This document shows, piece by piece, positions 1-28,872 of a stretch of 28,872 nucleotides of DNA. The stretch comes from an uncultured Methanosarcinales archaeon. Lineage in GTDB: Archaea; Nanobdellota; Nanobdellia; Woesearchaeales; UBA9642. The translations under genes and the position numbers were made by a program. The notes under the pieces are model-generated. The model made no database searches and was not told the DNA's origin. It saw only the letters and a list, made by a program, of their open reading frames with translations. Numbering within the stretch: position 1 is the stretch's first letter; each line of letters starts with the position of its first letter. The stretch lies in the NCBI GenBank assembly GCA_964594025.1, contig CAZQLC010000003.1:1-28872 (forward strand). Reading direction: 5' to 3'.

Positions 1-603
1 TATAAAAAAGCAGTTTCCCTCATATTAAAAAATAGAGGGCGTTATGAAACAGAAATAAAAAATTATCTGGAGAAAAAACCCAATGATTATGTAGGAGCAT
101 TAAATTTAATTCCAAAAAAGACATTATCTATATTTATACATTCATTCCAGTCTTATATTTTCAATGAAACATTAAGGATATATATTGAAACAATCTACAA
201 AGACAAAATAAACAAAGATATTGAGGATTTTTATTATATAACATATTCAGAAGGGAAGTTCCTGTTTTTCTTACCTCCTGAAAAGATTAAAAAAGCCCTT
301 GGGCAGGATATAAACATGAAAATTCCCCTTGTTGGTTTTTCCACTGTTTTTGAAAATACTAAAATAAAGAATATTATTACAGATATTCTGAAAAAAGAAA
401 ACTTAATTCAACGGGATTTTATAATAAGGGAAATTCCTTTCCTGAGCTCTGAGGGCTCAGAAAGAAATATTATTTCCGAAGTAAGTGAGCTTGAATATAA
501 ATTTACAGATAAACTGGGTAAAAATAAAAATAATGTGTCATTAAAATTCTTTCTTCCAAAAGGAAGCTATGCCACTTTGGTAATAAAAAGCCTGTTTTTA
601 TAA
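1..603 (+). CDS. truD: tRNA pseudouridine(13) synthase TruD, C-terminal part (5'-truncated by the window edge)
   Basis: Frame 1 is open from base 1, upstream of the listed ATG at 316. It reads ...LSIFIHSFQSYIFNETL... and ends VSLKFFLPKGSYATLVIKSL; both are characteristic TruD motifs (AyQSxxFN and F.LP.GsYAT). Confidence 0.9.
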   Translation, partial: YKKAVSLILKNRGRYETEIKNYLEKKPNDYVGALNLIPKKTLSIFIHSFQSYIFNETLRIYIETIYKDKINKDIEDFYYITYSEGKFLFFLPPEKIKKALGQDINMKIPLVGFSTVFENTKIKNIITDILKKENLIQRDFIIREIPFLSSEGSERNIISEVSELEYKFTDKLGKNKNNVSLKFFLPKGSYATLVIKSLFL

Positions 604-629
604 TATAACTATAGCAGAATTATAGCCCA

Positions 630-1055
630 TTATTTGTTTTTATGATTCTTTTTAAATTTAAAATAGGCCTCTGCAATCTCTAAAGTATTGAACGCGCATT
701 TCAGTTTCCTTATTTTTTCAAGGGAGAAGAACCCTGCCCTTTGCCCCTCATTTACATTCAGCCCTTTTATCTTTAAATAAGGCTCTTTTTTTACAAAAAC
801 ATGTATATTATAATTTTCAAAAGGAAAATTGCCAAAATATTCCGGGTTTTTCAGGTCATAATTTATTTCCTCTTCTGTTTCCCTTATAACTGCCTCTTCA
901 GGAGTTTCACCTTTTTCTATCTGCCCCCCAAAAGTTGCCCAGCAATCAGGATAAGGAATAGTAGACTTATTATCTCTTAACTGAAGCAGTATCTCACCTT
1001 TTTTATTTTCAAGAATTAAGCTGCATTGAGACCTTTTTTTTATTATTTCTGCCAT
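630..1055 (-). CDS. NUDIX hydrolase
   Basis: Nudix box GGQIEKGETPEEAVIRETEEEIN, preceded by the LLQLRD...YPDCWATFGG pattern. A GGAG RBS lies upstream. Confidence 0.9.
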   Translation of the reverse strand: MAEIIKKRSQCSLILENKKGEILLQLRDNKSTIPYPDCWATFGGQIEKGETPEEAVIRETEEEINYDLKNPEYFGNFPFENYNIHVFVKKEPYLKIKGLNVNEGQRAGFFSLEKIRKLKCAFNTLEIAEAYFKFKKNHKNK

Positions 1056-1121
1056 AAAATCTCCTTTATTTTTTTGTTTGCTGTTTTTATTTATTAAGAA
1101 TATAATATTTTATAATTAATA

Positions 1122-1967
1122 TTATTTCAGAACAAAACTTTTCATAGCCTCAACAAAGTCTTCTGCATCACTGAAATAATTATCAAATTCCTCGCCCGAA
1201 ATCTGAGAAATCTCGCCATGAGTTATATTTTTGTTCATATGATAGAACTCTTTCATAATATGAATATATTTTTTGTCTATCAGTCCTGGTTTTGCCATTT
1301 TCTCATTCAGCATATCAGCAACATGCGCCGGGCTTGGGGGAACCTCATTTATGCTCATCAATGCTGCATGGGCAGCATCAACCACAGCCCAGTATAAATC
1401 AACTGTTGCCTGAAGAATATGCCACTTTGAATTATGCAGTGTTCTTGGGGCCCTGTTAAGGTAATTATTTATGGATTCAGGAGAAGGCCTTATCCTTCCT
1501 GTATATAATAAGACTTTAAGGGGATTAAAAAAACCTGTATCCAGCAAAGGAACTCCATCCCTGAGTATATTAACAGCCACAGGATCCCCTGCCCTTACAT
1601 ATTCCCAGAAACTTGAAAACCTCAGGGTTGTTATATGCAGTCTTTTGGACACCCTGGCTATAATATTTTCAACTATGATTTCATAAGTCTGCATGATTTC
1701 CCTTGTAAGCATGAGGGAAACGTCATCAATTATTACCAGTAAATCAACATCATGTTTATTTTCCTTATCCCCGCCTTTTTTACTTCCTTTTTTTTCTGTT
1801 TCATCAAGGTTTTTTCTTGCAGTGCTCCCGAACAATACTATCGCTTTTGCAAAGCCTTTTGCTTCCTTTATGAGCTGTTTTGAGAACTTATATGCAATAT
1901 CCATATCATTATCAGAATACTCAGCATGATGGTCTTCTATATCTCTTTTCTCAACCTTGAAATCCAT
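1122..1967 (-). CDS. Fused minimal nucleotidyltransferase (MNT) and HEPN-like protein, 281 aa
   Basis: Pol-beta motif VLFGSTAR...DVDLLVIIDD, then a helical HEPN-like C-terminus (DLYWAVVDAAHAALM...PPSP...ITHG). Start moved from 2093 to the ATG at 1967: a GAGGTG RBS (AAAGAGGTGGGGA-ATG) precedes it, and the longer frame runs through a TATA box and the structured element. Confidence 0.8.
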   Translation of the reverse strand: MDFKVEKRDIEDHHAEYSDNDMDIAYKFSKQLIKEAKGFAKAIVLFGSTARKNLDETEKKGSKKGGDKENKHDVDLLVIIDDVSLMLTREIMQTYEIIVENIIARVSKRLHITTLRFSSFWEYVRAGDPVAVNILRDGVPLLDTGFFNPLKVLLYTGRIRPSPESINNYLNRAPRTLHNSKWHILQATVDLYWAVVDAAHAALMSINEVPPSPAHVADMLNEKMAKPGLIDKKYIHIMKEFYHMNKNITHGEISQISGEEFDNYFSDAEDFVEAMKSFVLK

Positions 1968-2011
1968 TCCCCACCTCTTTTGAAACAGGATATTTCTTAA
2001 TATTTGTTGAA

Positions 2012-2030
2012 GTTTATAAAATTTTTTATT
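2012..2030 (-). promoter_or_regulatory. Archaeal BRE/TATA promoter for the MNT-HEPN gene
   Basis: Minus strand reads ATAATAAAAAATTTTATAAAC, with TATA TTTATAAA at 2013-2020 about 45 nt upstream of the ATG at 1967. The octamer is palindromic, so it could also act on the plus strand. Confidence 0.55.
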
Positions 2031-2184
2031 ATATGTGGTTTTGGTAAAACCCTGGGCATCTGTGTCGTGAATGGCATTGATTGTTTTTGGCAATCATGGC
2101 ATGGCCAGACGGAACTGACTTTGTTCATATACAAAGTATATGGTTAAAGTCAGTGAAGTAGAACTGGGTTTCACTAAAACATAT
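2031..2184 (+). ncRNA. Putative structured RNA or DNA element, Y-shaped three-way junction, copy 1
   Basis: Closing stems GTTTTGGT/ACTAAAAC and AAACCC/GGGTTT. Long arm 2056-2110. Arm ACTGACTTT (2114-2122)/AAAGTCAGT (2146-2154). GGA and GAA junction linkers. The core is 46/58 identical to copy 2. Strand inferred from G-U pairs. Confidence 0.55.
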
Positions 2185-2195
2185 CCTATTATTTA

Positions 2196-4124
2196 TTACT
2201 CCATTTTTACTCCTGACCACAAAGTCCAGTCCTCTGAAGGGCTGTATGAACCGAAAACATATCTTGGGGGCTCTGTTCTTCCGAAATAAGAATGCTCCAC
2301 ATCACTCCACCTTGGACCTGAACCTCCTCCACCTACAGAAGCTCCCACACTATATACCGGGCTGCCCATTGCCTCCCAAACCTTGGTTAACTGCCTTGTT
2401 GGGCCTTCACCATAAGCCTCAGAATTTATTGCTCCTTTATAGCCTTTCTTTAATAAATATTCAACAGCACTCTGCACAGGCATTACCCCCTGGCCCATAG
2501 GAATATGTGTATGGCCATAACCATAGCCGTCAACAACATGGACATTTCCGATTATGCCGGCTTTCTCCAGTTTTTCAACCTGGTCCATATACCACTTATT
2601 GAACCGTTTGTCAACATCCTCAGGATTTTCCTGTGGCCTTGCTTTGAAATGCTTCCTCCACATTCCCATATGCTGTGTATCTAATGTGGCTTTTATATGG
2701 TCTTTGGCTTCTTTCTCAGCCCCTGATTTTGAATAGCCGTAATTCCTCTGCAGCTTATCAGCCATTTCTTCCCTTGCTTCTGTGATAAAATCTATTAATT
2801 CCTCAGGATGAGCACCATAACCCATTTCAGGGAATATGTTCTCAGGAGCTATATAAATGTCCTTTTTGACAACAGGACTATTGGACTGCTTCATTGCCTC
2901 TATTCCCAAATCAGATAATGAATCAACACTTTTTTCTTTTGCATATCTTTCTATTGTTGTTACATGGTCTCTTGTCAGGGATATATCTTTTGCCTGGGCC
3001 TCATAACCTGCTGCACCCTCTTCCATATATATCAGGTTCTGGTTTATATCATCTAAATTCTTTTTCAGTATTTCCGAAGGATATTTTGTATCCGGGGGAA
3101 TCAATCCCATTAAATCATGGCCGGTCTGTCTCATAAGCTTCCATTTTTCATCCTCAGGCATTGAATCCTCAAGCTTATTATAGAAATCCAGAGCCTTTTT
3201 TATTTTTTTGGCATTTTCTTTCTGCTCTTCATATTTCTGGGAATGAAAAAGTGTCCATCCCTTTGTCTGAGCTTCCTGTGCATCCAGTGTTTCTCTGAAA
3301 AAATATTCTTCAGGAGTCAATATGTCATGAGGATGGTATTTGTTCCATTTTTTTGATTCCTCCTCAATGTCTTTCCATGTCTTGGTTTCTGTCTCAAACC
3401 TCTGCTGCTCAGAATTCCAGACAATCTTCTTTTTCAGGGGGTCTTTTTTTATATCTATATTATTGCCTTCTTCATCAACATAATCCATTGTATCTAAATT
3501 ACGCTTGTATTTGGGGACAGTAACAATCTGGCTTTTTCTTACAGACTTTATTATATCTCCTGTCCTGTCATCAACAAGATATTTTATAGCCCTTTGCTTC
3601 TCTTCTGGATATGCCTCGAAAGAATCTTTCCATTTTCCGTCCTTATTCCATCTGGCATCTTCTATAGTCCTTGGAAATTCACCTGTGTGAACAACAACAG
3701 CTCCACCCTGTGCTGCTTCTGCTGCAAACCTTATGCCTTTCCTGACTTCATCCATTTCTGTTTTTCTCATCTCTTCTGAAAATCCATTCTGCCCCAGGCC
3801 GGAAAGATTCCCGACATTTTGTGCAGGAACATGCACACTGTTTATATTTATCTCATTAGCCCTTGCAAGCTCCCTTAACTCCTCCCTTTGCTCCCTGCCA
3901 TATGACTCAAAACCTGTTCCCGGAACCTGCTGCTGACCTTCAGGAGAGGCTGAAAGCTCTATTGTTGATGCTCCCCTCCTTATCGCACCCTGTACACTGT
4001 CCCTGAAAGCACCTGAGCCCTGGCCTTCTGCCACAGTAGTTCCTATAGAAGAAACAGGAAACTCATCTTTATCCTCATAATAGTTCCTGTCCATAGATCC
4101 AAAATAGCCTGTTTTGAATTTCAT
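2196..4124 (-). CDS. Endonuclease IV / sugar-phosphate isomerase-like TIM-barrel protein (AP_endonuc_2 fold) with a large helical insertion
   Basis: Ordered metal-ligand motifs SVHVP, VVHTGE, APEN, LDTQH, VHVVD, HTHIPMGQG and NSE. About 240 charged residues are inserted between VVHTGE and APEN. Confidence 0.75.
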   Translation of the reverse strand: MKFKTGYFGSMDRNYYEDKDEFPVSSIGTTVAEGQGSGAFRDSVQGAIRRGASTIELSASPEGQQQVPGTGFESYGREQREELRELARANEININSVHVPAQNVGNLSGLGQNGFSEEMRKTEMDEVRKGIRFAAEAAQGGAVVVHTGEFPRTIEDARWNKDGKWKDSFEAYPEEKQRAIKYLVDDRTGDIIKSVRKSQIVTVPKYKRNLDTMDYVDEEGNNIDIKKDPLKKKIVWNSEQQRFETETKTWKDIEEESKKWNKYHPHDILTPEEYFFRETLDAQEAQTKGWTLFHSQKYEEQKENAKKIKKALDFYNKLEDSMPEDEKWKLMRQTGHDLMGLIPPDTKYPSEILKKNLDDINQNLIYMEEGAAGYEAQAKDISLTRDHVTTIERYAKEKSVDSLSDLGIEAMKQSNSPVVKKDIYIAPENIFPEMGYGAHPEELIDFITEAREEMADKLQRNYGYSKSGAEKEAKDHIKATLDTQHMGMWRKHFKARPQENPEDVDKRFNKWYMDQVEKLEKAGIIGNVHVVDGYGYGHTHIPMGQGVMPVQSAVEYLLKKGYKGAINSEAYGEGPTRQLTKVWEAMGSPVYSVGASVGGGGSGPRWSDVEHSYFGRTEPPRYVFGSYSPSEDWTLWSGVKME

Positions 4125-4213
4125 TTTTTATTATATTATTATTTTATATTTTATTTATTGGTTTTTCCGGGTTATATTTATGATTTAAAGTTTAAAAATC
4201 TAACCTTTTATTT

Positions 4214-4771
4214 TTATGGATAGCTTTTCTTTTTTTTATAACTCAAAGACAGATTATCAATTATTTCCTCACCCAGTGTTGCCTTGATGTTATTATAGAG
4301 ATTCTTTTCCTCGGGGGTCCACCTGTCCTCATAATTCTCATAAACAGTTCCTCCTGCTTCATTATTTGTATCTGCACCCTGATAAAAATTAGGACCTTCT
4401 TTAGGCATATCATACTGGGGCCCTGTTTTCGCACTATTATTAGATTCAGTTTCCTTGACAGCATTCTCGAGTTCACTCCCTGAATAACCAAGAGTCTCTT
4501 TTAGTATATCCTCTCTCTTTTTTCTCAATTCTTCAAGCTGTTTTAATCCTTCCTCTTCTTCCTCTGCCAATTCCTCTATGCTGTCTTCCATAAGGTGCTC
4601 TGCTTCCAGTAACTGTGATTCTTTCTTTTTACTGTCTTCTTCCAGCTGTTTTATCTTATTTCTTGTTTCGTCAATCTCTTTCCTTGTATTCTCTTCCAGT
4701 GATTTCAGCTGCTTTATTTTCTCCTCAACTGAACTAATCTCCATATTTTTGTCCTGTTTTATCCTGACCAT
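4214..4771 (-). CDS. Hypothetical acidic coiled-coil protein
   Basis: 185 aa ORF with an E/K-rich heptad pattern over the N-terminal half and a low-complexity tail. Co-oriented with its neighbours. Confidence 0.7.
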   Translation of the reverse strand: MVRIKQDKNMEISSVEEKIKQLKSLEENTRKEIDETRNKIKQLEEDSKKKESQLLEAEHLMEDSIEELAEEEEEGLKQLEELRKKREDILKETLGYSGSELENAVKETESNNSAKTGPQYDMPKEGPNFYQGADTNNEAGGTVYENYEDRWTPEEKNLYNNIKATLGEEIIDNLSLSYKKKKSYP

Positions 4772-4856
4772 TTTAAAGCTATATAATATTATCCAGTATT
4801 ATTCAAAAAAATTATAAAAAGATAAAAATAAATCAAAATAAATCCCTTGGTACAAA

Positions 4857-6350
4857 TCACGACCAATGAAGCAGTCCCCTGCTTTTCTTGAAATTCTTAT
4901 AAGTCTGCCATGCGGCTGTCTTGGCAAGCCCTTTAGCCTCACTCATGTTATTTTTCAGTTTGGTTTTTGAACTTTGTTTTGTGGGAATCAATGCACCAAA
5001 CAAGCTCCCGAAGCCTTTGAATACAGAAAGAAAAGGGTCTGTAGTTTCTTTTAGTGCTTTTGATAATTTCTTTTCTTCTTTTAATTCAGGAAGCTCTTCT
5101 TTTTTGGCTTCAGCCTCTTTAAGATACTGCTCCAGCTCCTCACCCAAAGCCTCCATTGCTGCCTTTACAGAATTGTCAATACTCTTAAGAAGCTCCATAT
5201 CCTCTTCATCTTTCATTTTCTCATACATCTCAATCTGCTCATTTGTCCATGCATAAGCCCTCAGGGTTCCTTCCACTGTTCCCATATGTAGTGGGCCTTT
5301 CTGGTATTCCTGATTATAGCTCATTGTAGGAGATGTTCTGTAAAAAAGATTAAGCAGAACAACTGACTCAAATTTGCCATTTTTATGCGGCCTTCTGGCC
5401 AAAACCTCGATTTCTGTGACTGAAGTCTCAAAAGCCCCTATGATGTCAGCGCTTTTTATATGTTTTTCTTTCATCTGCATTCTCTGTATATTCCTCAGAT
5501 AAGGCTTTACCCAGTTCATGTACATCTTTATGACATCCCAATGCTGCCTTAGATATCTCAGGGTGAATTTCTCCCTTGTATTTAACTCCTTGTATGTTGA
5601 ATCTTTCCAAACCATATATGCTTTTAATTTTCTTTTGAGCACCTCTTTTACTTTCCTGTTAAAGTCCAGTTTATCAACTTCCTTATCAACATCTTCTTTT
5701 TTATCAGGATTCACAGAAAAAAACAAATCGGGCAGGGTAGCAAAACCAACTTCCCTGGCCATGCCGTAAACTGAAGCAGGATTTTTAGAGCCGCCTTCGA
5801 CCATATCTATCCAATAGCCTTTTAATGTAATTTCAGATGCCTCATCTCCTTTCATGCTGTCATCATAATGCTCCAGCTTTTCCTTCAGTATCCTTATTTC
5901 CCTGACTAACTGGAACAGCTCTTTTACCATCTTTCCTATGACTGCCATGAAATTGCTTACTTTATCCTGCTGCATGCCAATCCTCTGCTGTGCAACGCCC
6001 CAGAATGCACTGCTCTCTGCTGCAGAAAAGACATCTGTTATCTTGTCAAAATAAGCCATTTTCCAGCTAAAGCTCAGATGGTCAATCATCCAGAAATAAA
6101 CATCCTCAACTGAAATATTGGGCTCCTGTATAATAATCCTGAATCTTGCTTCAGGTTCAGGAAATCCTGTAGGCTCCTCAAACCATAATGTGTTTTCAGC
6201 AAATTCCTGGTCTGCATGATTTTTATCTATATTTGTCTTGTCTTTTTTTAAGTAATGGCGTTTATCCTTATCAAAATTATAAAGGTCATTATATTGTTTC
6301 TTGATAAAGCCGTATTTTACAAGCCTTTCACCAGCATCATATCTGTACAT
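4857..6350 (-). CDS. Uncharacterised 497 aa protein, largely helical with coiled-coil segments
   Basis: Long ORF with normal codon pattern and an upstream TATA box. No motif I can assign. Confidence 0.8.
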   Translation of the reverse strand: MYRYDAGERLVKYGFIKKQYNDLYNFDKDKRHYLKKDKTNIDKNHADQEFAENTLWFEEPTGFPEPEARFRIIIQEPNISVEDVYFWMIDHLSFSWKMAYFDKITDVFSAAESSAFWGVAQQRIGMQQDKVSNFMAVIGKMVKELFQLVREIRILKEKLEHYDDSMKGDEASEITLKGYWIDMVEGGSKNPASVYGMAREVGFATLPDLFFSVNPDKKEDVDKEVDKLDFNRKVKEVLKRKLKAYMVWKDSTYKELNTREKFTLRYLRQHWDVIKMYMNWVKPYLRNIQRMQMKEKHIKSADIIGAFETSVTEIEVLARRPHKNGKFESVVLLNLFYRTSPTMSYNQEYQKGPLHMGTVEGTLRAYAWTNEQIEMYEKMKDEEDMELLKSIDNSVKAAMEALGEELEQYLKEAEAKKEELPELKEEKKLSKALKETTDPFLSVFKGFGSLFGALIPTKQSSKTKLKNNMSEAKGLAKTAAWQTYKNFKKSRGLLHWS

Positions 6351-6393
6351 TTTTATTCTCAGTGGTTTTTAATATTTTTTTATGGTGTTTATT

Positions 6394-6412
6394 GTTTATA
6401 AAATTTGTTTTT
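6394..6412 (-). promoter_or_regulatory. Archaeal BRE/TATA promoter for the 497 aa gene
   Basis: Minus strand AAAAAACAAATTTTATAAAC with TTTATAAA at 6395-6402. The 13-mer GTTTATAAAATTT is identical to that at 2012-2024. Confidence 0.55.
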
Positions 6413-6419
6413 TGTCCTG

Positions 6420-6559
6420 TTTGTTTTGAAAAAGTGCGTCTGTGCCTTGAATGTCATTGGTTGCCAAAGGCAATCATGGCATAGCCAGACGAAGCTTACC
6501 ACGTTCCCATAGTTTAATGTGTGGTTGTGGTAAGCGAAGCAGTATTTTTTCAAAACAAA
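6420..6559 (+). ncRNA. Putative structured RNA or DNA element, Y-shaped three-way junction, copy 2
   Basis: Perfect 14-bp closing stem TTTGTTTTGAAAAA (6420-6433)/TTTTTCAAAACAAA (6546-6559). Arm GCTTACCAC (6494-6502)/GTGGTAAGC (6527-6535). Two GAA linkers. Followed by T8 (6560-6567). Confidence 0.55.
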
Positions 6560-6595
6560 TTTTTTTTAATACCTATTATGTTAATCAATAATTAA

Positions 6596-8290
6596 TTATT
6601 TATGCTTTTTGTGTAAACCTTTTCTAAGTTTAAGCTCTTTTATATGGCCTAATTTTGTATCTATGAGTTTATCAAGATTATTTGAAACACTTTCCAGTAA
6701 AACAGAAACATGCTCCCCGCCAAGAAAATGAGGCAGTATAACATAATCTGCCCCTGCATCATATAGGGATAATGCATCCTCTACAAAAGAGGCAGTAACC
6801 ATGATTTTGATGTCAGGATTTATTTCCCTTACTTTTTTGATAAGCAGAAGGTTTTCCTCCCTGCCAGGAACAGTGCTTATAATTGTGTGGACATGAGTCC
6901 AGTTTAATCTTTCAATAATTTCAGGGTCAGCAATATCCCCGTAAATGTAATGCGTACCCATTTCATTCAGCCTTCTTATGACATCAGGATTAAAATCAAC
7001 AACAATAAATTTTTCATTTTTATTCTTAAAATGGTTCATTATTGAGTATCCTATCCTGTCAGCCCCGATAAGAACCCAGCTATAATCATAATTTTCTCCT
7101 GAAGAAACAAGCTCCCTTTTATTGGGGTTTATCTTTTCTATAAACCTGAACTTGCTTCCTATATTATAATAGAGCCAGTTGTCAAACTTTATATAATAAG
7201 AGGCAACAGACATTGTAAAGATGGCTACAAATAATATCAGGGAGAATATATGCTGGTTTATATGGTTGAGGGCAAGACCCTGCACAGCTATTATCAGTGA
7301 AAACTCTGAAACCTCTGCCAGTGATATGGATGAATTAAAAGAAGTTCTTTTTTTATAGCCAAAAAGGCTGCAGATAATGATAGTAATAAAAGGCTTAATT
7401 AATAATACAACAAAAGAAAAAATCAGAAAAGGAATTATTATTCTCTTTAATTCTGAAAACATCAGCTGCAATCCTATGGAAACAAAAAACAAGACTGAAA
7501 AAAAGTCCTTCAAAGGATTCACCCTGCCGATTATCTCAAAATTATAAGGCAGGTTACCTAAAGTTACTCCTGCAATAAATGCCCCCACAACTATGGAAAA
7601 TCCTATGTAATTAAAAAGGACTGCAAAAAGGAAGCATACAGTTAAGCTCGCAAGAAACAACAACTGCTGTGTATCTGCTGCTTTCTCAAATATTTTTGGG
7701 AATATAAACTTGCTTAGCAGAACAGCCCCTATAATTATTAACAACGCCTTGAATATTGACCCCAGAATAGGAAAAGCACTGAATTCATTTATCCTGTATA
7801 ATATAGTCAATGCAAAAATTGCCAGGATGTCCTGCATAATCAAAATACCCACAACAATCCTTCCATGCAGGGTCTCAAGCTCCTTCTTGTCCGAAAGCAG
7901 CTTCACAACAACCATGGTGCTGCTGAAAGCAACAAATAACCCTATATAAACAGAAATAATATAATTATAATTCAAGCCTAAACTTATAAAAAAACCTATA
8001 ATAAACATAATCAAAAACTGCATTATTGTGCCAAAGGTGGCAATAGAGCCGATTTCCCTTAATCTGCTGAAGTCCAGCTCCAGGCCCACAATAAACAAAA
8101 GGAAAGCAATTCCCAGTTCAGACAATGTGGATATAACATTAGAATCTGTAATCAACCCCAAAACAGGACCAAGGATTATGCCTACAATAATATATATCGG
8201 TATTAACGGCTGCCTGAGAACTTTTGCTATATATCCTCCTATTGTAGCAACAATTATAATCAGGGCAATGTCATAAAAGATGTTCTGCAT
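6596..8290 (-). CDS. CPA2-family (Kef-type) cation:proton antiporter with a C-terminal RCK/TrkA-N domain
   Basis: Many TM helices with LLFIVGLELD, AFSSTMVVVKLL, GILIMQDI and GAFIAG motifs. C-terminal Rossmann-like domain LIGADRIG...VVDFNP...YGD. Confidence 0.9.
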   Translation of the reverse strand: MQNIFYDIALIIIVATIGGYIAKVLRQPLIPIYIIVGIILGPVLGLITDSNVISTLSELGIAFLLFIVGLELDFSRLREIGSIATFGTIMQFLIMFIIGFFISLGLNYNYIISVYIGLFVAFSSTMVVVKLLSDKKELETLHGRIVVGILIMQDILAIFALTILYRINEFSAFPILGSIFKALLIIIGAVLLSKFIFPKIFEKAADTQQLLFLASLTVCFLFAVLFNYIGFSIVVGAFIAGVTLGNLPYNFEIIGRVNPLKDFFSVLFFVSIGLQLMFSELKRIIIPFLIFSFVVLLIKPFITIIICSLFGYKKRTSFNSSISLAEVSEFSLIIAVQGLALNHINQHIFSLILFVAIFTMSVASYYIKFDNWLYYNIGSKFRFIEKINPNKRELVSSGENYDYSWVLIGADRIGYSIMNHFKNKNEKFIVVDFNPDVIRRLNEMGTHYIYGDIADPEIIERLNWTHVHTIISTVPGREENLLLIKKVREINPDIKIMVTASFVEDALSLYDAGADYVILPHFLGGEHVSVLLESVSNNLDKLIDTKLGHIKELKLRKGLHKKHK

Positions 8291-8360
8291 TTGTTTTTCA
8301 ACCTCTTTTTACTCTATTTTATTTTTATGAAGGTAATATAAATAGTTTTTGGTATCTTAT

Positions 8361-8386
8361 AATAACAGAGCAAAATAACAGAGCAA
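8361..8386. repeat. 13-bp tandem direct repeat AATAACAGAGCAA x2
   Basis: Exact duplication at 8361-8373 and 8374-8386, in the divergent antiporter/pyrophosphatase intergenic region. Confidence 0.8.
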
Positions 8387-8460
8387 AACATATTAAATTT
8401 TGAAATAGAAATATTTAAAAATAAAGAGCATATTAAAATTATAAAAGAGATTTATAAAAA

Positions 8461-10357
8461 ATGTTATCTATAATCTACCTGAGTATTATTCTTTCTTTCC
8501 TAGTTTCCATAGGCTTATTAGTATATCTGCTAAAACAGGACCAGGGGACAAAAGAGGTAAAAAATATTTCATTATTAATACAGGAAGGCGCAACCACTTT
8601 CCTTAACAGGCAGTATATAGGTGTTGCAATTTTTGTTGTTTCTTTTTGTTTTATAATATTTTTCACACTCCATTCTTTTCATCTTATTATTGCTTTTATA
8701 CTGGGGGCATTGTTCTCAGCACTCGCAGGAAGATTAGGAATGACAGCAGCCACCAAATCAAATGGAAGGACTGCATGGGCATGTGAAAAATCTGAGGAAA
8801 GAGGAATGAAAATAGCATTCTTTTCCGGCTCTGTTATGTCTTTTTTAGTAATAGGCCTCAGCCTTCTGGGAATAACTGTATTATTTTATATTTTTGAAGA
8901 TGCATCTATTTTATTTGGATTTGGATTTGGTGCAAGCAGCATTGCATTATTTGCAAGAGTAGCCGGCGGGATATATACTAAAAGTGCTGATATTGGCGCT
9001 GATTTAGTCGGCAAGGTGGAAAAGAAACTTCCTGAGGATGACCCAAGAAACCCTGCTGTTATAGCAGACCTCGTTGGAGATAATGTGGGTGATGTGGCAG
9101 GAATGGGTGCTGACCTTTTTGAAAGCTATTCTGATGCTATCATAGCAGCAATAGCAATAGGCTCTGTTGCAGGGGCATTCTTTAATTCATTACTTCCTTT
9201 AGTTATAGCCTCTCTCGGGGTTTTTAGCTCTATACTCACAATACCTTTTGTAAAAGGCAAGAATGCATTGACAAAAGGGATAATAATATCTTCTGCATTA
9301 ATGGTTATCTTTTCATTCATAATTATAAGAGCATTGTTCCAGATAGAATTATTTTACTGTATACTTACAGGATTGGTTTATTGCTATATATTATACATCT
9401 TATAATTTTTCCCCTACAAGAGAAATAGTAAAAGAAGCAAAAACAGGCGCTGCCACTGCTGTACTTGCGGGCCTTGGGCAGGGAATGCTGTCCTCATTCA
9501 TACCTATTATAGTCGTGTCAATCTCAATTTTAGTTTCATATTATTTTGCATCCATCTATGGGATTGCAATAGCTGCTGTGGGCATGCTAAGCACTCTCGG
9601 AATTACACTTGCTGTTGACAGTTATGGGCCTGTTGTTGATAATGCTGAAGGCATTGCAGAAATGGCCAAACTGGGGAAAAAGACAAAAGAAAGGGCAAGC
9701 AGGCTTGATGCAATAGGCAATTCAACTGCAGCCCTGGGCAAGGGGTTTGCAATAGGCTCAGCTGCCCTTACTGCACTTGTATTATTTGTGATTTATTCAG
9801 AAAAAATAGGCTTGGAAACAATAAGCATAACAAATCCTAATGTTGTCGCAGGCCTTCTTATAGGGGCGGTCATACCATTTATATTCTCATCAATGACAAT
9901 AAAAGCTGTAAGTTCCACTGCAGCAAAAGTGATTGAAGAAACAAGAAAGCAGTTTGAGGAAAGAATACAAAAAGGAGAAAAACCCCTTTACAAAAGATGC
10001 ATCTCAATTGTGACTGACTCAGCTCTGAAAAAAATGTCTTTGCCTACATTGCTTGCTGTATTTTTTCCAATAATAATAGGGATTTCCCTGGGTAAAGCTG
10101 CCCTTGGTGGATTTCTTGCAGGAAGCATCAGCACTGGTTTTGTACTTGCTGTAACAATGGCAAATTCAGGAGGAGCCCTTGATAATGCAAAGAAATATAT
10201 TGAGGATATTGAAAACAAAAAAGGCACGCCATGGCATAGCGCGGCTGTGGTTGGTGATACTGTCGGCGACCCACTGAAGGATTGTGCCGGGCCAAGCCTG
10301 AATATCCTGCTTAAATTAATGACTATTGTTTCACTCGTTTTTTTCCCTTTATTTTAA
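8461..10357 (+). pseudogene. hppA: Membrane-bound ion-pumping pyrophosphatase (K+-dependent type), split by a +1 frameshift near 9376
   Basis: Fragment 1 has GGIYTKSADIGADLVGKVE...PEDDPRNPAVIADLVGDNVGDVAGMGADLFESY. Frame 2 resumes at about 9377 with FIAIYYTSYNFSPTREIVKEAKTGAAT and continues through DSYGPVVDNAEGIAEM, DAIGNSTAALGKGFAIGS and [10 protein letters not shown]. Could be a sequencing or assembly error rather than a true pseudogene. Confidence 0.85.
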
Positions 10358-10376
10358 TGCTTAAGATTAAAAATTT

Positions 10377-10383
10377 GAGGTGA
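10377..10383 (+). promoter_or_regulatory. Ribosome-binding site GAGGTGA for acs
   Basis: GAGGTGA lies 6 nt before the ATG at 10390 and matches the archaeal anti-SD complement. Confidence 0.7.
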
Positions 10384-10389
10384 TAAATA

Positions 10390-12342
10390 ATGGAAAAATC
10401 AGGATTAAAAAAAACAGAAGAAGGGGACAGGATATTTTTCTGGCCTTCAGATGAAATCAAAGAAAGAGCATGGATTAAGGACCCTGAAATCTATGAAAAA
10501 GCAGATAAAGACCCGATAAAATTCTGGGAAGATTTAGCTTCTGAAGGTATAAATTGGTTTAAAAAATGGGATAAAGGTTATGAAGAAAATATTCCTGACT
10601 TTAACTGGTTTATAGGCGCAACCACAAATGCAGCATATAACTGCCTTGACAGGCATCTTGAGAATAAAGGGGATAAGACAGCATTGATATGGGTTCCTGA
10701 AATAAAAGAGGAAAGTGCTAAAAAGTTCAGCTACAGGCAATTATATGAAGAGGTCAATAAAGCAGCCAATGTTTTAAAGTCTTTAGGTGTAAAAAAAGGG
10801 GATGTTGTCACATTATACCTGCCCATGATACCTGAAGCTGTTATATCTATGTTAGCATGCGCAAGAATCGGTGCAGTACATTCTGTTGTATTCTCAGCCT
10901 ATTCAGCCGAAGCCCTTAACACCAGATTAAAAGACGGGGGCTCAGAAGTCCTGATTACTTCAGATGGTTATTACAGAAAAGGCAAAATTGAGGATTTAAA
11001 GAAAAAAGCCAATGAGGGTATCAAAGATACAAATGTAAAAAAGGTTCTGGTTGTAAAAAGAACAGGAAATGAAACAGAAATAATAGAAAAGGACTTATGG
11101 TGGCATGAGCAGCTGGAAAAAGCAGATAAGGAGTGTGAATCTGCTGAAATGAAATCAGAGGACCTTCTTTTCTTATTATATACCAGCGGGACAACAGGAA
11201 AGCCCAAAGGAGTAATGCATGATACTGGAGGATATATAACACAGGCATACTGGACTTCCAAATGGAATTTTGACCTGCATGAGAATGATGTGATGTGGTG
11301 CACTTCAGATGTAGGCTGGGTTACAGGGCACAGTTATGTCTGCTACGGGCCTCTCTTAAACGGCATAACCAGTGTAGTGTTTGAAGGGTTAATCGACTGG
11401 CCAAATCCTGAAAGGCCCTGGGAAATAATAGAAGAGCATAATATCAATGTATTCTATACTGCACCTACTGCCTTAAGGCTGATGATGAGCCACGGCAAGG
11501 AAATACCTGAAAAATTTGAGATGAATTCTCTGAGGGTTCTTGGAACAGTGGGCGAGTGCATAGACCAGAAAACATGGCTGTGGTATTTTGAATCCATAGG
11601 AAAGGGAAAATGCCCTTTAGTTGATACATGGTGGCAAACTGAAACAGGCAGCAATATGATAAATTCTTTGCCTGGTGTTGGTCCTTTTATACCTGCCTGG
11701 GCAGGCAATAGTTTTCCGGGAACAAGACACACCATAATAGATGAAGATGGTAATGAGGTAAAAACTGGAGAGCAGGGATATTTAGTACAGAAATCACCTT
11801 TTGCACCCGGATTACTGAGAGGAGTCTGGAAAAACCCTGAAAGATATAAAAACACTTACTGGAAACATGATAAATATTATTTCAGCGGCGACGGGGCTTA
11901 TCAGGATGATGGAAAAAGGTTCAGGATTATAGGAAGGCTTGATGATGTCTTAAAAGTAGCAGGCCATAGGTTAAGCACAGGGGAAATGGAAAATGTAATT
12001 GACAAGCACAGGGAAGTAAATGAAGCAGCCATTATCGGAAGACCTGATGAATTAAGGGGGGAAGTCCCCATAGCTTTTGTCATAACAAAAGGAGAAATAG
12101 AAGATAAAGAAAGACTTGAAAAAGAATTACAGGATATGGTTGTAAAAAGCATAGGACCCATAGCAAAGCTCAAGGGATTTTATTTTGTTGAAAGCTTGCC
12201 TAAAACAAGGTCAGGAAAGATTATGAGAAGAATCTTAAAAAGTTTACTCAAAGGAGAAGAAGTCGGTGATACCTCAACATTGCAAAATCCTGAATCTGTT
12301 GAAAAATTAAAAGAAATTGTAAAAAACAAAGAAAATAAATAA
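10390..12342 (+). CDS. acs: Acetyl-CoA synthetase (AMP-forming acetate-CoA ligase)
   Basis: NAAYNCLDRH, LLYTSGTTGKPKGVMH, DTWWQTETG, GRLDDVLKVAGHRL and LPKTRSGKIMRR. Confidence 0.95.
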   Translation: MEKSGLKKTEEGDRIFFWPSDEIKERAWIKDPEIYEKADKDPIKFWEDLASEGINWFKKWDKGYEENIPDFNWFIGATTNAAYNCLDRHLENKGDKTALIWVPEIKEESAKKFSYRQLYEEVNKAANVLKSLGVKKGDVVTLYLPMIPEAVISMLACARIGAVHSVVFSAYSAEALNTRLKDGGSEVLITSDGYYRKGKIEDLKKKANEGIKDTNVKKVLVVKRTGNETEIIEKDLWWHEQLEKADKECESAEMKSEDLLFLLYTSGTTGKPKGVMHDTGGYITQAYWTSKWNFDLHENDVMWCTSDVGWVTGHSYVCYGPLLNGITSVVFEGLIDWPNPERPWEIIEEHNINVFYTAPTALRLMMSHGKEIPEKFEMNSLRVLGTVGECIDQKTWLWYFESIGKGKCPLVDTWWQTETGSNMINSLPGVGPFIPAWAGNSFPGTRHTIIDEDGNEVKTGEQGYLVQKSPFAPGLLRGVWKNPERYKNTYWKHDKYYFSGDGAYQDDGKRFRIIGRLDDVLKVAGHRLSTGEMENVIDKHREVNEAAIIGRPDELRGEVPIAFVITKGEIEDKERLEKELQDMVVKSIGPIAKLKGFYFVESLPKTRSGKIMRRILKSLLKGEEVGDTSTLQNPESVEKLKEIVKNKENK

Positions 12343-12348
12343 AAATTA

Positions 12349-12419
12349 CAGAAACCTGAATCTCTGATTCATAGTGTACAAATTCAATATTGGAATTTGG
12401 ACAACAGATATGATTTCTG
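12349..12419. terminator. Branched inverted-repeat structure between the convergent acs and dnaG genes; possible bidirectional terminator or 3' stabiliser
   Basis: Closing stem CAGAAA/TTTCTG; hairpins TGAATC/GATTCA and CAAATTC/GAATTTG. Confidence 0.4.
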
Positions 12420-12480
12420 AATTTTAAAAAAAAATTGAAAAAATAAAAAAAATATTAAGCTAATTTTAACTCAGGGAGTT

Positions 12481-13800
12481 TTACTTTCCAAGCTCTTCTT
12501 CTGTAATTATATAAACCTTGGTCTTGGCCTTATCCATGTTATTCTCCATCCCTATGATAAAATCCACTCCTGCCTTCTCTGCAGGCATTACTAACTTGCT
12601 GTCTATTGAGCCATCTAAAACAACAGCTGAAACTTCCTCAAGATTTTCCAGTGTGCTCTTAAGCTCTGAAATAGGCACTTTCCCCAGAACATTCAAATCA
12701 TTATCCAGCACATAAGCGCCTTTTGTCCCTATTAAATCCTCCAGCAAATCCTTAAACTTTGATTTCTCATCCTTGGTCGGATTCCTCACGTTTTTTCTTG
12801 AAGATTTTGAAGAAGAATCATTATGCCTTGAATGCATAGGTTTTCCTCTTGTATCTGGTCTTCTTCTTGAAAAAGGCCTTGAGCTTTTTGCTGTCTTATT
12901 ATACGAAGACGAAGGACTGAATGACCTTTCTTTGTTTTCTTTAGTAGCTTTAGTCTCTGTTTTCAAACCTTTCAGGTCCATCTCTGCCTGCTCTGAGGTT
13001 ATTTTTGCCCTCATTGCCTTGTGTATCTCTTTTTTTGTTAATTCCTCAACTTCCTTTCCGTCAGGAGCTTTGGTAACAAAATCTATCTCTGTAGTTCCTA
13101 AAAGTTCCTTTATTATAAGGTCTCCTCCACGGTCGCCATCAACAAAGACTGTGACAATTTTTTCCCTGCATAAGTCAATTATCGCCCGGGGTATATTTGT
13201 CCCTTCCATAGCAATGGCATTCTTAAAGCCGTATTTCAGCAGATTCAAAACATCTGCCCTTCCCTCAACAACTATAATCTCATCACTGTCCTTTACAAAA
13301 GGTCCTGAAGGAAGCCTTTCTTTGCCGTATTCTACAATTTCCATCATTCTTACAGAATAAGCAACATCATCTGCTAATTCCTGTGAATCAGGCATTGAAT
13401 CATTCATAAGATTCTTAAGGAGGATTTTGGCCCTTTCTGTAACAAACTTTCTTTTACTGACCCTTACATCCTCTATTTTTGTAACATTGACTTTTGACTT
13501 GCATGGACCTATTCTTTCAATTACTTCTAAAGCAGCTCCCACTATTGCGGTTTCTGCCTTGTCCAGACTTGAAGGTATGCTAATTGTTCCTGTGGTTTTT
13601 CCTACTTTTGTATCTAACTCAACTTCAATTCTTCCTATCTTTCCTGATTTCTGTAATTCTCTTAATTCCAATTCTGAGCCTAATAATCCTTCGGTCTGAC
13701 CGAATATAGCTCCAATAACGTCGGGTTTGTCAACAACCCCTTTAATTTCAATTTCAGCATGTATAAAATATTTTGCTGAAACTGGATTTATTTTTCCCAT
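12481..13800 (-). CDS. dnaG: Archaeal DnaG (TOPRIM primase-like, exosome-associated type)
   Basis: N-terminal GVVDKPDVIGAIFGQTEGLLG...LRELQKSGKIGRIEV. TOPRIM motifs IIVVEGRADVLNLL and VDGDRGG. GAGGTGA RBS at 13806-13812. Confidence 0.95.
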   Translation of the reverse strand: MGKINPVSAKYFIHAEIEIKGVVDKPDVIGAIFGQTEGLLGSELELRELQKSGKIGRIEVELDTKVGKTTGTISIPSSLDKAETAIVGAALEVIERIGPCKSKVNVTKIEDVRVSKRKFVTERAKILLKNLMNDSMPDSQELADDVAYSVRMMEIVEYGKERLPSGPFVKDSDEIIVVEGRADVLNLLKYGFKNAIAMEGTNIPRAIIDLCREKIVTVFVDGDRGGDLIIKELLGTTEIDFVTKAPDGKEVEELTKKEIHKAMRAKITSEQAEMDLKGLKTETKATKENKERSFSPSSSYNKTAKSSRPFSRRRPDTRGKPMHSRHNDSSSKSSRKNVRNPTKDEKSKFKDLLEDLIGTKGAYVLDNDLNVLGKVPISELKSTLENLEEVSAVVLDGSIDSKLVMPAEKAGVDFIIGMENNMDKAKTKVYIITEEELGK

Positions 13801-13832
13801 TTAAATCACCTCGATTTAATTATTATTTTTGT

Positions 13833-13862
13833 TTTTATGTTCATAATTTTTATGTTCATAAT
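13833..13862. repeat. Tandem 15-bp repeat TTTTATGTTCATAAT x2, each containing the palindrome TTATG-TT-CATAA
   Basis: Read directly from the sequence about 30-60 nt upstream of the dnaG start. Confidence 0.7.
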
Positions 13863-14272
13863 TTCCAAAAAATTTCAGAAACAGGTTTTTAACTAAACAA
13901 GATTTTTGGCTTATTCAGTTTGTTCTTTGAATCAATAATCATTATAACAATTGATTTTTGCTTTATATTCAAATTTTACCCAGAACAAGAATGCCTTAAT
14001 ATATTTTTATTTTAAATTTAATTTTTTATTATATTTTTTTACATTTCTTAACAAATATATAATGAAATGAATATGAAAAGCATTCTGTTCTTTTCTGAAA
14101 CTTTTTGATTATGAAATTGTTGCCCATTACACTAACTCTTAAGGATCATTGCTTGATATTTTATCAATAACTCCCCCAAGTTACTCTCATGATGGGCTGA
14201 ACTGTAAAGTTTATTTTTCCTTTACAGATTATGCATGAACATAATTTTATTAATTGTGTGAAAACAACCTGA

Positions 14273-14334
14273 TTTATAAACTTTTGGATTGTCTTCAAAG
14301 TGATAAAATGATAGTTTGTTTATAAATGTTTCGG
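14273..14334 (-). promoter_or_regulatory. Two tandem BRE/TATA promoters facing dnaG
   Basis: Minus strand CGAAACA-TTTATAAA (TATA 14319-14326) and CAAAAG-TTTATAAA (TATA 14273-14280). Confidence 0.45.
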
Positions 14335-14464
14335 TTTTGTTGTCACTATTTAGTTATTAATATTAAATATATAAAAAAATTTATAGTTTAATATAAGCAA
14401 TAATACCTCATATATTTGTATAAAAACATAAATTATAAAAATATTCACTTTTTGAAATATAAAA

Positions 14465-15142
14465 ATGAAAATTATAGTATTTTCAGACCTGCATGATGAT
14501 TTTGATGTTCTGAAAAAATTAAAAGGAAAAAAGAACCTGTTTTTTCTTGGCGACCTATATACTCAAAAAGAATTTGTCAGGATTATCGGGAATAATCTTA
14601 TTGAATTTTATGATAAAAAAATAAACATGGATGATTTAAATAAAATATTCAGAAAACATGAAAAAGAGCTTAATAAAAGCATAACAGAAAACAATAATAT
14701 CCCTGACTTCTTTAAAGAAAACAAGATAAACATAGTTGTAGGAAATCATGAAATAATAAAATTTTACAGGAAATTAACCAGGCTTTCAAATATTAATGAT
14801 TTGCATCTAAAGAAAAAAACAATAGATAATATAAAATTTATAGGGCACGGTGGCATGATACTGCCTGAAAAAGTTCCTGTAAAAAGATTATATATCTATA
14901 CCCCTGAAGAGGTTATTGAAAATATAAAGAGATTAAAACCAGATAAAGATTCTGTTATAATAATGCATGAACTGCCTATAGGAGAATATCATAAAAAAAT
15001 AAGGAAATATTTTGAAAAGATAAAACCCAGATTAGTTATAGGGGGACATCATCATAAATTATCAATGAAAACTTTTAATATCAATAATATAAAATACCTT
15101 GCTTCTGGAATGAAAGGGGATTTCAGAATAATTAATATATAA
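14465..15142 (+). CDS. Calcineurin-like metallophosphoesterase
   Basis: Motifs FSDLH, FLGDL, VVGNHE, MHELP and GGHHH occur in the canonical order. Confidence 0.85.
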   Translation: MKIIVFSDLHDDFDVLKKLKGKKNLFFLGDLYTQKEFVRIIGNNLIEFYDKKINMDDLNKIFRKHEKELNKSITENNNIPDFFKENKINIVVGNHEIIKFYRKLTRLSNINDLHLKKKTIDNIKFIGHGGMILPEKVPVKRLYIYTPEEVIENIKRLKPDKDSVIIMHELPIGEYHKKIRKYFEKIKPRLVIGGHHHKLSMKTFNINNIKYLASGMKGDFRIINI

Positions 15143-15186
15143 AATACTAAAGATTTTTAAATCTTAGTTTTTTTCTTATTGTAAAA

Positions 15187-16509
15187 ATGTTAAAAATAAT
15201 CCCCATAGGGGGATACAGGGAAGTAGGAAAGAACTGCACTGCTGTGCAGGTGGATGATGAGATAATTATATTAGATATGGGGCTGCATATTGAAAACTAT
15301 ATAAAGTACACAGAAGACGAGGATGTTATCAAAGCAAACCCAAGAGAGCTGATAAAGGCAAAAGCCCTTCCTGATACTGCTTTTCTGGAAAAAAACAGGG
15401 AAAAAATAAAAGGCATATTTGTTTCACATGCACACCTGGACCATATAGGGGCACTTCCTTATCTTGCAGGCAGGTTTAAATGCTCTATACACGGAACAAG
15501 ATTCTCAATAGAGGTCCTGAAAGCCATACTCAAAGATGATGATATTACTCTCCCTAACAAGCTTATAGCACATGCTGTAAACAGCAAAATGATAGTAAGT
15601 GATAAGATAAGTGTTGAATTCATAAAGATAGCCCACTCGTGCCCCCAGACATCTATGCTGGCAGTCCACACACCTTATGGGATTGTCCTTTATTCAAATG
15701 ACTTTAAATTTGACAAGACTCCCACATTAGGCAAAATATCCAATATCAAAAGGCTTAAAGAATTAAAGGGAAAAATAAAAGCCCTGATTGTTGATTCTTT
15801 GTATGCAGACACCCCACATAAAACATCCTCAGAGATGATAGCCAAGGAACTGCTTGAGGAAGTATTGCTGAACAGCGATACTCAAAAAAAGGCTGTTATT
15901 GTGACTACATTTTCCAGCCATCTTGCAAGATTAAAAAGTATTGTTGAATGCAGCAAAAAGATGAAAAGGAAGCCTGTATTCCTCGGAAGGTCTCTTGCAA
16001 AATACATCCATGCAGGAAAAAAGGCAAATATAATCGACTTCGAGGATAAAACAGAGATTGTAAAATACAGCAAAAGGATTAAAAAATTCCTTGAAAAGCT
16101 GAAGAAACCTGAAAAATATCTTATAATTATGACTGGAAATCAGGGGGAACCAAAAGCAATACTTGCAAGAACAGTATTTGAAAAATGGTTTAATTTCTCC
16201 CCGGGAGATTTTGTGGTATTTTCATGCTCAACCATACCAACTGCAACAAACATAGAAAACAGGAAAAGAATAGAAAGAGCACTGAAAATAAAAAGGGTAA
16301 GGATATTCACAGATGTCCATGTGTCAGGCCATGCATCAAGGGAAGACCATAGGGACCTTATAAAAATGATAAAACCCGAGATACTGCTTCCTTCACACTC
16401 TGACCTTGAAACATCAGAGGAATTTGTTGAGCTTGCAGAGGAAGAAGGCTATAAGGAAGGGAAGAATGTCTTTATTCTTGAAAACAACAAAGAACTTAGA
16501 TTACAATAA
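15187..16509 (+). CDS. rnj: Archaeal ribonuclease J (MBL-fold beta-CASP)
   Basis: PIGGYREVGKNCTAV, SHAHLDHIG, AHSCP, NDFKFD, FSSHLAR, TGNQGEP and DVHVSGHA. Confidence 0.9.
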   Translation: MLKIIPIGGYREVGKNCTAVQVDDEIIILDMGLHIENYIKYTEDEDVIKANPRELIKAKALPDTAFLEKNREKIKGIFVSHAHLDHIGALPYLAGRFKCSIHGTRFSIEVLKAILKDDDITLPNKLIAHAVNSKMIVSDKISVEFIKIAHSCPQTSMLAVHTPYGIVLYSNDFKFDKTPTLGKISNIKRLKELKGKIKALIVDSLYADTPHKTSSEMIAKELLEEVLLNSDTQKKAVIVTTFSSHLARLKSIVECSKKMKRKPVFLGRSLAKYIHAGKKANIIDFEDKTEIVKYSKRIKKFLEKLKKPEKYLIIMTGNQGEPKAILARTVFEKWFNFSPGDFVVFSCSTIPTATNIENRKRIERALKIKRVRIFTDVHVSGHASREDHRDLIKMIKPEILLPSHSDLETSEEFVELAEEEGYKEGKNVFILENNKELRLQ

Positions 16510-16537
16510 AAATTAAACTAATTCTAAATACACTATT

Positions 16538-16581
16538 AATCTTTAAATAGATAATAAAAAATCTTTAAATAGATAATAAAA
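16538..16581. repeat. 22-bp exact tandem duplication AATCTTTAAATAGATAATAAAA x2
   Basis: Copies at 16538-16559 and 16560-16581, between convergent genes. Confidence 0.8.
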
Positions 16582-16612
16582 GAAAATAAATAAAAATAAT
16601 AAAAGAAAAAGA

Positions 16613-17818
16613 TTAATTCAGACCACAGCCGCTTATCCTTGATAAGTCATCAAGTGTCTGCTCGCCTTTGTATATCTCATTATTTATAATCCATGTGGGA
16701 TATCCCTTTACATTGGCATCATCACAAACTTCTTTCTGTATCTGCGGGTTTTCCTCGACCTTGCAATCAACAAACTGAAGGTATCTGTCAAAGAATCCCT
16801 CAAACATCTCTATCTGGTCTACGTTGTTTTTGTCATAGACATATAAGACAGCCCCTTTCTCTGCGAGACATTCTGCAAATCCTGCTAAATCCTCAGCTTC
16901 TGTCTCCTCTGTTGTTTCTTCCGCAGGTTCCTCTTCTACTATAATCTCCTCCCCGAATTCTTCAGCAGTTTCATTGGTTATGTTTTCTTCTGTGGTTATG
17001 TTTTCAAAACTGACATTAACCACTGTGATGTTCTCTTCAGCAGTTTCATTTATCAGAGTTTCATCAGCTATGGTTTCATTTTCTGTGATATTCACTATTT
17101 CATAGCCGGCAGTTTCATCTTCAAGATAAATCTCAATATCTGCTTTTTCCCTTAATTTATTTATGAATTCTGTAATTGCCTGCTGCTGTTTCTGGGACTC
17201 GATGAACATTTTTATGTTTTCAGAAACATTTTCATAAGATACATTAAACAAGTCTGAATTCTGGTTATAATACTCCTCTGCTTCCTCATCAGTAACATTG
17301 ATATCCTTTAAGACTTCTGAAAACAGCTTATCGATAAGTATTTTCTTTGTATATACCTCCCTGAAATCATCCATTGTCATCCCTTCCTCATCCAATGCAT
17401 CTTGCAATTCTGTAAGGTTCATCAGGTTGTTGATCATAAAAAGGTATATGGTAGTATTAAGTTCCTGCTCACTGACAGTCATATTCCTGGAATATGCCTC
17501 TTCAATAAACAGCTGCTGGTTGATTAACTCATCAAGCAGCCCTTTTTTCCCCAATAATGACTGGTATATGGGTGAAAGCCTTCCATAACTCTCATCCAAC
17601 TCCTGCATTGTAATCTCCCTTCCGTTAACTCTCGCAGCCAGTTCTTCTTTTGTTAAAGGCAGGTTAAGGTTAAGTATAACTATTGCTACAGCAGCAATAA
17701 CCAGAACACCTGTAAGAATAAAAAGCCATGTCTTATCTTTTTTTCCGGGATTATTTTTTCTGGATTTATTTCCGTTCTTTTTTCCATTCTTAGATTTTTT
17801 TCTTTTATTATTAGCCAT
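16613..17818 (-). CDS. Membrane-anchored SurA/PrsA N-terminal-domain protein with a sequon-rich acidic stalk and a C-terminal thioredoxin-like domain
   Basis: Basic N-tail plus one TM helix. AARVNGREITMQEL...LDELINQQLFIEEA...VSEQEL matches SurA-N. The C-terminus FAECLAEKGAVLY...VDC...C...VKGYPTWIIN...GEQTLDDLSRISGC resembles the thioredoxin-like domain seen with VKOR. GGTG RBS present. Confidence 0.75.
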   Translation of the reverse strand: MANNKRKKSKNGKKNGNKSRKNNPGKKDKTWLFILTGVLVIAAVAIVILNLNLPLTKEELAARVNGREITMQELDESYGRLSPIYQSLLGKKGLLDELINQQLFIEEAYSRNMTVSEQELNTTIYLFMINNLMNLTELQDALDEEGMTMDDFREVYTKKILIDKLFSEVLKDINVTDEEAEEYYNQNSDLFNVSYENVSENIKMFIESQKQQQAITEFINKLREKADIEIYLEDETAGYEIVNITENETIADETLINETAEENITVVNVSFENITTEENITNETAEEFGEEIIVEEEPAEETTEETEAEDLAGFAECLAEKGAVLYVYDKNNVDQIEMFEGFFDRYLQFVDCKVEENPQIQKEVCDDANVKGYPTWIINNEIYKGEQTLDDLSRISGCGLN

Positions 17819-17916
17819 TTTACCACCTTTTTTAAAAATTAAATTAATAATAATCCCAGAAATGAATCTGAGATGTGTTCAACACACCTCTTTTTGAAAA
17901 CATTAAGCACACAAGA

Positions 17917-17930
17917 TATATAAATTTTTT
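17917..17930 (-). promoter_or_regulatory. BRE/TATA promoter for the SurA-like gene
   Basis: Minus strand AAAAAA-TTTATATA (TATA 17917-17924). Confidence 0.55.
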
Positions 17931-17987
17931 GATTTTAACAGGGGCTTTGGTAACCGCAATATGGGTTTTTCATTAAAGCCATTTTTA

Positions 17988-18003
17988 AGAAAACCTTTAT
18001 ATA
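17988..18003 (+). promoter_or_regulatory. BRE/TATA promoter for the 116 aa ORF
   Basis: AGAAAACC-TTTATATA, about 40 nt upstream of the ATG, with an AGGAG RBS-like sequence in between. Confidence 0.6.
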
Positions 18004-18042
18004 TAAGTTAACTATTATTCAATAGGAACAAGGAGTTATGAT

Positions 18043-18393
18043 ATGAAAGATATTTTAGGAGATATAAAGAAATTGGCTGAATATGATTATAAACCAAGCC
18101 AAGAGGAAATGGAAATTGGAAATCCTAAAGTAATAGAATATAATAGAATTTATAATAGCCTTCTTAGAAAAATTTCAGATTGCGATCCAGAAGAAATAAT
18201 AGAGTTTTTGATAGATTTTGAAAAAGAAGATGCTCATTTATATAGAGAAATGGAAGCAGAAATATCTAGTCTAAGAAGAGAGATTACTGGGTATAAATTA
18301 AAAAGTAAAGAAGAAATAGGTAATTTAGTAGATAAAATAAAAAAAAGAATCAATTCATCAATAACTAAATTCTCTTTAGAATGTTTAAAATAA
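18043..18393 (+). CDS. Hypothetical small charged helical protein
   Basis: 116 aa ORF with its own TATA box and RBS. No recognisable motif. Confidence 0.65.
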   Translation: MKDILGDIKKLAEYDYKPSQEEMEIGNPKVIEYNRIYNSLLRKISDCDPEEIIEFLIDFEKEDAHLYREMEAEISSLRREITGYKLKSKEEIGNLVDKIKKRINSSITKFSLECLK

Positions 18394-18519
18394 ACTTTGA
18401 AAACCTTATTTTTCTAATAAAAATAATAAACAAAGTTATAAAAATTTATTACTTTAATTTCTCTTCAAACGATTTTAACAAGAAAACATTTAAAAACCAA
18501 AAGTGTTTTTTATTTCCTT

Positions 18520-21150
18520 ATGACAGATTTCAAAAAGACAGAAAAGAAATGGCAGGACAGATGGGATAAGAAGAAATTATTTCAGGTTAAGAAAGACAAA
18601 AACAAAAAAAAGTACTATGTTCTCGTAATGTTCCCCTACCCATCAGGCTCCGGACTGCACATGGGTCATGCATTTAATTATATTGTGGGGGATATAATCT
18701 CAAGGTTCAAAAAGATGCAGGGTTATAATGTTTTACACCCTATGGGATATGATTCTTTGGGGTTACCGGCGGAAAATGCAGCCATAAAACAAAAAGAGCA
18801 CCCCAGAAAATATACTGAAAAGGCAATAAAGAATTTCATGGTCCAGCAGAAATCCCTTGGGATTAGTTATGACTGGTCAAGAACTGTTGAGACACATTCC
18901 CCTGAATATTATAAATGGGACCAGTGGATTTTTCTTAAAATGTTTGAAAAAGGCATAGCTTTCCAGAAGGAATCACCCGTTAACTGGTGCCCCAAATGCA
19001 GGACAGTATTGGCTAATGAGCAGGTCCATAACGGAAAATGCTGGAGGCATGAGGATACAAATGTCGAGATAAAGCAGCTGAAACAATGGTTCTTCAGGAT
19101 AACTGACTATGCTGATGAATTATATGAAAGCATCGATTCCCTGAAAGGATGGCCTGAAAGAACAAAGGCAATGCAAAAAAACTGGATCGGGAAAAGCCAT
19201 GGAACTGAGATAGATTTTGAGATTGGAAATAAAAAATGGAAAATATTCACAACCCGCCCTGACACAATTTATGGAGTCACATTCATGGTTGTCTCTGCAC
19301 AGCATCCTGAACTTTCTGAGCTGGTTACAAAAGAGCAGGAAAAAGAAGTTGAGAAATTCCTTAAAAAACTAAAATCAGTAAGTGAAAAAGAGATGGAGGA
19401 GATGGAAAAAGAAGGTGTTTTCACAGGCTCGTATGCTGTTAACCCAATGACAAATGAAAAAATCCCGGTTTACGCAGGTAACTTTGTCCTTGCTGATTAT
19501 GGCTCCGGAATGGTAATGGCTGTCCCTGCACATGACCAGAGGGATTTTGAATTCGCTAAAAAATACAATATCCCTGTAAAAATAGTCATACAGCCTGATG
19601 CATATGACATAAACCCTGAAAAGATGTCAAGAGCCTATACAGGAAACGGCAGAATGGCCAATTCAGGGAAATTCAATAATTTGCCGAATACAATTGCAAT
19701 TAATAATATTACTAAATATTTAAAAGAAAAAAACAAGGGAAGAAAAACAACCCAGTATAAATTAAGGGACTGGTGTATCTCAAGGCAGAGGTACTGGGGA
19801 ACCCCTATACCTATAATATACTGTGATAAATGCGGTGTTGTTCCTGTTCCTGAAAAAGAATTACCTGTTAAACTGCCTGAAAAAGTAAAATTCGGAAAAG
19901 GGAACCCTCTGGAAACAAATAAGGATTTTGTAAATGTAAGATGCCCTAAATGCAACAGGAATGCAAAAAGGGAAACTGACACCATGGATACTTTTGTGAA
20001 TTCATCATGGTATTTTCTGAGGTATTGTGACCCGAACAATGACAAAAAAATATTTGATAAAGACAAAGTAAAATACTGGATGCCTGTTGACCAGTATATA
20101 GGCGGGGCAGAGCATACCTGCATGCACCTGATTTATTTCAGATTTTACACTAAATTCTTAAGGGACATTAGACTTATTAATATAGATGAGCCTGCACTAA
20201 AACTATTCCACCAGGGAATGCTTCACGGGCCTGATGGAAAGGTCATGTCAAAAAGCAGGGGTAATGTTGTCCTTCCGAAAGAAGTCTCTGAAAAATACGG
20301 CATAGACACTGCAAGGCTGTTCCTTGTTTCAATAGGCTCCCCTGACAAGGACCGGGTATGGAATGAAAAAGGAATCCAAAGCAGCCTTAAGTTCATTGAA
20401 AAGGTATATGATTTTGTAAAGAATTTCAAAGGGAAAAAATCCCCCCATATAATTGAATCAAAAATTCATAAAACCATAAAGACAGTTACTGATAATATAG
20501 AGCAGTTCAGATATAATCTTGCTGTGATAAAACTAAGGAAATTATTTGAGAGTATTTATGAAGAAAAACAGATAAGCAGGAAAGACATTGAAAGCTTCCT
20601 GAAAATGCTTGCCCCATTCTGCCCCCATATATGTGAGGAATTATGGGAAAAACTCGGCAATAAAGGCTTTATTTCTGAAGCAGAATGGCCTGAATATGAT
20701 AATAAAAAAATAGATGAAAAAGCCCTGTATTCAGAAGATTTTATGGAAACAGTAAGAGATGATATCGTAAGCATAATGGAAATCACAAAAAAAGGAAGAA
20801 AAGATATATCTAAAATCAGCATATATATAGCAGACGAATGGAAATATAAATTATATAAAGAGATAAAAAAAGCTATGGAAAAGACTCAGGACATCAATGG
20901 AATAATGAAGATGGTAATGAAAACAGAATTCAGGAAATACGGCAAGTATATTTCCAAAAACCTGAAAACAATGGTAAAACAGATGCCTTCTATAGTAACT
21001 TCAGCAAAAGAAGAGAAAAAAGAGATTGAAAATGCATTTAAAAAAATCATTGATTTTAAATGTAACGTAATTATAAAGGATGAAAAGGAAGCAGATGAAA
21101 AAACAAACAAAAGGTCTCTTCCCGGAAAGCCTGCTATTGTCATTGAATAA
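18520..21150 (+). CDS. leuS: Leucine-tRNA ligase, bacterial-type core with an archaeal-type C-terminal domain
   Basis: MFPYPSGSGLHMGH (HIGH), FTTRPDT and AVPAHDQRD (editing domain), RDWCISRQRYWGTPIP, and VMSKSRGN (KMSKS). Ends IYIADEWKY...SLPGKPAIVIE. Confidence 0.95.
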   Translation: MTDFKKTEKKWQDRWDKKKLFQVKKDKNKKKYYVLVMFPYPSGSGLHMGHAFNYIVGDIISRFKKMQGYNVLHPMGYDSLGLPAENAAIKQKEHPRKYTEKAIKNFMVQQKSLGISYDWSRTVETHSPEYYKWDQWIFLKMFEKGIAFQKESPVNWCPKCRTVLANEQVHNGKCWRHEDTNVEIKQLKQWFFRITDYADELYESIDSLKGWPERTKAMQKNWIGKSHGTEIDFEIGNKKWKIFTTRPDTIYGVTFMVVSAQHPELSELVTKEQEKEVEKFLKKLKSVSEKEMEEMEKEGVFTGSYAVNPMTNEKIPVYAGNFVLADYGSGMVMAVPAHDQRDFEFAKKYNIPVKIVIQPDAYDINPEKMSRAYTGNGRMANSGKFNNLPNTIAINNITKYLKEKNKGRKTTQYKLRDWCISRQRYWGTPIPIIYCDKCGVVPVPEKELPVKLPEKVKFGKGNPLETNKDFVNVRCPKCNRNAKRETDTMDTFVNSSWYFLRYCDPNNDKKIFDKDKVKYWMPVDQYIGGAEHTCMHLIYFRFYTKFLRDIRLINIDEPALKLFHQGMLHGPDGKVMSKSRGNVVLPKEVSEKYGIDTARLFLVSIGSPDKDRVWNEKGIQSSLKFIEKVYDFVKNFKGKKSPHIIESKIHKTIKTVTDNIEQFRYNLAVIKLRKLFESIYEEKQISRKDIESFLKMLAPFCPHICEELWEKLGNKGFISEAEWPEYDNKKIDEKALYSEDFMETVRDDIVSIMEITKKGRKDISKISIYIADEWKYKLYKEIKKAMEKTQDINGIMKMVMKTEFRKYGKYISKNLKTMVKQMPSIVTSAKEEKKEIENAFKKIIDFKCNVIIKDEKEADEKTNKRSLPGKPAIVIE

Positions 21151-21189
21151 AATCTAAAAAATATATTCTGGTTTATTTATGTATTAATA

Positions 21190-21203
21190 AAAAAATTTAT
21201 AAA
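21190..21203 (+). promoter_or_regulatory. BRE/TATA promoter, probably giving a leaderless pilin mRNA
   Basis: AAAAAA-TTTATAAA (TATA 21196-21203), 21 nt before the ATG at 21225. No RBS visible. Confidence 0.55.
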
Positions 21204-21224
21204 CAATTAATAGTTTAATATAAC

Positions 21225-21683
21225 ATGAACAAAAAGGGGATATCTCCGTTAATAGCTACTGTATTGCTTATATCATTCAGCGTAGCTTTAGGCACGATGG
21301 TCATGAGCATAGGGAGGCAGGTTGCAGACACTAGGGGGGAATGCGAGGGAGTTATTCTTGAGATACAGCAGCTGAATAATAAAGCTGTTTTATGTTATAA
21401 CAGTTTTGAATCCAGAATAAATATAATCCTTAAAAATGTGGGGAGTACTGAAGTAAACGGGCTGAAGATGAGGATAATAGATAGTGATGAAAAGATAAAA
21501 GAAGTAAATATCTCAAACTCAAAGATACTGGTGGGGGGAATATTCAAAAGAGATATACCTTATGACAATGGAAAAGGATTTTACATTGAGTTTATACCTT
21601 CTGTGATGGAAGAAACCGGAGAGGTTATATACTGCCCTGGAAAAAGCGTTTCCATTGACGGAGTTCCGTTATGTTCTGTTTGA
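21225..21683 (+). CDS. Archaeal type IV pilin-like protein (class III signal peptide)
   Basis: MNKKG/ISPLIATVLLISFSVALGTMVM is a canonical PibD cleavage site followed by a hydrophobic helix. Four Cys in the globular domain. Confidence 0.85.
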   Translation: MNKKGISPLIATVLLISFSVALGTMVMSIGRQVADTRGECEGVILEIQQLNNKAVLCYNSFESRINIILKNVGSTEVNGLKMRIIDSDEKIKEVNISNSKILVGGIFKRDIPYDNGKGFYIEFIPSVMEETGEVIYCPGKSVSIDGVPLCSV

Positions 21684-21691
21684 GAATATAA

Positions 21692-22693
21692 TTATTTATA
21701 GATAAATTCCTTTAATCCCTTGTTTTCATTTCTTAATTTTTTCAGAGATATTTCTTTGATCTGATTTACCCTTTCTCTTGTTATGTTAAATAATATTCCT
21801 ATTTCTTCCAGAGTATGCTCTCTTTTGCCGTTTAAACCATAATAAAACTCAAGAATATTTCTGTCCCTGCCTTTAAATTCCCCCCTTGATTCTAATTTAT
21901 CCAAGGCTTTTGAAAGTTCATCGTGAAGCCTGTTTTTCCTGTAATCATCTTCAGGCATACTTTCTTTACTAGGAATAAGCTCGCTCCTTTCATCTCCTTC
22001 TTCATTAAAAGGAGATGATTCATCAAGTGAAACAAATTCTGTGAATGCTGATTTTAAAGTATATTGACTATATCTTAAATCAAGCAGTTCATTGATCTCA
22101 TCCAGAGTGGGCTTATAGCCATACTTATTCATAAACTTCTTCTCTGCTTTTTTAACTAAACTTATAGAATATGAAAGATTAGCAGGCATCCTGATTGTTC
22201 CAATCATTTCAGATATGTGCCTATAAATTCCTGATTTTAGCCAGAAATCTGCATAGGAAATAAATTTTATCTCTTTATCTTTATTATTATTCCTGAATTC
22301 CTTACAATAATACTTTTCCGCAGCTGTTAAAACCTTCTCTAATCCTGCCTGTATCATGTCCTCCTCCTGCAAGGATTCCGTAGAACTGAACTTAAAATAA
22401 ATACTCCTTGCTGAACTTATGAAAAAAGGAATATTGCGACTGACAAGTATGTTCTTTGATAATGTCCTTATATATTCTTCTGGAACAATTCCGTTTTCTG
22501 CTTTTTCTTTAAGTTCATATTTTTCAAGAGTTGAAATCTTGGGGATTTTTTTAATGGCTGTTTTAAGCTTTTTATATCTTCTAGGATTATCCCTTATATA
22601 AGCTAACTTAATCTCCTCTTTTGGCTCTAATTGCTCCACATTTTTAAGATTGCCGTCCTTAAAATCCTTGGGAACTAAATCATAATATACCAT
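21692..22693 (-). CDS. Sigma-70 family (RpoD/SigA-like) protein
   Basis: Region 1.2-like KIPKISTLEKYELKEKAENG; 2.1 LVSRNIPFFISSARS; 2.2 EDMIQAG; 2.3/2.4 KFISYADFWLKSGIYRHISEMIGTIRMP; region 3 YGYKPTLDEINELL...VSLDE; region 4 RDRNILEFYYGL...HTLEEIGILFNITRERVNQIKEISLKKLR. Confidence 0.9.
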   Translation of the reverse strand: MVYYDLVPKDFKDGNLKNVEQLEPKEEIKLAYIRDNPRRYKKLKTAIKKIPKISTLEKYELKEKAENGIVPEEYIRTLSKNILVSRNIPFFISSARSIYFKFSSTESLQEEDMIQAGLEKVLTAAEKYYCKEFRNNNKDKEIKFISYADFWLKSGIYRHISEMIGTIRMPANLSYSISLVKKAEKKFMNKYGYKPTLDEINELLDLRYSQYTLKSAFTEFVSLDESSPFNEEGDERSELIPSKESMPEDDYRKNRLHDELSKALDKLESRGEFKGRDRNILEFYYGLNGKREHTLEEIGILFNITRERVNQIKEISLKKLRNENKGLKEFIYK

Positions 22694-22800
22694 TTTTTCA
22701 TATAATCTTTACTATCTAAAAGTAATAATAACTAAAATATTTAAATATCTTTCCCTTTTAGCAGAATATATATAAATAACAAATTATTAAACAATAAAAA

Positions 22801-23595
22801 ATGAGAATAAATATCAAGTTTACAAAATCCCTGGAAGAGAATGCCTCATATTATTTTGAAAAGTCTAAAAGAGCAAAACAGAAATTAGAGAAGACCAAAA
22901 AGGCACTGAGGGATACAAAGAAAAAGCTGGAAAAAGCAGAAAGAATTACCAAAGAAGAGATAAAAGAGGAAACAAAGAAAAAGAAACTGAAAAAAGTCAT
23001 AAAAAAGAAAAAATGGTACGAGAGTTTCAGGTGGTTCATATCATCAGATGATTTTCTTATAGTCGGGGGAAGGGATGCAACTTCAAACGAAATTATAGTT
23101 AAAAAACATGCATCCGGAAATGACCTGGTGTTTCATACACAGATGGCAGGAAGCCCTTTTGTTGTTATAAAAAATCCCCTGAATAAAGAAATACCTGATT
23201 CAACAATACAGCAGGCTGCTGATTTTTGTGTAAGCTTCAGCAAAGCATGGGGCGAAGGATTACAGACTTCCGAAGTATATTATATAAAACCAGAACAGGT
23301 TTCTAAAAAAGCAAAATCAGGAGAATATCTTGGAAAAGGGGCATTCATGATTTACGGTGAAAGAAATTATCTTAATGGTAAACTTAATGTTGCTGCAGGG
23401 AATTATAAAGGAAATACCATGTCCGGGCCTGTTGAGGCAATTGAAAAACACTGTAATAAATATATAATTCTGAAAAAAGGAAAAGAGAAGAAAAGCGAGC
23501 TTGCAAAGAAAATAAGGCATCTGCTTGATTTAAATGATCTTGATGAAATAATAAGGTTCATACCAAAAGAAGCTGAGATTGAAGAAGTAATTTAG
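22801..23595 (+). CDS. NFACT RNA-binding-domain (DUF814) protein, short Rqc2/NEMF-related form
   Basis: SLEENASYYFEKSKRAKQK coiled coil, then KWYESFRWFISSDDFLIVGGRDATSNEIIVKKH...FHTQMAGSP...GEYLGKGAFMIYGERNY. Confidence 0.88.
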   Translation: MRINIKFTKSLEENASYYFEKSKRAKQKLEKTKKALRDTKKKLEKAERITKEEIKEETKKKKLKKVIKKKKWYESFRWFISSDDFLIVGGRDATSNEIIVKKHASGNDLVFHTQMAGSPFVVIKNPLNKEIPDSTIQQAADFCVSFSKAWGEGLQTSEVYYIKPEQVSKKAKSGEYLGKGAFMIYGERNYLNGKLNVAAGNYKGNTMSGPVEAIEKHCNKYIILKKGKEKKSELAKKIRHLLDLNDLDEIIRFIPKEAEIEEVI

Positions 23596-23600
23596 TAATA

Positions 23601-24281
23601 TTATTTACATTCCTCAATATCCCCGTAATAAGAGCAGACTTTTTCAACTATTTTTTCTTTTGTGGTAAATGCAGGAAACTTCTCATCCTCAATAATCAAT
23701 GTAGGGTACTGGGTAATATTATACTGCTGCTTAAGAAGATCAACCATGGGCTCATTTAACTGCTCATCTATGGGAAAATTTAATAATTTTTCACCAAAGT
23801 ATTTTTTCAGATATGTAAGCACAAATTCCTGCTTCTCACACATAGGGCATTTTTCATCATCTGAATAAAAATAAAGTATGCTCACTCCCTTATGGCCGCA
23901 GACATCTTTTACTTCCTTTGCAAGCAGCCAGTAATTTATCTGTTCAAGGGTGTATTTCCTTTTCAATAACCCAAACCTTTCATCATTTATCTTGCTGTCT
24001 TTTTCATAATTAACCAGCTTTACTCTTGTCTTTTCCAGCTCCACAAGGTTTTTCTCCAATGAGGAATAAAGAACAGAGCACGGCAGGTCTTCTTTTAACC
24101 CGAGAAGGTATTTATATTGTAATTGTGAAGAGCTCAGCTCAACTTCATGCTCCTCATACATTGATTCAACATAATAAGTTCTCTGGCCTTCTATAATCAA
24201 CCCCAGGGATAAACCAAGGGCAAATATGAATAAGGTAATGATTCCTGCTGCTATATATCTTTTCCAGCTGAATTCTACCAT
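23601..24281 (-). CDS. Membrane-anchored protein with a C-terminal thioredoxin-like domain
   Basis: N-terminal TM helix, helical middle region, YFYS...CPMC motif and the YPTLII cis-Pro loop. Confidence 0.7.
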   Translation of the reverse strand: MVEFSWKRYIAAGIITLFIFALGLSLGLIIEGQRTYYVESMYEEHEVELSSSQLQYKYLLGLKEDLPCSVLYSSLEKNLVELEKTRVKLVNYEKDSKINDERFGLLKRKYTLEQINYWLLAKEVKDVCGHKGVSILYFYSDDEKCPMCEKQEFVLTYLKKYFGEKLLNFPIDEQLNEPMVDLLKQQYNITQYPTLIIEDEKFPAFTTKEKIVEKVCSYYGDIEECK

Positions 24282-25522
24282 TTTTGCACCCTTTTAAATA
24301 CTAAATCAAAAAATACTCCTAACCAGACAACGCCCATAAGAAGATAATAAAACAGAAAATATGTGAACAAGCTGAAAACACCTTTCCTGAACATCCTTTC
24401 ATTTGCATGCCTGACTGAATTTACAAAAAATATCAGGCTCATAAAAATCATGATTATTATTGTTATCAAAGCCATATAATCAAGGTCAAGCATATTGAAG
24501 TTTAAACTGAAGCTGTATAATAAAGTCATGAAATCAAAATCAACTGAGGCAAAATTAGAAAAGTTGGTTATAAGGGGAGGTATAATACGGTTAACCATAA
24601 GAAATAAAAGTACAACAACAATAACCCCTGATAATAATATAGAAGGCATTTGCAGCATACCAAAATTTCCGTATTCTCTATTAAAGAGCATTTTCCTGTA
24701 ATCTATAACATTCAGTGTTGAGCCTTTAAACCAGCGGTTTCTCTGCTTTATTACTCCTTTTATGTCTTTTGGTGCTATTGTATAAACCTCAGTATCATAA
24801 GTCTGCACAACCCTGTATTTATATTTGTGCATCCTGAAAACAATTTCAAGGTCCTCAGTAAGGTTATTCTCATCAAAACCCCCTAATTTTTCAAGAATGG
24901 ACTTCCTGTATATTGAAAACGGGCCCGGGGCTACATGAATACAATTTAATGTATTCATCAGTTTTTTATAGAACATATTTATCATATATTCATACCATTG
25001 TATCTTCTGGATATTTGAATCTGCATTCTTTATTTTCATCAAAGGTAGTACTGCTCCTATTTTTCTGTCAGAACTAAAATAAGGAAGCATTTTTTTCAGG
25101 GCATCCTCCCTTACAAAAGAATCGGCATCAAGGCACACAAAAAATTCCCCTCTGGACTCTTTTAAGCCGAGGTTCAGGGCTTTTCCCTTTCCGCCGTTCT
25201 TTTTATTTATAAGCCTTAAAGGCTGTTCAGGATTATTTTTTATCATATGTTTTACTATATTTCGGGTATTGTCTGTAGAGCCGTCATTTACAACCATTAT
25301 CTCTATTTTGTCTTTTGGATAGTCAAGATTGAATAAAGACATTATACTGCCTTTTATTGAGTCTTCCTCATTATATGCCGGGATTATTATAGAAACAAAA
25401 GGATACTTTTTTATTGGTTTTTTTTCAGGATGATGATTATTTTCAAACAAGACCATGATCCAGAATACTCCCAGATACAAAGAGATAAAGTACACTGTCC
25501 AAAATAAGATGGTAAGTATCAT
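24275..25522 (-). CDS. Processive GT2 glycosyltransferase (cellulose/PNAG synthase-like)
   Basis: IIPAYNEE, NDGSTD, KGKALN, LDADS, TEDL and QRNRW (D,D,D,QxxRW signature), with N- and C-terminal TM helices. Confidence 0.9.
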   Translation of the reverse strand: MILTILFWTVYFISLYLGVFWIMVLFENNHHPEKKPIKKYPFVSIIIPAYNEEDSIKGSIMSLFNLDYPKDKIEIMVVNDGSTDNTRNIVKHMIKNNPEQPLRLINKKNGGKGKALNLGLKESRGEFFVCLDADSFVREDALKKMLPYFSSDRKIGAVLPLMKIKNADSNIQKIQWYEYMINMFYKKLMNTLNCIHVAPGPFSIYRKSILEKLGGFDENNLTEDLEIVFRMHKYKYRVVQTYDTEVYTIAPKDIKGVIKQRNRWFKGSTLNVIDYRKMLFNREYGNFGMLQMPSILLSGVIVVVLLFLMVNRIIPPLITNFSNFASVDFDFMTLLYSFSLNFNMLDLDYMALITIIIMIFMSLIFFVNSVRHANERMFRKGVFSLFTYFLFYYLLMGVVWLGVFFDLVFKRVQKW

Positions 25523-25527
25523 TTTTA

Positions 25528-26922
25528 TTATGAGGGATTATATTCCCACAGCTCGACACCATTAAATTCCCTGATTTTAATAAACTTTTCGTTATAATAC
25601 AATAAAAACAATAACCCTTTTAACGGCCTGGGCCATATATCCTCCCTGCTTTTTTCATCTATTACAACATATTTTATTTCATTCTCATCGAAAATCCTGC
25701 TCGTAGTTTTTATGTTCTGTGAGTCAAACAATGAATAGAACTCCTCATATTTCTTTGGCTTTGTATGCTTGTACTCATAATACAATGCAGGCTCCCTTTC
25801 TGCAATATGCCTGATAAACATATCATTTTCAGGATGCGACAATACCTTATAATCGGGGTCAGAATGCTTTTTCAGGTATAACAATGCTTTTTCCATATCA
25901 GTGGAAGGCTCTTCTGTAGTCAAAGATGAAATAGTAAAAACTGTCGAGAATACCATACTGAATATTATAATTGAGATTACAAAATCCTTAAGCAGTGAGA
26001 AATCCCAGTACCTTTCAATAAGATATATTATTCCTGAGGAAGCATAAAACACCATTACAAGATTGCAGAATAATCTTGCGGGGGGACTGAAAAAAGATAT
26101 AAATAAAAGAGTGAAAAATGCCAGATGGGGCAAAACAAAATAAAATGACCTTTTCCAGTTTACTGAAAGCCCCAGTATGAAAAGTATGATAAGGAAAACA
26201 GGAAACCCTGTATATGGGCCTATTTCAGAGAAATAATTTGCAATACCTATATCGGGGTCAAAAAAATTCAGGATCTTATTGTTAAAAACAAAAAAGCTGA
26301 GGACTAATGATGTAAAAGGGATTATAACTAAGGAAAGCCAGTATTTTGATTTTTTGTATTCTGACATGTATAGAAGATAAGATACAAAAAACAGGAACAT
26401 AAGGATAAATGAGAATAACTCTGTCAGGGCAAGAAGAACAAGAAATAATGATGCCCAGTTTAGCCTGTTTCTTAAAGTCAGTAATACAACTGAAAGTGAG
26501 ATGACAATTATGAATGAATAAGGAGTAAAGGCAGTTGACATAAAGATTATAAAAGGTGAGACTATAAAAAAAAGCATTCCGAAAAATAACTCTTTCTGGT
26601 TAATTTTGGGGTTGGTAATTGATTTTATCTCAAGCATCACAAAATAAAAAAGGATGAAACTTAAGATGCCAAATAAAAATGGGAGCGCCTGTGTGATAAA
26701 GTTCAATGTAAAAGCCTTTTCAAGCATAGCTACAATAAAATGGAAAAGATTGAAGTTATGTATATTTATTGATAAGGGTATGTTGTTCAGATGTATATAT
26801 GACTCATAGCTGAAAGTATGGGTATGATCCCGGATATTCCTCAGCCTCGGAGGTATAAGTATAAGGATTATAAATATAAAAAACAATGCTATAAGCCATT
26901 TTTTATCCTTCATTTTCCGCAC
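25528..26922 (-). CDS. Polytopic membrane protein, probable GT-C fold glycosyltransferase
   Basis: Roughly a dozen TM helices, then a soluble C-terminal domain (ALLYLKKH...VLSHPE...IKYVVID) of the kind found at the end of STT3/PMT-like proteins. Overlaps the upstream gene by 13 nt. Confidence 0.55.
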   Translation of the reverse strand: MRKMKDKKWLIALFFIFIILILIPPRLRNIRDHTHTFSYESYIHLNNIPLSINIHNFNLFHFIVAMLEKAFTLNFITQALPFLFGILSFILFYFVMLEIKSITNPKINQKELFFGMLFFIVSPFIIFMSTAFTPYSFIIVISLSVVLLTLRNRLNWASLFLVLLALTELFSFILMFLFFVSYLLYMSEYKKSKYWLSLVIIPFTSLVLSFFVFNNKILNFFDPDIGIANYFSEIGPYTGFPVFLIILFILGLSVNWKRSFYFVLPHLAFFTLLFISFFSPPARLFCNLVMVFYASSGIIYLIERYWDFSLLKDFVISIIIFSMVFSTVFTISSLTTEEPSTDMEKALLYLKKHSDPDYKVLSHPENDMFIRHIAEREPALYYEYKHTKPKKYEEFYSLFDSQNIKTTSRIFDENEIKYVVIDEKSREDIWPRPLKGLLFLLYYNEKFIKIREFNGVELWEYNPS

Positions 26923-28415
26923 CCGTACCCATAAATCTCTATTATCGGCTCCCCTATGTTTGACTGATAAAGCAAATCAAAACATAAAAGGTCATCTTTT
27001 GTATAGACTATATCTTCTATATTAAATTCATCTTTTATTGAATCTGAAAGATATATATAATCAACCCCGTAATAATTAAGTTTCTCTGCTGCCGGGCTCT
27101 CTAATCTTGAGGTGTATATTATCCTTATGTCCTGCAGCCTTGTCTCAACATCATTCATGAGAAGAAAGTTATTATCTGCAACATTCATAGTATTAGAATA
27201 ATAATTTAATAAATACCCTTTATCTGCTGTTATAAGGGTTGTCTCTGCAGGGTTTGAATGCTCCTGTAACCATCTCAGTGAATCAACCTCACTCTCAGTG
27301 GGTGTTTTACTCAGAGAGTCCCTGGCTGTCTTTACTGAGCTGAATCCTGAGGAAAGCAGGAATATGCCCACAAAAAATATCAGCATGAACCTGTATATGA
27401 ATGAAATCTTAGTCTTGGTAAAATAGATGTAGAATATTTTCAGTGTAAAAGATGAGGCAATGACCATAAGCATAGATAATATTAATAATCCTGTCTTTAA
27501 TTCTATTAATGTGAAGAAAAGAAGGATGAATATCAAGGAAGCCATTGCAGTTATAAGGAAAACAACCTTGTTTTTTCTCTCATGGAATGCAAAATACATT
27601 GCAAGGACGCCAAGTATGAGGGGGAGTATGCCTATATATGAAAACATCTGGGGGAAGCTAAGGCTTATGAAATATTCCCTTAAAACTGTCTGGGGAAGGT
27701 TTTTCCATATAACTCTTATACCATGGTTAACAAGCGCGTTTTTGTATATCAAAAGGTTTGCCCAGACTGAAAGGAACAGTGCAAAAAGAACCCATTCAAT
27801 TCTTCCTGTCCTCACCTGCTTCTGCTCAATCCTGCATATTGCAACATATACCAGAAGGCCTAACACTAATATAAAAACAAGTGGTGATGAGAAAACCAGG
27901 AGTATTAATAGAAATATTGACCAGTTCAGGTGGTTTTTGTTTTCGAGGTTCAGGAATAATAATAAGATAATAAACATTATGATTATCGAGAAATAATCTG
28001 TGGTTAATGTGTTTATGTCAAGAAACCACACAGGTATGAAAACAGATAAAAAAGATGTTATTAATGAAATATTCTTGTTTTTTGTTATTTTATATGAAAA
28101 AAAGTATATTATAAAGATTACCGAAGAAGCGAGTATGTTGGGGATAAGCTTTACAGCAATATTAAGGGGCATAAAAAGGCTGAAAAATGCAAGAAAGTAA
28201 TAATATGCCGGAGTGAACAGAAATGTTCTTCCCTGGTAACTAAGAGGATCATTGAACAAGGGGAATCCTGTTTTTGATATGTGCTCAATCTGCCTTAAGG
28301 CAAAATAAGCATCATAATCCATATATTTTGTCTGGAAAGCAAAGAATAATCTTAGAGATAAAACTACAAAGAAAAATACCCACAGCCAGAACCAAGGCTT
28401 TCTTATGTTTCTCAT
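26910..28415 (-). CDS. Polytopic membrane protein, GT-C fold (STT3/PMT-like) glycosyltransferase
   Basis: First loop DYDAYFALRQIEHI...FNDPLSYQGR...PAYYY resembles the first external loop of GT-C enzymes. C-terminal domain SLRWLQEH...YGVDYIYLS. No WWDYG motif. Confidence 0.65.
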   Translation of the reverse strand: MRNIRKPWFWLWVFFFVVLSLRLFFAFQTKYMDYDAYFALRQIEHISKTGFPLFNDPLSYQGRTFLFTPAYYYFLAFFSLFMPLNIAVKLIPNILASSVIFIIYFFSYKITKNKNISLITSFLSVFIPVWFLDINTLTTDYFSIIIMFIILLLFLNLENKNHLNWSIFLLILLVFSSPLVFILVLGLLVYVAICRIEQKQVRTGRIEWVLFALFLSVWANLLIYKNALVNHGIRVIWKNLPQTVLREYFISLSFPQMFSYIGILPLILGVLAMYFAFHERKNKVVFLITAMASLIFILLFFTLIELKTGLLILSMLMVIASSFTLKIFYIYFTKTKISFIYRFMLIFFVGIFLLSSGFSSVKTARDSLSKTPTESEVDSLRWLQEHSNPAETTLITADKGYLLNYYSNTMNVADNNFLLMNDVETRLQDIRIIYTSRLESPAAEKLNYYGVDYIYLSDSIKDEFNIEDIVYTKDDLLCFDLLYQSNIGEPIIEIYGYGCGK

Positions 28416-28498
28416 TAATTATAGAGATAGGTTATTGTTTAAAAATGTTTTTTAATTTTGGTAATGTTTATAAACTATATTTCTTTTCCTGATATAAA

Positions 28499-28872
28499 AT
28501 GAAAAAGAATATTGAACACTCTCTTCCCAAAGGGATTAAAATAGGGGAAATAAAAGAAAGATCCAACACTTATCAAAGAAAAATTGGTTTGGATATATTG
28601 CTGACAAAAAAACCCATACAAAAAGACAAGAAAGGCATTAAATCATTAAAAGAGCTGGAAAGAATTCTGATAGAAAACGACTTCACCATAATTTATACTA
28701 GTGAAAGAAGAATTTTAAGGGTTCAGAGGATTATTAAGGGAATACGTGAAGAAAGAAATGATTATCCGACTTCTTACACAATAAAAATGGGAAATACGCC
28801 CGGGCATATAAGATTGAGGGTAAAAAGCCCCATAAGCAATAAAGACCCTGAGAAACTTGTAGATATCTTATC
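28499..28872 (+). CDS. Hypothetical basic protein, 3'-truncated by the window edge
   Basis: Not in the ORF track. Open frame from the ATG at 28499 to the window end: MKKNIEHSLPKGIKIGEIKERSNTYQRKIGLDILLTKKP...KSPISNKDPEKLVDIL. Confidence 0.6.
   Translation, partial: MKKNIEHSLPKGIKIGEIKERSNTYQRKIGLDILLTKKPIQKDKKGIKSLKELERILIENDFTIIYTSERRILRVQRIIKGIREERNDYPTSYTIKMGNTPGHIRLRVKSPISNKDPEKLVDIL

Follow-up and report, generated by a model that had tools for sequence, protein, structure and literature searches.

A probable IS5-type MITE family with a conserved three-way-junction interior in compact archaeal genomes

The window considered here, a stretch of 28,872 nucleotides, contains two copies of a non-coding element of about 140 nt (Table 1), both of which lie just past the 3' ends of genes. 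The block around and between the copies comprises a nucleotidyltransferase, a 642-aa endonuclease-IV-like protein, a 185-aa ORF and a 497-aa ORF. Positions 1100-7600 have no DNA-level counterpart in a congener (G001) except the elements themselves and represent a variable region framed by two MITEs that share one orientation and belong to different subfamilies. Beyond this region, at 8461-9405, a 314-aa ORF covers no more than positions 2-319 of the H+-pyrophosphatase profile, which is 645 positions long, and this H+-pyrophosphatase-like gene may be split or frameshifted.

Table 1 Features of the two window copies and of the permuted copies in other genomes
Feature	Coordinates	Strand	Remarks
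Probable MITE, copy 1 (subfamily 1)	2037..2181	+	CM match 141.8 bits; alignment of 11 copies
Left terminal inverted repeat (5' arm of P1), copy 1	2037..2054	+	Pairs with 2164-2181; terminus type GGYT...AAAA, as IS5-type IS ends
Arm P2, copy 1	2057..2111	+	Base CGUCUG-U-GCC / GGC-CAGACG, sequence-conserved
Junction strand J2/3 (NA, here GA), copy 1	2112..2113	+	A conserved in order-wide alignment
Arm P3 with conserved GUUC/GGUU internal motif, copy 1	2114..2154	+	Both-side changes in 15/17 pairs; 96% of cells paired
Junction strand J3/1 (GNARUAG...), copy 1	2155..2163	+	Conserved over 19 genomes
Right terminal inverted repeat (3' arm of P1), copy 1	2164..2181	+	Pairs with 2037-2054
Probable MITE, copy 2 (subfamily 2)	6419..6560	+	CM match 148.3 bits; fold; alignment
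Left terminal inverted repeat, copy 2	6419..6435	+	Fold and alignment
Arm P2, copy 2	6437..6491	+	Fold and alignment
Arm P3, copy 2	6494..6535	+	Fold and alignment
Junction strand J3/1, copy 2	6536..6543	+	Fold and alignment
Right terminal inverted repeat, copy 2	6544..6560	+	Fold and alignment
TATA-like box, flanking DNA	2013..2021		Outside element, 16 nt from copy 1
TATA-like box, flanking DNA	6395..6403		Adjoins copy 2
Permuted copies, G060	G060:C3:30357-30454, 34623-34718		L090
Permuted copies, G098			L126-L128
Permuted copy, G027	G027:C1:268920-269026		L046

An earlier, sequence-only reading of the window had described a gapless match between the two copies, a shared three-way-junction architecture, and P3 stems whose differences are all compensated. 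Analysis of the copies confirmed these descriptions. Positions 2056-2113 and 6436-6493 align without gaps at 46/58 identity, and the + strand of both copies folds into a closing stem and two arms that form the same three-way junction, with an MFE of -51.4 kcal/mol for copy 1 (z -5.2 against shuffled sequences) and -63.5 kcal/mol for copy 2 (z -9.0 against shuffled sequences). The minus strand folds 14-17 kcal/mol more weakly. Five positions differ between the P3 stems of the two copies and all five are compensated, while the GUUC/GGUU motif and the junction linkers GRA and GAAG are kept in both, as had been claimed for the GTTC/GGTT segment and the linkers. The 'NTGA bulge' that was placed in P2 survives as one possible register only, since a second register of the AUGGC repeats fits equally well.

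The description of a duplicated, two-copy element had to be revised in both number and limits. With BLAST and a covariance model derived from the copies of this genome, 11 copies were located, spread over 10 contigs of the assembly to which the window belongs (G000, 845 kb); two of the copies lie at contig ends, and the limits in Table 1 were set by alignment of these 11 copies. Their neighbour genes are unrelated to one another (a nucleotidyltransferase, an endonuclease-IV-like protein, a Na/H exchanger and others). The congener G001 carries 14 copies. The search for homologues with a covariance model, which the sequence-only reading had suggested, was productive also beyond the genus: the element is present in 25 of the 151 sampled genomes of the order, representing 25 genera and different families with up to at least 21 copies each, and in 0 of approximately 130 sampled genomes from other orders of the class. 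A loose P2 pattern applied to all species genomes and viral contigs gave true matches only in Woesearchaeota-type MAGs, and its bacterial and viral matches fail the covariance model. In four salt-marsh metagenome runs the element is covered 2-9 times more deeply than its flanks; contigs break at copies, and metagenome contigs continue into the flanks of other copies.

Several copies are irregular. At G000:C19:9273-9415 the 5' arm is unpaired with its own 3' arm, and the 5' arm of a truncated contig-end copy (G000:C8:19184-19255) pairs with the 3' arm of the C19 copy, indicating either an assembly chimera across the repeat or recombination between copies. Solo repeats at G074:C65:23617, G074:C72:6558 and G047:C16 were considered as autonomous elements and rejected, as they represent truncated copies or a contig end; in the two truncated remnants of G074, the left repeat and roughly the first 20 nt of P2 run into unrelated sequence.

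Comparison of the two congeners demonstrated that the element is mobile. Among the 13 G001 copies with flanks, 3 are orthologous in G000 and 9 face contiguous empty sites, whose flanks are 82-89% identical to those of the filled G001 sites. A perfect 10-bp direct repeat is found at G001:C22 and 9-10-bp repeats are found at two further filled sites. Perfect 9-bp target duplications accompany 6 of 7 copies in G111 and 5 of 6 in G047, where the copies are near-identical and young. Because of the copy number, the empty sites and the 9-bp duplications, the element is to be viewed as mobile rather than as a pair of RNA genes. The idea of a private duplicated ncRNA locus accordingly gives way to a dispersed mobile element with empty sites, target duplications and IS-type ends. 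As is characteristic of MITEs, the element is short, non-coding and dispersed, has terminal inverted repeats and a duplication of fixed length, is polymorphic for presence and absence and shares its ends with an IS. The G111 loci (L066-L072) are larger units of approximately 284-335 bp with 40-bp inverted repeats, which contain the junction module and an extra P2-like hairpin and all display 9-bp duplications; 3 of the 7 have a further 51-nt insertion. No target duplication is recognisable at either window copy and no empty allele of them was seen in the contigs of the four metagenome runs; the window copies are probably older than the young copies with clean duplications.

The arms of P1 are terminal inverted repeats of 15-19 bp. 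The duplex energy of a copy's own arms averages -16 kcal/mol versus -6 kcal/mol for cross-paired arms of different copies, and P1 mismatches are without strand bias (G-U 14, A-C 15). The sequence-only reading had noted that the P1 stems diverge yet still pair. Their pairing is real; their covariation follows from P1 being the terminal inverted repeat recognised by a transposase, probably of the IS5 family. A partner IS was sought by examining inverted repeats around the DDE_Tnp_1 genes of the order. Genome G146 contains a 910-bp IS (G146:C21:62-971) with a 280-aa DDE_Tnp_1 protein and a 9-bp duplication. The protein matches PF01609 (3.8e-21, 76 bits, cut-off 23), and its best NCBIfam match is transpos_IS5_2 (4e-34, 118 bits, under the 140-bit cut-off of that model). 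The 13-bp repeat of this IS recurs unchanged in a MITE copy of G146 (G146:C11; 13-14 nt at 100%). Homologous ISs were detected in 21 of the 151 genomes. Related ISs in G047, G060, G162 and G128 have the repeats GGCTCTGTAGAAAAT, GGTTGTGTAGAAAAAGT and GGCTGCGTTGAAAAT with perfect 9-bp duplications, and the P1 arms of the G000 and G001 copies have the same termini as these ISs, notably GGCTGCGTTGAAAAT. The partner ISs form a clade in Woesearchaeota, are approximately 900 bp long, come from the same order, and have GGC termini and a 9-bp duplication as in the IS903 group of the ISfinder table of the IS5 family. The repeat of IS903 (IS5 family; IS903B) is GGCTTTGTTGAATAAATC with a 9-bp duplication (PMC10569121), and its target motif is WTTYA-N9-TRAAW (PMC2577343). 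Inspection by eye of the flanks of the 9-bp duplications did not make this motif evident.

No copy of the fold lies within the IS loci, and antisense pairing of the core with the IS sequences does not go beyond the repeats. Since the ends are shared with IS5-type ISs that lack the fold, the element is best regarded as a MITE moved in trans, and since only the ends are common to both, the core is not an IS remnant. An IS5-family transposase was not found in the assemblies G000, G001, G074, G111 and G158, which are MAGs. DDE_Tnp_1 (PF01609) is not enriched with the element (8 of 25 carriers versus 49 of 126 non-carriers), nor does the G146-type transposase demonstrate any co-occurrence enrichment. 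The missing transposase and the absent co-occurrence may be due to poor assembly of ISs in MAGs or to loss of the partner. The sole DDE gene of G111 was rejected as a partner, being an ISAs1-family fragment without matching ends, and a degenerate repeat search in the AT-rich DNA of G000 yielded pure noise.

The interior of the element was investigated in a core alignment of 63 distinct copies from 19 genomes. With copies that were fitted to the model and are not mutually independent, the proportion of paired cells in P2/P3 is 93.7%, while shuffles reach 73% and slid partners about 35%, and changes on both sides occur in 32 of the 38 core pairs. Between orthologous copies, 15 of 21 changed pairs remain paired. 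Where the consensus of a column is Watson-Crick, genome-level counts give 82 G-U variants and 26 A-C variants, and therefore one strand (+) is the selected one. The compensatory changes and their restriction to one strand thus uphold the earlier claim that the fold is under selection. Judged from sequence, these patterns point to selection on a folded single strand, which could be RNA or single-stranded DNA alike. Conservation in the core extends to the P2 base (CGUCUG followed by a bulged U and GCC), to the three junction strands (N, NA and GNARUAG) and to the P3 GUUC/GGUU motif; the apical parts of P2 and P3 are variable, with insertions of up to about 90 nt. GC-rich expansions of 40-90 nt in the apical P2/P3 loops were observed in copies from G055 (L135-L137), G158 (L139, L140) and G091 (L138), in which the junction and lower stems are still conserved.

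Three genomes (G060, G098 and G027) hold a circularly permuted junction, in which a 3-5-nt loop caps P1 and the open, extended P2 (25-45 bp) carries the ends. No IS5-type ends or clear duplications were seen in the permuted forms. The gene beside the permuted G060 copy was considered as a transposase and rejected, as it is GINS51. The one-strand covariation together with the permuted forms is beyond what transposition alone explains. The statement of the sequence-only reading that the element corresponds to no known RNA family was also substantiated. A search of the window against Rfam returned 0 matches at gathering score and only noise of at most 17 bits at E<=10, and ARAGORN detected no tRNA in the window. 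A hammerhead was rejected on the absence of the CUGANGA / GAAA / NUH core and of any RF00008/RF00163-type match. Inspection by eye gave no fit to 5S rRNA, to tRNA or permuted tRNA, to H/ACA or C/D sRNAs, to a K-turn or to the bulge-helix-bulge motif. The results support a core of unusually strong conservation that matches no catalogued RNA family. It is conceivable, albeit unlikely, that this core is a new functional RNA class riding IS5-type MITEs in Woesearchaeota, such as a module for self-cleavage or processing or a scaffold for protein binding, selected independently of the flanking repeats; such independence would then explain the circularly permuted forms.

The position of the element relative to promoters is regular. 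In nine pairs of filled and empty sites, 20-27 nt separate the start codon of a divergent gene from a TATA box, and the element follows after a further 12-17 nt. Empty sites retain this box, which there suits the leaderless gene next to it; the box is therefore part of the target DNA rather than of the element. In seven genomes, 27 of 36 copies have a TATA-like heptamer 10-19 nt from either element end, and from this spacing it follows that the original 9-bp target began about 6 nt from the TATA box. Spacers onto which gene starts open are preferred: those of 58 classified copies are divergent (23), tandem (32) or convergent (3). Nearly all copies in the window's genus point away from the adjacent gene start; outside this genus, sense and antisense orientations are equal. 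The proximity to TATA boxes agrees with a target preference, or with selection acting where spacers are very short, and does not agree with a promoter borne by the element.

Taken together, we hold it highly probable that the element is a non-autonomous MITE of approximately 140 bp with IS5-type ends, moved in trans and containing a conserved junction interior. An alternative is a stand-alone family of small-RNA genes that act in trans, in which every gene has a TATA promoter and an oligo-T terminator of its own and the copies arose by duplication inside the genome. This would be in agreement with the TATA-like box located 13-19 nt upstream of most copies in the genus, the T-run in the 3' arm, the selected + strand fold and the lack of an Rfam match. 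However, the TATA box also stands in empty sites, only 3 of 13 copies are syntenic between the congeners, and outside the genus the box occurs at either end of randomly oriented copies; the 9-bp target duplications and termini identical to IS ends likewise render such a gene family improbable. A decayed local duplication, or a plain terminator hairpin of no broader significance, had been left as an alternative by the earlier reading and could draw on the position of the window copies just past gene 3' ends, but this is made scarcely credible by covariation far above the controls and by the occurrence of the element in 25 genomes, which come from different families and contain up to at least 21 copies each.

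Other modes of mobility were also weighed. A single-stranded-DNA hairpin repeat of the REP/REPIN kind, mobilised by a Y1 HUH (RAYT/IS200-type) transposase, would suit a strand-specific fold as a single-stranded DNA substrate, and Y1_Tnp genes do exist in G111 and G146. We judge it very improbable, as such elements leave their target unduplicated, whereas 9-bp duplications regularly accompany the present one; moreover, the termini match DDE-type IS5 ends, and Y1_Tnp was not found in the element carriers G000, G001 and G047. A SINE- or retrozyme-like retroelement, whose folded RNA is copied by reverse transcriptase (RT), would account for one-strand selection on the fold, could give rise to permuted forms through a circular intermediate, and could draw on the RT gene of G000 and G001. 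Its likelihood appears smaller still, given that RT was not found in G038 (15 copies, 99% complete) or G027, that the duplications have a constant length of 9 bp and that the inverted termini match a DNA transposon. The RT gene itself is a 361-aa ORF (RVT_1, 9e-28; G000:C44:6092-6709, L060, and G001:C3:73018-73638, L061), which among four genomes tested is limited to the window's genus and may belong to a diversity-generating retroelement.

According to the MITE reading, a DDE transposase supplied in trans would cut the target with a 9-bp stagger and insert the element, mostly in short promoter-bearing spacers at a distance of about 6 nt plus the 9-bp duplication from a TATA-like box. The three-way-junction module between the repeats, which is not IS-derived, is kept by compensatory change on the + strand only. 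It presumably works in folded single-stranded form, most probably as RNA produced by read-through or divergent transcription, and may help the element persist or move. The counterpoint to this scheme is that a plain MITE needs no conserved interior.

IS5-derived MITEs of the IS903 group, such as MITEAba12 of Acinetobacter, are short, non-coding and intergenic. The present element resembles them in its 15-19-bp repeats starting with GGC, its 9-bp duplication, its dispersal between genes and the sharing of its ends with an autonomous IS encoding a DDE_Tnp_1 transposase. It differs from them in that its interior is no IS remnant and in that the junction is conserved over the order while the repeats vary per genome. 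Unlike at IS903, WTTYA-N9-TRAAW is not evident at the element, and a TATA-like box is positioned about 6 nt from the duplication. Stable folds, compensatory changes and possible co-transcription with adjacent genes are also features of the dispersed intergenic repeats of bacteria (ERIC/IRU, Correia/NEMIS, RUP, BOX and bcr1). The element is likewise dispersed, intergenic and stably folding with compensatory changes, but those repeats form one long hairpin while the archaeal (DPANN) element forms a three-way junction and has permuted versions. The compact junction with conserved junction nucleotides, variable peripheral loops with expansion segments and natural permutation also recalls IStrons and the small self-cleaving ribozymes that mobile elements carry (hammerhead types I-III, twister), a likeness that serves only as a lead to how the element might work. 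Unlike the hammerhead, the element has no CUGANGA, GAAA or NUH, and no Rfam ribozyme model matches it.

What was supposed to be a private ncRNA has become an archaeal MITE family with an identified partner, probably of the IS5 family, and to our knowledge few MITEs of DPANN archaea have been characterised. The MITE family is well supported and its kind is known; out of the ordinary is the conserved, strand-specific three-way-junction interior. It is unusual that the conserved part is the folded interior and not the transposase-binding ends. The core would constitute a new RNA class if shown to be an active RNA; otherwise the family serves as a warning that covariation in a repeat need not imply an RNA gene. 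The fixed short distance of the element to TATA boxes in these very compact genomes means that promoters may be reshaped by its insertion.

Follow-up and report, generated by a model that had tools for sequence, protein, structure and literature searches.

A diverged sigma-70-family gene between archaeal pilin and NFACT-C genes in a genome of Candidatus Woesearchaeota

The sigma-70-family gene and its domains

The window, the whole stretch of DNA analyzed here (28,872 nt), is the entire contig C3 of an 845-kb metagenome-assembled genome (MAG) of 96 contigs, which is 83.7% complete and 0.16% contaminated. Positions 21692-22693 of its minus strand (stop codon included) hold an intact open reading frame for a 333-aa protein of the sigma-70 family (P0001). 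For the comparison with bacteria, 81 primary sigmas from many phyla were used with the numbering of E. coli RpoD, and positions conserved to at least 90% in bacteria were regarded as universal. The locus comprises the following features:

21225..21683, plus strand: pilin-like gene of archaeal type, flanking the putative insertion on the left (matches below cut-off to UpsA-like and archaellin/type IV pilin N-terminal models)
21692..22693, minus strand: sigma-70-family gene (intact reading frame, Sigma70_r4 above the Pfam cut-off, predicted SigA fold, syntenic orthologue)
21695..21958, minus strand: region 4, residues 246-333, with a near-canonical 4.2 helix-turn-helix (Sigma70_r4; 16 of 18 universal positions kept in 4.1-4.2)
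21959..22198, minus strand: regions 3.0-3.2 including the sigma-finger loop, residues 166-245 (Sigma70_r3 below cut-off; 8 of 9 universal positions kept)
22199..22468, minus strand: remodelled sigma region 2 (2.1-2.4), residues 76-165 (13 of 35 universal positions kept; inserts)
22469..22597, minus strand: weak region 1.2-like helices, residues 33-75 (alignment to full-length RpoD models only)
22694..22800, no strand: intergenic region from which the sigma and NFACT-C genes diverge (identity to the orthologous stretch 91.6%; surrounding genes 82-87%)
22752-22738, minus strand: BRE/TATA-like element AAAGATATTTAAATA, identical in the orthologue
near 22762-22779, plus strand: TATA-like run of the NFACT gene, within the divergent intergenic region
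22801..23595, plus strand: stand-alone NFACT-C/RqcH C-terminal gene of 264 aa, right flank of the putative insertion (NFACT-R_1 124.5 bits; RqcH_arch positions 381-640)

In the Pfam search, Sigma70_r4 (PF04545) was found at residues 276-322 with 42.3 bits (cut-off 24.1), and the superfamily model TIGR02937 of NCBIfam reached 50.2 bits (cut-off 42.9). Sigma70_r3 (PF04539) aligned to residues 177-243 below its cut-off (19.4 against 25.3 bits), and neither Sigma70_r2 (PF04542) nor Sigma70_r1_2 gave a Pfam match at E<=0.01. The full-length RpoD/SigA models of NCBIfam covered residues 19-331, all far below their curated cut-offs. The top-scoring RpoD model reached 121 bits (cut-off 500) and RpoD_Cterm 113 bits over residues 80-330 (cut-off 354); PRK09210 aligned to residues 33-331. 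Despite the missing Sigma70_r2 match, residues 80-165 could be aligned to region 2 of the RpoD models and of SigA chains. Region 2 carries two inserts, of 5 and 8 residues, and region 4.1 carries one of 6 residues.

A first-pass annotation of this DNA had described a sigma factor with regions 1.2, 2, 3 and 4 and without region 1.1. Region 4 is indeed present, regions 2 and 3 appear to be so from the alignments and the model, region 1.1 is absent, and region 1.2 is represented only by a weak alignment and predicted helices within residues 37-66 (37-48 and 55-66). Residues 1-32 are lineage-specific and were modelled with low confidence.

The closest sequence matches in the PDB were cyanobacterial SigA chains (8h3v, 8gzg, 9dvs; E 9e-32, residues 78-331). 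An AlphaFold2 model based on a 100-sequence alignment had a mean pLDDT of 81.6, with values below 50 at residues 1-12, 14-16, 18-22 and 30-34 and of 88-98 at residues 251-330. The first 50 Foldseek matches in the PDB, all with a probability of 1.0, were sigma chains of RNAP holoenzymes or initiation complexes (SigA/RpoD and one RpoS) and, in addition, one SigA-RpoC integrative model. The predicted model superposes on SigA, and in it the protein keeps the sigma2-sigma3-sigma4 fold. By its sequence the protein nevertheless falls outside the group 1 (primary) RpoD/SigA factors, since it misses the model cut-offs, has no region 1.1 and carries the changes W433F, R436K and Q437S.

Host genome, insertion and origin

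The host is a small DPANN archaeon (Candidatus Woesearchaeota) from salt-marsh sediment, and the metagenome runs containing the sequence are salt-marsh runs, with no RNA run among those listed. An archaeal DnaG is encoded in the window (503 bits; equivalog cut-off 300), both TBP and TFB are encoded elsewhere in the genome, and RpoA1 was identified above its cut-off with 1195 bits. The models for bacterial rpoA, rpoB and rpoC gave only matches below cut-off, located at the archaeal Rpo1, Rpo2 and Rpo3 homologues, both in this genome (G000, 83.7% complete) and in one of the same genus (G001, 91% complete). Bacterial rpoB likewise stayed below cut-off in four other genomes of the order that carry a sigma gene; these are 95-100% complete, and one consists of a single contig. 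The presumption that the gene resides in an archaeal genome without a bacterial-type RNAP was thus borne out by the search for rpoB and rpoC that had been proposed with it. Since a bacterial core polymerase was not found in the genome, a role as a classical sigma factor would be closed to the protein. Two further weak Sigma70_r4 matches in the genome were considered as second sigma-like genes and rejected; they are TFB and a DUF134 protein.

The reading of the flanks as an archaeal pilin and an archaeal-type NFACT gene agrees with the pilin models, although these stay below cut-off, and with the RqcH_arch match. Of 201 genomes from the order, 190 have a match to the NFACT-C gene, with open frames of about 255-300 aa among the matches listed. 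Six sigma-less genomes belonging to four sibling genera have the pilin and NFACT-C genes side by side in the same orientation. The two genes are likewise neighbours in genomes from other families within the order, namely in G075, in G214 and, with a small open reading frame in between, in G027. Within the family, of which 19 genomes were searched, a sigma match is confined to this genus, being present in 1 of the 18 other genomes (G001). As far as the listed matches show, the remaining sigma genes of the order are all located away from the NFACT-C gene of their genome. As the two flanking genes are neighbours in the sibling genera and in some other families, the arrangement is most simply read as an insertion of the sigma gene, together with its own promoter region, between pilin and NFACT-C genes that had ancestrally been adjacent; it would have occurred in the lineage leading to this genus.

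A search for a target-site duplication at the insertion gave nothing convincing; the junctions of the relatives are too diverged to align. Positions 21692-21704 and 22767-22779 form a 13-nt inverted repeat, which is AT-rich and may be due to chance.

An orthologue with 84% protein identity (about 83-84%) was identified on a 74-kb contig of an independent Candidatus Woesearchaeota MAG from another study. The gene order around it is the same over approximately 17 kb, with a nucleotide identity of 83-88%. In addition, both gene boundaries are covered by Logan contigs, which stem from several salt-marsh runs: on the 5′ side, contigs of 1557 and 1237 nt extend into the NFACT gene, and the 3′ boundary is barely spanned by one contig of 158 nt. 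The GC content of the gene (31.8%) is close to that of the genome (32.7%), and the gene does not stand out from the genome in tetranucleotide usage.

These data bear on the suspicion that the gene is an artefact of assembly or binning, or a bacterial or phage fragment. The fragmentation and incompleteness of the MAG (96 contigs, 83.7%) leave some room for it, and another sigma from the order has a nearly identical counterpart in a record labelled 'uncultured bacterium'. Against it stand the gene order repeated in the independent 74-kb contig, the archaeal genes on both sides, the composition matching that of the genome and the independent contigs across the boundaries. Phage sigmas, moreover, are no closer than cellular ones, with at most 34% identity. 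An artefact is therefore hardly credible. The two findings named beforehand as fatal to the observation, a chimeric assembly and a bacterial or viral contig, are excluded by the synteny and by the archaeal DnaG, RqcH, TBP, TFB and RpoA1, respectively, and Logan contigs lend support across the gene boundaries on both sides.

The origin of the gene was studied in a tree of 124 sigma2-4 sequences (42 from Woesearchaeales and 81 bacterial). The pair formed by the gene of the window and its orthologue has a stem of 3.88 substitutions per site and no supported sister, and the smallest supported set containing it comprises 54 mixed rows. The phylogeny proposed in the first-pass annotation thus yielded a very long branch that could not be placed, and on these sequences the donor lineage cannot be named. 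In a library of 1.8 billion representatives, an E-value of 1e-30 was passed only by the protein itself and by P0058 (E 7e-36). Further matches were at most about 39% identical; the orthologue (83-84%) was found by a word-index search and a genome scan. The two relatives with checked genomic context are both bacterial, P0060 being cyanobacterium-like and P0058 lying among type IV pilus genes. A phage origin was considered and rejected, as phrog_351 and tblastn against phages gave identities no higher than 34%, no closer than those of cellular sigmas.

Sigma genes are common in the order: an RpoD_Cterm match with E<=1e-10 was obtained in 74 of the 201 sampled genomes. They range from near-canonical (up to 384 bits) to very diverged, and the copy in the window (113 bits) lies at the diverged end.

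Sequence constraint, clamp docking and promoters

Overall, 37 of the 62 universal positions are kept in the protein. The changes are distributed very unevenly, with 22 of the 25 falling into region 2. Accordingly, 13 of 35 universal positions are kept in regions 2.1-2.4 and 24 of 27 in regions 3.0-4.2, including all four in region 3.2 and 12 of 13 in region 4.2. The kept residues include N383, D403, Q406, F427, Y430, W434, R451, R584, E585, R586 and Q589; the changes include R385P, E407A, N409L, W433F, R436K, Q437S and R588N. In sigma-70 factors, these residues serve core docking, −10 melting and the recognition of the −12 and −35 elements. Since most of the 41 other Woesearchaeales sigmas keep E407, N409, W433, Q437 and R588 (32-38 of 41 per site), the copy in the window appears unusual even among its own kind.

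The replaced residues weigh on the proposal that the protein is an effector or decoy directed at a bacterial polymerase, either delivered to a partner or competing within it, or sequestering a bacterial-type factor. The overall fold, which is that of a bacterial primary sigma, would suit such a role, and DPANN archaea are regarded as symbionts (PMC8204110). This part of the first-pass annotation is disfavoured by the replacement of universally conserved residues for core docking and −10 reading (E407A, N409L, R385P, Q437S and W433F, to which R588N is added among the promoter-reading residues). The N-terminus, inspected by eye, has no hydrophobic signal-like stretch, and no secretion genes adjoin the sigma gene. 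Altogether, action on a partner's polymerase is very improbable.

Between the two orthologues, regions 2.2-2.4 are 94-100% identical and region 3.0 is 100% identical. Region 4.2 is the least conserved region with 70% identity. The gene pair has a dN of 0.089, which is comparable to that of the neighbouring genes, and a dN/dS of 0.22, against 0.05-0.13 in the neighbours. The higher ratio is partly due to a low dS of the sigma gene (0.40, compared to 0.63-0.92 in the neighbours). From these substitution rates, the gene evolves under purifying selection. Regions 2.2-3.0 are the best conserved between the orthologues although they are the most altered with respect to bacteria; this suggests that constraint is now strongest on the remodelled region 2, a pattern that would fit a new function better than decay.

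Decay nevertheless has to be weighed, since the gene might be a relic which lost its original function for want of a core polymerase and now has little or no function. The loss of 25 of 62 universal positions, with 22 in region 2, the long stem (3.88 substitutions per site), the dN/dS above that of the neighbours (0.22) and the restriction of the sigma gene to this genus among the 19 family genomes searched are consistent with slow decay. However, the reading frame has stayed intact in two species whose neighbouring genes have a dS of 0.6-0.9, and its dN does not exceed theirs. The high identity of regions 2.2-3.0 (94-100%) and of the promoter region (91.6%) and the confident, well-packed model also speak against a relic, which is considered unlikely.

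In bacteria, sigma region 2.2 binds the clamp helices of the beta-prime subunit, and the coiled coil of archaeal Rpo1N is the homologue of these helices. The complex of the sigma protein with Rpo1N from the same genome (P0207, residues 1-345) was predicted with a score of 0.54, compared to 0.03 for the highest of three controls, and received the verdict 'weak support'. Of the 78 solved complexes used to calibrate this mark, 51 attained it, as did 2 of the 108 mismatched pairs; scores of 0.60 or less comprise 5 of the 78 solved complexes and also all four of the passing mismatches among 180. The predicted confident contacts connect residues 241-268 and 287-292 of Rpo1N with residues 77-88 and 106-122 of the sigma protein (regions 2.1/2.2). 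Residues 241-268 of Rpo1N are the clamp coiled coil and align with E. coli beta-prime 260-309. The geometry of the predicted contacts is that of bacterial holoenzymes. As sigma/beta-prime complexes have been solved abundantly, the score may reflect likeness to them rather than binding, and the prediction would raise the docking hypothesis only modestly.

In the pairwise alignment, R275 and E295 of beta-prime correspond to I245 and L265 of Rpo1N. We take R275 and E295 to be the residues which pair with E407 and N409 in bacterial holoenzymes. A general exchange of E407 and N409 for hydrophobic residues in archaeal sigmas, suiting the archaeal coiled coil, was rejected because most Woesearchaeales sigmas keep both residues. 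For the copy in the window alone, a hydrophobic co-adaptation may be taken as a lead.

For the promoter analysis, the region upstream of the sigma gene was compared with the genome as a whole. The archaeal-looking element reported upstream of the gene is present as AAAGATATTTAAATA; the coordinates first given for it (22737-22751) were off by one base, the element occupying 22752-22738 of the minus strand. Its TTTAAA begins 52 nt upstream of the sigma ATG, and the modal TATA position of the genome is 25-36 nt. Hexamers of the form TTTAWA are enriched genome-wide with a peak 25-36 nt before the start codons, and TTTATA was counted 402 times in upstream regions, against 201 in shuffles. A TATA-like peak at this distance is expected for largely leaderless archaeal transcripts. 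The element AAAGATATTTAAATA is compatible with an archaeal promoter followed by a short leader, without being proof of it.

Sigma-type promoters were also sought. Pairs of −35 and −10 motifs (TTGACA-N16-18-TATAAT-like) showed no enrichment in front of genes, with a count of 139 compared to 164.6 +/- 14.3 for shuffled sequences. Upstream of 722 genes, neither the paired motif nor TTGACA alone was found in excess.

This result is relevant to the possibility that the protein is a true initiation factor on the archaeal RNAP, docked on Rpo1N and acting beside TBP/TFB, or replacing them, at a subset of genes. The predicted interface between sigma2 and the coiled coil (score 0.54, weak support) is consistent with it, as are the kept melting residues F427, Y430 and W434, region 3.2, the helix-turn-helix of region 4.2 and the strong constraint on regions 2.2-3.0. 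But the score may stem from a memory of bacterial holoenzymes, E407A and N409L alter the docking signature, and the genome has no sigma-type promoter signal. It does have TBP and TFB, with TATA-like hexamers peaking at the usual distance from the start codons. A role of this kind is doubtful. The same holds for the closely related idea of a bacterial-type sigma re-fitted to the archaeal RNAP, in which region 2 would sit on the Rpo1N coiled coil (the TFE/Spt5 site) and region 4 would read DNA; we regard it as a tentative proposal with a low likelihood.

The best joint explanation is that of a resident, inserted and selected sigma-70 gene of Woesearchaeota whose product most likely serves as a sequence-specific DNA-binding regulator in the organism's own transcription, to which we assign a probability of about one half. 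The almost canonical helix-turn-helix of region 4.2 would read DNA. The remodelled and tightly conserved region 2/3.0 would form a contact surface for protein or DNA, for which the coiled coil in the clamp of the archaeal Rpo1N is a candidate partner. Counting against this explanation are the weak docking score, which may only reflect solved sigma/beta-prime complexes, the substitution of the canonical docking residues E407 and N409, the missing enrichment of −35/−10 pairs upstream of genes, the identity of only 70% between the orthologues in region 4.2, the supposed DNA reader, and the dN/dS of the sigma gene above that of its neighbours. Among the three roles offered in the first-pass annotation, that of a repurposed DNA-binding regulator, possibly with docking on the polymerase, is the best supported; it would suit region 4.2, which is near-canonical and retains 12 of its 13 universal positions. 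The proposed adaptation to the archaeal polymerase clamp draws weak support from the complex prediction.

Comparison with known sigma factors and TFB

Sigma-70 genes of DPANN archaea were reportedly described by Rinke et al. in Nature in 2013. The genes are prevalent in Woesearchaeota, where they form the DPANN family fam00359, and mis-binning has been excluded for them through archaeal genes encoded alongside (Castelle et al., 2021; PMC8204110). The guess that sigma-like genes exist in other DPANN genomes is thereby confirmed in print (PMC8204110). The same paper notes the lack of a known mechanism for the Woesearchaeota genes (Castelle et al., 2021; PMC8204110), and in our literature search no functional study of such genes was found. 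The gene described here corresponds by description to fam00359: it encodes a sigma-70-family protein on a contig with archaeal genes (DnaG, RqcH, pilin) in a DPANN genome. The Woesearchaeota sigma phenomenon is thus already published, and the present instance adds the insertion, the pattern of constraint and the predicted interface.

In the textbook view, initiation of transcription by sigma factors separates bacteria from archaea, which use TBP/TFB, so that selected sigma genes in genomes with only an archaeal RNAP pose a functional question. If a sigma factor did act on the archaeal RNAP, bacterial-style, promoter-specific initiation or regulation would take place on an archaeal enzyme. The copy in the window offers a polarised acquisition between pilin and NFACT-C, confined to this genus among the genomes searched. 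Its docking and −10-reading region is the most altered compared to bacteria, yet the best conserved between orthologues, and a concrete interface is predicted for it (sigma residues 77-88 and 106-122 with Rpo1N 241-268).

Like the fam00359 sigmas, it is a sigma-70 gene in a member of the Woesearchaeota whose genome also encodes TBP, TFB and an archaeal RNAP. In contrast to other Woesearchaeota sigmas, it is among the most diverged (113 bits, compared to up to 384), it lacks E407, N409, W433, Q437 and R588, and its insertion point can be identified.

With the bacterial group 1/2 sigmas (RpoD/SigA, RpoS), the protein shares the sigma2-sigma3-sigma4 architecture, an almost canonical region 4.2 and the residues F427, Y430 and W434. 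It differs from them in the absence of region 1.1, the weak region 1.2, the inserts in regions 2 and 4.1 and the 25 of 62 changed universal positions; a cognate bacterial core RNAP was not found.

For the archaeal polymerase, TFB/TFIIB is the functional analogue of sigma (PMC7289017), and the TFB of this genome itself gives a Sigma70_r4 match below the threshold. The sigma protein differs in fold and family from archaeal TFB and eukaryotic TFIIB, TFB consisting of a zinc ribbon and cyclin repeats, and the genome has an ordinary TFB besides the sigma gene.

Nucleotide-level conservation within the sigma gene

The sigma gene (21692-22693, minus strand) was compared with its orthologue, which is located in the same gene order on a contig of an independent Candidatus Woesearchaeota genome. 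The genes around it share 82-85% nucleotide identity with their counterparts. The pairwise dS of the sigma gene is 0.40, which is about half of that of the neighbouring genes. A 150-nt segment at 22092-22241, encoding approximately residues 151-200, is 97% identical to the orthologue at the nucleotide level. As judged from this pair of sequences, synonymous sites in this segment are conserved between the two orthologues; nucleotide-level constraint and recent recombination are both possible causes.

Other genes on the contig

8461-9405, H+-pyrophosphatase, first ORF
9485-10357, H+-pyrophosphatase, second ORF
16613-17818, SurA-like protein, 401 aa
18520-21150, leucyl-tRNA synthetase (LeuRS)
22801-23595, RqcH/NFACT homologue (NFACT-C), 264 aa

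The LeuRS scores as the bacterial type with TIGR00396 (945 bits, over the cut-off, residues 3-735), whereas for the C-terminal part (515-876) the matching models are those of archaeal LeuRS. The orthologous LeuRS gene at locus L024 contains about 580 additional nucleotides at the point corresponding to 19242/19243. The 401-aa protein, encoded next to RNase J, carries bacterial SurA-like chaperone domains at its N-terminus and, by these domain matches, is a further putative bacterial-type protein on this archaeal contig.

The RqcH/NFACT homologue comprises the C-terminal part only, corresponding to positions 381-640 of RqcH_arch. Since an NFACT-C homologue was matched in 190 of the 201 genomes of the order, with open frames of about 255-300 aa among the matches listed, a split or truncation of the rescue factor seems to extend across the whole order. 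The two H+-pyrophosphatase ORFs, separated by an 80-nt gap, match profile positions 2-319 and 356-645, respectively. The gene could be split or have become a pseudogene, or the assembly could be in error at this point.

Sigma factors in the Woesearchaeales

A near-canonical sigma factor (locus L014, contig C67 of genome G032), assigned to a Woesearchaeales genome with a contamination of 6%, is almost identical to that of locus L062, the record of which is titled 'uncultured bacterium'. One or the other bin may have been wrongly assigned, and therefore some of the sigma factors counted in the order need not be archaeal.

Many of the other Woesearchaeales sigma factors carry a long fused extension at the N-terminus (frames of 450-1760 aa) or belong to tandem arrays; contig C3 of genome G057, for example, has four copies. 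Despite the absence of bacterial RNA polymerase from the sigma-bearing genomes checked (no over-cut-off match to the bacterial rpoB profile), most of the other sigma factors of the order (loci L027-L056) retain the bacterial signature in full, from core docking to −10 melting and −35 reading.
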